Part shown: positions 1 through 17,578 of the stretch, piece by piece
Numbering within the stretch: position 1 is the first letter of the stretch
Layout of the letters: every line of letters begins with the position of its first letter
UHGV virus genome: UHGV-0086244
Length of the DNA stretch: 17,578 nt
Origin: a virus
Direction: 5' to 3' (one strand)
Program-made: the position numbers and the translations under genes
The notes under the pieces: generated by a model
The model's database searches: none
What the model was told of the DNA's origin: nothing
Seen by the model: the letters and a program-made list of their open reading frames with translations, nothing else

Positions 1-49
1 GGCGTTTCAACGCCCCATTTTTAATAACTTTTAGTAAATAATTGGCGTA

Positions 50-433
50 TTAATTAGAGTTATTAACAACGATATCCATCTCTAACCGGATATCTAATGC
101 CATTAACATCCCTTCAATTATGCCCTCAGCCTTCTGTAACCTTTTCCCGATATAACCATCAGAGCAGCAATGCTTACCTGCCAGTGACATGAATGTCATA
201 CCGACTACATAATAATCTACTAATAAATCGTGCAAATCGCTGTTGTTCTTTTTCAGACGGGCCATGCACCCGCAAATGATCATCGCGTCATCGTCACAAC
301 ATTGCGGGCGAGATTTTACTTTTGAAGTAATTAATCCCTTAAAACCGGCGGCAATGGACGACCAGGTCACATCTTCATGATTATTAGCCGCCCACGCTCC
401 CCAACGCTCAAGAACCATCTGAATATCACGCAT
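50..433 (-). CDS. quuD: Late-gene antiterminator Q (phage 82 / DLP12 QuuD-type), 127 aa from the ATG at 433; the longer ORF to 448 starts at TTG
   Basis: ORF translation [26 protein letters not shown]... recognised as E. coli DLP12 QuuD-like Q; GGAG about 8 nt upstream of the ATG at 433; sits last in the nin cluster as in lambdoid phages. Confidence 0.8.
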
Positions 434-518
434 CAACTTACTCCACAAAAATCAGACCAGAACGCCAATTACAAGCAAAAATCAACAAAACAGTATTAGT
501 TGATTGTTATCTCTGACT

Positions 519-659
519 TCATACTCCTGCTCCTGTCAGGGTTTTGGCGTAATTCTTCAGTATTCGGTAATCGGTCAAAACAGAACCGGGGAAACGATAT
601 AAGCGCAGACGCCCCCAGCGGTGGCGAAGACGTTCTGCCATATAAAACTCAAACATCAT
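519..659 (-). CDS. ylcG: Small YlcG-like protein (46 aa), not in the ORF track because it is below the length cutoff
   Basis: Hand translation of the minus strand: [46 protein letters not shown]; its ATG overlaps the rusA stop (ATGA); position between rusA and Q matches DLP12. Confidence 0.55.
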
Positions 660-1018
660 TCATTCCCCATTTCGGTGATGGTCAGTTCCAGCCTCCCACC
701 TTTGGTAACAGGCATCTTCACAACGCGGTAATCAACGACCTGAGCATCATCCAGCCAGAAACCTGCTTTAGTGAGTGCGTCAAAAGCGGCTTTTTGCAGA
801 TTATCCAGGTCACGGCGACGGCGATCCGGCATGTGGCACTCAATGCGGATTTTCACAGGCATAGCCAGGCCGATATCCAGCATTGCGTTTTTAATGATTC
901 GGGCGACGTTATCGCGGTATGCCTGCCCCTCTGCGCTGACGTGCGTGCGCCCGCGATTATGGCGGTAATAGCGATTATTGCTCGGAGGCCAGGGTAATGT
1001 GATGCTGTAGGTATTCAC
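656..1018 (-). CDS. rusA: Holliday junction resolvase RusA (120 aa), GTG start
   Basis: Protein [47 protein letters not shown]... matches E. coli prophage RusA from memory; start overlaps the ybcO stop (GTGA). Confidence 0.9.
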
Positions 1019-1305
1019 GCCTTAATAACCCCCTCTTTCAGCCAGATAACCTGTGTTCTCGCCATACCTTCCAGCGCGCATTCTTTTGCATATGCAGCAT
1101 CGACAAAATGTGTGCGGCGGTCGATTTCGTCGTGGCAGGCAGAACATGCAATGGTGGCAATCAGGTCTGGCGGTTTGGTACCGGTGCCGCACAATCCAGT
1201 CAGCCGGATATGTGCCAGTACAGACGTTTCAGAATTGCCATTACATACGCCAGGGATTCTTACCTGGCATTCCCGACCACGCGCTGCTTTTCTCAAATCA
1301 GCCAT
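1015..1305 (-). CDS. ybcO: YbcO-like nin-region protein (DUF1364-type putative nuclease), 96 aa from the internal ATG ([10 protein letters not shown]...)
   Basis: ORF 1015..1344 contains the YbcO-like sequence; the start at 1305 is chosen because it overlaps the ninE stop and matches the remembered 96-aa YbcO N-terminus. Confidence 0.75.
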
Positions 1306-1468
1306 GATTCCTCCTTGCTGCCAGTCGCAACCATTTTTTATCAACCAGGCTGGCGGTATATCCGAGCAGTGTTGGTATTTCGGATGGCTTCGGCTCAGGC
1401 TTACGCTTACGACGATTTGATACTCTGTAGATGTGTCCGTTCATGACACGAATAAGCGGTGTAGCCAT
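1298..1468 (-). CDS. ninE: NinE-like protein (56 aa), found by hand translation
   Basis: Minus-strand [59 protein letters not shown]; its ATG overlaps the ybcN stop (TAATG); order ybcN-ninE-ybcO-rusA as in DLP12. Confidence 0.7.
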   Translation of the reverse strand: MATPLIRVMNGHIYRVSNRRKRKPEPKPSEIPTLLGYTASLVDKKWLRLAARRNHG

Positions 1469-1923
1469 TACGCCTCCTGCTTGTCACGGAGCAGCTGGAA
1501 CTCGCAGCTCTGCGGAATAGTCAGGTGGCAGCCAATATTCACCGCCCAGGCTTCAACCTTACACAGGAAGACATACATCTCTCCGGTATCGAGGTCGGAG
1601 GTATGGCGTAACGACTGAATAGTGGTGATTTCACCGGTTATGACATCAACCAGTTCTTTGGTTTCATAACCGAGGTATGTGTGTTTGAGAGCATCTTTTA
1701 CCCATGCTGCAGTAGCGAACGATTTCCCCCTGCTTATGAGGTATTCACTGATTTCGCTGTACCACATGTGGCTGAGTGCATTCTGGGAAAGGCTGCGTTT
1801 CTCACGCCACGGTTTAAGCACCATGCGAAAGCATTTGCCTTCCTCCAGATAAGGCTGGATCTGCTGGCCGATAGCAGTGAAGTTACCACGATGCAATTTG
1901 ATGCCGTCTTGTGGGAGGTTCAC
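1468..1923 (-). CDS. ybcN: YbcN-like protein (151 aa, NinB-position gene), GTG start
   Basis: Protein [32 protein letters not shown]... recognised as E. coli DLP12 YbcN-like; GGAGGTGA RBS 5 nt upstream of the GTG. Confidence 0.8.
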
Positions 1924-1952
1924 GCTTCACCTCCGCAGAGGTCAAACGCTGG

Positions 1953-2084
1953 ATGCAAAAAATCGCAGGTGCATCTCTGCATCTGTGAAGGGAGAAGAGA
2001 GTTTGGATTGTATGTGCGCATAAACGTCCCCGTTTAGCGCAGAAGTCACCGGAGTTGTTCAGGTTCCGGTGATACAATTATGGC
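1953..2084. repeat. Copy 1 of a ~130-bp imperfect direct repeat (partner at 4126..4256)
   Basis: Hand alignment of atgcaaaaaatcgcaggtgcatctctgcatctgtgaagggag...cgtccccgtttagcgcagaagtcaccggag with the second copy shows near-identity with a few substitutions/indels; contains a stem-loop tcaccgga-N11-tccggtga. Confidence 0.75.
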
Positions 2085-2133
2085 GAATTGATGACGGAGA
2101 ATCAATTTTGCGAAAATGACACGATTGATCTAC

Positions 2134-2766
2134 TCAGGCCTTGGAAAGCTTGAGCTTACCCTTTACGTGCAGAGTGTTAATTAACCAGAAGGCCCCGAGC
2201 AAACACATACAATGCGCGCTAGTGACTAACTTACAAATACGAATGCGATTTTCTTCAAGATCAGGAGGTAGCTCTTTCATCAACGCTATAGCGTAGATTC
2301 CATCCTTGAGAATTGGCTCAACAACTTGATGCACGTAGTCACCATGGTTAATCTCTTCTAACTTTATGTTTTTAATCGATTCTGCGAGTTTATCAACCTC
2401 TTCATTTGTAATTACATATTCAATTTTATGAGCGTACTTGTTACGTATTGTGTTGAGCTCAGCCATAGCGTCTGCAAGCGAGACAGGAAGCCCTAACAGA
2501 ACTGCGGCAGACAGCTTTGACGCAAAATACTTATAACTTCTTATCGAATTGTATTTTTCAGAGCCATCAGGTCGTAAGTTTTCAATAACAACCCGAAGAA
2601 AGTCCTCATGAATTAGCATCAATTTTAATAGCGCGGCAGACTCATCCTCATAGTTAGCTATCGAGGCCATTTTATTAAGATCTAGAAAATAGCCAAAGTC
2701 ATGATCGATTTTCACGTAGTTACCCTCATCCGTTGTTGGACTTTGTTCAATTCGAGAGAATTTCAT
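2134..2766 (-). CDS. Hypothetical protein (210 aa) with an R-x4-H motif (IRNKYAH) typical of HEPN RNase domains; candidate toxin or abortive-infection effector
   Basis: Long ORF in an AT-rich cassette; AGGAGG RBS 8 nt upstream; start overlaps the stop of the upstream 58-aa ORF (ATGA); motif LNTIRNKYAHKIEY resembles the HEPN R-N-x-x-A-H signature. Confidence 0.6.
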   Translation of the reverse strand: MKFSRIEQSPTTDEGNYVKIDHDFGYFLDLNKMASIANYEDESAALLKLMLIHEDFLRVVIENLRPDGSEKYNSIRSYKYFASKLSAAVLLGLPVSLADAMAELNTIRNKYAHKIEYVITNEEVDKLAESIKNIKLEEINHGDYVHQVVEPILKDGIYAIALMKELPPDLEENRIRICKLVTSAHCMCLLGAFWLINTLHVKGKLKLSKA

Positions 2767-2939
2767 TTATCTTCCTCCTGTTTCATATATCTAGGGTCAG
2801 ATGCTTTAGGCTGGGTGATGCTATGCTCAATGGAGAAGCCGGACGCGCTCCATGTTGATTTGCCAGTTTGAGCTATCGTGACAACACATTCATTATTGTC
2901 GATGTTAACTTCGCGCAGCACTGGTAACTGTGAATTCAT
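2763..2939 (-). CDS. Small hypothetical protein (58 aa), translationally coupled to the downstream 210-aa gene; candidate antitoxin or partner
   Basis: Hand translation: MNSQLPVLREVNIDNNECVVTIAQTGKSTWSASGFSIEHSITQPKASDPRYMKQEEDK; AGGAG RBS 7 nt upstream of the ATG; stop TGA overlaps the next ATG. Confidence 0.5.
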   Translation of the reverse strand: MNSQLPVLREVNIDNNECVVTIAQTGKSTWSASGFSIEHSITQPKASDPRYMKQEEDK

Positions 2940-3101
2940 TTTCTAACTCCTGTTTAATGTTGACACCGCATTTATGCTGTCACGACACAATTACTTTCTA
3001 TCCTGCTGTGATGCTGCTGACAGCGGCATCCAATACCTTACCTTCTCAGCATTCTGCAAAATCGATGACGAGTCATGACCGGTTCGCGTAGCTCAGTGAA
3101 A

Positions 3102-3710
3102 TTACTGCAACCTTTCCTGACGGAAATATGGTAACACTCGACTCCACTTATCATCCTGCCAAGGCTGGAATTTTACATGTGCCGTTTCTCTGGCGAGGAT
3201 TGCTCGCGCTCTGTTGAGTATCTGGGGATATTCTTGCTCGATAGAAGTAAAGCGACCGGCTTCGCGGTGCTCCGCGACCTGAAGAAGTGGAGTAACGTTC
3301 TGGCAGGCAGTTAACATCACATCACTTGCTCGCCATAACCAAGCAAGTGTGCAAAGTTCGTTATCAGTGAATTGTTTTGTGATTGGGAATTGTTGAATTT
3401 CTCGATCGAGAAGATCCAGCACCCAGCGGCGGAATTCTTTGGCCACAGGAGTACGAGCAAACATGGCGATCAAATGGGCTCCGCGAAGGCTAAATACTCG
3501 AGACTCCTGCATTCCACGAGGGGTGGTCACTTTGACCACCCTTGTCATCAGATCTGTGAATTCATCTGAGTGCCGAGAGTAAATGCGCTGAACTGCTTTA
3601 TCGTCCGCATATTCCAGTGCTAAACCAACTTCAGTGGCAGTAAGCCAAATTCTGTTATTGTGGCAAATCGGGGTAAACGTCGTTTTGTGGAATGCTAATT
3701 GAGTAGTCAT
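3102..3710 (-). CDS. Bro-N / KilA-N-like DNA-binding protein (202 aa), putative antirepressor
   Basis: N-terminal pattern FTPICHNNRIWLTATEVGLALEY...RGAHLIAMFARTPVAKEFRRWV resembles the Bro-N domain consensus (I-R-x-x-x-G-x-x-W-F-x-A-x-D-V-A-x-x-L); GAGGTGA RBS upstream of the ATG at 3710. Confidence 0.55.
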   Translation of the reverse strand: MTTQLAFHKTTFTPICHNNRIWLTATEVGLALEYADDKAVQRIYSRHSDEFTDLMTRVVKVTTPRGMQESRVFSLRGAHLIAMFARTPVAKEFRRWVLDLLDREIQQFPITKQFTDNELCTLAWLWRASDVMLTACQNVTPLLQVAEHREAGRFTSIEQEYPQILNRARAILARETAHVKFQPWQDDKWSRVLPYFRQERLQ

Positions 3711-3734
3711 AGTATCACCTCATCAGGTTAACCA

Positions 3735-3767
3735 TCACCACCAACGACGCCAATCGACTGGTGGTGA
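3735..3767. promoter_or_regulatory. Inverted repeat (caccacca-N15-tggtggtg) just upstream of the Bro-N gene RBS; possible operator or 5'-UTR structure
   Basis: Read directly from the sequence: tcaccaccaacgacgccaatcgactggtggtga. Confidence 0.3.
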
Positions 3768-3865
3768 ACTGTGTAAGGTTGGCGTAACCGGCTACTCAAA
3801 CCCGGCGCTTCCGAAGAAGCCCTCACACAGCCCACCATAATTTGGGCATAGCCGTGCTTAGCGCA

Positions 3866-3888
3866 CAAAAAAACCGCTTAACGCGGTA
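3866..3888 (-). terminator. Candidate intrinsic terminator on the minus strand (5-bp GC-rich stem ACCGC/GCGGU, loop GUUAA, then U7)
   Basis: Minus-strand RNA would read accgcguuaagcgguuuuuuug; lies about 85 nt downstream of the small hydrophobic ORF 3974..4063. Confidence 0.4.
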
Positions 3889-3973
3889 TGCGTTGAGTAG
3901 TATCCCGGGACGCCAATCCCGTGTGCCGATTTTGCGGCAACGCACAGAATATAGCGCCGGATAAATCATGTCG

Positions 3974-4063
3974 TCAACCCCAGTAAATGGACACCATGAT
4001 GATCACAGCCATAGTTGCTACAACAGTTACAACTACCTCAGGCCAAAACATAACGATTTCCAT
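3974..4063 (-). CDS. Small hydrophobic peptide (29 aa, MEIVMFWPEVVVTVVATMAVIIMVSIYWG); candidate membrane peptide
   Basis: ATG preceded by AAGGTGA 4-5 nt upstream; single predicted transmembrane stretch; followed by the candidate terminator; lies immediately downstream of repeat copy 2. Confidence 0.4.
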   Translation of the reverse strand: MEIVMFWPEVVVTVVATMAVIIMVSIYWG

Positions 4064-4125
4064 ATCACCTTTAGCCGCCAGACGAATAGAGACTCCCAAT
4101 TCTGGCTGTCGAAGTAAAACACCGA

Positions 4126-4256
4126 ATGTAAAAAATCGTAGGTGCATTTCTGCATCTGTGAATGGAGATGAGAGTTTGGATTGTGTGTGCGCATAAACGT
4201 CCCCGTTTAGCGCAGAAGTCACCGGAGTTTTTTAGGCTCCGATGACAATATTATGG
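4126..4256. repeat. Copy 2 of the ~130-bp imperfect direct repeat (partner at 1953..2084)
   Basis: atgtaaaaaatcgtaggtgcatttctgcatctgtgaatggag...cgtccccgtttagcgcagaagtcaccggag aligns with copy 1; the stem-loop is retained with one arm substitution (gtcaccggag / ctccgatgac). Confidence 0.75.
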
Positions 4257-4341
4257 CTTTTTTATTTCTAAATTCAAAACTTGAAAATATTAAGATTCGC
4301 TTTTAAATCAACCCTAAACAACTGAAGATAACATCTGATAG

Positions 4342-5301
4342 TCAGCTAATTGCAAAGATATTAAAAATAACTTTAGGGAGTGCGAAAGATGAAATAAAAA
4401 GCACAACCATAAAAATGGCATGCTTAATAAATGATGAGCTTGTAAAAAAAGCTCCTCCCTTGCTAATCCCTGCCATAAAAACAAAGATAAAGCTAATTAA
4501 GCACGACCATATCACTAACAAAACTGAGATTGACATGCTTAAAGACATATCGCGAGAAAATACGTTTACTGAAATAGAAATGAAAGTAAAGAAAGAAGCA
4601 AATAAAGCAATGACACCCAGCATTGAGTTCCTTGCTGTAATTACTTCCGATTCAAAGCTTTTAACTTTCTCATGTATATCTTTTTCAGCATTTGATAATG
4701 TTGCATCAAATTGCTCAATCTTTGCAGTTTGCTGAGATAATGAAGACATTACCTTACCTATTTTTCTTTTAGTATCATTAATATTCTTTTTGCTCTTATT
4801 CAACTCTTGCGAAAAATTGGTTAGTTGATCATTGATATTTTTCCAGAGGATGTTATCAATATCACTTTTTGTATATTTTTTTACATTCTCTTTATTAAAA
4901 GAAATTGTAGATTCAGAATTATTATTAACAAAGTAATTAGATAAAATGGCATTAGAGACAGTATTATCCATCACCGGCACAGTTGCTTTTGAACTGTATT
5001 TTATAGCTTCATGCAACATTTCTTTTTCATTAACAAAAAGAGAGGTTTTTATTAAGTTTTGTGGTGCCGCGTCTTTGATAGATATACTTTCCCGCTCTTT
5101 ATTTGAAGCTGTTGCAGTTTTATTATCTATCTGCAAATTACTAATTTTTTGTACCCCTCCTGTATACGTAGATGTACTATTCGATACTTGTGAATTAGAA
5201 TAAAGTGAATGATGCGCAGTTCTTTTTGCCATGTCATCGTTGACTATAGCATTATTATTTGCAATTCTTTTTATATCCTTTTTATTATCATCCTTATTCA
5301 T
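4342..5301 (-). CDS. Hypothetical membrane-anchored protein (319 aa): polar Asn/Ser/Lys-rich N-terminal region with probable coiled coil, and about three C-terminal transmembrane helices
   Basis: Long ORF in a strongly AT-rich cassette; GAGGTGG RBS 5 nt upstream; C-terminal hydrophobic segments MLGVIALFASFFTFISISVNVF, ISVLLVIWSCLISFIFVFMAGI and AIFMVVLFISSFALPKVIF. Confidence 0.65.
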   Translation of the reverse strand: MNKDDNKKDIKRIANNNAIVNDDMAKRTAHHSLYSNSQVSNSTSTYTGGVQKISNLQIDNKTATASNKERESISIKDAAPQNLIKTSLFVNEKEMLHEAIKYSSKATVPVMDNTVSNAILSNYFVNNNSESTISFNKENVKKYTKSDIDNILWKNINDQLTNFSQELNKSKKNINDTKRKIGKVMSSLSQQTAKIEQFDATLSNAEKDIHEKVKSFESEVITARNSMLGVIALFASFFTFISISVNVFSRDMSLSMSISVLLVIWSCLISFIFVFMAGISKGGAFFTSSSFIKHAIFMVVLFISSFALPKVIFNIFAIS

Positions 5302-5315
5302 TCAGCCACCTCACA

Positions 5316-5981
5316 TTACTGAATTTCATTCACTTTACTTAAAAAGGCTTTTTTTGTTTTTTCTGCGGTATATTTATCTTTAAATATAAAACTCTCGATT
5401 GTATTCACATCGATCTGTTTCACTAGCATTGGTTGTTCTCTGACAAGATCATATCCTGACATAATCGACAAATGACAATTAAATATGGACTGCTCAAACT
5501 CGAATTTTTTATTATACATTAAATTAATATCTTCAATTATTTCGCTATCATTCTGCATGTTGTTACTAAGATAGTTTTTAACAATCTCTTTGTTTGGGTT
5601 GTTGTTTAATTCCGCCTTAACGGCCACCAAGCCTATTCTGATAATATCCTTATTGAGTTCTTTATGGATATCAACCACACTATCGAAAACTTCTTGAAAC
5701 AAATGTAAGTCTACCTCTTGCTCAGAATCCATACGTTCAAAAAACAAATCACATCTCTGCAGTGAGCATTGAACTCTAAATTTATTATCTATAGAAAACA
5801 ATTGGAGACGAGGAATCTCTGGTGGGGTATCCATAGGTAAAACGCCCAACATCATATTGTTTGTTAATTCAATACCTGCCTTCTTTTTAAAAGTTTGCCT
5901 AATAAAATACGACATTCCATCGAAATCGACAGTCGTTGATGAATCGTAAAAAAATACCATTTGTAACTGTATGATTTTCAT
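5316..5981 (-). CDS. Hypothetical soluble protein (221 aa), first gene of an AT-rich two-gene cassette; start codon uncertain
   Basis: Long ORF 14 nt upstream of the 319-aa gene on the same strand; no recognisable motif; AT-rich codon usage unlike the flanking lambda genes. Confidence 0.55.
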   Translation of the reverse strand: MKIIQLQMVFFYDSSTTVDFDGMSYFIRQTFKKKAGIELTNNMMLGVLPMDTPPEIPRLQLFSIDNKFRVQCSLQRCDLFFERMDSEQEVDLHLFQEVFDSVVDIHKELNKDIIRIGLVAVKAELNNNPNKEIVKNYLSNNMQNDSEIIEDINLMYNKKFEFEQSIFNCHLSIMSGYDLVREQPMLVKQIDVNTIESFIFKDKYTAEKTKKAFLSKVNEIQ

Positions 5982-6133
5982 CCTATATTCCAGGTTTCAG
6001 CAATGTAAATTTGGCGCATTATTCTAGCTTACAACAGCAACATTTTTGAAGGGCTTTGCTAAAACTTTTATTCCCAGTGGCATTAATTTCAACCAATAGA
6101 ACCTGAACAGAAAAAAACATAAAAATCAATGCA

Positions 6134-6856
6134 TTATTTCGAAATCTTTTTATATAATGCTTTTCCCCCTTTCAGCCCAAACTTAGCTTTGATTTCTGCG
6201 ATCTTCGCCAGAGCCTGTGCACGATTTAGAGGTCTACCGCCCATGACAGGAAGTTGTTTTACTGGTTCAGGTATAGCCTCACCACGGTTAATTCGTGCGG
6301 TCATACAGGACAGTTCATCGGCAGCCTTGCGCCGTAATTCCGCGTCAGTCAACGCATTGGCCCGCATGTTCTGATACAGGTTGGTAACCAGCCAGTAGTG
6401 CGCGTTTGATTTCCACGGATAAGACTCTGCATCCGGATACAGCCCACGCTTCCGGCAATACTCGTAAACCATATCAACCAGCTCGCTGGCGTTTGGCAGC
6501 CCGGCGGTAACGGATGCTTCTTCCCGGCACCAGGCAACAAACTGCCCGGGTGATGGCAGGAATGGTCGATTCTGCCGACGGGCTACGCGCATTCCTGCGT
6601 TAACCTGTTCCATTGTGGTGATCCCGTTTTCCCGGAAAGCCAGAACCCACTGGCGGCGGATTTCGTTCAGTTCATTCTGGTCACGGTTAGCCAGGCTCGC
6701 CGGGAAAGTTGCCAGTAACTGCCTGAACACACCGTTGATGATCTGCGCTACCTGCTGTACCTGTGGCTTTTCGTCGTACTGTTCCGGCATGTTGTTGGCG
6801 ATCCGGCGCATCTGCTCACAGTCAAAGTTAACCATTTGTGCGGCGATGTTTTTCAT
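6134..6856 (-). CDS. P: Replication protein P (DnaB helicase loader), lambda-type with a divergent C-terminal tail
   Basis: Protein MKNIAAQMVNFDCEQMRRIANNMPEQYDEKPQVQQVAQIINGVF... matches lambda P from memory until about the last 10 residues; start overlaps the O stop (ATGA). Confidence 0.95.
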   Translation of the reverse strand: MKNIAAQMVNFDCEQMRRIANNMPEQYDEKPQVQQVAQIINGVFRQLLATFPASLANRDQNELNEIRRQWVLAFRENGITTMEQVNAGMRVARRQNRPFLPSPGQFVAWCREEASVTAGLPNASELVDMVYEYCRKRGLYPDAESYPWKSNAHYWLVTNLYQNMRANALTDAELRRKAADELSCMTARINRGEAIPEPVKQLPVMGGRPLNRAQALAKIAEIKAKFGLKGGKALYKKISK

Positions 6857-7782
6857 AAATCCACCCCATAAATCCAGTCAGTGTTTGTCAGGTCCAGTTT
6901 TGATTTTCCGGCTGTCACTCCTGCCTGTTGCTTGTTACGGTTGATTTCGAGCTGGGTCCACTTGTCGCGGAGTTTGGCCGGACTTAGCACGTTACCGGAC
7001 CAGAAGTTGTCCTGGCATGCCCAGCGGAACAGCACGCACATGTCGCGGTGGTTACGTCCGTCACGTTCACGCATCAGGCGGATATCGTTAGCCCACCCTG
7101 CAAAATTCGGTTTTCTGGCTGATGGCGCGATGGTCTTCACCATGTCAAACATCCACTCTGCGGCGGTCAGGTCTTCTGCTGTCCCCCACTTGCTGCCGCT
7201 CTGAATTGCAGCATCCGGTTTCACCACAGGAAGATCGTTTTCTGGTTGGTCAGAGGATTCGCCAGAATTCTCGGACGAAAAAGGTTTTATATTGTCTTTT
7301 GTTAGTTTGTCTTTTGTGTTTACCTGATTCGGGTAAACGCCTTTACCTGATTTGGGTAAACTTTTTTTACCTGATTCAGGTAAATTTACCTCTTTCAGGT
7401 AAACTTTATTTTTCTTACCTGATTCGGGTAATGTTGACCATTCACTGACCACATTATTAATGCCGGTATTCCGCCCGCTCTGAATAAAAATCCCACGCTT
7501 TACCAGAACACTTTTTGCAGCAGAACACTTGTGCGGCAATATCCCGGTTAATTCGGAAAGTTGCTCGTTGCTAACCCAATCCAGTTTTTTATTAAAGCCA
7601 TATGTTTTGCGCATGACAGCCAGAAAGACCAGAAGCTGGTGCTGTGTTAATCCGGCCAGCATCACAGCTTCCAGCAACTCATTTGCAATGCGCGTATAAC
7701 CATCATCGAGATCTGCCACGCGCGGCTCCTTTTGTGCCGCATCCGGCACTGGAAAATTGAATATCTCAGCAGTGTTTGCCAT
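6853..7782 (-). CDS. O: Replication initiator O (chimeric: non-lambda N-terminal iteron-binding domain, lambda-like C-terminal domain); start placed at internal ATG 7782
   Basis: C-terminal half (HSGESSDQPENDLPVVKPDAAIQSGSKWGTAEDLTAAEWMFDMVKTIAPSARKPNF...) matches lambda O from memory; GGAGG RBS before the ATG at 7782; N-terminal MANTAEIFNF parallels lambda O MTNTAKILNF; the origin iterons lie inside the gene. Confidence 0.9.
   Translation of the reverse strand: MANTAEIFNFPVPDAAQKEPRVADLDDGYTRIANELLEAVMLAGLTQHQLLVFLAVMRKTYGFNKKLDWVSNEQLSELTGILPHKCSAAKSVLVKRGIFIQSGRNTGINNVVSEWSTLPESGKKNKVYLKEVNLPESGKKSLPKSGKGVYPNQVNTKDKLTKDNIKPFSSENSGESSDQPENDLPVVKPDAAIQSGSKWGTAEDLTAAEWMFDMVKTIAPSARKPNFAGWANDIRLMRERDGRNHRDMCVLFRWACQDNFWSGNVLSPAKLRDKWTQLEINRNKQQAGVTAGKSKLDLTNTDWIYGVDL
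7318..7434. repeat. Replication origin: five 17-bp iterons (TACCTGATTCGGGTAAA-type, each with inverted ends TTTACC/GGTAAA) with an adjacent AT-rich tract at about 7285..7320
   Basis: Direct repeats at about 7321, 7344, 7368, 7387 and 7416; located inside O as in lambda ori; AT-rich segment on the side expected from the lambda arrangement. Confidence 0.8.
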
Positions 7783-7868
7783 AATTCCTCCCGCAATGAG
7801 TGTGTTACGATTTGCACCTGAAAGTCGGTTCTGTTCCAGCAGACCGGCTTTCGCCATTTCTGAACCTG

Positions 7869-8414
7869 TCATATCGCCCCCAGCATGGTAGTAACCATCG
7901 CCATCAATGGACCAGCCAGATCTGGGTCCACACGAAACATCGACACAATACCTTCACTAATTTCCTTCAGTTTCTGGTGGCGTGGTGCGTTGAGAATGAC
8001 AGCCTGTTTTGCCTCACTGAGTTCCTTTTCCATTTCAGCCAACCTAGCCATGAAGCTATCCTGCTCAACCAGGTAACCGCGATATTCCAGCGGTAGTACC
8101 GCCAGAATTGCCGGGGTCAGTTCACGCACGTTATTTCGGTATTTTTCAGAATCGAATTTGTTATCGAGGAAGCGGAACAGCTTCTGGCGTGCACGGCTGA
8201 CATCATCAGGGAAATCGATGGTGCCGCCGCCCTGCTCCCGATACTCATTCACAATGAGTGTGGCAACGACATCCTGATTATCTTCAGCCGACCAGGCGCG
8301 GACGGCATCACGAATTTTTTCGTGGCCTGGCACCTGTTTTATTTGAGAACGATTTATCACCGCAGTCGGGCTAAATCCGCTAGTCTGTTGGTATGTAAGT
8401 GGTTGCATAATCAT
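7869..8414 (-). CDS. Hypothetical regulatory protein in the cII position (181 aa), possibly a CII-like / CP76-type or YdaT-like regulator
   Basis: Position between cro-like and O, same strand; much longer than lambda CII; family assignment is from memory of gene-order patterns only. Confidence 0.45.
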   Translation of the reverse strand: MIMQPLTYQQTSGFSPTAVINRSQIKQVPGHEKIRDAVRAWSAEDNQDVVATLIVNEYREQGGGTIDFPDDVSRARQKLFRFLDNKFDSEKYRNNVRELTPAILAVLPLEYRGYLVEQDSFMARLAEMEKELSEAKQAVILNAPRHQKLKEISEGIVSMFRVDPDLAGPLMAMVTTMLGAI

Positions 8415-8438
8415 CGCCTTATCAGTTAACGCCGCAGA

Positions 8439-8666
8439 TTAGGCGGCAGAATTACTCGCGTTAAACAATGGTGCGAGGTCGGGACGAATATCTGCTGGCT
8501 TAATCTTTCCACCAGTGGCTGAGACAATTTTCATTACATAGCGGGCATCAATTCCGCCACCGTGTAGCCAACGCCAAACAGTGGGCTGGGCTACACCGCA
8601 TAGATCTGCCAGTCGTTTTTGACTACCTGTAATACTGATTGCGAGTTGAATGGTTTGATTTGTCAT
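8439..8666 (-). CDS. Cro-like small HTH regulator (75 aa from the ATG at 8666)
   Basis: Small ORF divergent from the repressor gene; HTH-like segment GSQKRLADLCGVAQPTVWRW; AGGA 9 nt upstream of the ATG; immediately downstream of the pR-like promoter. Confidence 0.65.
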   Translation of the reverse strand: MTNQTIQLAISITGSQKRLADLCGVAQPTVWRWLHGGGIDARYVMKIVSATGGKIKPADIRPDLAPLFNASNSAA

Positions 8667-8697
8667 TATCAATTCCTATTGGTATTACAATGAATGG

Positions 8698-8726
8698 ATA
8701 ATAGCAATGCGTATTAACCATGGCAA
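8698..8726 (-). promoter_or_regulatory. pR-like sigma70 promoter for the cro-like gene (-35 TTGCCA, 17-bp spacer, -10 TATTAT on the minus strand)
   Basis: Hexamers read from the reverse complement; both overlap the two operator-like 16-bp sites. Confidence 0.5.
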
Positions 8727-8740
8727 TAGCAAAACGTGTT
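8700..8740. promoter_or_regulatory. OR-like operator pair: two 16-bp sites AATAGCAATGCGTATT (8700..8715) and AATAGCAAAACGTGTT (8725..8740), 25 bp centre to centre
   Basis: Same AATAGCAA-N4-T(A/G)TT motif recurs twice at the pL-like region with identical spacing. Confidence 0.55.
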
Positions 8741-8767
8741 TTGACCATCAATACGCAAGCGTATAAA
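8741..8767 (+). promoter_or_regulatory. Candidate pRM-like promoter for the repressor (-35 TTGACC, 15-bp spacer, -10 TATAAA), overlapping the 14-bp palindrome ATACGCAAGCGTAT
   Basis: Hexamers seen in sequence; the short spacer is suboptimal; would give a near-leaderless cI mRNA starting close to the ATG at 8777. Confidence 0.3.
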
Positions 8768-8776
8768 TTAAAACTT

Positions 8777-9469
8777 ATGAAAAAAGAAACTCTTGCTGAT
8801 CGCTTAAACCTAGCGATGGAACAATCTGGGATGTCTCAAGGCGCTCTTGCAAAGGCGTCTGGCGTAGCTCAACCCACAATCTGGAGACTGACAAGCGGCA
8901 ACGCGCGCGGCTCAACAAAAATTGTTGAAATAGCTAATGCATTGGGTGTTCGAACAGAGTGGCTCTCATCAGGCATAGGCCCGATGAGAAATGACGGTCA
9001 ACAATCAGGGAAGCCTACTGTCAACCATTCCAAATACTTCAAGATTGACGTTCTTGATATAGAAGTGAGTGCCGGGCCGGGAGTCATCAACCGTGAGTTT
9101 GTAGAAGTCCTACGCTCGGTTGAGTACTCGTTTGACGATGCTCGTCACATGTTCGATGGCAGGAAGGCGGAAAATATCCGCATCATTAACGTACGTGGTG
9201 ACAGCATGTCAGGAACAATCGAACCAGGTGATCTGCTGTTCGTTGATATCACGGTTAAATCTTTCGACGGTGATGGCATCTATGCGTTTCTGTACGACGA
9301 CACAGCCCATGTAAAGCGCCTGCAAATGATGAAGGATAAGCTGTTGGTTATCTCTGATAACAAGAGCTACTCACCGTGGGACCCGATCGAGAAAGACGAG
9401 ATGAACCGGGTGTTCATTTTTGGGAAAGTCATCGGGAGCATGCCGCAGACCTACAGGAAGCATGGGTAG
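8777..9469 (+). CDS. cI: CI-type prophage repressor: N-terminal XRE-family HTH and C-terminal S24 (LexA-like) autopeptidase domain; not lambda cI
   Basis: HTH segment LADRLNLAMEQSGMSQGALAKASGVAQPTIWRL; C-terminal VRGDSMSGTIEPGDLLFVD ... K motif typical of S24 peptidases; the longest ORF starts at 8720 but would overlap the pR-like promoter, so the ATG at 8777 is preferred. Confidence 0.85.
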   Translation: MKKETLADRLNLAMEQSGMSQGALAKASGVAQPTIWRLTSGNARGSTKIVEIANALGVRTEWLSSGIGPMRNDGQQSGKPTVNHSKYFKIDVLDIEVSAGPGVINREFVEVLRSVEYSFDDARHMFDGRKAENIRIINVRGDSMSGTIEPGDLLFVDITVKSFDGDGIYAFLYDDTAHVKRLQMMKDKLLVISDNKSYSPWDPIEKDEMNRVFIFGKVIGSMPQTYRKHG

Positions 9470-9509
9470 GTAGTATGTAAAGAATTACCTTTGGTTGATT
9501 TGTAATAGC

Positions 9510-9539
9510 TACCGATTACGTTATCGGTAGCTATAAGAA
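9510..9539. promoter_or_regulatory. Perfect 12-bp-arm inverted repeat (ATAGCTACCGAT-N6-ATCGGTAGCTAT) between cI and the rex-slot module; terminator-like hairpin or protein-binding palindrome
   Basis: Read directly; followed on the plus strand by a short U-rich stretch (aagaaattttta). Confidence 0.35.
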
Positions 9540-9592
9540 ATTTTTATGTCTTTAACTGTGTTTATTTATTCAATACTAGTTGGACTATAGCA

Positions 9593-10615
9593 ATGAAAGA
9601 TAACAGACAAAAAGTCGTTCATTATAAAAAAGCAGTAATCCCACACAGCAAATCATCATTACAAAACATACTACTTAGTATTATAGGTGAGGGCGGCGTT
9701 GCAGAAAAAGTACTTAGTAGACAAGAAAAAATAACACCTTCAGATGAAAATTCGGGGTATCGTTTCTTAAATAAAAGCGACACATACAAAACTATACTTT
9801 TTGGGCAACTGGTTTTATTTGAAAAAGACAAAAGCCAGTCTCTATTAGAGCTTAGTGATAATGTTAAATTTTATGACATTAACTCCATCACGTCTAATGA
9901 TATAATTATTGATGGAGATAAACGTAGTGACAAAAAAAGAGAGTTTGTAGATTCAATTTTATATTTTGGTGTACTAAACAACCATGTCATGATCGTTCAA
10001 TCCACATCGCTTCGAGCAAGGGAGCTTGAGGCGCATTTGAATTGGCTAATTAATACATTCACAGATGAAAAAGAATCTGTGTTAATGCTTCAAGATAAGC
10101 CATCCGAAGAAACGATGAAAAAAATGGAGAAAGCACCAGCCAAGAGCATAAAAATTGGTGGATTACCCATTACTTCAGAAGTTAAAAATTCAGAGAACCA
10201 AACACCCTCCTTTTCAAATGGTTCGGTGAAGACAATAAAATACCGCCCAATAGGGAAAGGAGGTGCGCTACTAAAAGCATTTTTTGGCGATAACTGGGCA
10301 AATGATATAAACATTAAAGATTCATTAGATGAGGCCAATTTACAAGTAAGCCTCGAGATTACATACTTCAGAAAAACAAATGATAGCGGTCAAGCTGTTA
10401 TAGACAGTATTGCTACCTCACTACGACATCTAGATGAGGATGATATTAGCATCAAACTTCAAGGCGGTGGGGAAATAACGGGAAAAGAGATAAAATTATC
10501 CGGAAAAATTAGCGTTGAACATAACAATGGCATTATTGATGAAAATGATTTATTCTTAAAAATGCATAAGTGGCTGTTCTCAAAACTTGATGCCGGAGAA
10601 TTGGTTGCAAAATAA
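9593..10615 (+). CDS. Hypothetical soluble protein (340 aa) occupying the rexA position; candidate sensor of a RexAB-like exclusion module
   Basis: Long ORF immediately downstream of cI on the same strand, in an AT-rich block; no recognisable similarity to lambda RexA from memory. Confidence 0.6.
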   Translation: MKDNRQKVVHYKKAVIPHSKSSLQNILLSIIGEGGVAEKVLSRQEKITPSDENSGYRFLNKSDTYKTILFGQLVLFEKDKSQSLLELSDNVKFYDINSITSNDIIIDGDKRSDKKREFVDSILYFGVLNNHVMIVQSTSLRARELEAHLNWLINTFTDEKESVLMLQDKPSEETMKKMEKAPAKSIKIGGLPITSEVKNSENQTPSFSNGSVKTIKYRPIGKGGALLKAFFGDNWANDINIKDSLDEANLQVSLEITYFRKTNDSGQAVIDSIATSLRHLDEDDISIKLQGGGEITGKEIKLSGKISVEHNNGIIDENDLFLKMHKWLFSKLDAGELVAK

Positions 10616-10636
10616 CCTACCAAAAGGAGGGCGATA

Positions 10637-11143
10637 ATGAAATCGAACATCATCCACCTTATTGGTATGTTGGTCTTCTATTTTGCTGGTTACTTTTTGT
10701 TCAAGTCAGCATTGGGCTATATTACACCGGGTGTTGTCCTAACAGCTCCGTGGGCTGTGGTTGGACTCATGCAATTGCCATTATCATATTGTATACAAGC
10801 CATTTTTAAGGCAAATGAGGCCAATGACCACTCGTCTTTAACCCCTAGTGAGGTTAGGCGATTAGTGCCAATAGTCAAATCCAAGAGACTGAAATTGGTT
10901 TTATTATTAGCTTTCTATGTATTTTCAACTTTGTTTGTAATCTTGGGGTTAATAGCAAGCACAAATGATCAAGCCCTACTCTTCAGGGTCTTAAAAATTT
11001 CAGGTGGATTACTCTTTATTTCTCTCTATACCAGTGTATTCGTTCATAAAATAATGGTTGAGCTTCAAGAGTTTAAAGCGTTATTAAACCGAAGAGAATC
11101 AGAGAAGAAGGAAAGAGAGTCACTCCTTGATAGATTAAAATGA
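10637..11143 (+). CDS. Hypothetical 4-TM membrane protein (168 aa) occupying the rexB position; candidate membrane effector
   Basis: AGGAGG RBS 7 nt upstream; four hydrophobic segments (IIHLIGMLVFYFAGYFLF, VVLTAPWAVVGLMQLPL, LVLLLAFYVFSTLFVILGLIA, LLFISLYTSVFV); charged C-terminal tail; followed by a strong terminator. Confidence 0.65.
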   Translation: MKSNIIHLIGMLVFYFAGYFLFKSALGYITPGVVLTAPWAVVGLMQLPLSYCIQAIFKANEANDHSSLTPSEVRRLVPIVKSKRLKLVLLLAFYVFSTLFVILGLIASTNDQALLFRVLKISGGLLFISLYTSVFVHKIMVELQEFKALLNRRESEKKERESLLDRLK

Positions 11144-11153
11144 CCCCCCCCTC

Positions 11154-11180
11154 CCCGGCCGTCGTGCCGGGTTTTCTTTT
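11154..11180 (+). terminator. Intrinsic terminator after the rex-slot module (stem CCCGGC/GCCGGG, loop CGTCGT, then TTTTCTTTT)
   Basis: GC-rich hairpin followed by a T-tract on the plus strand, directly after the stop of the 168-aa gene. Confidence 0.75.
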
Positions 11181-11305
11181 GCCTCCCCTCATCACACACC
11201 GTTCAAAAAACCACCATAACCCCCGCTTCAGTTATCGCTATGCGATGCAAGTCACAAAATTAATTCCTTTTGCTATCAAACAGTTAATATCAAAATACAT
11301 CAATC

Positions 11306-11346
11306 AATAGCAATAAGTATTGATATCACCAATAGCAATAGCTATT
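11306..11346. promoter_or_regulatory. OL-like operator pair: AATAGCAATAAGTATT (11306..11321) and AATAGCAATAGCTATT (11331..11346), 25 bp centre to centre
   Basis: Same 16-bp motif and spacing as the OR-like sites at 8700..8740. Confidence 0.55.
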
Positions 11347-11348
11347 AT
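11320..11348 (+). promoter_or_regulatory. pL-like sigma70 promoter (-35 TTGATA, 17-bp spacer, -10 TATTAT) overlapping both OL-like sites
   Basis: Hexamers and spacing read directly; oriented towards gam-bet-exo-xis-int as lambda pL. Confidence 0.55.
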
Positions 11349-11624
11349 CACCATGTCGCAACAACACAACGATACGGCAACCACCTGATTCGCCGTTGCG
11401 ATGACCGCTTAGATCCGCAGCTTGAATTTCAGCAGGCTCCGGGGAGTGCGAGGGGTGAAGCGGACGCGTGAACGTCGGTGTGACCAGCTGAAATCAACTC
11501 AACACTTCATACCTCAGTCGCTTCAACGAGGCGGCTTAGTTATGACAACCGGCGGCCTCCACCGCCTGAATACGCGCAGAAGTCTCTATATGTTCAGCAG
11601 CCCAGCTTACGGGCAGGAGTTTTT

Positions 11625-11831
11625 ATGGTTCATCAACATTACGGAACTCAGACCGTTAATCGCGGTGCCGTCCGGCCAGGTATGCTGGTTAAACACAAAG
11701 ATGGTACCTGGACGGCATCAGCTAATTTGCGCGGTCGGCTTTACTTGCATCGCGGCATCGAACGAACGTACACAAAAGATTTGCTCGTGGAGGTTTACCT
11801 GAATGTTACTGGCGGTGGTCTGAGCCACTAA
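11625..11831 (+). CDS. Hypothetical protein (68 aa), first ORF downstream of the pL-like promoter; not recognisably N-like
   Basis: ATG preceded by AGGAG 7 nt upstream (gggcaggagtttttATG); no Arg-rich N-terminal motif. Confidence 0.4.
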   Translation: MVHQHYGTQTVNRGAVRPGMLVKHKDGTWTASANLRGRLYLHRGIERTYTKDLLVEVYLNVTGGGLSH

Positions 11832-11835
11832 CTAC

Positions 11836-12150
11836 TCACTTGTTTGGGCCGTGTGGAGCCAAAGCAAATTCAAGGTTGTAGATACTCCCATCAGGGGCTT
11901 TGAAATCAACCTCAAACCGAGATGGCGGATTGAATGGATCGAGTACATTTTCTGCTACGCATGTAGATCTCCAATTGATATGGCCTTTGCCAAGCGAGCG
12001 AGATTCCCACCAAGCTCTCCAGGTCTGGTCTTGCGGTTGATCACTCCCCTTTTCCCTTACATACCAATGATTCTTTTTCGACTGCTTACCCATTTCTGCG
12101 GTTGGGTACATCGGAGAAGACTTTAACTTATCAATCAGCATTCTAGACAC
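11836..12150 (-). CDS. Hypothetical protein (about 101-104 aa) encoded antisense to the pL operon; likely start at ATG 12141
   Basis: Protein-like hydrophilic composition, unlike the overlapping plus-strand ORF; AAGGTG RBS before the internal ATG (MLIDKLK...). Confidence 0.4.
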   Translation of the reverse strand: MSRMLIDKLKSSPMYPTAEMGKQSKKNHWYVREKGSDQPQDQTWRAWWESRSLGKGHINWRSTCVAENVLDPFNPPSRFEVDFKAPDGSIYNLEFALAPHGPNK

Positions 12151-12279
12151 CTTATTTATCAGATTTTGAGCAAGACATAGTGTGATCCAACATTTTGATT
12201 AATCAAGCGAGTTCATTCAAACAACTATGCAGTTAACGCACTGTCTGGATCCGCACATCAAAATTTCAGGAGTTTATCC

Positions 12280-12576
12280 ATGAACGCTTATTACATTCAG
12301 GATCGTCTTGAGGCTCAGAGCTGGGCGCGTCACTACCAGCAGATCGCCCGTGAAGGGAAAGAGGCAGAACTGGCAGACGACATGGAAAAAGGCCTGCCCC
12401 AGCACCTGTTTGAATCGCTATGCATCGATCATTTGCAACGCCACGGGGCCAGCAAAAAAGCCATTACCCGTGCGTTTGATGACGATGTTGAGTTTCAGGA
12501 GCGCATGGCAGAACACATCCGGTACATGGTTGAAACCATTGCTCACCACCAGGTTGATATTGATTCAGAGGTATAA
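12280..12576 (+). CDS. gam: Gam (RecBCD inhibitor), short 98-aa form only
   Basis: Protein [60 protein letters not shown]... matches the C-terminal 98 aa of lambda Gam from memory; upstream frame has no in-frame ATG and differs from lambda. Confidence 0.9.
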
Positions 12577-12581
12577 AACGG

Positions 12582-13367
12582 ATGAGTACAGCACTCGCAA
12601 CGCTGGCTGGGAAGCTGGCTGAACGAGTCGGCATGGATTCTGTCGACCCACAGGAACTGATCACCACTCTTCGCCAGACGGCATTTAAAGGTGATGCCAG
12701 CGATGCGCAGTTCATCGCATTGCTGATCGTCGCCAACCAGTACGGTCTTAATCCGTGGACGAAAGAAATTTACGCCTTCCCTGATAAGCAGAACGGCATC
12801 GTTCCGGTGGTGGGCGTTGATGGCTGGTCCCGCATCATCAACGAAAACCAGCAGTTTGACGGCATGGACTTTGAACAGGACAACGAATCCTGCACATGCC
12901 GGATTTACCGCAAAGACCGCAATCATCCGATCTGCGTTACCGAGTGGATGGATGAATGCCGCCGCGAACCATTCAAAACCCGCGAAGGCAGAGAAATCAC
13001 CGGACCGTGGCAGTCGCATCCCAAACGGATGTTACGGCATAAAGCCATGATTCAGTGTGCCCGTCTGGCCTTCGGATTTGCTGGTATCTATGACAAGGAT
13101 GAAGCCGAGCGCATTGTCGAAAATACTGCATACACTGCAGAACGTCAGCCGGAACGCGACATCACTCCGGTTAACGATGAAACCATGCAGGAGATTAACA
13201 CTCTGCTGATCGCCCTGGATAAAACATGGGATGACGACTTATTGCCGCTCTGTTCCCAGATATTTCGCCGCGACATTCGCGCATCGTCAGAACTGACACA
13301 GGCCGAAGCAGTGAAAGCTCTTGGATTCCTGAAACAGAAAGCCACTGAGCAGAAGGTGGCAGCATGA
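12582..13367 (+). CDS. bet: Bet (Red-beta single-strand annealing protein)
   Basis: Protein [66 protein letters not shown]... essentially identical to lambda Bet from memory. Confidence 0.97.
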
Positions 13368-14044
13368 CACCGGACATTATCCTGCAGCGTACCGGGATCG
13401 ACGTGAGAGCTGTCGAACAGGGGGATGATGCATGGCACAAATTACGGCTCGGCGTCATCACCGCTTCAGAAGTTCACAACGTGATAGCAAAGCCCCGATC
13501 AGGAAAGAAGTGGCCTGACATGAAAATGTCCTACTTCCACACCCTGCTAGCTGAGGTTTGCACCGGTGTGGCTCCGGAAGTTAACGCTAAAGCGCTGGCC
13601 TGGGGAAAACAGTACGAGAACGACGCCAGAACCCTGTTTGAGTTCACTTCCGGCGTAAATGTTATTGAATCCCCGATCATCTATCGCGACGAAAGTATGC
13701 GCACCGCCTGCTCTCCCGATGGTTTATGCAGTGACGGCAATGGCCTTGAGCTGAAATGCCCGTTTACCTCCCGGGATTTCATGAAATTCCGGCTCGGTGG
13801 TTTCGAGGCCATAAAGTCGGCTTACATGGCCCAGGTGCAGTACAGCATGTGGGTGACGCGAAAAGATGCCTGGTACTTTGCCAACTATGACCCGCGTATG
13901 AAGCGTGAAGGCCTGCATTATGTCGTGATTGAGCGGAATGAAAAGTATATAGCGAGTTTTGACGAGATGGTGCCGGAGTTCATCGAAAAAATGGACGAGG
14001 CACTGGCTGAAATTGGTTTTGTATTTGGGGAGCAATGGCGATGA
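13364..14044 (+). CDS. exo: Exo (lambda 5'-3' exonuclease, Red-alpha)
   Basis: Protein [65 protein letters not shown]... matches lambda Exo from memory; start overlaps the bet stop. Confidence 0.97.
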
Positions 14045-14223
14045 AACATCCTCACGATAATATCCGCGTAGGCACGATCACTTTCGTCTACTCCGTTACG
14101 AAGCGAGGCTGGGTATTTCCCGGCCTTTCTGTTATCCGAAATCCCCTGAAAGCACAGCGGCTGGCTGAGGAGATAAATAATAAACGGGGAGCTGTATGCA
14201 CAAAGCATCTCCCGTTGAGTTAA
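14035..14223 (+). CDS. Lambda orf60a-like small protein
   Basis: Protein [28 protein letters not shown]... resembles lambda orf60a as remembered; position directly after exo. Confidence 0.7.
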
Positions 14224-14387
14224 GAACGAGTATCGAGATGGCACATAGCCTCGCTCAAATTGGAGTCAGGTTTGTGCCAATACCAGTAGAAACAGACGAA
14301 GAATTTCATACGTTAGCCGCATCCCTTTCACAAAAGCTGGAAATGATGGTGGCGAAAGCAGAAGCAGATGAGAGAGACCAGGTATGA
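14196..14387 (+). CDS. Lambda orf63-like small protein
   Basis: Position and size match the lambda orf63 slot; sequence identity to lambda not confirmed from memory. Confidence 0.6.
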   Translation: MHKASPVELRTSIEMAHSLAQIGVRFVPIPVETDEEFHTLAASLSQKLEMMVAKAEADERDQV

Positions 14388-14467
14388 CAACCACGGAATG
14401 CATTTTTCTGGCAGCGGGCTTCATATTCTGTGTGCTTATGCTTGCCGACATGGGACTTGTTCAATGA
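14384..14467 (+). CDS. Small hydrophobic peptide (27 aa, MTTTECIFLAAGFIFCVLMLADMGLVQ)
   Basis: Hand translation; start overlaps the end of orf63 and its stop overlaps the ATG of the next gene (ATGA); one predicted TM segment. Confidence 0.3.
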   Translation: MTTTECIFLAAGFIFCVLMLADMGLVQ

Positions 14468-14679
14468 CACCTCAGCAGGAAAACGCCCTTCGCAGCATTG
14501 CCCGTCAGGCTAATTCTGAAATCAAAAAAGCCAGACAGCAGTTTCCGGATAAAAACGTCGATGACATTTGCCGTAGCGTACTGAAGAAGCACCGCGAAAC
14601 GGTAACGCTGATGGGATTCACACCGACTCATTTAAGCCTGGCAATCGGCATGTTAAACGGCGTCTTTAAGGAACGATGA
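14464..14679 (+). CDS. Lambda orf61-like small protein (71 aa from the ATG at 14464)
   Basis: MTPQQENALRSIARQANSEIKKARQQFPDKN...; the ORF-track entry 14368..14679 is a longer frame whose upstream part looks non-coding. Confidence 0.55.
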   Translation: MTPQQENALRSIARQANSEIKKARQQFPDKNVDDICRSVLKKHRETVTLMGFTPTHLSLAIGMLNGVFKER

Positions 14680-14777
14680 ACATGAAAAGCAAAATCATCA
14701 GGGAGCTACAGGCTCCTTTTTTATTATTCGCATTCACCCTCAAGCGTATTAACCAACAATTCAGGGATTAATGGAAG

Positions 14778-14999
14778 ATGGCAGACATCATTGATTCAGC
14801 ATCAGAAATTGAAGAATTACAGCGCAACACAGCAATAAAAATGCGCCGCCTGAACCACCAGGCTATATCTGCCACTCATTGTTGTGAGTGTGGCGATCCG
14901 ATAGATGAACGAAGACGCCTGGTCGTTCAGGGTTGTCGGACTTGTGCAAGTTGCCAGGAGGATCTGGAGCTTATCAGTAAACAGAGAGGTTCGAAGTGA
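14778..14999 (+). CDS. TraR/DksA-family C4 zinc-finger protein (lambda orf73-like)
   Basis: CxxC-N17-CxxC pattern (CCECGDPIDERRRLVVQGCRTCASC) typical of TraR/DksA zinc fingers; position matches lambda orf73. Confidence 0.8.
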   Translation: MADIIDSASEIEELQRNTAIKMRRLNHQAISATHCCECGDPIDERRRLVVQGCRTCASCQEDLELISKQRGSK

Positions 15000-15151
15000 G
15001 CGAAATTAACTAGAAGCCAAAGATAAAATCATCGCTGAGCAGGAGAAAATCGCTAACGGAGAAAAGACAGTAAGTCAGTATATGAAAACCGCATGATATC
15101 ATCAGATAAAAATCGGTCGTAAAGCGAAATATTAATACCAGAACAAACGAG

Positions 15152-15175
15152 TCGAGGTAAATTATATTACCTCGA
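15152..15175 (-). terminator. Hairpin (9-bp stem TCGAGGTAA/TTACCTCGA, 6-nt loop) downstream of the minus-strand membrane gene; possible terminator
   Basis: Perfect inverted repeat read directly; the flanking U-tract on the minus strand is weak. Confidence 0.3.
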
Positions 15176-15209
15176 TAAATTAACTAAAACTTGCCCGCTA
15201 TATACTATA

Positions 15210-15812
15210 TCATTCAGTATCATCACGCGCGGTCTGTGCATATGTCACTACCGCACCTAATATATTAATTTTCTTTTCAACATAGATAATATTATCGTAC
15301 TCATAATTGCCATACGGATAGCAAATGCGAATATTCTCATGTAGATCGGGGTCATCCACCTCAGCTCCAGAACAACTTTTTGAACTACCGGAAGTATACC
15401 GATACGGTGCAACATAAGACGATGTCTCTCCAGGCAAAAAATAAGTTAGTGTCGTAAGGGGTATAATCAGAAAAAATCCAGCAAATATGCACATCCCTGC
15501 ATAAACCTTAAGGTATGCTGACAGACTCTTCCAGCCTCTTTGTTTTACTATCCCCTTCTTAACCCAAAACAGAGATAACAGAAAAGCTATTCCCATGCTA
15601 AACAGAATGTAATAGTGGGATATACTCTGATTAAGAAACGTGACCCTGTAGATATCTGCCCGCCACCAGAAGAAAAGGAAAATAAAGATCAGCCCTGAAA
15701 CTGTCATGCAAATCAAATAAGGATACGAATCTTTTTTCATGTTTAGCGCCCATAAAATTTTTCCTGACCCGGACAAATTTACCATCCATTTTTTGCGCAG
15801 AAAATAGCTCAT
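15210..15812 (-). CDS. Hypothetical inner-membrane protein (200 aa, about three TM helices plus a roughly 75-aa soluble C-terminal domain); moron in the ea22/ea8.5 position
   Basis: AT-rich ORF antisense to the pL operon; hydrophobic segments YLICMTVSGLIFIFLFFWW, YYILFSMGIAFLLSLFWV and VYAGMCIFAGFFLIIPLTTLTYFL; start codon uncertain. Confidence 0.6.
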   Translation of the reverse strand: MSYFLRKKWMVNLSGSGKILWALNMKKDSYPYLICMTVSGLIFIFLFFWWRADIYRVTFLNQSISHYYILFSMGIAFLLSLFWVKKGIVKQRGWKSLSAYLKVYAGMCIFAGFFLIIPLTTLTYFLPGETSSYVAPYRYTSGSSKSCSGAEVDDPDLHENIRICYPYGNYEYDNIIYVEKKINILGAVVTYAQTARDDTE

Positions 15813-16054
15813 TACTTACTGCACAATAATACACAAAATTGCGTAAATTTTTTGCATGGATTTTAGCTCTTTCAGCCGACATTTAAGGGGTAAATAGCAT
15901 TTCCTAAAAGCAACTGCACCAACCCAACAGAATGGGCTACCGCTTACGTTGAGAGCAAAAAAGTGTATAGCAGCAATGAACAGCATCCTCGCACTGACGA
16001 GGATTTCTTTTATCTGAACTCGCTACGGCGGGTTTTGTTTTATGGAGATGATAA

Positions 16055-16222
16055 ATGCACTTCCGAGTCACAGGTGAATGGAATGGAGAACCATTCAACA
16101 GAGTTATCGAAGCCGAGAACATCAGCGACTGCTATGACCACTGGATGCTGTGGGCGCAGATAGCACATGCAGACGTAACCAATATTCGAATTGAAGAACT
16201 GAAAGAACACCAAGCCGCCTGA
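16055..16222 (+). CDS. Small protein upstream of xis (55 aa, MHFRVTGEWNGEPFNRVIEAENISDCYDHWMLWAQIAHADVTNIRIEELKEHQAA), lambda orf55-like
   Basis: Hand translation; GGAG about 9 nt upstream; position matches the small ORF adjacent to xis in lambda. Confidence 0.5.
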   Translation: MHFRVTGEWNGEPFNRVIEAENISDCYDHWMLWAQIAHADVTNIRIEELKEHQAA

Positions 16223-16238
16223 TGGCGGTTTTTTCTTG
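16213..16238 (+). terminator. Intrinsic terminator-like hairpin (AGCCGCC-UGAU-GGCGGUU followed by UUUUCUUG) between the 55-aa ORF and xis; tL3-like
   Basis: GC-rich 7-bp stem with a T-tract on the plus strand, overlapping the stop of the 55-aa ORF. Confidence 0.55.
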
Positions 16239-16261
16239 CGTGTAATTGCGGAGACTTTGCG

Positions 16262-16480
16262 ATGTACTTGACACTTCAGGAGTGGAACGCACGCCAGCGA
16301 CGCCCAAGAAGCCTTGAAACAGTTCGTCGATGGGTACGCGAGTGCAGGATATTCCCTCCTCCGGTTAAGGATGGAAGAGAGTATCTGTTCCACGAATCAG
16401 CGGTAAAGGTTGACTTAAATCGACCAGTAACAGGTAGCCTTTTGAAGAGGATCAGAAATGGGAAGAAGGCGAAGTCATGA
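16262..16480 (+). CDS. xis: Excisionase Xis
   Basis: Protein MYLTLQEWNARQRRPRSLETVRRWVRECRIFPPPVKDGREYLFHESAVKVDLNRPVTGSLLKRIRNGKKAKS matches lambda Xis from memory; overlaps the int start. Confidence 0.95.
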   Translation: MYLTLQEWNARQRRPRSLETVRRWVRECRIFPPPVKDGREYLFHESAVKVDLNRPVTGSLLKRIRNGKKAKS

Positions 16481-17528
16481 GCGCCGGGATTTACCCCCTA
16501 ACCTTTATATAAGAAACAATGGATATTACTGCTACAGGGACCCAAGGACGGGTAAAGAGTTTGGATTAGGCAGAGACAGGCGAATCGCAATCACTGAAGC
16601 TATACAGGCCAACATTGAGTTATTTTCAGGACACAAACACAAGCCTCTGACAGCGAGAATCAACAGTGATAATTCCGTTACGTTACATTCATGGCTTGAT
16701 CGCTACGAAAAAATCCTGGCCAGCAGAGGAATCAAGCAGAAGACACTCATAAATTACATGAGCAAAATTAAAGCAATAAGGAGGGGTCTGCCTGATGCTC
16801 CACTTGAAGACATCACCACAAAAGAAATTGCGGCAATGCTCAATGGATACATAGACGAGGGCAAGGCGGCGTCAGCCAAGTTAATCAGATCAACACTGAG
16901 CGATGCATTCCGAGAGGCAATAGCTGAAGGCCATATAACAACAAACCCTGTCGCTGCCACTCGCGCAGCAAAATCAGAGGTAAGGAGATCAAGACTTACG
17001 GCTGACGAATACCTGAAAATTTATCAAGCAGCAGAATCATCACCATGTTGGCTCAGACTTGCAATGGAACTGGCTGTTGTTACCGGGCAACGAGTTGGTG
17101 ATTTATGCGAAATGAAGTGGTCTGATATCGTAGATGGATATCTTTATGTCGAGCAAAGCAAAACAGGCGTAAAAATTGCCATCCCAACAGTATTGCATGT
17201 TGATGCTCTCGGAATATCAATGAAGGAAACACTTGATAAATGCAAAGAGATTCTTGGCGGAGAAACCATAATTGCATCTACTCGTCGCGAACCGCTTTCA
17301 TCCGGCACAGTATCAAGGTATTTTATGCGCGCACGAAAAGCATCAGGTCTTTCCTTCGAAGGGGATCCGCCTACCTTTCACGAGTTGCGCAGTTTGTCTG
17401 CAAGACTCTATGAGAAGCAGATAAGCGATAAGTTTGCTCAACATCTTCTCGGGCATAAGTCGGACACCATGGCATCACAGTATCGTGATGACAGAGGCAG
17501 GGAGTGGGACAAAATTGAAATCAAATAA
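16458..17528 (+). CDS. int: Tyrosine integrase Int (lambda-type, 356 aa)
   Basis: Protein MGRRRSHERRDLPPNLYIRNNGYYCYRDPRTGKEFGLGRDRRIAITEAIQANIELF... with C-terminal HLLGHKSDTMASQYRDDRG catalytic region; matches lambda Int from memory. Confidence 0.97.
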   Translation: MGRRRSHERRDLPPNLYIRNNGYYCYRDPRTGKEFGLGRDRRIAITEAIQANIELFSGHKHKPLTARINSDNSVTLHSWLDRYEKILASRGIKQKTLINYMSKIKAIRRGLPDAPLEDITTKEIAAMLNGYIDEGKAASAKLIRSTLSDAFREAIAEGHITTNPVAATRAAKSEVRRSRLTADEYLKIYQAAESSPCWLRLAMELAVVTGQRVGDLCEMKWSDIVDGYLYVEQSKTGVKIAIPTVLHVDALGISMKETLDKCKEILGGETIIASTRREPLSSGTVSRYFMRARKASGLSFEGDPPTFHELRSLSARLYEKQISDKFAQHLLGHKSDTMASQYRDDRGREWDKIEIK

Positions 17529-17578
17529 TGATTTTATTTTGACTGATAGTGACCTGTTCGTTGCAACAAATTGATAAG
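17529..17578. other. attP P' arm (int-proximal arm) with arm-type Int binding sites; the core and opposite arm lie beyond the window end
   Basis: Reverse complement reads cttatcaatttgttgcaacgaacaggtcactatcagtcaaaataaaatca, the lambda P' arm sequence with AGGTCACTAT / CAGTCAAAAT arm-type sites. Confidence 0.75.

Follow-up and report, generated by a model that had tools for sequence, protein, structure and literature searches.

The two long direct repeats in the viral window analyzed here (the whole 17,578-nt stretch of DNA) are best read as two copies of a cis-regulatory leader, placed at a module boundary that is prone to recombination. Judged by sequence, both belong to a control region found widely among lambda-like phages, comprising a promoter, a folded RNA leader and the ylcH/orf33 open reading frame (ORF), that normally lies before ninB/ybcN. 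We consider it probable, at roughly 70%, that each is one copy of the conserved leader with which the nin operon begins in lambdoid phages of the phage-82/DLP12 type, with attenuation and translational coupling as its proposed mode of action.

A repeat search of the window recovered one two-copy block, 1938-2084 and 4111-4257, each copy being 147 nt long, with 88% identity, no gaps and a spacing of 2173; the second-longest direct repeat was 31 nt. Pairwise alignment found the same block, beginning at the -10-like GCCATAAT and fading about 15 nt short of the ybcN start. The original prediction had described near-identical repeats of about 130 bp with boundaries at 1953 and 4126, and had proposed alignment as a check. 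The similarity is real and longer than first read, the gene-side end of each copy lying 15 nt nearer the genes (at 1938 and 4111), but the core differs by substitutions only and not by the small indels then described. The features of the two copies and of the DNA around them are as follows.

Copy 1 and the gene behind it:
2100..2105, minus strand: -35-like TTGATT, outside the repeat proper and within a TTGAT-N8-ATCAA palindrome in most alleles
2077..2082, minus strand: -10-like CATAAT, a putative minus_10_signal in phage 82 (X92588)
2046..2072, minus strand: hairpin SL1, loop CCUGAACAA (2055-2063), a "possible regulator-binding site" in the phage 82 record
2016..2040, minus strand: hairpin SL2, with loop GGGA (2027-2030) as the leader-ORF Shine-Dalgarno and the AUG (2021-2019) in the 3' arm; in phi80, IR4 only
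1920..2021, minus strand: leader ORF ylcH/orf33, 33 codons, its UGA overlapping the ybcN GUG (GUGA, 1923-1920)
1957..1987, minus strand: hairpin SL3 (1964-1987, UGCA-GAGA-UGCA core) and U6 (1957-1962), inside the leader ORF
1922..1949, minus strand: hairpin SL4, in copy 1 only, pairing the ybcN Shine-Dalgarno (GGAGG) and part of the start codon
1468..1923, minus strand: ybcN (NinB/Orf family, phrog_72), first gene of the nin operon, putatively coupled to the leader ORF

Copy 2 and the module behind it:
4250..4277, minus strand: promoter-like TTGAAT-16-CATAAT
4219..4245, minus strand: SL1, 10-bp stem with one G.U, loop CCUAAAAAA
4189..4213, minus strand: SL2, identical to that of copy 1
4130..4160, minus strand: SL3, weakened by a G-to-A change (CCUACG), then U6
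4033..4194, minus strand: leader-ORF variant of 53 codons, the first 24 homologous to ylcH, crossing the start of the hydrophobic ORF
3974..4063, minus strand: 29-aa hydrophobic ORF (phrog_4612), first gene past copy 2, conserved in other phages with in-frame indels
3757..3954, minus strand: isrK (3939-3867) and C4 antisense RNA (3842-3757), by Rfam
3102..3710, minus strand: anti-repressor with Bro-N and P22AR C-terminal domains by Pfam, the end of the block that travels with copy 2
2134..2939, minus strand: variable right part of the cassette, a 58-aa ORF and a 210-aa ORF (phrog_5712), neither with a Pfam or PADLOC match

The identity of the element rests on close matches to annotated loci. 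Over 176 nt, copy 1 shares 92.0% identity with positions 50-225 of phage 82 X92588 and 91.5% with K-12 572285-572460, while copy 2 is about 87% identical to the phage 82 and K-12 elements over 155-164 nt. The X92588 record annotates a putative -35, a putative -10 (minus_10_signal), an inverted repeat and orf33 in this region, and ylcH (b4588) of the K-12 prophage DLP12 occupies the place of the copy 1 leader ORF. Copy 1 agrees with phage 82 orf33 and DLP12 ylcH in position, in a 33-codon ORF overlapping the ybcN/orf151 start, and in the same putative -35/-10 and inverted repeat. The phage 82 and DLP12 records differ in noting only the putative promoter, the inverted repeat and the ORF; the four-hairpin structure, its covariation and the duplication before an anti-repressor module are unannotated there. 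Unlike that leader, copy 2 carries a 53-codon variant ORF that is not coupled to ybcN. Literature searches on ylcH, on ybcN/ybcM with sRNA and on phage 82 orf33 returned nothing relevant. The observation as a whole is mostly ordinary, although the conserved RNA structure of the leader matches no Rfam family.

As a search of other lambdoid prophages, suggested with the original prediction, confirmed, the element is widespread. It matched 2770 of 5426 complete E. coli genomes and occurs in lambdoid phages of at least six genera; phi80, HK225, HK639, CobraSix, KO-TP1 and ENT1 have it, as do genomes of Citrobacter, Siccibacter, Enterobacter and Phytobacter. A phage search with the element gave no lambda match. 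Every E. coli-type locus with upstream sequence has it directly 5' of ybcN, and 117 of the 121 viral-contig matches precede NinB/Orf-family genes of three subtypes. Of the three options first offered, the regulatory leader duplicated at the nin entrance is supported: a conserved promoter-like -35/-10 and covarying hairpins are present in both copies, and in many phages NinB-family genes follow the element.

The TTGATT-17-CATAAT of copy 1 is predicted to be a conserved sigma-70-type promoter, a TTGAxx-17 bp-xATAAT arrangement being kept over 29 different spacers and many unrelated upstream flanks. In K-12 Cappable-seq data, the one nearby call, placed by our own +777 coordinate conversion, is a weak start inside the SL1 3' arm and not at the +1 predicted from the -10; the SMRT-Cappable-seq supplement has no entry at the K-12 locus.

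For the hairpins, MAFFT/RNAalifold on whole leaders recovered only SL1 and SL3, in part, because the variable stems were misaligned, and hairpin statistics were instead taken from loop-anchored ungapped alignments. Across alleles, SL1 has a stem of 8-13 bp and a 9-nt loop that is near-invariant (YCUGAACAM). Among 46 distinct SL1 hairpins, 94.1% of cells were paired against 66.6% in shuffles (0/500), the covariation score was 0.74 against 0.23, and slid registers reached at most 49%. On the sense (gene) strand, G.U outnumbered A.C by 69 to 11. The stem-loop had been claimed for both copies, which holds, but the two are not the same: the copy 2 arm reads tcatcgga on the minus strand, making one pair a G.U wobble, and its loop is CCUAAAAAA against CCUGAACAA in copy 1. 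SL2 is represented by 12 distinct stems with two to four pair types per position around an invariant GGGA loop.

Copy 1 does precede ybcN as described, but it also contains the 33-codon ORF (2021-1920), whose stop overlaps the ybcN GTG (1923-1921). Across alleles this frame is 29-34 codons long and open, with frame-keeping indels, a start 4-6 nt past the loop and a stop that shares an RTGA with the next start. Taken by itself, an open frame of 100 nt is weak evidence, the +1 frame being open in many cases as well. The peptide differs between alleles: N-terminal halves are unrelated, and Phytobacter also differs in the otherwise conserved half. An ACAATCYRAAC stretch is conserved as nucleotides and is read in different frames among alleles. 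Further downstream, SL4 pairs the Shine-Dalgarno in 76 of 81 distinct sequences, which include several unrelated stem sequences, and the entire copy 1 leader folds at -56.1 kcal/mol (z = -4.9).

These features suggest a mechanism in which, on the minus strand, a sigma-70-type promoter would be followed by SL1, SL2, the leader ORF with SL3 and, in copy 1 only, SL4. SL2 would show the leader-ORF Shine-Dalgarno in its loop while holding the AUG in its stem, and would so gate leader translation. ybcN would be translated only if ribosomes from the SL2-gated leader ORF melt SL4 and re-initiate at GUGA. Ribosomes translating the leader would also suppress SL3, and in an untranslated leader the transcripts from its own promoter would be attenuated. 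The features expected of leader-ORF coupling are present (an open ORF with a variable peptide, a stop/start overlap, and a sequestered downstream Shine-Dalgarno and start), and from them we infer the function. In attenuators of the pyrBI type the terminator lies inside a leader ORF, and coupling through overlapping stop and start codons is known. Copy 1 resembles such systems in its short ORF with an unconserved peptide, internal terminator-like hairpin, buried downstream ribosome site and stop/start overlap, a likeness drawn from sequence alone. Its leader differs in showing no evident sensing logic (no nucleotide or amino-acid codon runs, for example) and in having an additional 5' hairpin, with a conserved loop, that those systems lack.

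Copy 2 has the promoter and SL1 to SL3, without SL4. It is always contiguous with the block running from 4257/4214 to 3095 of the window, which is 91-97% identical in other phages, while the DNA past the anti-repressor varies between phages. The accessory block between the repeats contains the Bro-N/P22AR anti-repressor, the 58-aa ORF and the 210-aa ORF as described, together with two Rfam RNAs that had been missed, isrK and C4; a sub-threshold c4-a1b1 target match (3954-3902) overlaps isrK. Pfam and PADLOC searches of the 58-aa, 210-aa, 221-aa and 319-aa ORFs of the cassette gave no match, which leaves the "HEPN-motif" label unconfirmed. In its isrK and C4 RNAs followed by an anti-repressor, the cassette resembles the immI region of P1/P7 (c4-icd-ant) and isrK-orf45-anrP of Salmonella Gifsy-1; the two RNAs are, however, cargo, and the repeat itself matches neither family. 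Signs of relaxation are also seen in copy 2: two loop positions that hardly vary elsewhere are changed, SL3 is weaker and phage IdasGreatGrand has lost the AUG, so the function of copy 2 may be partly lost. Copy 2 is best read as a second, partly degenerate copy heading a separate inserted module of hydrophobic ORF, isrK, C4 and anti-repressor.

It is possible, though in our view doubtful, that the functional core is instead an intrinsic terminator/attenuator, the positional equivalent of lambda tR2, in which SL3 and its U-run would keep unmodified RNA polymerase from reaching the nin genes and Q, each copy insulating the unit behind it. Lambda tR2 is an intrinsic terminator just upstream of ninB. 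SL3 shares with it a terminator shape and a place in the early-right operon between replication/accessory genes and a NinB-family gene, but the leader has no sequence similarity to tR2, and SL3 is a weak, putative terminator within a leader ORF. In copy 1 a terminator scan picked out the hairpin followed by AUUUUUUG, some 45 nt ahead of ybcN, and folding predicts it too, yet the scan gave four terminator-like sites against 3.0 expected in shuffles. The SL3 structure is evidently maintained: Siccibacter has a compensatory A-U to U-A change, and in Phytobacter a hairpin still forms from an entirely different sequence. Even so, its 10-bp stem has two A.C mismatches and is worth -9.3 kcal/mol in copy 1 and -4.4 in copy 2, the U-run reads UUCUUU, UUCUCU, UAUCUU or UUUCCU in many alleles, and in the full-leader fold it pairs with an upstream A-rich arm. 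K-12 Term-seq tables list no 3' end at SL3; the K-12 allele has an interrupted U-run (AAUUCUUUG), so this absence does not settle the U6 alleles. The tR2-like terminator first suggested thus keeps its position and shape, and is weakened by the stem, the interrupted U-runs and the Term-seq tables. Termination at SL3 would be compatible with the regulatory-leader reading. A free-standing sRNA gene in each copy, of about 110 nt (promoter to SL3 and U-run, with a C/A-rich single-stranded seed) or about 30 nt (promoter to SL1), is improbable. The layout is like that of Hfq-dependent RNAs, with a promoter, 5' hairpins, an unstructured ACAAUCCAAACUCUC stretch conserved at the nucleotide level though read in different frames, and a terminal hairpin with U-run, and K-12 Term-seq has a 3' end just past SL1 (572349/50). 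That end is, however, among the weakest listed, the putative terminator lies inside a conserved ORF coupled to the next gene, and a literature search gave no link between ylcH and an sRNA. Nor do the repeats match any Rfam family at gathering score or E<=10; with the AgvB (RF02702), AsxR (RF02703), Pas, isrK and C4 models they were unmatched, isrK and C4 matching only 3757-3939. The known prophage sRNAs AgvB, AsxR and Pas are encoded elsewhere, past PR' and close to the lysis genes, and the suggested small-RNA locus is unsupported beyond the weak K-12 3' end. The C/A-rich stretch had prompted a comparison with AgvB-like anti-GcvB sRNAs, which was rejected since AgvB and AsxR are 51-60 nt RNAs 3' of PR'; Pas sRNAs adjoin holin/lysozyme genes, while the repeats precede ybcN and the anti-repressor module. 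HusR (YnfL) binding near rusA was also set aside, its site lying between ybcO and rusA, outside the element, as was a PR'-like or Q-binding reading, the region downstream of quuD being unlike the leader.

On the reading suggested by the phage 82 record, SL1 would work as DNA, an operator whose inverted repeat binds a dimeric regulator, and its place just 3' of the -10 would suit that role. Its arms, however, covary, keeping complementarity while the sequence changes and tolerating G.U but not A.C, a pattern that marks an RNA stem rather than a DNA half-site recognized by protein; the loop is the conserved part, and the TTGAT-N8-ATCAA palindrome over the -35 is the better operator candidate. 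We regard an operator at SL1 as highly improbable. A nut-site reading of SL1 was rejected: neither copy has a boxA-like match nearby, matches in the window do not exceed chance, and the stem is 8-13 bp with a 9-nt loop. A search for a kissing-loop partner of the SL1 loop (TTGTTCAGG) found no exact match elsewhere in the window and 11 one-mismatch matches against 4.5 expected. Tentatively, and with the odds against it, the leader may be an undescribed cis-acting RNA family in which SL1 is the recognition site for a phage or host factor, or acts on RNA polymerase in a put-like manner, and which would so control the recombination genes and Q from a promoter independent of the main early promoter. 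If so, SL1-based control could set spontaneous late- and lysis-gene expression in lysogens and in cryptic prophages such as DLP12. That the conserved unit is a plain small-protein gene, YlcH (33 aa), with a functional peptide and incidental hairpins is very improbable. The ORF is annotated in K-12, RefSeq and phage 82, and in every genus the frame is kept and still overlaps the next start; yet nine of the ten codon differences between the aligned leader ORFs of the two copies are non-synonymous, the peptide has no Pfam or PHROG family match, and neither the unrelated N-terminal halves nor the reading of conserved nucleotides in different frames fits a selected protein. Also quite improbable is that the repeats serve as homology for recombination only, a linker for cassette gain and loss without a regulatory role. 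More than 15 different upstream flanks were seen, and in many loci the change comes abruptly at the promoter; alleles of SL1, SL2 and the ninB type are combined in various ways. How far the proximal-like sequence extends in the distal copy depends on the phage, and the right part of the cassette varies. Against this stand cross-genus conservation with compensatory changes, which shows selection on the RNA, the presence of the anti-repressor module without a distal copy in some phages (L008 and L050), and the fact that the predicted deletion junction between the copies was found in 0 of 5426 complete E. coli genomes, about 26 of which hold the flank. The recombination linker originally proposed therefore survives as a mosaic joint with variable cassette content past the anti-repressor, but not in the form of a deletion product.

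The copies are as far apart from each other as alleles taken from different phages, and were therefore most likely united by modular recombination at the boundary and not by recent local duplication. Module-boundary (linker) sequences of lambdoid phages are known from the modular-exchange literature. Like them, the element is a conserved stretch joining a variable accessory region to the conserved nin genes, and its alleles reassort; unlike them, it is itself a structured, apparently functional leader.

The leader stands, with its own conserved promoter, at the entry of an operon that ends in Q, the late-gene and lysis switch, and a large proportion of E. coli prophages carry it, DLP12 of K-12 among them. 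It marks a boundary where accessory and anti-repressor modules are swapped, and it is a candidate RNA family absent from Rfam. For annotation, "regulatory leader ORF" appears to be a better description of ylcH than "protein gene". If the proposed gating by translation and termination is true, the leader would set how much NinB, RusA and Q an uninduced lysogen makes.

The window is a lambdoid prophage in reverse orientation, identical to sequence of E. coli 20KM0223N (NZ_CP151045). A repeat search of the window revealed a single 147-nt repeat family, at 1938-2084 and 4111-4257, with 88% identity and no gaps; the second-longest direct repeat measures 31 nt. Repeat search and pairwise alignment agree on the near-identical pair of ~130-bp repeats in the original prediction, with the corrections that the repeat is slightly longer and lacks internal indels. 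On the minus strand, O, P and two unknown ORFs precede the upstream repeat (copy 2), from which the order is as follows.

4111-4257, minus: copy 2
3974-4063, minus: 29-aa, strongly hydrophobic ORF MEIVMFWPEVVVTVVATMAVIIMVSIYWG, with a good Shine-Dalgarno and a match to phrog_4612
within 3757-3954, minus: isrK (RF01394, 58.7 bits) and C4 antisense RNA (RF01695, 74.8 bits)
minus: Bro-N/P22AR anti-repressor, then a 58-aa ORF
2134-2766, minus: 210-aa ORF (phrog_5712, a family of unassigned function)
1938-2084, minus: copy 1
minus: ybcN, ninE, ybcO, rusA, ylcG, quuD

Two other sets of similar sequences were observed in the window. The O-like replication gene contains 4-5 copies of a 19-24-bp unit, TTTACCTGATTCGGGTAAA, at 7315-7440, with a related copy at 15758-15783, and these units look like origin iterons. 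On the plus strand, the 22-nt stretch TAAACGGGGAGCTGTATGCACA (14181-14202), at the start of a small ORF (14196-14387), matches the part of the repeat around its second hairpin and start codon at 82%, inverted relative to the copies; this is probably a chance resemblance of ribosome-binding regions.

Copy 1 is 92% identical to the beginning of X92588, the nin sequence of phage 82, where the annotation gives a putative -35 and -10, an inverted repeat described as a 'possible regulator-binding site', and an orf33 that overlaps orf151. Its counterpart in K-12 DLP12 has ylcH (b4588) before ybcN, and the same 33-codon ORF is annotated by RefSeq in the source genome. Of 5426 complete E. coli genomes, 2770 contain a match to this leader, as do 44 phage records. 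Among E. coli-type loci chosen via the YbcN protein, independently of the element, it lies directly 5' of ybcN in all that include upstream sequence. It also occurs in phi80, HK225, HK639, CobraSix, KO-TP1 and ENT1, and in Citrobacter, Siccibacter, Enterobacter and Phytobacter genomes, while homologues in Pantoea and Rosenbergiella are without it. In 117 of the 121 viral contigs matching a 22-nt core pattern, the gene behind the leader core belongs to one of three subtypes of the NinB/Orf family. The locus is already annotated and its general kind known, and we explain the repeat as a conserved nin-operon leader present twice at a mosaic boundary.

The leader RNA, read on the gene's strand, forms four hairpins (SL1-SL4); the whole copy 1 leader folds in this way at -56.1 kcal/mol (z = -4.9). 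SL1 is represented by 46 distinct hairpins, whose 8-13-bp stems differ greatly in sequence around a loop that is nearly always YCUGAACAM. In a loop-anchored ungapped alignment, mildly biased in that the loop position was picked as the best-pairing candidate, 94.1% of SL1 cells were paired, compared to 66.6% in shuffles (0/500); the covariation score was 0.74 versus 0.23, and slid registers gave at most 49%. On the gene's strand, G.U pairs far outnumber A.C mismatches (69 versus 11), indicating that the folding strand is the sense RNA. Stem covariation and the G.U excess together argue against reading SL1 as a DNA operator.

SL2 occurs with 12 distinct stems, each position showing 2-4 pair types, around an invariant GGGA loop that is the Shine-Dalgarno of the leader ORF, the start codon following 4-6 nt on in the 3' arm. 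SL3 consists of a UGCA-GAAA-UGCA core and an outer stem in which two A.C mismatches occur; a U-rich run comes next (UUUUUU, UUCUUU, UUCUCU, UAUCUU or UUUUCU); Siccibacter shows a compensatory A-U to U-A change, and in Phytobacter an unrelated sequence still forms an 8-bp hairpin. SL4, built from several unrelated sequences, takes the NinB-family gene's Shine-Dalgarno, along with some of its start codon, into its stem; in 76 of 81 distinct sequences the minimum-energy fold has this Shine-Dalgarno paired.

Ahead of the hairpins, the promoter-like TTGATT-17 bp-CATAAT is retained, although its spacer occurs in 29 versions and many of the sequences upstream are unrelated. In most alleles a palindrome, TTGAT-N8-ATCAA, covers the -35 and spacer (2088-2105 in the window), with a compensating version in phi80 (TTGATA...TATCAA); it is missing from copy 2, Siccibacter, Enterobacter and Phytobacter. 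This palindrome is a candidate operator for some regulator.

The leader ORF, of 29-34 codons, is open in every proximal copy (the one before the ybcN/NinB-family gene) except one, which has lost 1 nt in the U-run, and its stop overlaps the next gene's start as RTGA. The peptide varies: one main allele reads MRPQSELLTLSQ..., another differs, and Phytobacter has a different second half. The nucleotides ACAATCYRAAC are conserved, yet their frame differs between the two main alleles, and 9 of 10 codon differences in aligned leader-ORF codons of the window copies are non-synonymous. The conserved property appears to be translation, not the product.

At the sequence level, the comparison establishes a conserved promoter-like element and four hairpins on the sense strand that show compensatory changes. 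The open leader frame is conserved and its peptide is not; the stop overlaps the next start, and the ribosome site downstream lies buried. We infer that SL2 gates initiation on the leader ORF, and that ribosomes ending this ORF would open SL4 and re-initiate on ybcN by translational coupling. Translation across SL3 may keep transcripts that unmodified polymerase starts at the leader's own promoter from ending prematurely, and early-promoter read-through transcripts would come under the same translational gate. Such a leader would work like known leader-ORF and coupling devices, namely pyrBI-type attenuators and overlapping stop/start coupling.

Published K-12 data place RNA ends within the element. 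Term-seq (Adams et al., 2021; PMC7815308) recorded, under two conditions, a weak 3' end classed as 'orphan' at 572349/572350 (+), and its K-12 tables hold no 3' end at SL3, whose U-run is interrupted in this allele. In the Cappable-seq data (PMC4782308) a weak start appears at U00096.2 571565, and none at the +1 predicted from CATAAT. The 3' end falls directly after SL1 (…CCGGUGACUUCU^G), 19 nt ahead of ylcH. The 5' end presumably converts to 572342, assuming a +777 offset for that part of the genome, which places it within the SL1 3' arm. The two ends are then at most 8 nt apart at the SL1 3' foot (NC_000913.3), and neither coincides with a promoter or terminator prediction. Sense-strand RNA ends exist within the K-12 element, where the promoter and SL3 terminator remain predicted. 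Beyond the window, after quuD, another locus (L003, 14085-14125) has a strong G+C hairpin, GGGGCGTTGCAACGCCCC, between A- and T-runs; it corresponds to a K-12 3' end that Term-seq places antisense to ybcQ, and probably acts as a bidirectional terminator at PR'.

Copy 2 comprises its own TTGAAT-16-CATAAT, SL1, SL2 in exactly the copy 1 sequence, leader-ORF codons 1-24, and SL3 with its U-run. It departs from copy 1 ahead of SL4, and its ORF extends to 53 codons, over the start of the hydrophobic ORF. Other phages conserve the latter, with a 6-nt indel that keeps the frame and changes that maintain its hydrophobicity; the -35 of an isrK promoter-like site (TTGACG-18-TATATT, 3977-3948) overlaps its stop codon. 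The original prediction did not include the RNAs that follow: isrK, a c4-a1b1-like match (39.6 bits, below the gathering score of 46.7) and C4 lie in tandem in the same minus-strand stretch (3757-3954), just upstream of the anti-repressor, a control module like P1 immI or Gifsy-1 IsrK-AnrP. The copy 2 promoter and leader would feed the hydrophobic ORF heading this module.

A second, distal copy lies 1.9-2.5 kb upstream in 10 of 80 viral ybcN loci and in two isolated phages (PhiR26_1 and IdasGreatGrand), each time contiguous with a block equivalent to window 4257/4214-3095 (leader, hydrophobic ORF, isrK, C4 and anti-repressor; 91-97% identity). Two loci (L008 and L050) have the module without a distal copy. 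The stretch from anti-repressor to copy 1 varies, with the 58-aa and 210-aa ORFs here and a 169-aa ORF, a 118-aa ORF or other sequence elsewhere. A gene 83% identical to that of the 210-aa ORF lies directly upstream of the leader in L141, which lacks the module; the 210-aa ORF, originally ascribed a HEPN motif, gave no Pfam or PADLOC match. In PhiR26_1 the annotated defence gene PD-lambda-1 lies between ren and the distal copy (1320-2822), so the region 5' of the leader resembles a hotspot for accessory or defence genes.

Distal copies have complete promoters and some relaxed features (the SL1 loop CCUAAAAAA in the window, a weakened SL3, an AUG lost in IdasGreatGrand). Judged from these alignments, the pair is most likely a mosaic made by recombination and not a recent duplication in place, because distal SL1 alleles are shared with proximal copies of other phages and the point where resemblance ceases differs among phages. 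The leader behaves in this respect like lambdoid module-boundary sequences. Cassette loss by recombination between the two copies, as originally suggested, is not documented, since a query in which the copy 2 flank was fused to what follows copy 1 found the flank in ~26 genomes and the contiguous deletion junction in 0 of 5426 E. coli genomes. Lambda tR2, another original suggestion, occupies the same position and shares no sequence with the leader (phage search). Identity with AgvB, AsxR, Pas, isrK, C4 or a nut site was rejected.

The phage 82 record knew the orf33/ylcH region as promoter, inverted repeat and ORF only, and the phi80 record labels SL2 only 'IR4'. No Rfam 15 family matches the structured RNA, SL1 in particular, and our literature searches returned no description of the leader as a structured RNA or of SL1. 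The structured-RNA nature of this leader, SL1 above all, is of moderate interest.

Follow-up and report, generated by a model that had tools for sequence, protein, structure and literature searches.

A HepS-like protein, probably a solo HEPN abortive-infection nuclease, encoded behind a theta-gene remnant in an Escherichia coli lambdoid prophage

Within the early region of a lambdoid prophage of E. coli lies an accessory gene that likely codes for a solo HEPN abortive-infection nuclease of the HepS family. The window, as the whole DNA stretch of 17,578 nucleotides analyzed here is called (virus genome UHGV-0086244), comprises int, exo, bet, cI, cro, O, P, ninB/ybcN, ninE, ybcO, rusA and Q. The gene, referred to as hepS-like, occupies positions 2134–2766 on the minus strand and encodes a standalone HEPN protein of 210 amino acids that is predicted, by homology to HepS, to be a phage-activated anticodon nuclease. 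It is preceded by an open reading frame (ORF) of 58 amino acids (positions 2763–2939, minus strand), in which an earlier note on this DNA saw the partner of a toxin-antitoxin or sensor-effector pair. Judging from its composition, this ORF appears instead to have been left behind by a recombination event in which most of a phage theta gene was replaced, and not to be an antitoxin.

The assignment of the 210-aa protein is based on full-length similarity to a structurally characterized protein. In a BLASTP comparison, Salmonella HepS (P0015, which is the sequence of PDB chain 9oij_A as aligned in the profile search) shares 50% identity with the 210-aa protein at 100% coverage (E 7e-73). A search of the PDB with the family profile retrieved HepS (9OIJ, E 6.6e-105) and its H105A variant (9OIK, E 2.2e-103) over the whole length, and no other significant match was found in that database. 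The AF2 model of the 210-aa protein, computed from an 11-sequence alignment, is of low confidence (pLDDT 51.6). Its use was limited to confirmation with Foldseek; a solved structure exists for the 50%-identical homologue. With this low-confidence model, Foldseek returned 9oij_B as the top match (TM 0.77/0.86, rmsd 2.8 Å), and HepS chains were the only significant matches. The structure prediction that the earlier note had proposed as a check points, at low model confidence, to a HEPN protein.

A further check proposed there was a search against HMMs of HEPN families. Two Pfam families align with residues 75–134, both below their gathering thresholds, namely DUF4145 (PF13643; E 0.011, 16.3 versus 23.1 bits) and HEPN_Swt1 (PF18731; E 0.047, 14.4 versus 27.5 bits). 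By Pfam criteria the 210-aa protein is therefore not a member of DUF4145 or HEPN_Swt1; HepS itself shows the same sub-threshold matches. The weak alignment to DUF4145, HEPN_Swt1 and Abi_2/AbiD-F (PF07751) in this segment, below the gathering threshold in each case, corresponds to the helical HEPN core around the Rx4–6H motif. Among the PHROG families, the protein matches PHROG 5712, whose function is unknown, and the NCBIfam search yielded nothing meaningful. PADLOC (2023) gave no match for either the 210-aa or the 58-aa ORF; because HepS itself is only marginal in PADLOC (2023), this negative result says little. No further domain was found in the 210-aa protein with Pfam, NCBIfam or PADLOC, and the protein is a standalone one of fewer than 250 residues.

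HepS (STM14_3211; PDB codes 9OIJ and 9OIK) is encoded by prophage Gifsy-1 of Salmonella Typhimurium, and its family was described in January 2026 (Sargen et al., Nature 2026; PMC13043305). It is a 'HEPN solo', a one-protein abortive-infection system that is constitutively expressed in lysogens, protects against external phages and provides Gifsy-1 with a competitive edge over a co-resident prophage; overexpression is non-toxic, and no conserved partner gene exists (PMC13043305). At rest, HepS is an inactive tetramer whose R100 and H105 residues lie buried, about 17 Å from each other (PMC13043305). The trigger is the siphovirus tail-tip protein J, through a 32-residue peptide (residues 902–933 of lambda J) in which F924 is critical. 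One peptide per protomer joins the disordered N- and C-termini of HepS into a composite β-sheet, with contacts to S13, D15, S202 and T203, and a relay formed by Y20 and I107 opens two HEPN active sites (PMC13043305). The active enzyme cuts the anticodon loops of tRNA-Thr(GGT) and of secondary targets. RNA cleavage in a cell-free assay requires R100 and H105, and the chromosomal H105A mutation results in the loss of defence (PMC13043305). Gifsy phages evade HepS by means of a silent J variant, I924 (PMC13043305).

The HEPN signature of HepS is found in the 210-aa protein within the segment LNTIRNKYAHKIEY (residues 104–117), which includes R108-N-K-Y-A-H113, encoded at positions 2428–2445 of the minus strand. 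The earlier note had read RNKYAH as the catalytic Rx4H motif of HEPN domains, and the alignment bears this out: the segment aligns with HepS R100–H105, and none of the 11 aligned homologues departs from R108, N109 or H113. The bare R-x4-H pattern is by itself weak evidence, as it arises in 21% of shuffles of the 210-aa protein and occurs in five other proteins of the window. The extended pattern RNxxAH appears in 0.1% of the shuffles and in none of the other window proteins.

The residues with known roles in HepS (PMC13043305) were mapped onto the 210-aa protein using BLASTP and the family alignment. The catalytic motif R100, N101 and H105, of which N101 is also a tRNA contact, corresponds to R108, N109 and H113; the allosteric relay residues I107 and Y20 correspond to I115 and Y26; the tRNA contact K71 to K79; the tetramer-interface residue L83 to L91; and the trigger contact D15 to D21. 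These residues are conserved between the two proteins, and the conserved positions (e.g., Y26, I115, N109 and K79) are invariant across the family alignment. The tetramer-interface residue F66 is conservatively replaced by Y72. By contrast, K78, a tetramer-interface residue that is essential in HepS, is not conserved (S86), nor are the trigger contacts S13 (K19), S202 (K209) and T203 (A210), so that three of the four residues that hydrogen-bond the trigger in HepS are changed. The N-terminal sensor strand has a 6-residue insertion (residues 11–16) that is variable within the clade, and the C-terminus is seven residues shorter than that of HepS. In our reading, the catalytic engine and the allosteric relay appear to have been kept while the sensor tails diverged. 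The divergence of the trigger-binding residues bears on the identity of the trigger and not on membership in the fold. At 50% identity, neither the target tRNAs nor the trigger of HepS can simply be transferred to the E. coli protein.

At 90% identity, the family falls into 16 clusters in a database of 5.8 billion proteins, exclusively from Enterobacteriaceae, and when 1.84 billion representatives were searched exhaustively with HMMER, 45 clusters were obtained at E ≤ 1e-3. The hepS-like proteins of E. coli are found under accessions WP_167823606.1 and WP_042022526.1. A tblastn search against 50,697 phage genomes gave no match; the hepS-like family is thus seen in prophages and not among the deposited phage genomes. 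The gene is under strong purifying selection, with dN/dS values of 0.11 against the copy in E. coli 95-3322 and 0.09 against homologue P0004.

The organization of the locus agrees with the earlier note in its coordinates. Both ORFs lie on the minus strand and share an ATGA overlap (TCAT on the plus strand, positions 2763–2766), in which the stop codon of the 58-aa ORF overlaps the start codon of the 210-aa ORF. The ribosome-binding site described as good for the 58-aa ORF is indeed present (AGGAG, positions 2951–2947, 7 nt before the ATG), and hepS-like has a Shine-Dalgarno sequence of its own (AGGAGG, positions 2779–2774, likewise 7 nt before the ATG). The description of an AT-rich cassette between the nin genes and P also holds: the GC content is 0.39–0.41 over positions 2100–3000, whereas the nin genes on the left have about 0.50, and the cassette is situated between ninB/ybcN (1468–1923) on its left and P (6134–6856) on its right. 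A second AT-rich two-gene cassette and an isrK/C4-antirepressor module are found in the same ninB/ybcN–P interval. Two copies of a 147-nt direct repeat, 88% identical to each other, bracket a 2-kb module with isrK, the antirepressor gene ant, the 58-aa ORF and hepS-like; the right-hand copy in gene order is at positions 1938–2084 and the other at 4111–4257. When positions 2000–3100 of the window were compared with E. coli records, most of the 2767 matching records aligned at 85–86% to the first 118 bases of the query (2000–2117), which overlap the repeat copy at 1938–2084. Scanning the window for tRNA genes gave none.

The 58-aa ORF is a mosaic of two unrelated genes, as revealed by DNA comparisons. 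Among 5.8 billion proteins, it matches a single cluster, namely itself. The 5' segment (positions 2855–2939, minus strand; the first ~32 codons) derives from the beginning of an unrelated small ORF (64/73 aa) located in the nin region, and shows 79% DNA identity to positions 3901–4122 of E. coli SF-468 (L010); 22 of 32 residues are shared with the ORF in SF-468, and dN/dS is 0.22. The 3' segment (positions 2763–2854, minus strand; the last ~26 codons) represents the tail of a phage gene for DNA polymerase III subunit theta (HolE/Hot-like), and is near-identical to the 3' end of a frameshifted theta pseudogene in E. coli 95-3322. The two segments meet at a CATGGAG microhomology that is common to both. 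The C-terminus of the intact theta homologues of Enterobacter and related loci, ...LPKASDPRYLKQEEGK, compares with ...QPKASDPRYMKQEEDK in the 58-aa ORF, the last ~17 residues matching. The chimeric ORF is probably translated.

The gene upstream of hepS-like varies among relatives, and is an intact theta gene, a frameshifted theta gene or nothing. Enterobacter and related loci, with hepS-like genes 75–88% identical to that of the window, have an intact 82-aa theta homologue (Pfam E 1.8e-32) upstream, coupled by ATGA, which makes theta the constant neighbour in this clade; no partner gene is conserved across hepS-like genes as a whole. In E. coli 95-3322, a frameshifted gene annotated as 'DNA polymerase III subunit theta' precedes an intact hepS-like gene, and the 58-aa ORF is absent. 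Neither theta nor a small coupled ORF is found upstream of hepS in Salmonella, or at the locus of homologue P0014, which is an integrase-associated island. The 58-aa ORF is absent from the Salmonella, Enterobacter and other homologous loci examined. In 18 E. coli genomes, hepS-like is intact while an intact theta gene is missing; these genomes constitute a natural knock-out and show that hepS-like is tolerated without its theta neighbour. The theta tail that has been retained contains the Shine-Dalgarno sequence (AGGAGG, positions 2774–2779) and the start codon of hepS-like; these translation signals suffice to account for its retention.

An antirepressor-like gene with Bro-N (Pfam E 5.6e-10) and P22_AR_C (E 2.4e-16) domains, which also matches anti-repressor families of PHROG, is located directly upstream of the 58-aa ORF (positions 3102–3710, minus strand). 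It is preceded by a C4-type antisense RNA (3757–3842, minus strand; Rfam RF01695, 74.8 bits) and by the isrK small RNA (3867–3939, minus strand; RF01394, 58.7 bits), both at gathering level; isrK has a terminator-like hairpin of its own. In Gifsy-1, the isrK promoter drives read-through into the downstream antirepressor gene anrP, in an isrK-orf45-anrP operon (PMC4825925). By analogy, isrK and the C4-type RNA of the window would be upstream regulators of the antirepressor. A promoter scan gave no convincing sigma-70 promoter directly upstream of the 58-aa ORF (2940–3101), and the best promoter-like site in the region is TTGACG-18-TATATT at positions 3977–3948 of the minus strand, next to isrK. 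Because no terminator-like site was found between the antirepressor gene and hepS-like, read-through is a possible route of expression in the lysogen, and transcription from the promoter-like site at isrK could extend into hepS-like.

Because the window contains no tail genes, the J protein was read in five other E. coli genomes that have the same cassette at 98–99.9% identity (20KM0223N, SCU-113, A2, JCKP02 and 95-3322). The J protein of the same prophage has Phe at the position of lambda F924 in all five genomes, and residues 902–933 are identical to those of lambda in four of them; the silent I924 variant, by which Gifsy phages avoid self-recognition, was found in none. The published model of HepS predicts that such prophages should abort their own development. 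Four explanations are possible. The E. coli protein may respond to another trigger, as its diverged tails would suggest; the prophage may tolerate its own hepS-like gene by another mechanism; hepS-like and J may not be expressed together; or prophages with both hepS-like and an F924-type J may restrict themselves. The diverged sensor tails, taken together with the resident lambda-type peptide, imply that the trigger or the mode of self-tolerance may differ from that of Gifsy-1. Our confidence falls somewhat short of even that the sensor tails of the E. coli/Enterobacter clade have been re-tuned and are not fired by the lambda-type J peptide of their own prophage. A clade re-tuned in this way may sense another phage protein, or may stay silent during self-induction through a mechanism other than that of Gifsy-1; candidates for such silencing are the coupled, theta-derived upstream product and a transcriptional gating by the isrK/C4-antirepressor module.

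Visible damage was noted in some of the cassette-bearing prophages. The tape-measure gene is frameshifted in the A2 prophage, and a satellite-like insertion interrupts the capsid gene in the prophages of 95-3322 and S1-KEN-03-A. No pseudogenes were seen in the late regions of 20KM0223N and SCU-113 over the stretches read. In the Enterobacter and Klebsiella prophages, J is located more than 20 kb from the hepS-like gene.

Three other accounts of the locus were weighed against that of a solo nuclease. Some HEPN toxins pair with small antitoxins, HEPN-MNT being an example, and the ATGA overlap and the good ribosome-binding sites on both ORFs would agree with the pair that the earlier note proposed, in which the 58-aa protein would neutralise or regulate a HEPN toxin and the coupling would set their ratio. 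The overlap is real but not distinctive. At least six other adjacent gene pairs of the window share 4 nt (ylcG/rusA, rusA/ybcO, the 33-aa ORF/ybcN, P/O, O/ydaT-like and bet/exo), so that neighbouring genes of this prophage typically overlap in this way, and the ATGA coupling reflects the usual packing of phage genes and not a toxin-antitoxin signature. The supposed antitoxin is moreover a fusion of two unrelated gene fragments with no relatives beyond its own cluster, related loci have theta, a frameshifted theta or nothing in its place, and 18 E. coli genomes do without an intact theta gene. On these grounds the antitoxin idea was rejected; HepS is also non-toxic on its own and works without a conserved partner (PMC13043305). 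A toxin-antitoxin or sensor-effector pair is thus a most improbable description of the two ORFs, and the part of the earlier proposal that stands is the reading of the large protein as a HEPN ribonuclease-type protein and its link to abortive infection, its closest characterized relative being HepS, a defence protein of a lambdoid prophage.

The theta gene itself, rather than the chimera, might be the true partner of hepS-like in the clade, for example as a modulator or as an immunity factor for the F924-type J of its own prophage. In the window it would have decayed, and its control would have disappeared or passed to the chimeric peptide. An intact theta gene is ATGA-coupled to hepS-like in every 75–88%-identity locus examined, while the genes further upstream vary; the theta tail is the part kept in both E. 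coli variants; and a resident J with the triggering F924 calls for some mechanism of self-tolerance. However, these loci are closely related, so their linkage may reflect only recent common descent, and the kept tail is accounted for by the translation signals of hepS-like. Theta homologues are common stand-alone accessory genes of phages with PHROG families of their own, theta is missing beside Salmonella HepS and P0014, and the E. coli copies of hepS-like remain intact under purifying selection without an intact theta. We therefore regard a theta–HepS module as unlikely, and about as unlikely an account in which the nuclease would be produced only from the early-right operon during lytic growth of its own phage, where it would alter the tRNA pool or keep out co-induced rival prophages. 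The latter is suggested by the co-orientation of hepS-like with the P-nin-Q delayed-early operon, by the lack of a strong promoter of its own directly upstream and by the advantage that HepS confers on Gifsy-1 over a co-resident prophage (PMC13043305). Against it, lysogens express HepS constitutively and are protected by it from external phages (PMC13043305), and the promoter-like site at 3977–3948, with no intervening terminator-like site, would offer a route that is active in the lysogen. A benefit to the phage overlaps with defence in any case, and does not exclude it.

For the solo nuclease, a mechanism can be proposed by homology with Gifsy-1 HepS. The 210-aa protein would be produced as an inactive tetramer in which R108 and H113 of paired protomers are kept apart. 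Late in the development of a siphovirus, whether infecting or induced, a freshly synthesized structural protein of the phage would bind to the flexible N- and C-terminal tails; this protein is the tail-tip J in the case of HepS, and the trigger of the E. coli clade may differ. Binding would be transmitted through the Y26/I115 relay and open two composite HEPN active sites, which would then cleave some tRNAs in the anticodon loop, as HepS does with tRNA-Thr and others. By analogy with HepS, the expected targets would be tRNA-Thr, tRNA-Ile and tRNA-Ser with T at anticodon position 3. The cleavage of tRNAs would cause late protein synthesis and particle assembly of the phage to collapse. No antitoxin would be needed, and what the remnant keeps of theta is the tail, which carries the ribosome-binding site of hepS-like and the ATGA junction.

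These results provide a probable function and mechanism for a gene that is annotated as 'hypothetical protein' in prophages of E. coli, Enterobacter, Klebsiella and Citrobacter, extend the range of HepS to lambdoid prophages of E. coli at the DLP12/argU locus, and remove a false toxin-antitoxin candidate. Already known are the HepS family and its homologues of 35–50% identity in Enterobacteriaceae prophages, which lack conserved partners and were noted by the authors of the HepS study, who compiled a set of 393 sequences (PMC13043305). Of residual interest are the occurrence of diverged sensor tails together with a self-encoded lambda-type trigger peptide, and the coupling to theta that is specific to one clade. 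The presence of a HepS homologue and the exact lambda J peptide in one prophage allows for a simple test of the published model of self-tolerance. Should the E. coli protein ignore the lambda peptide, a comparison of the tails would map the specificity determinants of an immune nuclease that senses structural proteins. If the tails are indeed re-tuned, the HepS scaffold would be a platform with swappable sensors, and prophage self-tolerance would have more than one solution.

HEPN-type or anticodon-directed RNA cleavage in abortive infection is also a feature of HEPN-MNT, RnlA-RnlB/LsoA-LsoB and PrrC/RloC, systems in which dedicated and conserved antitoxins or silencing partners occur, such as MNT, RnlB and EcoprrI. 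The hepS-like gene differs from all of these in having no conserved partner. Another prophage HEPN effector in the HepS study is likewise prophage-encoded and triggered by a tail structural protein, but is, by its description, unrelated, a non-specific RNase with a different tail trigger, and repressed by the prophage (PMC13043305). With respect to HepS itself, the differences comprise the insertion in the N-terminal tail, the shortening of the C-terminal one and the loss of S13, S202, T203 and K78. The genomic setting differs as well: hepS has an AT-rich intergenic promoter region of its own, whereas the E. coli gene is placed behind the remnant of a theta gene, and the J proteins of the E. 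coli prophages have F924 in place of the silent I924 of Gifsy phages. By contrast, the 210-aa protein shares with HepS its length of 210 residues, the full-length similarity, the Rx4H motif, the relay (Y20/I107) and tRNA-contact (N101/K71) residues, the standalone architecture and the accessory slot between the replication gene P and nin/Q of a lambdoid prophage.

The module that holds isrK, the antirepressor gene ant, a chimeric 58-aa ORF and the gene of the 210-aa HEPN protein (the hepS-like gene) is flanked on both sides by copies of a 147-nt direct repeat, located at window 1938–2084 and 4111–4257, which are 88% identical to each other. Each copy spans a small ORF of the 33-aa type and is preceded by a promoter-like site. 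Because the start of the first copy (1938–2084) matches thousands of E. coli prophages, the sequence comparison suggests that the repeat is a conserved module-boundary sequence that would serve cassette exchange.

HEPN proteins and HepS homologues were also found in other settings. Enterobacter prophages that carry the hepS-like gene together with a homologue of the DNA polymerase III theta subunit separately encode a 227-aa DUF4145 (HEPN-type) protein, located just past the lysis genes (L005/L006, 9909–10592), and a single Enterobacter prophage thus holds two different HEPN accessory proteins. A 219-aa HepS homologue with approximately 53% identity (P0014) is encoded on a metagenome contig (L020, 1329–5386), where its neighbours are a tyrosine integrase and an IS3-type transposase and the surroundings are not a nin region; hepS-family genes therefore also move on non-lambdoid islands. 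In two cassette-bearing strains, E. coli 95-3322 (L015, 1349–7819) and S1-KEN-03-A (L017, 4703–9889), the prophage major capsid gene is split by a satellite-like insertion that encodes an Icd-like protein, a primase, an SSB and a small terminase, as well as capsid and decoration proteins of its own. The insertion looks like a phage-inducible island within the head gene of its helper prophage.

Between P and the isrK module lies a very AT-rich two-gene cassette (window 4342–5981, minus strand; GC 0.26–0.34), whose 221-aa and 319-aa products belong to PHROGs of unknown function (24110 and 25335) and received no assignment from PADLOC or Pfam. The 319-aa protein contains a coiled-coil region, with transmembrane segments towards its C-terminal end, and the two genes are a candidate accessory or defence pair. 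Near xis/int, a gene for a 200-aa predicted membrane protein (15210–15812, minus strand) runs opposite to the surrounding early-left genes; the PADLOC search gave no match for it.

Two plus-strand ORFs (9593–11143) directly downstream of the cI-like repressor occupy the position of rexA/rexB in lambda; one is 340 aa long, and the other, of 168 aa, encodes a multi-pass membrane protein. Both were assigned to PHROGs of unknown function (3482 and 16807), without a PADLOC match, and may constitute a RexAB-like exclusion pair from an unrecognised family. The hepS-like gene is adjoined by a Bro-N/P22_AR_C antirepressor gene (3102–3710), directly upstream of which sit the C4 antisense RNA (3757–3842) and isrK (3867–3939), both on the minus strand and matched in Rfam at the gathering level, accompanied by a promoter-like site (3977–3948, minus strand). 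This arrangement is similar to the isrK-orf45-anrP regulatory module of Gifsy-1.

Follow-up and report, generated by a model that had tools for sequence, protein, structure and literature searches.

RexA and RexB are a prophage-encoded pair, consisting of a soluble cytosolic protein and a small polytopic inner-membrane protein with four transmembrane (TM) helices and no coiled coil, and their genes form an AT-rich accessory operon of lambdoid prophages that adjoins and is co-transcribed with cI. RexB is thought to depolarize the membrane on activation. In other known exclusion systems, among them P22 SieA, T4 Imm, and HK97 gp15, one membrane protein suffices. A second prophage pair, Butters gp30/gp31 (PMC7542560), is likewise a two-component defense system, in which the gene for a cytoplasmic protein (gp30, 403 aa) overlaps that for the membrane protein following it. 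PD-lambda-1, finally, is an experimentally validated defense system (Vassallo et al. 2022, PMC9519451), reported to be a coiled-coil protein that is anchored in the membrane and acts while the phage genome is being injected (PMC9519451; PMC13190303).

Here we describe a two-gene cassette that has features in common with each of these systems. It lies in a 17,578-nucleotide stretch of virus genome UHGV-0086244, the whole of which is called the window below. Like RexA/RexB, the cassette is an AT-rich accessory operon of a lambdoid prophage that encodes a soluble and a membrane protein (A and B). It differs in lying after P rather than next to cI, and B combines a long disordered region with a coiled coil and three TM helices. 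Homology to the Rex proteins was considered and rejected: the hhalign probability is 0.1% for the A family with RexA and 0.3% for the B family with RexB, and BLASTP gives E values of at least 5.8 for A and nothing significant for B. With Butters gp30/gp31 the cassette shares the order of a cytoplasmic and then a membrane protein; it differs in having a much shorter first protein and a host of another phylum. Here, too, homology was rejected (hhalign 0.3% for the A family with gp30; no BLASTP match of A or B to gp31). The likeness to PD-lambda-1 is one of location, as described below. In our reading, which we put forward with moderate confidence, the insert is probably a self-contained, mobile two-gene module of anti-phage defense, in which a sensor would be coupled to a membrane effector acting by abortive infection or exclusion.

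A low-GC insert in the place of ren

The insert occupies positions 4280..6167 (~1.9 kb, minus strand, 31% GC), in the interval between P and the isrK/C4/Ant genes. Its GC content is 0.312, versus 0.46 in the rest of the window and 0.45–0.50 in the 2-kb flanks, and no other 1.9-kb stretch of the window is as low in GC. Megablast comparison with 5,426 complete E. coli genomes shows where the match to other prophages of this species breaks off, at ~6168 on the P side and at ~4215–4280 on the Ant side. In these genomes the P and Ant genes on either side are common, whereas the insert is rare, being complete in 21 of them and present as an IS1-truncated copy in 1 more. The sharp drop in GC, the defined breakpoints, and the rarity of the insert relative to its neighbors support horizontal acquisition, as the original prediction had proposed from the AT-rich composition. 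A transposon-like insert marked by flanking direct or inverted repeats was considered and rejected, as the only repeats were chance AT-rich matches. No Rfam element was found within the cassette; C4 and isrK lie just outside it.

The upstream neighbor is the lambda P gene (6856..6134, minus strand; Pfam 5.9e-62), the product of which shares 97% identity with lambda P across residues 1–231, with divergence restricted to the last ~9 codons. The two genes lie beyond the point at which the P C terminus departs from lambda, as had been claimed. The assignment of this position to lambda ren also holds: in sister prophages of this backbone the P-to-Ant slot contains ren, which here is absent and replaced by the insert. 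In one of these sisters, SCU-482, the slot contains both ren and, on the opposite strand, a DUF4041 protein with a PADLOC match to PD-Lambda-1 (7.8e-190). PD-lambda-1 occupies the slot alongside ren, whereas the cassette takes the place of ren, and BLASTP detects no similarity between PD-lambda-1 and either A or B.

Between P and gene A is an AT-rich intergenic region (5982..6133, minus strand) in which two sequences resemble sigma-70 promoters: TTCAAA-18-TAGAAT (6050..6021) and TTTACA-18-TAGGAT (6009..5980). Each agrees with the consensus at 9/12 positions in a consensus scan, and the evidence is weak, the region containing 17 such sites versus 9.8 ± 3.3 expected by chance. No convincing intrinsic terminator was found 3' of gene B.

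The cassette has the orientation of the O–P/pR operon, and its two genes could belong to the lytic phase. It might then serve the phage itself in place of ren, expressed from pR during lytic growth, for example as an anti-exclusion function or as an accessory to lysis or its timing, and protein B indeed has holin-like features, its TM helices being small and its cytoplasmic region charged. We consider this very unlikely, however. Neither A nor B resembles ren (the 96-aa Ren gives no BLASTP alignment to either at E ≤ 10), and neither DNA nor protein searches (megablast, tblastn) found the cassette in 50,697 cultured phage genomes. The window's prophage relatives already have a normal holin/endolysin cassette, kept at another place. 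Moreover, relatives of the pair occur on ColE1 plasmids, integrative mobilizable elements, and islands adjoining restriction–modification genes. The original prediction had argued from ren's own anti-exclusion function to a slot for defense or counter-defense. That argument is not supported, both because relatives reside on non-phage elements and because nothing in the pair resembles ren. Counter-defense is unsupported because relatives on plasmids and integrative elements, beside restriction–modification genes, fit defense of a host or element. The defense half of the proposal is supported by context, namely strict conservation of the pair, mobility, neighboring genes, and the presence of PD-lambda-1 in the sister slot.

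A soluble protein and a predicted membrane-anchored coiled-coil protein

Gene A (5981..5316; GC 0.318) and gene B (5301..4342; GC 0.305) are ORF calls of 221 and 319 aa. They are co-oriented and 14 nt apart, as first described; their strand, which had not been stated, is minus. The spacer (5302..5315) carries the gene B ribosome-binding site GAGGTGG at 5312..5306, and the two genes are tightly linked and probably co-translated.

Protein A has no TM segment by hydropathy, and its AlphaFold2 model (pLDDT 90, pTM 0.87) is a globular alpha/beta sandwich, which together predict a cytosolic protein, the putative sensor or regulator of the pair. It contains a conserved Pro-rich loop, P-x-D-A-P-x-E-I-P-R-L-Q-L, and its beta-strands bear a cluster of invariant polar residues (R76, D78, R115, N168, Q189, D191, N193). 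Its only structural resemblance is to the AdoMetDC fold, a loose one at the level of fold class, in which ~100–130 of the 221 residues align with a TM-score of ~0.4 and 6–10% identity. No Pfam, NCBIfam, or PDB sequence match places A among the AdoMetDC proteins, nothing indicates a pyruvoyl-processing or self-processing serine site, and PDB sequence searches with A profiles returned nothing.

One could ask whether A is a bacteriocin-like toxin and B its membrane immunity protein, as on colicin and microcin plasmids. This seems highly improbable: A lacks a signal peptide, receptor-binding and translocation domains, and any match to a colicin or microcin family; the pair is not accompanied by a gene for lysis or export; and its genes are co-oriented, and in relatives overlapping, with that for the putative toxin first.

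For B, the original prediction had described a polar N terminus with heptad-like stretches and about three C-terminal TM helices, and composition, a shuffle test, hydropathy, and AlphaFold2 all bear this out. Residues 1–144 (4870..5301, minus strand) form a hypervariable, Asn/Ser/Lys-rich region (N 15%, S 13%, K 10%) that is predicted to be cytoplasmic and disordered, with pLDDT below 50 over residues 1–140 and a mean identity among homologs of 13%. Residues 145–224 (4630..4869, minus strand) are a predicted coiled coil, with a heptad periodicity equaled by only 2 of 5,000 shuffles and a mean identity of 40%; in the model, a single long helix spans residues 145–251, so that the coiled coil is continuous with TM1. 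Matches of the B profile in PDB and Pfam are generic coiled-coil matches only. Residues 225–319 (4345..4629, minus strand) contain the three TM helices, placed by both hydropathy and AlphaFold2 at ~225–251, 254–281, and 289–315. This domain is near-invariant, with a mean identity of 79% and the motif ARNSxLxVIALFASFFTFISISVNxFS (alignment A3). Such conservation, set against 33–64% in A, 40% in the coiled coil, and 13% in the N terminus, fits an effector under constraint, with cytoplasmic parts that evolve more quickly.

A different view of the membrane domain is that B excludes superinfecting phages without killing the cell, by binding a conserved inner-membrane component of DNA entry and blocking injection, while A folds, places, or regulates B. 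B is a predicted inner-membrane protein encoded by a prophage, and PD-lambda-1, in the sister slot, is itself reported to be a membrane-anchored coiled coil acting at genome injection (PMC9519451; PMC13190303). The near-invariance of the TM helices, too, would be in keeping with a conserved membrane protein of the host as binding partner. Nevertheless, we find this view rather unlikely. Known exclusion proteins act singly, whereas here a 221-aa cytosolic partner is always kept and it is the class of membrane partner that varies. A shared target is also unlikely, as the family extends into low-GC, probably Gram-positive contexts.

One constant gene and several membrane partners

Judged by sequence similarity, gene A is the founder of a large unnamed family, with 927 representative clusters (at 50% identity) at E ≤ 1e-3; homologs of B form 26 clusters, restricted to Enterobacterales. 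A matches phrog_24110 and B matches phrog_25335, both of them PHROGs families of unknown function. Identity to the window's A is 33–64% among Enterobacterales homologs and 25% for an outlying one (P0039), and the family, besides Enterobacterales, includes low-GC lineages, probably Gram-positive, with cohesin-type neighbors. Fusion of A to other domains was considered and rejected, since the extra length of the long members seems to come from starts called wrongly. The divergent A alignment (A4) proved too variable for locus scanning, and two scans of genome contigs gave no confirmed relative.

Both proteins have full-length homologs, and A and B are adjacent at every Enterobacterales locus for which the contig is long enough. 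As the homologs are full-length and the pair is syntenic in many genomes, A and B are not chance ORFs. The arrangement extends well beyond the relatives of B. At metagenomic and viral loci encoding A relatives of ~20–30% identity, the next gene overlaps or begins within 15 nt in 10 of 10 cases, and these partners are proteins of 109–225 aa with C-terminal TM helices and a Ser/Thr/Asn-rich N terminus. An A-type gene followed by a C-terminally anchored membrane partner is likewise found at loci L049–L054 and on small plasmids, again with overlap or a gap of under 15 nt between the genes. Indeed, the A-type gene directly precedes a membrane-partner gene in every locus examined, so that conservation as a pair, one of the checks set out for the original prediction, is borne out by comparative genomics.

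At least three classes can be distinguished among the membrane partners. Matches to the B profile are seen for the distant partners at L033 (hhalign 94%, E 1.2e-7) and L036 (76%), in both of which the TM1 motif of B is found again, and not for the 2-TM partner class. A large unnamed A family with interchangeable membrane partners had not been part of the original prediction.

Mobile carriers and the case for defense

The pair is found in several genetic settings. It lies after P in lambdoid prophages, near Dam and integrase genes in an Erwinia prophage, and in prophage remnants. On an integrative mobilizable element it is directly downstream of a Type II methylase and an Eco47II-type endonuclease. 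Elsewhere its neighbors are a gene for an SDH protease and one for a Type I methyltransferase (PADLOC 4e-195). The loci at which restriction–modification genes adjoin the pair are L049–52 and L036. A relative on a small integrative element (L053) adjoins DUF5677 and SocA_Panacea genes. On ColE1-type plasmids of 3.0–3.1 kb from E. coli, Salmonella, and Klebsiella, such as the 3,005-bp NZ_CP041118.1, the pair is the sole cargo. By hhalign (98.8%, E 1.4e-16) the A-like protein of these plasmids is homologous to the A family of the window; a tblastn search of plasmids with A itself as the query found nothing.

Carriage as the sole cargo of a small plasmid is also compatible with an addiction module. 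Under such a toxin–antitoxin scheme, B would be a membrane-damaging toxin and A its antitoxin or chaperone, together stabilizing a prophage, island, or plasmid. The tight coupling of two genes in one operon, led by that for the soluble protein, the extreme conservation of the B membrane domain, and the SocA_Panacea antitoxin-domain gene next to one relative are all in keeping with this scheme. We nevertheless judge it improbable. High-copy ColE1 plasmids seldom need addiction modules; A, at 221 aa with a big conserved fold and no DNA-binding domain match, is large for an antitoxin; no toxin or antitoxin family match was found; and a constant A combined with changing membrane partners is more typical of sensor–effector immune modules. 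The two roles may overlap, as in many abortive-infection toxin–antitoxin systems.

Several lines of evidence point instead to anti-phage defense, namely the strict conservation of the pair, its presence on several kinds of mobile element, its restriction–modification neighbors, and PD-lambda-1 in the sister slot. Mobile elements, hotspots, and other defense genes nearby, which count toward defense by an operational definition, are all seen for this pair. By analogy with sensor–effector modules, A would be the constant sensing or regulatory subunit and B the effector. The coiled coil of B could mediate oligomerization at the cytoplasmic face of the inner membrane, and, once B is activated, its three TM helices might breach or otherwise perturb either the membrane itself or a conserved protein in it, halting phage development. 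We infer permeabilization of the membrane as the effect of B.

Some observations count against defense: several distant loci are in ordinary surroundings (MFS transporter, beta-lactamase, LemA/M48), PADLOC 2.0 has no match, and the promoter evidence for expression from the repressed prophage is weak. Searches of Pfam, NCBIfam, and PADLOC matched neither A and B, nor three distant membrane partners, nor 40 A relatives, and for this whole set PADLOC 2.0 (2023) gave only two chance-level matches (E ~0.007–0.01). The proteins are nowhere mentioned in the literature and supplements searched by accession, and no phage-protection experiment on any family member was found in the literature searched.

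More tentatively, and with somewhat less than even confidence, we suggest that the A family and its interchangeable anchored partners may constitute a widespread, unnamed two-component anti-phage immunity, in which an AdoMetDC-like sensor fold gates coiled-coil membrane effectors. If so, a broadly distributed immune module has been missed entirely by Pfam, NCBIfam, and PADLOC 2.0, and it would comprise a new sensor fold together with a family of very small, swappable membrane effectors. A-family immunity would be compact enough to travel as the sole cargo of 3-kb plasmids, and would explain what many "cryptic" ColE1 plasmids of this size carry in E. coli, Salmonella, and Klebsiella. As the system is only ~1.7 kb and comes from E. 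coli, it is directly testable with standard phage panels. The P-to-nin junction of lambdoid prophages would then be a defense hotspot alongside the rex slot. In the window, the repressor-adjacent true rex slot (9593–11143) holds a separate soluble-plus-membrane pair.

A low-GC two-gene insert in the slot after P

The interval between P and the antirepressor gene contains an insert (4280-6167) with two genes on the minus strand: gene A (5981..5316), encoding a soluble protein of 221 aa, and gene B (5301..4342), encoding a C-terminally membrane-anchored coiled-coil protein of 319 aa. Read directly from the sequence, the ORFs are separated by a 14-nt spacer containing GAGGTGG, so the co-oriented layout and ribosome-binding site of the original prediction stand, with the strand now specified. 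The predicted AT-richness relative to the flanking genes is also borne out: GC content is 0.318 in gene A, 0.305 in gene B and 0.312 across the insert, versus 0.46 in the remaining window, of which this is the lowest-GC 1.9-kb stretch. The upstream P gene (6856..6134; Pfam 5.9e-62) matches lambda P at 97% identity across residues 1-231, with divergence confined to the final ~9 codons, beyond which the cassette had been proposed to lie.

By megablast against 5,426 complete Escherichia coli genomes, homology to other prophages breaks at ~6168 on the P side and ~4215-4280 on the other. The insert is carried by 21 of these genomes, plus one IS1-truncated copy. All are chromosomal and share at least 99.6% identity, and the annotation calls both products hypothetical. 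In the truncated copy (NZ_OZ546938.1, 5288-6244), IS1 cuts gene A after codon 81, and the remainder of the cassette is lost.

In sister prophages of the same backbone this position is occupied by ren, as had been predicted; in the window, ren has therefore been replaced. Some of them have emrE and a recombinase gene there besides ren, and sister prophage SCU-482 has ren together with a DUF4041 protein that matches PD-Lambda-1 in PADLOC (7.8e-190), a defence system validated by experiment (PMC9519451). Thus, the slot is a site of variable cargo, able to hold defence genes.

Architecture of the encoded proteins

Protein A lacks TM segments. Its confident AlphaFold2 model (pLDDT 90, pTM 0.87, from a 13-sequence alignment) is an alpha/beta sandwich of two beta-alpha-beta(2-3)-alpha halves. 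A loose structural neighbor is the Trypanosoma brucei AdoMetDC prozyme (Foldseek E 1.6e-5, TM 0.41), a modeled likeness of fold class only; a search among viral models gave no named neighbor. Protein A shows no sign of export, receptor binding or lysis functions, which argues against the rival reading of the pair as a bacteriocin and its immunity protein.

Protein B agrees with the polar, Asn/Ser/Lys-rich N-terminal region, heptads and approximately three C-terminal TM helices originally described. Residues 1-140 are Asn/Ser/Lys-rich and predicted to be disordered (pLDDT below 50), followed in the model by helices at 145-251, 254-281 and 289-315. The heptad periodicity of residues 145-224 was equaled by 2 of 5,000 shuffles, and the sequence matches of this segment are exclusively coiled-coil proteins. 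Hydropathy gives three TM helices, and the charge distribution (loop 2 at +2, a basic N-terminal part) would fit an N-in topology. Homologues share 13% identity with the window protein in the N-terminal region, 40% over the coiled coil and 79% over the TM domain.

A large family with exchangeable membrane partners

Neither protein matches Pfam, NCBIfam or PADLOC; their PHROGs matches are two families of unknown function. A word-indexed search found 4 clusters for A and 26 for B, every one from Enterobacterales, and a profile search raised the A set to 13. When 1.84 billion representatives were searched exhaustively with the A-profile HMM, 927 proteins reached E<=1e-3 and 281 reached E<=1e-10, with lengths almost always of 215-240 aa; 40 of these relatives had no meaningful match in Pfam, PADLOC or NCBIfam. 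Identity to the window A is 33-64% among Enterobacterales homologues and 25% in the more distant P0039. F11, R76, N168, D191 and N193 are invariant across the family, and Q7, P49, P53, P57, D78, R115 and G117 nearly so.

As a conserved pair, A and B adjoin in all Enterobacterales loci whose contig reaches far enough: after P in lambdoid prophages (GCA_030133845.1, locus L003; Kosakonia), in a Citrobacter prophage remnant, near Dam and integrase genes in an Erwinia prophage, in an island beside icd in Scandinavium, and on 13 IMG/VR contigs. In 10 of 10 metagenomic or viral loci whose A relatives have ~20-30% identity, the next gene overlaps or starts within 15 nt and encodes a protein of 109-225 aa with a Ser/Thr/Asn-rich N terminus and C-terminal TM helices; the same arrangement recurs in relative loci L049-L054.

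These membrane partners form at least three classes. First, true B homologues share the TM1 motif ALFxxFTFISxNxxIFS (locus L033, hhalign 94%, E 1.2e-7; locus L036, 76%). Second, 2-TM proteins carry the motifs AQIRAxGDV and GEK. Third, some partners have a single hydrophobic segment by hydropathy. The latter two classes show no similarity to B by eye, and hhalign, applied to the 2-TM class, likewise found none. Retention of one soluble component while its membrane partner varies is the pattern of sensors or regulators that work with swappable effectors.

Genomic settings and proposed function

A-B-type pairs lie directly after a Type II methylase and Eco47II-type endonuclease on an integrative mobilizable element, next to genes for DUF5677 and SocA_Panacea proteins on a small integrative element, and, in L036, between genes for an SDH-type ClpP-like protease and a Type I methyltransferase. 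Some distant A-like loci have ordinary neighbors (MFS transporter, beta-lactamase, LemA/M48). The slot had been predicted to hold either a defence or a counter-defence system. The restriction-modification neighbors, together with PD-Lambda-1 in a sister slot, favor defence; a lytic-cycle or counter-defence function in place of ren is disfavored because relatives occupy non-phage elements, adjoin restriction-modification genes and are absent from the 50,697 cultured phage genomes searched.

An A-like pair is also found on 26 small ColE1/ColRNAI plasmids of E. coli, Salmonella and Klebsiella (2.6-30.7 kb, mostly ~3 kb), and in two examined plasmids of 3.0-3.1 kb the A-like gene and an overlapping 2-TM partner are the sole cargo. 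Profile comparison firmly supports homology of the plasmid protein to the window A family (hhalign 98.8%, E 1.4e-16). A toxin-antitoxin or addiction module, a less likely rival reading, would agree with this plasmid cargo, and its logic overlaps that of abortive infection.

The observed anatomy, linkage, modularity and context of the pair point, through guilt by association, to a two-component anti-phage module as the best-supported reading. In such a module, A would act as a cytosolic sensor or regulator and B as an inner-membrane effector that oligomerizes through its coiled coil; once triggered, the invariant TM helices of B could damage either the membrane itself or a conserved membrane target. 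A rival reading is superinfection exclusion that acts at the membrane without killing the cell.

RexAB and the mycobacteriophage prophage pair Butters gp30/gp31 likewise combine a soluble and a membrane protein in a prophage, a likeness of architecture only. All tests for homology of A or B to RexA, RexB, gp30, gp31, ren or PD-lambda-1 were negative and, unlike RexAB, the pair is not beside the repressor gene; for both reasons, we file it under no named family. We found no description of these proteins in the literature searched; the catalogue compared was PADLOC-DB 2.0 (2023), and an earlier description is possible. The pair may represent a sensor and membrane-effector defence assembled from protein families that are unrelated and unnamed. 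The family is large and compact, has no entry in domain databases, and can be tested directly in E. coli.

Related loci and other accessory genes

At the metagenomic locus L036 (1345-3586), the gene for the SDH-type ClpP-like serine protease and the beginning of the A-like gene overlap, and the Type I methyltransferase gene follows; protease, A-like protein and partner may be a three-gene variant. Strain ECCTRSRTH03 has both the prophage cassette (chromosome, 100% identity) and one of the two examined plasmids, a 3005-bp ColE1-type mobilizable element (NZ_CP041118.1), the sole cargo of which is a distant A-like gene and a 127-aa 2-TM partner, unannotated and spanning the record start.

Just beyond the cassette, C4 antisense RNA (3842..3757, minus strand; Rfam 74.8 bits) and isrK (3939..3867, minus strand; 58.7 bits) lie immediately upstream of a Bro-N/P22AR antirepressor gene (3710..3102, minus strand), forming a P1/P7 immI-like antirepressor control module. 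An 82-aa GTG-start ORF (3974-4222, minus strand) matches phrog_4612 only at residues 26-82, and its first 35 codons reappear ~1.7 kb away in related prophages; the true gene is probably shorter.

Two further minus-strand genes of low GC (0.39-0.40) encode a soluble 210-aa protein (2134-2766; phrog_5712) and a 200-aa protein with 3 TM helices (15210-15812; phrog_1416 on its C-terminal half), both without known domain and negative in Pfam and PADLOC. A second AT-rich soluble and membrane pair (9593-11143, plus strand; 340 aa, GC 0.35, then 168 aa, GC 0.375, 3-4 TM helices) comes straight after the gene for the CI-like S24 repressor (8720-9469), in the rexA/rexB slot. It matches only phrog_3482 and phrog_16807, of unknown function, with no Pfam or PADLOC match and negative BLASTP against lambda RexA and RexB; it may be a Rex analogue. 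In the sister prophage L048 (7915-9483), the rex slot contains a SIR2-family gene beside the repressor gene, which illustrates that both accessory slots of the backbone exchange defence-type cargo.

Follow-up and report, generated by a model that had tools for sequence, protein, structure and literature searches.

Does the short motif that is repeated between a cro-like gene and cI, and again upstream of kil-gam-bet-exo, form the operators of a phage immunity region, and how many sites belong to it? We followed up the interval 8667-11350 of the window, by which we mean the whole 17,578-nucleotide stretch analysed (virus genome UHGV-0086244). The phage belongs to the genus Bievrevirus and has 98% identity to phage Perceval. 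Judged from sequence comparison, the interval is very probably a lambda-like temperate phage immunity module working as an ordinary on/off prophage switch, in an orientation opposite to the lambda map. The operator reading is supported by the comparison with relatives, and an earlier, sequence-only reading that called the architecture "resolved" put the case too strongly.

Genes and promoters of the region

The genes, promoters and terminator that frame the motif are as follows.

8439-8666, minus strand: cro-like gene, 75 aa, YdaS-family HTH, first gene of the pR operon
8726..8698, minus strand: pR-like promoter (promoter scan, 10/12 matches), -35 TTGCCA (8726-8721), 17-bp spacer, TG-extended -10 TATTAT (8703-8698)
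8741-8769, plus strand: pRM-like cI promoter (promoter scan), -35 TTGACC (8741-8746), 17-bp spacer, -10 TAAATT (8764-8769)
8777-9469, plus strand: cI repressor gene, 230 aa, 434-like HTH and LexA-type S24 autopeptidase domain
9593-11143, plus strand: two AT-rich cargo genes, one of 340 aa at 9593-10615 and one for a 168-aa predicted membrane protein at 10637-11143
11154-11171, plus strand: intrinsic terminator (terminator scan), 6 G-C pairs and then TTTTCTTTT, closing the cI-cargo unit
11320-11348, plus strand: pL-like promoter (promoter scan, 10/12 matches), TTGATA-17-TATTAT

The cro-like product matches Pfam YdaS_toxin (E=9.6e-15) and the transcriptional repressor family phrog_35, and its gene is followed by a YdaT-type 'cII' (7869-8414; Pfam YdaT_toxin, E=9.6e-30) and then by O and P. 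The cI product matches Pfam Peptidase_S24 (1.3e-18) and HTH_3 (1.8e-6). Its putative autopeptidase residues (Ala99-Gly100, Ser143, Lys180) align in register with the Ala-Gly, Ser and Lys of lambda CI, which has the same HTH and S24 domains at 24% identity. The recognition helix of CI, GVAQPTIWRL, spans residues 29-38 and is matched by that of Cro, GVAQPTVWRW, giving the common core GVAQPT(I/V)WR.

The cargo genes occupy the rexAB or bstA slot, which is variable in relatives, and have a GC content of 33-39% vs 45-54% in the flanks. They belong to phrog_3482 and phrog_16807, families of unknown function; no Pfam or PADLOC match was found for them, and their proteins have no similarity to lambda RexA or RexB. 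They are probably co-transcribed with cI. The terminator behind them is conserved in the heteroimmune phage PhiR5_1.

Transcription from pR is predicted to start at ~8691 and from pL at ~11355. Downstream of pL, a leader of ~270 nt precedes kil (11625-11831; phrog_294, E=1e-34), gam, bet and exo, as annotated in Perceval. At pRM, relatives retain TTTGAC and TATAAATT as well as a constant distance to the ATG, but differ in the intervening sequence. The cI mRNA is probably leaderless, because 7 nt lie between the pRM -10 and the A of the ATG and there is no Shine-Dalgarno sequence. Since the pRM -35 (TTGACC) is near consensus, dependence on CI activation is not implied by the sequence.

Candidate operator sites at OR and OL

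The candidate sites, listed for OR and then for OL, are the following.

8700-8715: OR1, AATAGCAATGCGTATT, half-sites AATAGC and AATACG, overlapping the pR -10
8725-8740: OR2, AATAGCAAAACGTGTT, half-sites AATAGC and AACACG, overlapping the pR -35 and abutting the pRM -35
8750-8765: OR3, AATACGCAAGCGTATA, half-sites AATACG and TATACG, overlapping the pRM spacer and -10
8671-8686: possible weak fourth site of uncertain status, AATTCCTATTGGTATT, half-sites AATTCC and AATACC, over the cro Shine-Dalgarno, 29 bp from OR1
11331-11346: OL1, AATAGCAATAGCTATT, perfect 6-4-6 palindrome AATAGC-AATA-GCTATT, covering the pL spacer and -10
11306-11321: OL2, AATAGCAATAAGTATT, half-sites AATAGC and AATACT, overlapping the pL -35
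11286-11301: degenerate remnant of an OL site, AATATCAAAATACATC, its score in the window falling short of the matrix threshold
11262-11277: OL-distal element, AATTCCTTTTGCTATC (minus strand GATAGCAAAAGGAATT), 44 bp from OL2, matrix score 16.1

The sequence-only reading had described four sites of the form AATAGCAA-N4-TRTT in two pairs, and both statements hold. There are four exact matches to AATAGCAANNNNTRTT, always on the plus strand (8700-8715, 8725-8740, 11306-11321 and 11331-11346); shuffled sequences gave a mean of 0.01 matches, and none of 200 shuffles reached four. An unsupervised repeat search of 8600-11400 placed these four copies first among the direct-repeat families, at spacings of 25, 2581 and 25 bp, and OR and OL had an extended 30-nt similarity in common. 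One pair lies between the cro-like gene and cI and the other upstream of kil-gam-bet-exo, as had been claimed. The promoter scan recovered the hexamers named for pR and pL, and the overlap of the pairs with both promoters was borne out: OR1 and OL1 each overlap a -10 hexamer by 4 bp, and OR2 and OL2 each overlap a -35 hexamer by 2 bp.

The motif had been presented as one-sided, which needs correction. By their sequence, the putative operators are 16-bp pseudo-palindromes, AATAGC-N4-GCTATT, with the half-site AATA[G/C][C/G/T]. Their outer 4 bp (AATA...TATT) are strictly conserved and their inner positions differ from site to site. The dyad symmetry is perfect in OL1, which also matches the minus strand with 1 mismatch.

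In the 111-bp gap between the cro-like gene and cI, the three OR operators follow an exact 25-bp period. A 14-bp palindrome, ATACGCAAGCGTAT, at 8751-8764 lies inside OR3. The earlier suggestion that it is OR3-like and overlaps the cI promoter stands, since it lies 25 bp from OR2, is conserved, and overlaps the pRM -10; its description as distinct from the operator family does not. The comparison supports a reading of the palindrome as the third operator, OR3, of the same family, here with the variant half-site AATACG that recurs as the right half of OR1. The possible site at 8671-8686 has a matrix score of 15.7, and its GTAT(T/A) at 8682-8686 is nearly invariant among 32 relatives. It resembles the OL-distal element in the repeat search, and its 29-bp spacing to OR1 is found in Salmonella phage BTP1 too. 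For its left half, the ribosome-binding site is a sufficient explanation.

OL had been described as two sites; it carries two further elements. Relatives have an intact counterpart of the remnant at 11286-11301 (in Enterobacter, for instance, AATAGCAATTGCTATT), on the offset -45 frame. The OL-distal element is kept at offset -69 in Enterobacteriaceae relatives. It is overlapped by a match to the IHF core consensus, TATCAAACAGTTA, at 11274-11286, and we read it as a weak fourth operator or else as belonging to an IHF-type site. In many relatives, either 19 or 25 bp is a valid reading of the OL1-OL2 distance, so the 25-bp spacing does not hold universally at OL. The palindromic form of the sites, the two OL-side additions and the YdaS/YdaT type of cro/cII were all absent from the sequence-only reading.

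Conservation, exchange and alternative readings

The footprint sample comprised 30 genomic loci, drawn from 20+ genera, together with phage loci, and spacing was compared in 35 related loci ranging from Escherichia to Morganella, BTP1 included. The comparison with related immunity regions, which the earlier reading had proposed, gave an OR1-OR2 distance of 25 bp in 35/35 loci and an OR2-OR3 distance of 25 or 24 bp, with OR3 starting at -27 from the cI ATG. Among 32 distinct related OR sequences, OR1, OR2 and OR3 carry 1.88, 1.53 and 1.71 bits per column, compared with 0.8-0.9 for the spacers and 1.2-1.5 for the flanking codons, part of this conservation being inherited through common ancestry rather than selected. 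The operators are thus the most conserved non-coding columns, above the flanking codons, and the spacers drift. With a matrix derived solely from the window's four sites, matches scoring 14 bits or more numbered 165 in OR and OL zones totalling 7.1 kb and 10 in the remaining 221 kb of 31 relatives; the OL zones were placed by motif matches, which makes this count partly circular, and the OR zones were not so placed.

GVAQPTIWRL in CI and GV(A/S)QPTVWRW in Cro are invariant wherever the operator motif is present, and in a single lineage (L036), on which the covariation of helix and half-site rests, CI carries R to K and the half-sites are AATAAC. PhiR5_1 has 98.8% identity in O/ydaT and ~89% in the C-terminal part of cI, and differs by a swap of exactly 8412-8912 and ~11264-11354. 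Its boundaries closely follow cro-OR-cI(1-45) and the OL block, and the swapped blocks carry another repeat (AACAAC/GTTGTT type) together with other CI and Cro recognition helices. The sites appear to define an immunity specificity distinct from that of lambda, as the earlier reading had held, because the four-site matrix has no match in the lambda immunity region and PhiR5_1 exchanges the motif with the helices.

The four repeats might be alike merely as duplicated pR/pL promoter cassettes without a repressor role, CI binding elsewhere. GCTATTAT supplies the -10 at both promoters, and the 30-nt similarity of OR and OL fits such a duplication. This explanation is very hard to credit. OR2, OL2 and OR3 contain no -10 and are conserved nonetheless, the repeats are dyad-symmetric, and the OL sites of Klebsiella and Enterobacter relatives are retained although inverted relative to pL. 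The cro-cI gap offers no other repeated or conserved element, and the exchange in PhiR5_1 couples the motif to the recognition helices. We also considered that the 14-bp palindrome is a separate site for another protein (Cro-only or YdaT/CII-like). Its halves read ATACG(C) and not AATAGC, its arrangement is 6-2-6, unlike the 6-4-6 of OL1, and it is invariant among Enterobacteriaceae relatives. We regard this as improbable, since the palindrome centre (8757.5) coincides with that of a 16-bp frame whose distance from OR2 is exactly 25 bp, AATACG recurs in OR1, and AATAC[G/T/C] forms half of most OL sites in relatives. Moreover, Proteus, Providencia and Morganella lose the palindrome and keep the outer AATAC...TATA of the 16-bp frame, and the YdaT of CP-933P recognises an unrelated sequence, TTGATT-N6-AATCAA (PMC9986795).

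The outer elements are more ambiguous. The OL-distal element may be part of an IHF-type site upstream of pL, and 8671-8686 may be simply the cro ribosome-binding site; we give this reading a real chance, somewhat short of even. An A/T tract precedes the IHF core match, which lies ~70-80 bp upstream of where pL transcription is predicted to start, TATCAA-N4-TTA is retained in many relatives, and part of the element (CAA.CAGTTA) is conserved even in PhiR5_1. IHF stimulates lambda pL. At 8671-8686, the left half is the Shine-Dalgarno AGGAAT. However, taken by itself the IHF core match lacks significance (the window has 4 vs 1.5 expected), and several relatives have lost it but retain GCTATC. GATAGC in the OL-distal element is a proper half-site, and the element lies in the immunity-specific block exchanged in PhiR5_1, on a 24/20/25 frame with four good sites in Enterobacter-type relatives.

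Known systems and the proposed switch

Lambda shares with the window divergent cI and cro, three operators across pR and pRM, OR2 beside the pRM -35, OR3 over pRM, and cargo genes after cI. Operator periods are 24 and 23 bp at OR in lambda and 25 and 25 bp in the window; at OL they are 24 and 20 bp in lambda and a 25/20/24 bp frame in the window. OL lies over pL in each, ~2.4 kb from OR in lambda and 2.58 kb in the window. The OR3 edge is 11 bp from the cI ATG in lambda and 12 bp here, and a cI start so close past OR3 implies a leaderless message. The operators themselves are unrelated in sequence, 16 bp with 9-bp spacers in the window and 17 bp with 6-7 bp spacers in lambda. Unlike lambda, the window has a YdaS-type Cro, a YdaT-type 'cII' and a near-consensus pRM -35, and downstream of its pL neither an N gene nor a nut site could be recognised.

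Among solved structures, the 434 repressor is the closest to the DNA-binding domain of CI (E 2.5e-6 to 1e-5, 60 residues aligned). The operators of phage 434 likewise combine 4 strictly conserved outer bp with inner positions that change from site to site. The recognition helices (AQPTIWRL in the window, TQQSIEQL in 434) and the operators (16-bp AATAGC-N4-GCTATT, 14-bp ACAA-N6-TTGT) differ, and no cross-specificity is expected. Prophage CP-933P of E. coli O157:H7 (PaaR2/YdaS/YdaT) has, like the window, a YdaS-type Cro, a YdaT-type CII analogue and an OL/PL counterpart. Its YdaS-type Cro and its repressor give footprints on overlapping operators that span PR/PRM, and they also regulate a PL; its leaderless repressor gene is followed by toxin-antitoxin cargo (PMC8630535). 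It is unlike the window in that PaaR2 is not an S24 CI, its immunity specificity is different, and its operators, four in number and equally spaced, are palindromes of 18 bp (consensus GTTTAGTAA).

In BTP1 (also ST104, ST160 and SE1Spa), the N-terminal domain of CI is 90% identical and the recognition helix identical to those of the window; OR1, OR2 and OR3 lie on a 25-bp frame, the OL cluster is similar, and cargo (bstA) follows cI. BTP1 is nevertheless a podovirus with a lambda-type cII after cro, P22-type nutL and N after pL, and a pL -10 of TATTGT. Its cI-bstA operon has a single start site and high expression in lysogens (PMC7067206). The word 'operator' does not occur in that paper or in a second one on BTP1.

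We infer that CI is the protein that reads these sites, and its order of binding, cooperativity, activation of cI and OL-OR looping may all contribute to the switch. CI dimers would occupy OR1 with OR2 and OL1 with OL2, occluding the -10 and -35 of pR (cro-ydaT-O-P) and pL (kil-gam-bet-exo). A dimer at OR2, against the -35 of the cI promoter, would be positioned to stimulate it, and OR3 over its -10 would allow cI to be shut off at high CI. Because its recognition helix is nearly identical, Cro (YdaS family) would read the sites of CI, with OR3 as its likely first target. The probably leaderless cI mRNA would run into the two cargo genes and stop at the terminator at 11154-11171, and SOS-activated RecA would promote CI self-cleavage at Ala99-Gly100.

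By these comparisons, the window and the Salmonella P22-like phage BTP1 evidently form one immunity group. The predicted operator layout is near-identical to that of phage lambda with a different operator sequence, one that is common to BTP1 and ~13% of complete E. coli genomes.

Gene layout and operators of the immunity region

The window is a lambda-like prophage; over 8400-11450 it matches Escherichia phage Perceval (genus Bievrevirus) at 98.4% identity. The orientation of the immunity region is reversed relative to the lambda map. The cro (- strand) and cI (+ strand) genes are divergently transcribed around a short control region, as in a lambdoid switch.

Gene layout of the immunity region
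6134-6856, - strand: P
6853-7872, - strand: O
7869-8414, - strand: YdaT-family 'cII' (Pfam YdaT_toxin, 9.6e-30)
8439-8666, - strand: YdaS-family cro (Pfam YdaS_toxin, 9.6e-15)
Between cro and cI: control region, 111 bp gap from ATG to ATG
8777-9469, + strand: cI, helix-turn-helix (HTH) and S24 peptidase domains (Pfam HTH_3 and Peptidase_S24)
9593-11143, + strand: two AT-rich cargo genes
11154-11171, + strand: terminator
From ~11262, + strand: second control region, followed by kil-gam-bet-exo

There are four matches to AATAGCAANNNNTRTT, at 8700, 8725, 11306, and 11331, versus 0.01 in shuffled sequences, which bears out the two pairs of sites with 25-bp spacing described in the sequence-only reading. 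A blind repeat finder applied to 8600-11400 returned the same four copies as its first-ranked family, with spacings of 25, 2581, and 25 bp. The operator sites are 16-bp pseudo-palindromes. OL1 (11331-11346) is a perfect AATAGC-AATA-GCTATT palindrome, and in each of the other three matched sites one half is AATAGC and the other is a variant (AATACG, AACACG, or AATACT). The promoter scan returned pR (- strand, 8726..8698, TTGCCA-17-TATTAT with TG) and pL (+ strand, 11320..11348, TTGATA-17-TATTAT), the two near-consensus promoters that these sites had been said to overlap, together with the cI promoter pRM (+ strand, 8741..8769, TTGACC-17-TAAATT). An alternative pR with TAATAC at 8687-8682, chosen by eye, was rejected because its spacers of 14-15 bp are too short. 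Transcription is predicted to start at ~8691 (- strand) from pR, ~8776/8777 (+ strand) from pRM, and ~11355/11356 (+ strand) from pL.

A 14-bp palindrome at 8751-8764 had been taken for a distinct site that may be OR3-like. Its centre (8757.5) is also the centre of the 16-bp site AATACGCAAGCGTATA at 8750-8765 (OR3), which lies exactly 25 bp past OR2 and shares its half-site AATACG with the right half of OR1. Therefore, OR is a three-operator array with a strict 25-bp period. The OR3-like assignment stands, but the palindrome is not a distinct kind of site, since it is concentric with a 16-bp site in the 25-bp register. OR1 (8700-8715) covers the -10 of pR, OR2 (8725-8740) covers its -35 and abuts the -35 of pRM, and OR3 covers the spacer and -10 of pRM; three related dyad-symmetric sites overlapping pR and pRM are the arrangement of a lambdoid switch. 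The distant OL of such a switch has its counterpart in OL1 and OL2 (11306-11321), copies of the same motif over pL. For cI, 7 nt separate the -10 TAAATT from the ATG, without a Shine-Dalgarno sequence; this length is kept in relatives while the sequence varies.

The Rfam scan of the whole window gave no match inside the immunity region. Its sole matches, to C4 antisense RNA (3757-3842, - strand, 74.8 bits) and the isrK Hfq-binding RNA (3867-3939, - strand, 58.7 bits), both above the gathering score, adjoin each other far from this region. They suggest a second, RNA-based regulatory layer (antirepressor/antiterminator control) in the prophage.

Conservation of the sites and repressor specificity

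With the N-terminal 78 residues of CI as the query, 30 loci were retrieved from one-genome-per-species contigs of Kluyvera, Citrobacter, Enterobacter, Raoultella, Pluralibacter, Buttiauxella, Proteus, Providencia, Morganella, Serratia, and Xenorhabdus, with N-terminal identities from 95% down to 56%. Phage loci from E. coli, Klebsiella, and Salmonella were added to the comparison. The OR1-OR2 distance is 25 bp in all motif-bearing loci (35/35). Between OR2 and OR3, the E. coli/Klebsiella-like genera have 25 bp and the Proteus, Providencia, Morganella, and Serratia loci 24 bp, and OR3 starts 27 nt before the cI ATG in relatives (26 in one locus). In a MAFFT alignment of 32 distinct sequences, OR1, OR2, and OR3 hold 1.88, 1.53, and 1.71 bits per column, compared with 0.8-0.9 in the spacers and 1.2-1.5 in the flanking cro and cI codons. 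We used MAFFT in place of ungapped column conservation because 1-bp indels had made OR1 and OR2 score too low. A matrix built from the four sites of the window alone gave, at a threshold of at least 14 bits in 31 relatives, 165 matches in 7.1 kb of OR/OL zones versus 10 in the other 221 kb, a contrast that is partly circular in that the OL zones were located by motif matches. Two of the checks proposed in the sequence-only reading, a comparison with related immunity regions and a search for further copies, came out in its favour, with sites better conserved than spacers. In one Xenorhabdus locus (L032, 3900-4000), the CI helix is kept beside one recognisable site and no cro; this locus is probably a decayed prophage.

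The CI and Cro proteins align over the HTH, with the recognition helices GVAQPTIWRL (CI) and GVAQPTVWRW (Cro), and these helices are invariant wherever the motif occurs. PhiR5_1, a near-identical phage with a different repressor DNA-binding domain, shares 98.8% identity with the window across O and ydaT and ~89% in the C-terminal part of cI. Two blocks are wholly different: 8412-8912, which spans cro, OR, and CI residues 1-45, and ~11264-11354, the OL block. In the swapped blocks it carries the helices GVSQAAIQKI and EVSQQAVYKW and a repeat of AACAAC/GTTGTT type, which ties the motif to the CI DNA-binding domain. The pair forms a classical heteroimmune mosaic. A Morganella psychrotolerans locus (L036, 3900-4000) has three AATAAC-type sites in the same frame. 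Its CI recognition helix carries an R to K substitution, its Cro helix differs at several positions, and the locus may represent a derived specificity. The covariation of helix and half-site is suggestive, coming from a single informative lineage; we dropped it as a proof of specificity since one lineage is anecdotal.

The immunity specificity differs from that of lambda, as had been proposed. The matrix has no match in lambda 35300-38400, and the window CI is 24% identical to lambda CI (E=0.025). The nearest domain of solved structure is that of the 434 repressor (E ~1e-5 to 2.5e-6), which is homologous, but both the helix and the operator differ from those of 434 (14-bp ACAA-N6-TTGT operators). 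The geometry resembles that of lambda. The operator periods at OR are 25 and 25 bp (24 and 23 bp in the annotated lambda record), those at OL follow a frame of 25, 20, and 24 bp (24 and 20 bp in lambda), the OR3 edge is 12 bp from the cI ATG (11 bp in lambda), and OL and OR are 2.58 kb apart (~2.4 kb in lambda).

Additional elements, the pL leader, and the cargo genes

OL clusters are present in all relatives, and relatives have a four-position frame with offsets 0, -25 (or -19), -45, and -69. The earlier description of OL as a pair is right for OL1 and OL2, but the limit to two sites does not hold against this frame. In the window, the -45 site (11286-11301) is decayed and the -69 element persists at 11262-11277 (GATAGCAAAAGGAATT on the - strand). 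This element lies inside the immunity-specific block and overlaps a conserved IHF core match at 11274-11286. On the OR side, an operator look-alike at 8671-8686 overlaps the Shine-Dalgarno/ribosome-binding site of cro, 29 bp from OR1. Within it, GTAT(T/A) at 8682-8686 is almost invariant in 32 relatives, even in those whose Shine-Dalgarno region differs. It is 13-14 bp from OR1, at ~+5 to +9 of the predicted cro mRNA, and may act as a half-operator, as an element of the start region, or as a feature of the RNA.

These elements raise the question of whether the module is a 4+4-site switch, with 8671-8686 as a fourth site at OR and 11262-11277 at OL, as opposed to the 3+3 sites of lambda. The site 11262-11277 lies on a 24/20/25-bp frame that holds four good sites in relatives, and the 4+4 reading recalls the four equally spaced repeats of CP-933P. 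We consider this reading unlikely. If it were true, CI (or Cro) could assemble into a longer array or loop the DNA into a different complex, and cro expression could be blocked downstream of the pR start.

The pL leader is ~270 nt long (11355-11624). It has no recognisable N gene, no boxA, and no short hairpin/boxB, and its fold is no better than those of shuffles (z = -0.57). The leader is ~87-98% conserved in heteroimmune relatives such as PhiR5_1, and among other carriers of this immunity module the pL leader differs markedly, some of them having boxA and N. An arginine-rich stretch (KRTRERR) encoded in the ORF 11422-11802 frame at first suggested N, but we did not call it a gene because the frame stops after ~20 codons in PhiR5_1 and overlaps kil out of frame.

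The cargo genes encode a 340-aa protein (9593-10615) and a 168-aa predicted membrane protein (10637-11143), with 33-39% GC. They belong to phrog_3482 and phrog_16807, both of unknown function, and have no Pfam or PADLOC match. We rejected them as RexA/RexB relatives, there being no similarity. The slot between cI and pL holds rexAB in lambda, bstA in the Salmonella P22-like phage BTP1, SIR2 in an O157:H7 prophage, and HipA in PhiR5_1. The two genes are a candidate lysogen-expressed exclusion/defence pair. Between the cI stop and the first of them, a hairpin at 9505-9534 has a 12-bp stem (ATAGCTACCGAT...ATCGGTAGCTAT) and an A/U-rich tail. This region folds more stably than shuffles (z = -2.9) and may be an attenuator, a processing site, or a scar of cargo insertion.

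A lambdoid switch with its own recognition code

The mechanism that we infer for the three-operator OR and the distant OL includes an order of binding, cooperativity, activation, and looping. In it, pR and pL would be occluded by CI dimers on OR1+OR2 and OL1+OL2, and CI at OR2 would contact RNA polymerase at pRM and activate it. OR3 would serve negative autoregulation and be the preferred site of Cro. In a lambdoid switch, CI and Cro use the same operators with opposite preference and CI binds neighbouring sites cooperatively and loops OL to OR; the nearly shared recognition helices and the lambda-like spacing fit this indirectly. The cI mRNA, probably leaderless or nearly so, would run through the cargo genes to the terminator. 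The S24 domain of CI has A99-G100, S143, and K180 in register with lambda CI in the alignment, and RecA-stimulated cleavage at A99-G100 (with S143 and K180) is predicted to induce the prophage. This account has the support of two analogues. In BTP1 lysogens, cI and the bstA gene behind it are strongly expressed, as one operon with one start site (PMC7067206). The second analogue is CP-933P (PMC8630535), where overlapping operators across PR/PRM are protected by a YdaS-type Cro and by the repressor. That repressor is encoded by a leaderless gene, and regulation extends to a PL/OL counterpart. The earlier finding is real and its reading sound, but to call the architecture resolved says more than sequence alone can show.

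With the CP-933P-type switch (PaaR2/YdaS/YdaT), the window shares a YdaS-type Cro followed by a YdaT-type regulator. CP-933P has a PaaR2-type repressor and GTTTAGTAA palindromic operators, whereas the window has an S24 CI and an unrelated motif. The YdaS/YdaT type of the window's cro and 'cII', families that Pfam names 'toxins', is found in Rac as well as in CP-933P. The same immunity module occurs in the Salmonella P22-like phages BTP1, ST104, ST160, and SE1Spa. The CI N-terminal domain of BTP1 is 89.7% identical to that of the window with the same recognition helix, and its OR1 (AATAGCAATTAGTATT), OR2 (AATAGCAAAACGTGTT), and OR3 (AATACTCAAGCGTATA) are set at 25-bp steps and accompanied by an OL cluster. 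In BTP1/ST104-type phages, the module is joined to a lambda-type cII and P22-type N/nutL, and it therefore moves as a unit between phage types. Since BTP1 has the same cI and operators and a similar Cro yet a lambda-type cII, the cII function is swapped independently of the module.

The cro-OR-cI segment is carried over at least 80% of its length by 719 of 5426 complete E. coli genomes (~13%), and one carrier is the O157:H7 prophage with SIR2 in the cargo slot. In an E. coli O157:H7 locus (L037, Z1836; 9001-9223), the YdaS-type cro beside the same operators is annotated as frameshifted; this prophage may be locked in the repressed state. No paper containing the operator sequences turned up when 15-16-mers were searched for in any part of the text, and two BTP1 papers (PMC7067206 among them) and the MG40 note describe no operators. 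The supplements of PMC7067206 and PMC6333337 give expression tables, without start coordinates for the homologous BTP1 promoters. By coordinate transfer to FN424405, the BTP1 starts are predicted at ~379527/379528 (- strand) for a leaderless pRM transcript, ~379613 (+ strand) for pR, and ~377427/377428 (- strand) for pL.

The switch adds a new and uncharacterised member to the family of lambdoid immunity switches and is no new kind of system. Conceptually it offers nothing new: the paradigm is that of lambda, and the recognition code is different. BTP1 of the epidemic Salmonella ST313 shows unusually high spontaneous induction and carries the cI-linked defence gene bstA (BTP1 papers, PMC7067206 among them). 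For this common but uncharacterised immunity group, the operator map is concrete and testable. It predicts homo-immune prophages, accounts for lysogen expression of the cargo/defence slot downstream of cI, and makes the module another orthogonal repressor/operator pair.

Follow-up and report, generated by a model that had tools for sequence, protein, structure and literature searches.

Introduction

Among abortive-infection systems, Rex of phage lambda has been known the longest. How it is triggered and gated is still unclear, and in 70 years its sensor-effector interface and trigger specificity have not been settled. To our knowledge, no structure of RexB has been solved. The lambda proteins, which served as our reference, correspond to Pfam families PF15969 (RexA) and PF15968 (RexB), with RexA represented by PDB entry 8TWQ. 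Surplus RexB suppresses exclusion in lambda. Proteins of the RexA fold show non-specific DNA binding and do not always need RexB to act. The Rex-like systems described to date number only five (PMC12894663). RexABpp of Pseudomonas putida prophage P1 (PP_5643/PP_5644; Sci Rep 2026, PMC12894663) requires both genes for defence, as established experimentally; RexApp binds DNA, and overproduction leads to RexBpp-dependent membrane permeabilisation (PMC12894663). Actinobacteriophages carry the Rex-like pairs Sbash gp30/gp31, CarolAnn gp44/gp43 and Butters gp30/gp31, which are expressed in lysogens and exclude heterotypic phages; in Butters gp30/gp31 the effector roles are reversed relative to RexA/RexB. 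Mosaicism and defence genes, among them rexAB and bstA, are known features of the interval between cI and N (PMC8585504).

Here we analyse two unannotated genes, A and B, that lie directly 3' of the repressor gene cI in an Escherichia coli lambda-like prophage (UHGV-0086244; the window is the whole stretch of 17,578 nucleotides analysed). We put the probability at roughly 60% that A-B is related to the lambda RexA/RexB abortive-infection system, remotely and at the level of structure, and is carried as AT-rich cargo in the variable interval separating cI from OL/pL.

Results

The locus between cI and OL/pL

The cI-type repressor gene occupies positions 8777–9469 of the plus strand and is identified by Pfam matches to HTH_3 and Peptidase_S24; the earliest ATG, GTG or TTG in its frame lies at 8720, and the likely start, 8777, follows the annotation in phage Perceval. 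Upstream of cI are operator repeats (8665–8740) and a pRM-like site (8741–8769). Gene A (9593–10615, plus strand), an open reading frame of 340 codons, is separated from cI by a 123-bp spacer. Gene B (10637–11143, plus strand; 168 codons) follows A after 21 bp, with the Shine-Dalgarno sequence AAGGAGG (10624–10630, plus strand) placed 6 nt before its ATG. An intrinsic terminator closes the pair (11154–11180, plus strand): the hairpin CCCGGC-cgtcgt-GCCGGG (11154–11171), with a 6-bp all-GC stem and a 6-nt loop, runs into TTTTCTTTT. The downstream edge of the slot is formed by OL-type operator repeats and a pL-like promoter (11259–11348, plus strand). Three such repeats (AATAGCAAnnnGTATT) lie at 11259–11276 (inverted), 11305–11321 and 11330–11346, and repeats of this type overlap the promoter, TTGATA-17-TATTAT, at 11320–11348.

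The GC contents of A (34.9%) and B (37.5%) lie below those of cI (48.6%) and of the remaining window (45.3%). A first-pass annotation of this DNA had described an AT-rich operon of a soluble 340-residue and a four-helix 168-residue protein behind CI, with a strong ribosome-binding site for the second gene and a closing terminator, occupying the rexA/rexB slot and sharing the RexA/RexB architecture. The open reading frames, GC contents, hydropathy and signals given here bear out that description, as do the position between cI and OL/pL and the four transmembrane (TM) helices of B.

The cI-A spacer contains a perfect hairpin with a 12-bp stem, ATAGCTACCGAT-tacgtt-ATCGGTAGCTAT (9505–9534, plus strand), and the predicted RNA fold of 9470–9600 has an energy of -32.8 kcal/mol (z = -3.5). 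The hairpin has no adjacent T-run and was not called by the terminator search; possible roles are those of an attenuator, a processing site or a cassette boundary. A role as a CI operator was considered and rejected, its likeness to the OR/OL repeat being no greater than chance. Read-through from cI is a probable source of A-B transcription. No internal promoter could be assigned to B: the region contains 12 sigma-70-like sites, among them 9879–9906, 10213–10241 and 10339–10367 within A, against a shuffle expectation of 8.4 +/- 3.5. An Rfam search of the region found no RNA families.

Predicted structures of A and B

The highest 19-residue Kyte-Doolittle mean in A is only 1.1, so the protein lacks a TM segment and is soluble. 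Its predicted model, of moderate confidence overall (mean pLDDT 71), comprises a seven-stranded split globular domain (about residues 1–160, completed by a C-terminal helix at 317–333) and a larger middle domain (about 165–311), the counterpart of the RexA dimerisation domain, which is modelled with low confidence (pLDDT 31–60). The closest match of the predicted fold is lambda RexA, with which the model would share the arrangement of a split globular domain and an inserted domain. A Foldseek search of the model against BFVD returned five uncharacterised phage proteins (E values of 1e-5 to 3e-13) and no match named RexA. Members of the A family share the motif REFxDSILYFGVLxNH.

Hydropathy, charge and AF2 modelling agree on four hydrophobic TM helices in B, at about residues 5–27, 33–57, 87–108 and 113–137, and its AF2 model consists of four long helices (mean pLDDT 86). 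The outer loops are short, the central loop carries a charge of +4 and the C-terminal tail one of +2; by the positive-inside rule, B is a small inner-membrane protein with both termini inside (N-in/C-in). This topology would make residues 58–86 a basic cytoplasmic loop, within which E72, R74, R75 and K83 are conserved in the family alignments, and would place a charged C-terminal helix of 31 residues in the cytoplasm. Against BFVD, Foldseek found nothing significant for B and no match at E < 0.1; a Sbash protein of 165 residues was matched non-significantly (E = 1.4). In structural comparisons of the kind proposed in the first-pass annotation, the predicted fold of A best matches RexA and B has no significant match.

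Sequence searches against known families

The Pfam, PADLOC and NCBIfam models yielded zero matches for A or B, and in PHROGs the pair matched solely the unknown-function families 3482 and 16807, as expected of the uncharacterised family that had been proposed. The accompanying statement that neither protein has a recognisable Rex sequence also held. The RexA models Pfam PF15969 and PADLOC PDLC02339 matched none of 48 A-family members even at E <= 10, and detected the lambda RexA control at 1e-97 and 9e-110, respectively. Similarly, the RexB models PF15968 and PDLC02340 matched none of 37 B-family members even at E <= 10, the lambda RexB control scoring 8.5e-92 and 8.6e-61. Profile-profile comparisons by hhalign, against the lambda proteins and four-sequence RexA and RexB alignments from Klebsiella, Hafnia and Salmonella phages, gave probabilities of 0.15% for the A family with RexA and 0.08–0.23% for the B family with RexB; the S-x-RRL region in the central loop of B aligned to RexB non-significantly. 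A profile search of PDB sequences revealed no link to RexA/RexB.

Kiwa and CBASS effectors, which the first-pass annotation had named as candidate defence families, did not survive the profile check, as no significant model match was obtained for A or B. For Kiwa (the four-TM KwaA with KwaB, DUF4868), no PADLOC or Pfam match was found at E <= 1, and its gene order is, we presume, opposite to that of A-B. A CBASS-effector reading and a SieB/holin reading were both discarded for want of a significant model match.

Family size, pairing and the cargo slot

A word search recovered 129 homologues of A, and by HMM the family comprises at least 782 representative clusters at 50% identity. The genes are adjacent and co-oriented with the soluble member first, and the pair is conserved: of 29 intact species-level loci, 28 have a B-family gene after A and the remaining one has a four-TM open reading frame, and B comes after A in all six genomic contexts examined. 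A and B are therefore real genes rather than chance open reading frames, given their homologues, their conserved pairing and their transcription in a 99%-identical prophage (see below). Hosts include Enterobacterales, Pseudomonas, Aeromonas, methanotrophs and marine Gammaproteobacteria, and still more remote pairs occur in metagenomic phages, for example ctylc9. Among RefSeq E. coli genomes, 42 of 5,426 carry A-B, and in the carriers listed the pair is annotated 'hypothetical protein (x2)'.

The cI family of this prophage is found in 719 E. coli genomes, only 42 of which have A-B. In sister E. coli prophages whose cI is about 96% identical, this position is taken by a SIR2 protein, or else by a hypothetical protein together with a Ser/Thr kinase; the slot thus carries defence-type cargo in these relatives.

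This distribution bears on a reading in which the main role of the pair is the lysis-lysogeny switch or maintenance of the prophage itself rather than defence, with A acting on CI/Cro and DNA as RexA does and B modulating A or shielding phage proteins from proteolysis. Such activities are documented, since RexA stabilises the lytic configuration through CI/Cro and DNA and RexB is reported to protect proteins from proteolysis (PMC11077077), and in distant hosts, too, the pair is found immediately after cI-type repressors; of 25 upstream open reading frames scanned, 10 encode a Peptidase_S24 repressor immediately preceding the pair. However, some copies of the pair are not associated with a repressor: in Klebsiella aerogenes the pair separates Q from the lysis genes, in Aeromonas it comes after a P4-type primase, and in Oceanospirillum its neighbour is a DUF3987 primase element. 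Moreover, SIR2 or kinase cargo can take its place under the same cI. We consider a primarily regulatory role quite improbable. Switch control and defence are not mutually exclusive roles for A-B.

Transcription in lysogens

Published RNA-seq data are available for prophage Perceval of strain LF82, which is 99% identical to the prophage studied here and belongs to a different strain. LF82 is a Crohn's-associated strain. In these data all five conditions show transcripts of cI, A and B, with B highest and A above cI, and kil, gam, bet, the cro-like gene and cII are at floor, in agreement with the earlier suggestion of expression in lysogens. A-B accordingly combines an immunity-region position behind the repressor with lysogen transcription in Perceval. 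B reaches 81-fold over prophage background, exceeds A about 1.5- to 20-fold and is the top-transcribed Perceval moron in every condition, macrophages included; A is significantly raised in macrophages at 6 h relative to LB overnight (log2FC 1.8). As the most strongly transcribed Perceval moron, B has a role that bears on LF82 biology.

The large excess of B over A transcripts is what would be expected of a sequestering partner, and so favours a Rex-like architecture that works by another mechanism, either of the Butters type, in which soluble A is the toxic or antiviral effector and B only sequesters it, or with A as a mere DNA-binding scaffold of the RdgC/CENP-N type. Also on its side are the reversed roles in Butters, the capacity of RexA-fold proteins for non-specific DNA binding and for action without RexB, and a B-RexB homology that models, hhalign and Foldseek do not demonstrate. 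The structural match of A to the DNA-clamp fold of RdgC and CENP-N/CHL4-IML3 is far weaker than that to RexA, and those proteins, unlike A, work in a chromosomal housekeeping context without a membrane partner. We regard a mechanism of either kind as unlikely.

The same expression data could alternatively point to a moron without a defence role, whereby B would alter host physiology (stress tolerance, transport or macrophage survival) or block DNA entry, and A would be its accessory or regulator. The rank of B among Perceval morons, inside macrophages as elsewhere, and the induction of A at 6 h are in its favour, as are Pfam matches of some B-family members to SieB and holin families. These matches, however, are weak and non-significant (E >= 0.4), profile searches gave B no transporter-family signal, and this reading would explain neither why A and B are so strictly paired nor why the predicted fold of A is RexA-like. 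A non-defence moron of this kind appears highly doubtful.

Discussion

The position of the pair, the predicted fold of A and the four-helix membrane architecture of B together make very distant kinship with Rex the most likely explanation for this widespread pair. It is most likely an uncharacterised member of the RexAB-type kind that current annotation tools miss, with a putative function; our literature search found no published exclusion phenotype for the A/B family. Weighing against a Rex relationship are the null sequence and profile comparisons, the moderate confidence of the A model, the failure of B to find a significant structural match, the greater lengths of both proteins, and the excess of B over A transcripts in LF82, given that surplus RexB suppresses exclusion in lambda. 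If the pair works as lambda RexAB and P. putida RexABpp do, B, the presumed effector, would form a closed oligomer in the inner membrane and A would serve as a cytoplasmic, DNA-binding and probably dimeric sensor. A superinfecting phage would supply the trigger, be it a phage protein or a nucleoprotein intermediate of replication or recombination, upon which A would engage B, plausibly at the conserved basic loop (E72/R74/R75/K83) or the C-terminal helix. B might then impair membrane integrity or energetics, so that growth stops and the infection is aborted. As with RexA, A may in addition affect the prophage's own CI/Cro switch.

We further entertain, tentatively and at somewhat less than even odds, the idea that lambda RexAB is a rare outlier of a large and diverse superfamily built from a RexA-fold sensor and a four-TM effector, of which A/B would be the dominant form in Proteobacteria. 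RexA proper is rare, with 19 phage records, in contrast to the at least 782 clusters of the A family. If the A/B family is functional, its diversity would make it possible to map the sensor-effector interface and trigger specificity by covariation. A large and diverse sister family, represented in E. coli, offers comparative leverage on Rex and supplies conserved residues, in the loop of B and the motif of A, and the E. coli pair is directly testable with T4 rII and standard coliphage panels. The locus also exposes a gap in defence annotation, in that Pfam, PADLOC and NCBIfam hold no model for it.

Comparison with known systems

BstA and the SIR2 or Ser/Thr-kinase cargo share with A-B a niche, behind a prophage repressor, lysogen-expressed and terminator-closed; their proteins and mechanisms are unrelated, and location is the sole link. 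Closer are the actinobacteriophage pairs, which are likewise prophage-encoded, combine a cytosolic RexA-like with a four-TM protein and in some cases adjoin the immunity repressor, although their host phylum differs. RexABpp resembles A-B in size (about 37 kDa, and at least 181 residues with four TM helices) and in its location behind a CI-like repressor. HHpred connects RexApp with RexA at 98% probability, whereas hhalign gave no signal for the A family, and the RexABpp N- and C-terminal residues, which were deduced from published primers and represent the ends only, matched none of 312 family proteins.

From lambda RexA and RexB themselves, A and B differ in having no detectable sequence or profile similarity to them and in length. 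A exceeds RexA by 61 residues (340 versus 279), its middle domain being the larger, and B exceeds RexB by 24 (168 versus 144), with a longer central loop and an extra C-terminal cytoplasmic helix of 31 residues. Nevertheless, both loci place a soluble gene before a small four-TM gene on the same strand, in the same position between cI and OL/pL, with comparable spacers (123/21 bp for A-B, 112/15 bp for lambda). In each, the pair has a lower GC content than cI and ends at a terminator, and A-B, like rexAB, is expressed in lysogens, as judged from Perceval. Finally, B resembles RexB in its four TM helices, its inferred N-in/C-in topology, its short outer loops and its central loop of charge +4.

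Layout of the gene pair in the immunity region

The window corresponds to the early region of an E. coli lambdoid prophage. Besides nin-region genes, it encodes the replication proteins P (6134-6856, minus strand) and O (6853-7872, minus), a YdaT-family protein at the cII position (7869-8414, minus; YdaT_toxin PF06254, E 1e-29), a YdaS-like HTH protein at the cro position (8439-8672, minus), the CI repressor (8777-9469, plus; HTH_3 and Peptidase_S24), a kil-like region with gam, bet and exo downstream of OL/pL (12280-14044, plus), and xis and int (16262-17528, plus). Because YdaT_toxin occupies the cII position and a YdaS-like HTH the cro position, the switch region belongs to the Rac/YdaS-YdaT type rather than to the Cro/CII type of lambda.

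Behind cI, the product of gene A (9593-10615) has 340 aa and no hydrophobic segment, and that of gene B (10637-11143) has 168 aa and four hydrophobic helices (about residues 5-27, 33-57, 87-108 and 113-137). The sequence AAGGAGG stands 6 nt before the ATG of B, no comparable Shine-Dalgarno sequence precedes A, and a terminator at 11154-11180 consists of a GC stem followed by TTTTCTTTT. The pair has a GC content of 35-37.5%, versus 48.6% for cI. Three operator repeats of 16-17 nt (AATAGCAAnnnGTATT), also found between cro and cI, lie 3' of the pair and overlap a promoter (TTGATA-17-TATTAT), which places A-B exactly between cI and OL/pL. The first-pass annotation had described an AT-rich pair behind cI, soluble A followed by four-helix B, with a strong RBS and a terminator, and all of these features are present. 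The cI-A spacer also contains a perfect 12-bp-stem hairpin (9505-9534, plus; spacer fold z = -3.5 versus shuffles) with no adjacent T-run and no likeness to the operators; it may act in attenuation or processing of pRM read-through, or mark a cassette boundary.

Over nucleotides 9470-11400 the window shares 99.1% identity with phage Perceval (OV696612), which resides in E. coli LF82 as a prophage; in its annotation A and B are labelled 'Hypothetical protein' and 'transmembrane protein'. The complete region is present in 42 of 5,426 complete E. coli genomes, and every carrier among those listed annotates two hypothetical proteins.

Sequence searches and predicted structures

At E<=1, no Pfam, PADLOC or NCBIfam model matched either protein, and PHROGs matches were confined to families of unknown function. 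The lambda proteins themselves, RexA and RexB, served as positive controls and were recovered with E values of 1e-97 and 8.5e-92 in Pfam and 9e-110 and 8.6e-61 in PADLOC. The RexA and RexB models gave no matches among 48 A-family and 37 B-family members even at E<=10. Alignments of the A and B families by hhalign (255 and 50 sequences; smaller alignments were also run) to lambda RexA and RexB, alone or as 4-sequence alignments, returned probabilities below 1%, and a profile search of PDB sequences found nothing. The earlier statement that the pair carries no recognisable Rex sequence is thus borne out.

An AF2 model of A, computed from 48 homologues without templates (mean pLDDT 71, pTM 0.69), comprises a confident N-terminal seven-stranded domain and C-terminal helix flanking a poorly defined middle region. 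In the published structure, the globular domain of RexA contains a seven-stranded sheet and is split (residues 1-139 and 248-279) by an intervening dimerisation domain, and the structural neighbours listed for RexA are RdgC, IML3, CHL4 and an epimerase. Since the model of A follows the RexA plan with a longer insert, we regard A as probably a RexA-fold protein, on a model whose inserted domain is of low confidence. A Foldseek search of BFVD with A yielded five phage proteins (E 3e-13 to 1e-5), all uncharacterised and none named RexA. The model of B contains four long helices (mean pLDDT 86) and gave no significant structural match in BFVD.

The positive-inside rule predicts an N-in/C-in topology for B, in which the outer loops are short and the central loop has a charge of +4, as in lambda RexB; B differs by a longer central loop and an extra 31-residue charged C-terminal helix. 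Some of the conserved residues of the B family (G18, W39, P48, Q54, E72, R74, R75, K83, S97, S108, G123 and S129) make up a motif in the cytoplasmic loop, and the others are polar or small positions within the TM helices. The former may constitute a docking site and the latter line a pore.

Distribution of the family and exchange of cargo

A word-indexed search returned 129 homologues of A from Enterobacterales, Aeromonas, Pseudomonas, Halomonas/Cobetia, methanotrophs and Oceanospirillum, and an exhaustive HMM search at least 782 representative clusters at E<=1e-3 (289 at E<=1e-30). The B profile found 46 proteins. A 170-182-aa gene follows A in six of six distant contexts, and the aligned ones are B-family members. 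When one genome was scanned per species, 31 loci emerged, two of them truncated; the downstream ORF matches a B HMM in 26 (E 4e-9 to 5e-86), two further loci contain a B gene with an overlapping start, and the ORF at a Cytophagales locus has four TM helices and no B HMM match. Ten of the 25 upstream ORFs scanned encode a Peptidase_S24/HTH repressor directly upstream on the same strand. The pair lies between Q and the lysis genes in Klebsiella aerogenes, after a P4-type primase in Aeromonas, and beside a DUF3987 primase element in Oceanospirillum. Metagenomic phage ctylc9 is the source of both the best BFVD match of A and one of the better, non-significant matches of B, a hint of still more remote pairs.

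Short contigs of an Actinomycetes and a Ureibacillus MAG also encode A-B, with 46-51% identity to the proteins from E. coli. These probably reflect binning contamination and not a real range outside the Proteobacteria.

At about 96% identity and at least 80% coverage, the cI allele occurs in 719 E. coli genomes, versus 42 for A-B. Two sister prophages share the same cI (~96%), YdaT, O, P and kil/gam/bet flanks; at the position of A-B (L048 4306-5907 in strain 319, L049 4274-5775 in strain S1-KEN-03-A), one of them encodes a SIR2-family protein and the other a hypothetical protein and a Ser/Thr kinase. Different cargo behind the same cI and flanks indicates exchange at this position, and the interval from cI to OL/pL is a cargo hotspot. 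The cI-N interval has already been treated as a mosaic site housing rexAB and bstA (PMC8585504).

Between P and the nin region lies a second AT-rich orphan pair (about 30% GC; 4342-5981, minus). One of its genes (5316-5981) specifies a protein of 221 aa, the other (4342-5301) a protein of 319 aa that is coiled-coil in its middle part and has hydrophobic helices towards the C terminus. The pair has no PADLOC match and only two Pfam hits, both far under the gathering cut-off (E about 0.004). In Perceval, RenD and EmrE take its place, and the pair may represent a further cargo or defence module. Rfam identifies a C4 antisense RNA (3757-3842, minus) and isrK (3867-3939, minus) with a Bro-N/P22_AR_C antirepressor gene directly downstream (3102-3710, minus), and this region looks like a P1/P7-style c4-ant immunity module within a lambdoid prophage. 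An AT-rich 210-aa ORF (2134-2766, minus; 39-40% GC) is overlapped at its start by a 58-aa ORF (2763-2939, minus); neither matches Pfam, nor the former PADLOC. Between the early-left genes and xis/int, on the opposite strand, a 200-aa ORF (15210-15812, minus; GC about 38%) shows several hydrophobic stretches by eye and no family match, and is possibly another moron.

Expression in lysogens

The first-pass annotation had named silence of the pair in lysogens as a finding that would argue against a defence role, and published RNA-seq of LF82 removes this objection. In that study LF82_152, gene B, is listed as a moron 81-fold over prophage background, and cI is 11-fold over it (PMC9928086). In the supplementary tables (log2(fpkm+5), five conditions; Perceval locus L001 6123-7673), B reaches 8.4-10.4 in all conditions, A 4.2-5.2 in LB overnight, 7.4-7.8 in B1, 9.6 in B6, 6.9 in MB1 and 6.4-6.5 in MB6, and cI 6.2-8.1 (PMC9928086). 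The kil, gam, bet, cro-like and cII transcripts remain at the floor (2.3-3.4). The pair is thus expressed in lysogens.

Transcript levels of B are 1.5- to 20-fold higher than those of A in every condition, and in B6 A is about 5-fold above cI. One pRM transcript is therefore insufficient, and extra promoters or differential RNA stability must contribute. The excess of B may matter, since excess RexB suppresses exclusion in lambda. There, the pLIT promoter inside rexA transcribes rexB alone; in a search for a pLIT-like promoter of B, promoter-like sites were not enriched over shuffles, so a B promoter is not assignable.

Comparison with known exclusion systems

In architecture and position, as in sensor fold and effector topology, lambda RexAB comes closest to the pair. 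Gene order is the same, the spacers are 112 and 15 bp in lambda versus 123 and 21 bp here, and the rex genes are likewise AT-richer than cI; A and B fall outside the Pfam RexA and RexB sequence families. Among published systems, RexABpp of P. putida is the best precedent; in it the four-TM protein has at least 181 aa, the soluble protein binds DNA, and defence needs both genes; overproduction of the soluble protein causes RexB-dependent membrane permeabilisation and growth arrest with no depolarisation (PMC12894663). By analogy, A-B would work as a Rex-like abortive-infection or exclusion module, a reading to which we assign a probability of about 0.6. The original view of an unannotated, lysogen-expressed pair with a RexAB-like layout is largely upheld. 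A-B is not a new kind of system but most likely an unannotated, widespread, structure-level relative of RexAB-type exclusion systems.

Follow-up and report, generated by a model that had tools for sequence, protein, structure and literature searches.

A two-hairpin RNA motif before kil in a lambdoid left operon without N, nut or HK022-type put

For the control of early genes in lambdoid phages, the usual explanation is the N protein of lambda or, exceptionally, the put RNA of HK022. The put RNA works on RNA polymerase via the zinc-binding domain of the beta-prime subunit, without protein factors, and in lambda, terminators comparable to those described below are passed only by N-modified polymerase. 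Here we describe a locus in which read-through of the left operon is explained by neither. The window, meaning the whole stretch of 17,578 nucleotides that was analysed (UHGV virus genome UHGV-0086244), holds the early and immunity region of a Bievrevirus-type lambdoid prophage, with phages 4A7 and Perceval as relatives. The order cI, rex-slot genes, pL, leader, kil and gam is also found in 4A7, in Perceval and in an O157 prophage, and the pL-leader-kil module is matched in 41% of complete E. coli genomes (2223 of 5426), including ST131, NC101 and O157 strains. For a large share of E. coli prophages, terminator read-through of the left operon is explained by neither N nor put, and the operon concerned carries recombination genes and, further on, xis and int.

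Immunity region, kil and its convergent neighbour

The map of the window runs in the reverse orientation relative to the lambda map. Its main features upstream of the leader are the following.

Minus strand: pR operon, with Q (448-50), rusA, ninB, an Ant module, P, O, a YdaT-family gene and a YdaS-family cro-like gene
7869-8414, minus strand: YdaT-family gene in the cII position (Pfam YdaT_toxin, 9.6e-30)
8439-8672, minus strand: cro-like YdaS-family gene (Pfam YdaS_toxin, 1e-14)
8726..8698, minus strand: pR, from the promoter scan
Plus strand, in this order: cI (8720-9469), two rex-position genes, terminator, pL, leader, 68-aa gene, gam, bet, exo, xis, int
11154-11180, plus strand: intrinsic terminator ending the cI/rex-position operon, 5' of pL, a GC stem CCCGGCCGTCGTGCCGGG followed by TTTTCTTTTG
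11305-11321 and 11330-11346: two 17-nt OL operator repeats (repeat family D3)
11320-11348, plus strand: pL promoter, TTGATA-17-TATTAT, matching the consensus at 10 of 12 positions and overlapping the operators

The 17-mers at pL recur at 8699-8715 and 8724-8740, in the divergent pR/pRM/cI region, and because the same repeat thus stands twice at pL and twice at pR we read them as operators. The pL transcript would start at about 11355, which places a leader of about 270 nt before the ATG at 11625; no conserved open reading frame was found in it. The pR-proximal pair, cro-like and cII-position genes, corresponds to phrog_35 and phrog_163 in the PHROGs search.

Downstream of the leader lie the first gene of the left operon and, in the window, an insertion with a gene of its own.

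11625-11831, plus strand: kil, 68 aa, first gene of the pL operon (phrog_294, E 9.8e-35, residues 1-67)
11832-12279: 448-bp insertion (moron) between kil and gam, patchy in distribution
11836-12141, minus strand: 101-aa gene convergent with kil (phrog_16212, E 1e-69)
12177-12206, minus strand: candidate promoter of the 101-aa gene, TTGATT, 18-nt spacer, CACTAT, a consensus match only

An earlier note on this DNA had described the first open reading frame as 68 codons with a good ribosome-binding site and no Arg-rich motif. This holds: AGGAG lies 6 nt upstream, the product contains no Arg-rich motif, and the HMM match now identifies it as Kil. Kil is annotated in 4A7 and Perceval, and precomputed Pfam matches assign the homologues to the KilR family. 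The 68-aa protein is a Kil protein and as such a predicted inhibitor of FtsZ and cell division, an annotation that rests on the Kil proteins of phi80 and Rac. Across relatives Kil keeps 76-91% amino-acid identity at about 75% DNA identity, and 46 alignment columns are invariant among eight Kil homologues; judged by these alignments, kil is under strong purifying selection.

The insertion is about 100% identical in 10 of the 80 IMG/VR loci compared, while most relatives are without it and have a kil-gam spacing of about 75 nt. Among complete E. coli genomes it occurs in 28 of 5426 (at 80% query coverage or more), against 2223 with the module. The gene that it carries had been noticed as a protein-like antisense frame of roughly 100 aa at 11836..12150; it is indeed a conserved gene, but its start is the ATG at 12141 and not the GTG at 12150. 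Only 4 nt separate its stop codon from that of kil. Related proteins fall into 19 protein clusters in Enterobacteriaceae, at 62-99% identity. In Cronobacter and Enterobacter prophages the homologue is likewise convergent with kil at the same 4-nt spacing, with a variable gene on its other side, and in a Huaxiibacter prophage the homologue lies directly 3' of kil. We therefore regard kil and the 101-aa gene as a conserved convergent pair. AlphaFold gives the protein a pLDDT of 74, and it has no fold match in PDB or BFVD and no Pfam or PADLOC match. A promoter-like block, CTTGATTAATCA...AATG, stands upstream of the gene in the window and in three other loci and is common to three lineages. No minus-strand terminator was found from 11836 to 11100, and with none between the 101-aa gene and kil, its transcript would have to run antisense through kil. 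The 101-aa gene is probably an independent moron.

The left operon has no N gene, nut site or HK022-type put

The window's left operon is without an N gene, a nut site and an HK022-type put RNA. Pfam, PHROGs and tblastn searches found no N-like protein among the open reading frames of the window, which bears out the earlier note's impression that no N is recognisable here. With lambda N, phi80 N, Nun of HK022 and gp38 and gp40 of HK225 as queries, tblastn returned E values of 0.48 or higher throughout the window. A search for boxA, YGCTCTTTAACA, with up to two mismatches gave 2 matches in the window against 3.2 expected, and none in the leader, so that boxA is not above chance. Nor is there space for nutR between the cro-like and cII-position genes, as had been proposed: the gap between them measures exactly 24 nt.

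The put family is absent from Rfam, where the HK022 and HK639 loci return nothing, and we therefore built a covariance model of our own from seven put sites (putL and putR) of HK022, HK639, CobraSix, S9-5, phiEt88 and UPF_BP1. HK022-type put is a conserved two-stem RNA of about 75 nt with the core GUCGAACGGCGCGAC...GGCGGGUUCAGGAUGAACGGCAAU. Run with filters off, the model scored best in the window at 8.2 bits (E 0.61), inside bet, and found nothing in the leader; it likewise had no match on the minus strand from 6100 to 8700, where a putR copy of the pR operon would be expected. As a positive control, the same model found put at 97-101 bits in four prophages of Siccibacter, Cronobacter and Enterobacter, none of which was in the seed. 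HK022-type put is missing from both operons of the window, and the suggestion of a put-like element in the leader is not supported. Searches with Rfam itself gave only C4 and isrK at the gathering threshold, both outside the leader region, and chance matches only in E-value mode across 11140-12300. A second covarying pL-leader RNA, different from put, stands directly 3' of pL in N-less prophages of Leclercia, Atlantibacter, Buttiauxella and Citrobacter that have kil as the first gene; this class, too, has no match in the window.

The only Arg-rich frame of the region starts with TTG and spans 11422-11802 (126 aa) in the window. We considered it as a short N analogue and rejected it: a Shine-Dalgarno sequence is lacking, and in relatives the frame is interrupted or shifted in phase. 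In 30 of 42 related copies it continues in-frame into kil, giving 136 aa, and in others it ends after 16, 31, 40 or 50 codons; the window owes its 126-aa version to the loss of one base, a deletion that almost no other copy has. The frame is not conserved among the 42 copies and is not a gene; the earlier note had described the part outside the Arg-rich motif as Cys/Trp-rich and non-protein-like. Its fusion to kil explains the 139-aa "Kil" annotated in Perceval.

A two-hairpin motif in the kil-proximal leader

Compared with 16 phages, 80 loci from IMG/VR and 29 genomes from other species, the leader falls into two parts.

11356-11505, plus strand: leader A, lineage-specific, found only in Bievrevirus-like prophages, with no detectable structure
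11506-11624, plus strand: leader B, a module common to many lambdoid phages
11507-11545, plus strand: hairpin 1, invariant UCAUACC/GUUAUGA around a variable inner stem of 8-10 bp
11551-11566, plus strand: hairpin 2, GGCGG, loop CCUCCA, CCGCC, from fold and alignment
11574-11585, plus strand: conserved block GCGCAGAAGUCU, kept in KO-TP1, HK639, CobraSix and one further locus
Within 11574-11624, plus strand: small hairpin GCCC/GGGC, in the rest of the leader module
11615-11619, plus strand: Shine-Dalgarno sequence AGGAG, 6 nt 5' of the kil ATG

Folding of the leader, a check that the earlier note had asked for, found a structured motif only at 11507-11566. The whole leader folds with a z score of +0.20 and leader A with one of -0.01 relative to shuffled sequence. 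Among 42 close relatives, RNAalifold found one-sided changes only and no compensatory change in leader A, where one 5-nt indel, one 8-nt indel and many substitutions are tolerated. Nucleotide diversity in leader A is 0.029; kil and gam have 0.055 at their third codon positions, and the spacer between the two genes has 0.038. Constraint on leader A is therefore moderate at most. In the O157 relative the first 40 nt or so of the leader are swapped together with pL, and the common block begins at about 11390; this sharp mosaic boundary persists across different immunity, pL and operator types. C-rich, G-poor stretches occupy 11356-11400 and the region from about 11476 to 11560.

The motif in leader B folds with a z score of -4.07, and its minimum free energy and centroid structures are the same; six other variants give z scores of -2.95 to -4.73. 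When 13 copies were aligned by MAFFT, blind to structure, 92.6% of the cells could pair and five pairs showed compensatory change. None of 500 shuffles attained the observed value, and controls in which the pairing was slid along the alignment reached 29-51%. At least 12 distinct inner stems of hairpin 1 occur among the copies, and all fold alike. For a 28-nt core that includes hairpin 2, at least 120 contigs of IMG/VR have an exact match. In nearly all relatives hairpin 2 has the loop CCAUCCA, and the window's copy is one A short. The segment from 11574 to 11624 has a diversity of 0.015, the lowest in the leader. A search with a second covariance model, which serves as a sequence-driven detector only, found a single copy in the window (11503-11573, 81.8 bits, E 5e-16) and none in the pR operon. 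The motif is missing from Rfam. What is defined here is thus a widespread RNA motif, supported by covariation, that adjoins the gene of a toxic cell-division inhibitor.

An invariant AUG (11542-11544) sits within the closing stem of hairpin 1. The peptide MTTGGHPPP that begins at it was considered as a conserved entity and rejected, as the peptides differ in CobraSix and three further loci in which the hairpin is kept. Frames opened by this AUG range from 10 to 146 aa, and the GCGCAGAAGUCU block is read in all three frames, which places its conservation at the level of RNA and not of peptide. The terminator scan reported no intrinsic terminator at 11500-11600; hairpin 2 is followed by UGAAUACG, with no immediate U tract.

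In phi80, HK225, Klebsiella phage KO-TP1, HK639, CobraSix, Enterobacter phages and prophages of Siccibacter and Citrobacter, the same motif precedes the kil cluster. Beyond the window's family almost all copies, including those of every named phage and of the Siccibacter and Citrobacter prophages, stand directly 3' of an intrinsic terminator, which in phages with N or put is of the tL1 type and ends the first pL cistrons; the exceptions are two IMG/VR contigs with an upstream hairpin but no T run. In phi80 this terminator comes after the annotated N gene, in HK225 and KO-TP1 after other first cistrons, and in HK639, CobraSix and the Siccibacter prophages after genes under put control. The window's family is without these upstream cistrons and their terminator, and 150 nt of weakly constrained sequence connect pL to the module. 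Since the motif occurs alongside N in some phages and alongside put in others, in each case 3' of the first terminator, it is not what substitutes for either. The interpretation given in the earlier note is partly supported: its points on the missing N, the lack of space for nutR, the Arg-rich frame and the antisense gene hold, and its put-like element is not supported. The leader does contain a real structured RNA at 11507-11566, but one that also occurs in phages equipped with N or put.

Terminators, competing readings and known relatives

How far polymerase from pL can travel unaided depends on the terminators that it meets.

14700-14718, plus strand: first strong intrinsic terminator in the pL operon (terminator scan), 8-bp stem and T6, kept in the O157 relative
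16016-16035 and 16212-16231, plus strand: further terminators before xis (terminator scan)
3887-3873, minus strand: isrK terminator between P and Q (Rfam and terminator scan)

The scan found no plus-strand terminator between 11171 and 14105, and from pL to 14700 no intrinsic one, so that kil, gam, bet, exo and three small genes are directly reachable from pL. Strong terminators at 14700, 16016 and 16212 do stand between pL and xis/int, and expression that far requires a read-through device or separate promoters. The reading to which we incline, at somewhat better than even confidence, is that expression of the proximal left operon does not depend on a dedicated antiterminator, with the shared RNA motif acting in cis as a regulator of the kil cluster. 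Loss of repressor would then lead directly to transcription of kil, gam, bet, exo and the next small genes without a processive antiterminator, and the RNA module would act in cis on the toxic kil cluster, possibly by masking the AUG, by controlling mRNA processing or stability, or by attenuating transcription. We infer this function of the motif from its anatomy alone. Besides these terminators, two points speak against the reading: an untranslated leader of 270 nt should be exposed to Rho, and leader A is more conserved than synonymous sites and has the sharp boundary at about 11390.

An alternative is that hairpins 1 and 2, with their C-rich flank, form a terminator or attenuator cluster, in which partial intrinsic or Rho-dependent termination silences kil in lysogens. 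Rho and NusG reportedly keep kilR of the Rac prophage silent, and Rac has its own terminated small RNA, KilS, before kilR. In the HK639 record the region of hairpin 2 carries a terminator annotation, HK639 and CobraSix have a T run 7-8 nt after this hairpin, phages with N or put always have a bona fide terminator next to the motif, and the stretch from 11476 to 11560 is C-rich and G-poor. In the window, however, neither hairpin directly precedes a U tract and the scan reports no terminator; termination leaves the invariance of UCAUACC and GUUAUGA unexplained; and efficient attenuation in a phage without N would block gam, bet and exo as well. We consider this alternative unlikely. A protein antiterminator of an unrecognised kind might instead act on the leader, with hairpin 2 as a boxB-like site, and could be supplied by a phage gene outside the window, a small unannotated open reading frame or the host. 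Across genera hairpin 2 hardly varies in stem or loop, as would be expected of a hairpin that binds a protein, and the phi80 "N" has no Arg-rich motif, which indicates that unusual factors exist in this group. Yet the open reading frames of the window include no candidate, the motif is present once and not in the pR operon, the window's own copy has a deletion in the hairpin 2 loop, and the motif coexists with put, which needs no protein; we hold such a factor to be very improbable.

The position of the leader invites a different thought, namely that it is a new, non-put class of cis-acting antiterminator RNA that carries polymerase through 14700, 16016 and 16212, its active part being perhaps leader A, with or without the two-hairpin motif. 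It lies directly 3' of pL, as putL does in HK022, HK639, CobraSix and a Cronobacter prophage, and the same place is taken by the different covarying RNA of the other N-less, kil-first prophages. There are terminators downstream to be passed, the block from about 11390 is kept across pL and operator types, and the diversity of leader A is about half the synonymous rate. But the leader resembles neither put nor the second leader class; leader A does not fold better than shuffled sequence, shows no compensatory changes and tolerates indels and substitutions; and the sole part that folds well is also present in phages that have N or put, where it lies 3' of a terminator. On balance we find a new antiterminator class quite improbable. 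If the leader were a third kind of cis-acting RNA conferring termination resistance, with the motif, or the motif plus leader A, as its active part, the copies behind tL1 in N and put phages would be second, reinforcing loading sites and not regulators of kil; this is argued from position, and we think it decidedly improbable. Nothing that we found points to an unrecognised antitermination mechanism.

With lambda the window shares the succession of cI, rex slot and pL, then kil, gam, bet, exo, xis and int, and terminators inside the left operon. Unlike lambda it has no N, nutL, nutR or cIII, and the motif in turn is absent from the lambda pL-to-bet region, as it is from Rac and from the parts of HK022 that were searched. 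Rac resembles the window in its YdaS/YdaT-type immunity region, in having no N and in a Kil-family gene placed after a non-coding RNA region, but the sequence upstream of kilR, including KilS and its terminator, is unrelated. HK022-type phages and the window are alike in having no N gene, and differ in put, whose sequence and structure are found in neither operon of the window. HK639 comes closer: its cro is YdaS-like and its cII-position gene YdaT-like, the two being only about 29 nt apart with no put in the gap; its left operon includes kil and gam; and it has the two-hairpin leader motif. Between its putL and the motif, however, lie several genes and two annotated terminators, where the window has 150 nt of unstructured leader. 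In phi80 (X13065) the leader is about 410 nt long, with a boxA-like CTGCTTTTTAACAA, an annotated N of 98 aa and, just 5' of the motif, an intrinsic terminator, all of which the window is without. What phi80 and HK225 do have in common with the window is the leader module itself, placed before the kil cluster, 83-95% identical over about 60 nt and carrying compensatory changes in hairpin 1.

Leader sequence differences and the length of Kil

The two-hairpin motif, the conserved leader RNA between pL and kil, is one A short in the window. The missing base belongs to the hairpin 2 loop (GGCGGCC-TCCACCGCC, about 11557-11558), and it is present in nearly all relatives, including the 10 loci with the same insertion. 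Its absence shifts the frame of an upstream open reading frame that is otherwise in frame with kil, and could reflect either a genuine mutation or an error in sequencing. The leader is polymorphic in copy number of the pentamer TCAAC (AAATCAACTCAAC, window about 11494), with one additional copy in four related sequences, at a C-rich, G-poor stretch. The leader's open upstream frame bears on how long Kil is taken to be. The annotated Kil of phage Perceval has 139 aa (L001 4266-4685), and its N-terminal extension is this upstream frame, which is interrupted in many relatives and missing in phages with a terminator before the motif; the conserved form of Kil is the 68-aa protein rather than the 139 aa annotated in Perceval.

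Other structured RNAs near pL

N-less prophages in which kil comes first (L092, L094, L099, L112, L114, L115, L116, L021 and L090), from Leclercia, Atlantibacter, Buttiauxella, Pseudocitrobacter and Citrobacter, carry a second conserved structured RNA directly 3' of pL, about 100 nt after its -10 element. The layout of this RNA is ...ACGAACCACC-CAGGCAKGRMGCC-CACGAAGUAGC-[covarying hairpin]-GAUGAGGUGG..., with compensatory changes in 4 pairs, and it has no Rfam family. We consider it a candidate for a new regulatory or antiterminator RNA near pL.

Canonical putL, the HK022-type antitermination RNA, is carried by prophages of Siccibacter, Cronobacter turicensis and Enterobacter bugandensis, with scores of 97-101 bits over four loci:

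L103 922-999, canonical putL
L104 342-419, canonical putL
L124 4187-4264, minus strand, canonical putL
L127 4068-4145, minus strand, canonical putL

L103 and L104 combine putL with the two-hairpin motif, while L124 and L127 combine it with the 101-aa gene convergent with kil.

Accessory genes, anti-repressor module and presumed origin

Several regions of the window hold accessory genes or regulatory elements:

9593-11143, plus strand, two-gene cassette at the rex position, between cI and pL (340 aa, phrog_3482; 168 aa, phrog_16807)
4342-5981, minus strand, a pair of AT-rich ORFs, of 221 aa (phrog_24110) and 319 aa (phrog_25335)
15210-15812, minus strand, 200-aa ORF with membrane-like segments (phrog_1416, C-terminal part only)
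3842-3757, minus strand, C4 antisense RNA (RF01695, 74.8 bits)
3939-3867, minus strand, isrK (RF01394, 58.7 bits)
3710-3102, minus strand, Ant anti-repressor gene (phrog_245)
7315-7431, five iteron-like tandem repeats (TTTACCTGATTCGGGTAAA) inside the O gene

The hydrophobic 168-aa product of the rex-position cassette is probably a membrane protein, and neither Pfam nor PADLOC gives a match for the cassette. In an O157 prophage this slot is occupied by a SIR2-family gene, and in phage 4A7 by an ASCH-domain gene. It appears to be a hot spot where defence or exclusion genes collect. The AT-rich pair, placed between P and the nin genes, likewise has no match in PADLOC; the 319-aa protein has a hydrophobic C-terminus, and the pair looks like a moron or defence cassette. 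Flanked by terminator-like hairpins on both strands, the 200-aa ORF region (15152-16035) is a further moron within the left operon. C4 and isrK stand immediately 5' of the Ant gene (3102-3939, minus strand), and together the three are an anti-repressor module of the P1/P7/Gifsy type within the nin region; the terminator of isrK falls between P and Q. The repeats in O are the presumed replication origin.

Comparison with HK639 and Rac

The record of phage HK639 annotates two terminators:

L117 1605-1633, overlapping hairpin 2 of the motif, after which 7 nt pass before a T run
L117 1679-1700, a canonical terminator

A further entry of this record, past the YdaT-like gene, is an 'M3-like RNA' (L117 6411-6470), which has no counterpart in the window because YdaT and O overlap there. 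In Rac of E. coli K-12, the small RNA KilS (b4833, RefSeq annotation; L122 2906-3003) lies just 5' of kilR on the same strand and ends in an intrinsic terminator. Its sequence is unrelated to the leader of the window, but KilS adds to the examples of kil genes guarded by a non-coding element.

Follow-up and report, generated by a model that had tools for sequence, protein, structure and literature searches.

The Imm and Sp proteins of phage T4 interfere with phage entry, and Imm is counted among the inner-membrane exclusion proteins. The HK97 moron product gp15 mediates superinfection exclusion, blocking genome entry while leaving the outer-membrane receptor untouched (Cumby et al., 2012; reviewed in PMC3594210). 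P22 SieA, an inner-membrane protein of 162–164 amino acids with three predicted helices, blocks DNA injection (PMC10883804). Morons, in the sense of Juhala and Hendrix, are recognized by a foreign composition, a promoter and terminator of their own, insertion in a collinear genome, and expression in the repressed prophage (PMC3594210). In P2-like prophages, the old/tin (gpA-gpQ) locus is a hotspot of anti-phage systems (Rousset et al., 2022; PMC9122126); it also holds non-defense cargo, such as partition systems and cytolethal distending toxin (PMC9122126). Table S5B of that study lists a 'system #4' with no Pfam match, '3 TM', and 470 occurrences (PMC9122126), catalogued without function or name. 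In phage lambda, the slot between exo and xis is occupied by ea22 and ea8.5, the former of which is reported to favor lysogeny (PMC7093339).

We analyzed a window of 17,578 nucleotides (the whole stretch of DNA studied) from the virus genome UHGV-0086244. It carries in the same exo-xis slot a gene for a predicted inner-membrane protein. Whereas the pL strand carries ea22 and ea8.5, which encode soluble proteins and are expressed early in infection, this gene is convergent, its predicted product is membrane-bound, and the sequences are unrelated. The protein belongs to the same family as system #4, with which it shares its length, three helices, and the motifs CSGAxVDDPDL and ICYPYGxY; both genes are single-gene cargo of a prophage variable locus. 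The settings differ, given that system #4 resides at gpA-gpQ of P2-like myoviruses and the window gene between orf73 and ORF55 of a lambdoid phage. As a sequence, the cassette is already known from phage 434, many E. coli genomes, and the published hotspot catalogue.

The locus also bears comparison with the exclusion genes of HK97 and P22. Like HK97 gp15, the window gene appears to be a lambdoid moron with candidate expression signals of its own, a deviant composition, and a small predicted inner-membrane product, and both families are confined to Enterobacteriaceae, with many members chromosomal rather than prophage-borne. In contrast, gp15 lies in the tail operon and its exclusion activity is demonstrated, whereas the window gene lies in the exo-xis region and its exclusion activity is a prediction. 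Compared through the family model, the window protein does not belong to the gp15/YebO family, with no YebO-like Pfam match at E-values up to 1. The cassette resembles P22 sieA in its predicted three-helix inner-membrane product and in lying on the strand opposite to its neighbors, sieA being expressed in the prophage from its own promoter. A relationship to SieA was rejected, given an hhalign probability of 0.1% and the absence of the motif FxRYPxEAxxFNK from the window protein. Moreover, the conserved part of SieA is predicted to be cytoplasmic and that of the window protein periplasmic, and SieA occurs only in P22-like phages, always at a single locus, whereas the window family is spread over several contexts.

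Substitution of ea22 and ea8.5 in the exo-xis region

The lambda pL operon is oriented along the plus strand of the window. The region comprises the following features:

12582-13367, plus strand: bet (ORF list)
13364-14044, plus strand: exo (ORF list)
Between exo and orf73: small exo-xis ORFs (ORF list)
14778-14999, plus strand: orf73, a DksA/TraR zinc-finger gene (ORF list)
14996-15013, plus strand: remnant of the ea22 start (GTG AGC GAA ATT AAC TAG), read from the sequence; the lambda ea22 start maps to 14996
15012-15984, no strand: 973-bp block replacing ea22 and ea8.5 (blastn against lambda, composition)
15120-15877 (758 bp), minus strand: core mobile cassette of upstream region, gene, and hairpin (76% nucleotide identity to the P2-like prophage locus L013, blastn)
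15985-16004, plus strand: terminator-like hairpin, named t-L4 in the old phage 434 record (hairpin scan, 434 record)
16055-16222, plus strand: ORF55, the right-hand neighbor, between the substituted block and xis
16262-16480, plus strand: xis (ORF list)
16458-17528, plus strand: int (ORF list)

Comparison with lambda by blastn revealed 99% identity up to position 15011 and 96% identity from 15985 on. The lambda DNA between the equivalent points comprises ea22 and ea8.5, with homology resuming just past ea8.5. The left junction (15011/15012) falls 16 bp into ea22, of which the GTG, five codons, and a TAG stop remain. At the right edge of the substitution, the plus-strand hairpin at 15985-16004 coincides exactly with the resumed homology. 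The GC content of the block is 0.381 and that of the cassette 0.373, compared to 0.502 in the left flank and 0.455 in the right; similarly, GC3 of the minus-strand gene is 0.39, versus approximately 0.6 for exo and bet. The sole plus-strand ORF of at least 40 amino acids in the block starts at 15963. Most lambdoid phage records matched the flanks alone.

These findings agree with a preliminary description of the locus, in which an AT-rich block with an opposite-strand gene had been proposed to replace ea22 and ea8.5. The same description placed the gene between orf73 and xis; orf73 does lie on its left, but ORF55 intervenes before xis. It had further interpreted the insert as a moron, a reading supported by the substitution of DNA relative to collinear relatives (breaks at 15011 and 15985), the deviant base composition (GC 0.373–0.381 versus 0.50 and 0.455), and the recurrence of the unit in a P2-like prophage. 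On these comparisons, the block is supported as foreign DNA carrying one minus-strand membrane-protein gene, and the view that the cassette is a moron, i.e., a horizontally acquired, self-contained unit in an otherwise collinear genome, is well supported. Recurrence of the whole unit in an unrelated P2-like phage fits such a mobile unit.

Gene model and selection

Four overlapping or adjoining minus-strand features had to be distinguished to define the gene:

15210-15812, minus strand: 200-codon ORF (program-made ORF list)
15210-15740, minus strand: gene of 176 amino acids from Met25 plus stop (ATG at 15740-15738; homolog starts)
15741-15812, minus strand: 24-codon N-terminal extension (protein-level conservation absent; stops in homologous loci)
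15816-15986, minus strand: 56-codon ORF, CPT_434_35, a 'putative membrane protein' in the phage 434 record

Relatives of 169–180 amino acids all start at the residue aligned to Met25, with the motif MKKDSYPYL. In every other locus examined, including the closest P2-type relative, an in-frame stop lies 3–16 codons 5' of that ATG, and in a number of E. coli copies the N-terminal extension is frameshifted (P0027). Given these homolog starts and upstream stops, the 200-codon ORF is almost certainly a mechanical over-extension of a 176-residue gene that begins at Met25. A 200-residue inner-membrane protein had been predicted originally; the membrane assignment stood, with three helices by both hydropathy and AlphaFold, but the length did not. 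Start choice likewise differs among phage records (188 amino acids in 434 and 200 in mEp332), with the comparative data pointing to 176. The segment at 15741-15812 is probably 5' untranslated and promoter region rather than coding sequence.

We also considered whether the 56-codon ORF is a second membrane-protein gene. This is unlikely: the ORF overlaps the repeats and the conserved non-coding region upstream of the gene; of its codons, the first 36 fall outside the DNA common to other cassettes; and it matched no Pfam, PADLOC, or NCBIfam family. Hence we regard this ORF of the phage 434 record as probably spurious.

The 176-residue gene is under purifying selection. Its dN/dS was 0.09–0.17 against P2-locus relatives, with dS saturated, and the C-terminal domain was most constrained. 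Across 21 sequences with identity down to 42%, 30 columns were invariant.

Predicted structure and topology of the protein

Topology prediction, suggested at the outset as a check, yielded three membrane helices and a cytoplasmic N terminus. The three hydrophobic segments seen by hydropathy recurred in an AlphaFold model based on 21 sequences (pLDDT 87, pTM 0.73). In this model, three long helices precede a C-terminal beta domain of five strands and approximately 75 amino acids, and a short strand from the first loop sits beside that domain; the C-terminal domain modeled alone reached a pLDDT of 88. Across the alignment, lysine and arginine were enriched in two places, the N terminus (1.7 in 6 residues) and the second loop (3.5, up to 5); the C-terminal domain was acidic and the first loop neutral. 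By the positive-inside rule, this charge distribution places the N terminus inside and the C terminus outside, and hence the C-terminal beta domain would be periplasmic. The sole invariant cysteines, C123 and C140 (176-residue numbering), both belong to this domain and sit at the base of a single beta hairpin, where they probably form a disulfide that clamps it. The predicted cytoplasmic portion comprises only about 20 residues, so that the beta domain accounts for nearly all of the mass outside the membrane.

Homology searches

A database search returned 74 relatives, all from Enterobacteriaceae and none with a functional name. The 176-residue protein matched no family in Pfam or NCBIfam, and a Pfam scan at E-values up to 1 gave only the sub-threshold DUF6057. 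PHROG 1416, of unknown function, covers only the C-terminal 88 amino acids. No system protein model of PADLOC-DB v2 matched at E-values up to 1, the BFVD viral fold library gave nothing below 1e-3, and a PDB sequence search produced no match, nor was any solved fold matched. A profile search of 1.84 billion representatives returned only 62 matches; two of these, long repeat proteins with weak, sub-threshold Pfam matches only, were treated as noise. Known exclusion and defense proteins, as represented by the PADLOC models and by P22 SieA in hhalign, showed no similarity. The remote-homology search proposed in the preliminary description thus matched no characterized protein. The protein family is one without assigned function or recognizable fold, although the cassette sequence itself is not new.

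Distribution among phages and prophages

Among 50,697 records of isolated phages, only 434, mEp332, and 2B8 carry the cassette, at the same position and with 98.4–99.4% identity over 14700-16300. The corresponding gene of phage 434 (CPT_434_36, OL657226) is annotated as a 'putative membrane protein' with no function, and this phage has an extra 436 bp with ORF114 ahead of xis. When presence was scored as at least 80% of 15100-16050, 905 of 5,426 complete E. coli genomes (approximately 17%, or about one in six) held the cassette. The gene is intact in hundreds of genomes, including the decayed attLambda prophage of O157:H7 (ECs_0804 of Sp3 in strain Sakai; CP-933K in EDL933).

The cassette also recurs in an unrelated phage type. 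L013 is the gpA-gpQ hotspot in a P2-like prophage from E. coli, and its alignment to the window runs from the hairpin through the gene to 137 nt ahead of the ATG. By blastn, P2-type loci of Salmonella showed 67–71% nucleotide identity to the cassette. Copies occupy the interval from portal gene Q to replication gene A in P2-like prophages of Salmonella (P0044, P0048), E. coli (P0039), Klebsiella (P0054), and Enterobacter hormaechei (P0050), and the proteins of these five loci fall within the profile family. In BLASTP, the system #4 representative was 51% identical to the window protein over 168 amino acids (E = 2e-56). No constant partner gene was found across the loci compared; the gene stands alone everywhere.

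Putative terminator and upstream control region

Three further minus-strand elements flank the gene within the cassette:

15152-15175, minus strand: perfect 9-bp stem hairpin with a 6-nt loop, TCGAGGTAA / TTACCTCGA; fold energy -12.9 kcal/mol
15776-15804, minus strand: candidate core promoter with -35 TTTTCT (15804-15799), 17-nt spacer, and extended -10 TGGTAAATT (15784-15776)
15820-15847, minus strand: three direct repeats in 10-bp phasing, TTTACGCA, TTGTGTA, and TTGTGCA

The perfect hairpin, already noted behind the gene in the preliminary description, lies 35 nt past the stop codon; the minus-strand sequence behind it is CTCGTTTGTT, a T-rich tail. Perfect 9-bp hairpins occur 4 times in the whole window, compared to 0.5 expected from shuffles. 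A consensus terminator scan picked up this hairpin, and L013 retains it in part, with one pair altered from A-T to G-C by a compensatory change. It is likely the intrinsic terminator of the cassette.

Upstream of the gene, a consensus scan detected no strong sigma-70 promoter, and the site at 15776-15804 was not picked either. Its extended -10, TG[GA]TAA[AT]TT, lies approximately 36 nt ahead of the ATG and is present in all aligned P2-locus relatives. This site could be an extended -10 promoter with a weak -35. Further upstream, the (A)TTGTGCA unit of the repeats is kept in P2-type cassettes, and one Salmonella locus has lost a single, complete 10-bp unit. When up to one mismatch was allowed, a single double repeat was counted in the window, versus 0.01 expected. 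Rfam gave no match within 14600-16400. Neither the repeats nor the 56-residue ORF annotated in phage 434 had figured in the preliminary description.

Discussion

The cassette, which lies in the variable exo-xis region in convergent orientation to the pL operon, would consist of a control region, one gene, and a hairpin terminator. Being convergent with pL, the gene would be readable only while pL is quiet, i.e., in a lysogen. With pL repressed in a lysogen, a weak promoter of its own, probably assisted by a factor, would drive the gene; in the lytic cycle, antiterminated transcription from pL would run antisense through the gene and silence it. The 176-residue protein would insert in the inner membrane, and its periplasmic face would disturb an envelope step of an incoming phage, most likely the crossing of the periplasm and inner membrane by the tail tip, tape-measure protein, or DNA. 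The outcome would be superinfection exclusion rather than a cytoplasmic abortive response.

Several lines of evidence bear on this model. With some 20 predicted cytoplasmic residues, a conserved periplasmic domain, and no partner, the protein is expected to act at the membrane or in the periplasm, and action confined there favors interference with entry over an abortive system that senses events in the cytoplasm. The presence of family members in the P2 old/tin defense hotspot strengthens the exclusion reading by association. The family motifs do not occur in the tables of tested systems of Rousset et al. (PMC9122126), so system #4 appears to have been catalogued only and the hotspot association is circumstantial. 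The model is weakened by the lack of any match to known exclusion or defense proteins and of a strong sigma-70 promoter. Likewise, the syntenic chromosomal copies of Enterobacter and the megaplasmid copies of Pantoea would equally suit a housekeeping envelope role. Weighing these points by analogy with known systems, we offer envelope exclusion of superinfecting phages as our best guess for the function of the protein, and a tentative one.

The protein may instead be a host-fitness or lysogenic-conversion factor unrelated to phages, its periplasmic domain modulating an envelope process, e.g., stress tolerance, immunity to bacteriocins or contact-dependent toxins, or a transporter such as a PTS permease. 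We regard this alternative as serious, if rather unlikely. It draws on non-prophage chromosomal copies that are syntenic across at least seven Enterobacter species, where they adjoin a GGDEF-HAMP gene, and on further copies in the chromosomes of Cedecea and Klebsiella sp. R390, in Serratia (on a PLSDB 'plasmid' record resembling a chromosomal fragment), and on megaplasmids of Pantoea. Two chromosomal copies adjoin glucose-family PTS EIIBC genes (ptsG and a bglF-like gene), an adjacency that may be a lead or a coincidence, and the P2 hotspot is known to hold non-defense cargo too. However, the phage-borne copies occupy loci enriched for anti-phage genes, and no neighbor recurs among the independent chromosomal contexts, the two PTS cases aside. 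HK97 gp15 also has chromosomal relatives (YebO) that lack exclusion activity (PMC3594210), so the chromosomal copies are no argument against exclusion by the phage copies.

Another possibility is that the cassette serves the phage life cycle under induction by CII while lysogeny is being established, its convergent transcript, its protein, or both favoring lysogeny as a functional substitute for ea22. The replaced ea22 is itself reportedly pro-lysogenic (PMC7093339). On the minus strand, TTGT-N6-TTGT at 15823-15836 fits the consensus TTGY-N6-TTGY, with a third repeat 10 bp upstream, and the phage 434 record labels repeats 2 and 3 as a CII site. CII-activated promoters carry TTGC-N6-TTGC straddling the -35 together with a poor -10, and the candidate core promoter of the cassette is similarly weak. 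Yet 7 instances of the loose consensus were counted in the window compared to 4.5 expected, i.e., chance level, and the site annotated in phage 434 is not significant by itself. The genuine pI site has TTGC-N6-TTGC (16236-16249), unlike the TTGT of the cassette. The conserved repeat unit spans 7–8 nt, longer than the CII tetrad, and is equally conserved in P2-like prophages, which to our knowledge are without lambda-type CII; the gene is also found in chromosomes without surrounding phage. Given the chance-level consensus and the conservation of the repeats in P2-like prophages, CII control of the cassette is not established, and we consider this explanation improbable.

There is a similarly slim chance that the protein is an abortive-infection effector, i.e., a dormant toxin that would disrupt the membrane and kill or arrest the cell upon sensing of an infection. 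Small transmembrane proteins are frequent as defense effectors, also among the hotspot cargo. However, the gene always occurs singly, with no sensor partner for a product of almost no cytoplasmic mass, and the conserved part is the predicted folded periplasmic domain rather than the helices. Furthermore, stable carriage in 17% of complete E. coli genomes and at core-like chromosomal positions argues against a toxic protein. Finally, the lack of family annotation anywhere and the probably artefactual N-terminal 24 codons and neighboring 56-residue ORF might suggest that the gene itself is spurious or decaying, a remnant of recombination in junk DNA; this reading is refuted by a dN/dS of approximately 0.1 over saturated synonymous divergence, 30 invariant columns in 21 sequences, confident models, and intact copies in hundreds of genomes.

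Returning to exclusion at the envelope, a more specific proposal is that the family constitutes a new single-protein exclusion system common to lambdoid and P2-like prophages, in which the disulfide-clamped beta domain jams the inner-membrane entry of incoming siphophages, possibly at PTS permeases, a site hinted at by the two chromosomal copies beside ptsG and the bglF-like gene; in this full form we hold the proposal to be doubtful. A bolder extension is that the promoter repeats answer a regulator of the incoming phage, such as CII, which would make exclusion infection-induced.

The family is unusually common and includes members in O157:H7 and the classic phage 434. If its protein does not block entry, the cassette is an ordinary moron. 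If it does, the family would be new, with an unmatched fold, and would join HK97 gp15, P22 SieA, and T4 Imm; it would provide a function for the fourth most frequent cargo of the P2 defense hotspot and would mean that the same cassettes are traded between the exo-xis slot of lambdoid phages and the gpA-gpQ slot of P2. An entry block may also affect the host range of phages used for therapy in E. coli, Salmonella, and Klebsiella. By analogy with the described exclusion systems, the cassette is plausibly a good candidate, cheap and well defined, for blocking other phages.

Upstream region and junctions of the membrane-protein gene

Comparison of the window with the regions 5' of the gene in relatives showed that a set of phased direct repeats is kept in lambdoid and P2-type cassettes alike; the relatives were the gpA-gpQ hotspot of an E. 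coli P2-like prophage (L013) and two further aligned loci (L004 and L005). At one Salmonella locus, exactly one 10-bp repeat unit is missing. The repeats look like a putative binding array for some regulator. Two of the three are labeled as a CII site in the phage 434 record, a label for which statistics give no support.

15820–15847, minus strand: three direct repeats, (A)TTGTGCA, with 10-bp phasing, upstream of the membrane-protein gene
15816–15986, minus strand: 56-aa ORF, "putative membrane protein" in the phage 434 annotation
14996–15013: ea22 start remnant (GTG, five codons, and TAG) left at the recombination junction

The 56-aa ORF is probably not a gene. It shares the frame of the 200-codon ORF, from which only TAA and GTA separate it, and part of it coincides with the repeats and the candidate promoter; its N-terminal two thirds fall beyond the conserved cassette. 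Between ORF55 and xis, phage 434 carries a further 436 bp with ORF114 inside (L001 3036–3471, versus approximately 16231–16234 in the window), a segment absent from both the window and mEp332.

ORFs downstream of the repressor

8720–9469, plus strand: cI-like repressor with HTH_3 and Peptidase_S24
8720–11143, plus strand: whole region, i.e., the repressor and, after it, two ORFs (340 aa, then 168 aa)

The two ORFs hold the position that rexA and rexB occupy in lambda, and neither had a Pfam or PADLOC match. They are a candidate pair expressed from the prophage.

Chromosomal copies and public records

Two public records look mislabeled. L021, a 3.5-kb "Candidatus Nanosynbacter" MAG contig, has 100% protein identity to exo, orf73, and the membrane protein of the window, a sign of contamination during binning. 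The other, NZ_CP042515.1 (L039), is a Serratia record labeled "plasmid"; with mltG-tmk-holB-ptsG on it, it resembles a piece of chromosome instead.

In two independent chromosomes, family copies directly adjoin glucose-family PTS EIIBC genes (ptsG; a bglF-like gene):

L039 3333–5510: Serratia marcescens
L033 3882–6543: Klebsiella sp. R390

This adjacency may equally be chance, since the remaining chromosomal copies have unrelated neighbors. Alternatively, given that the DNA of lambdoid phages enters via PTS permeases, it may hint at a target.
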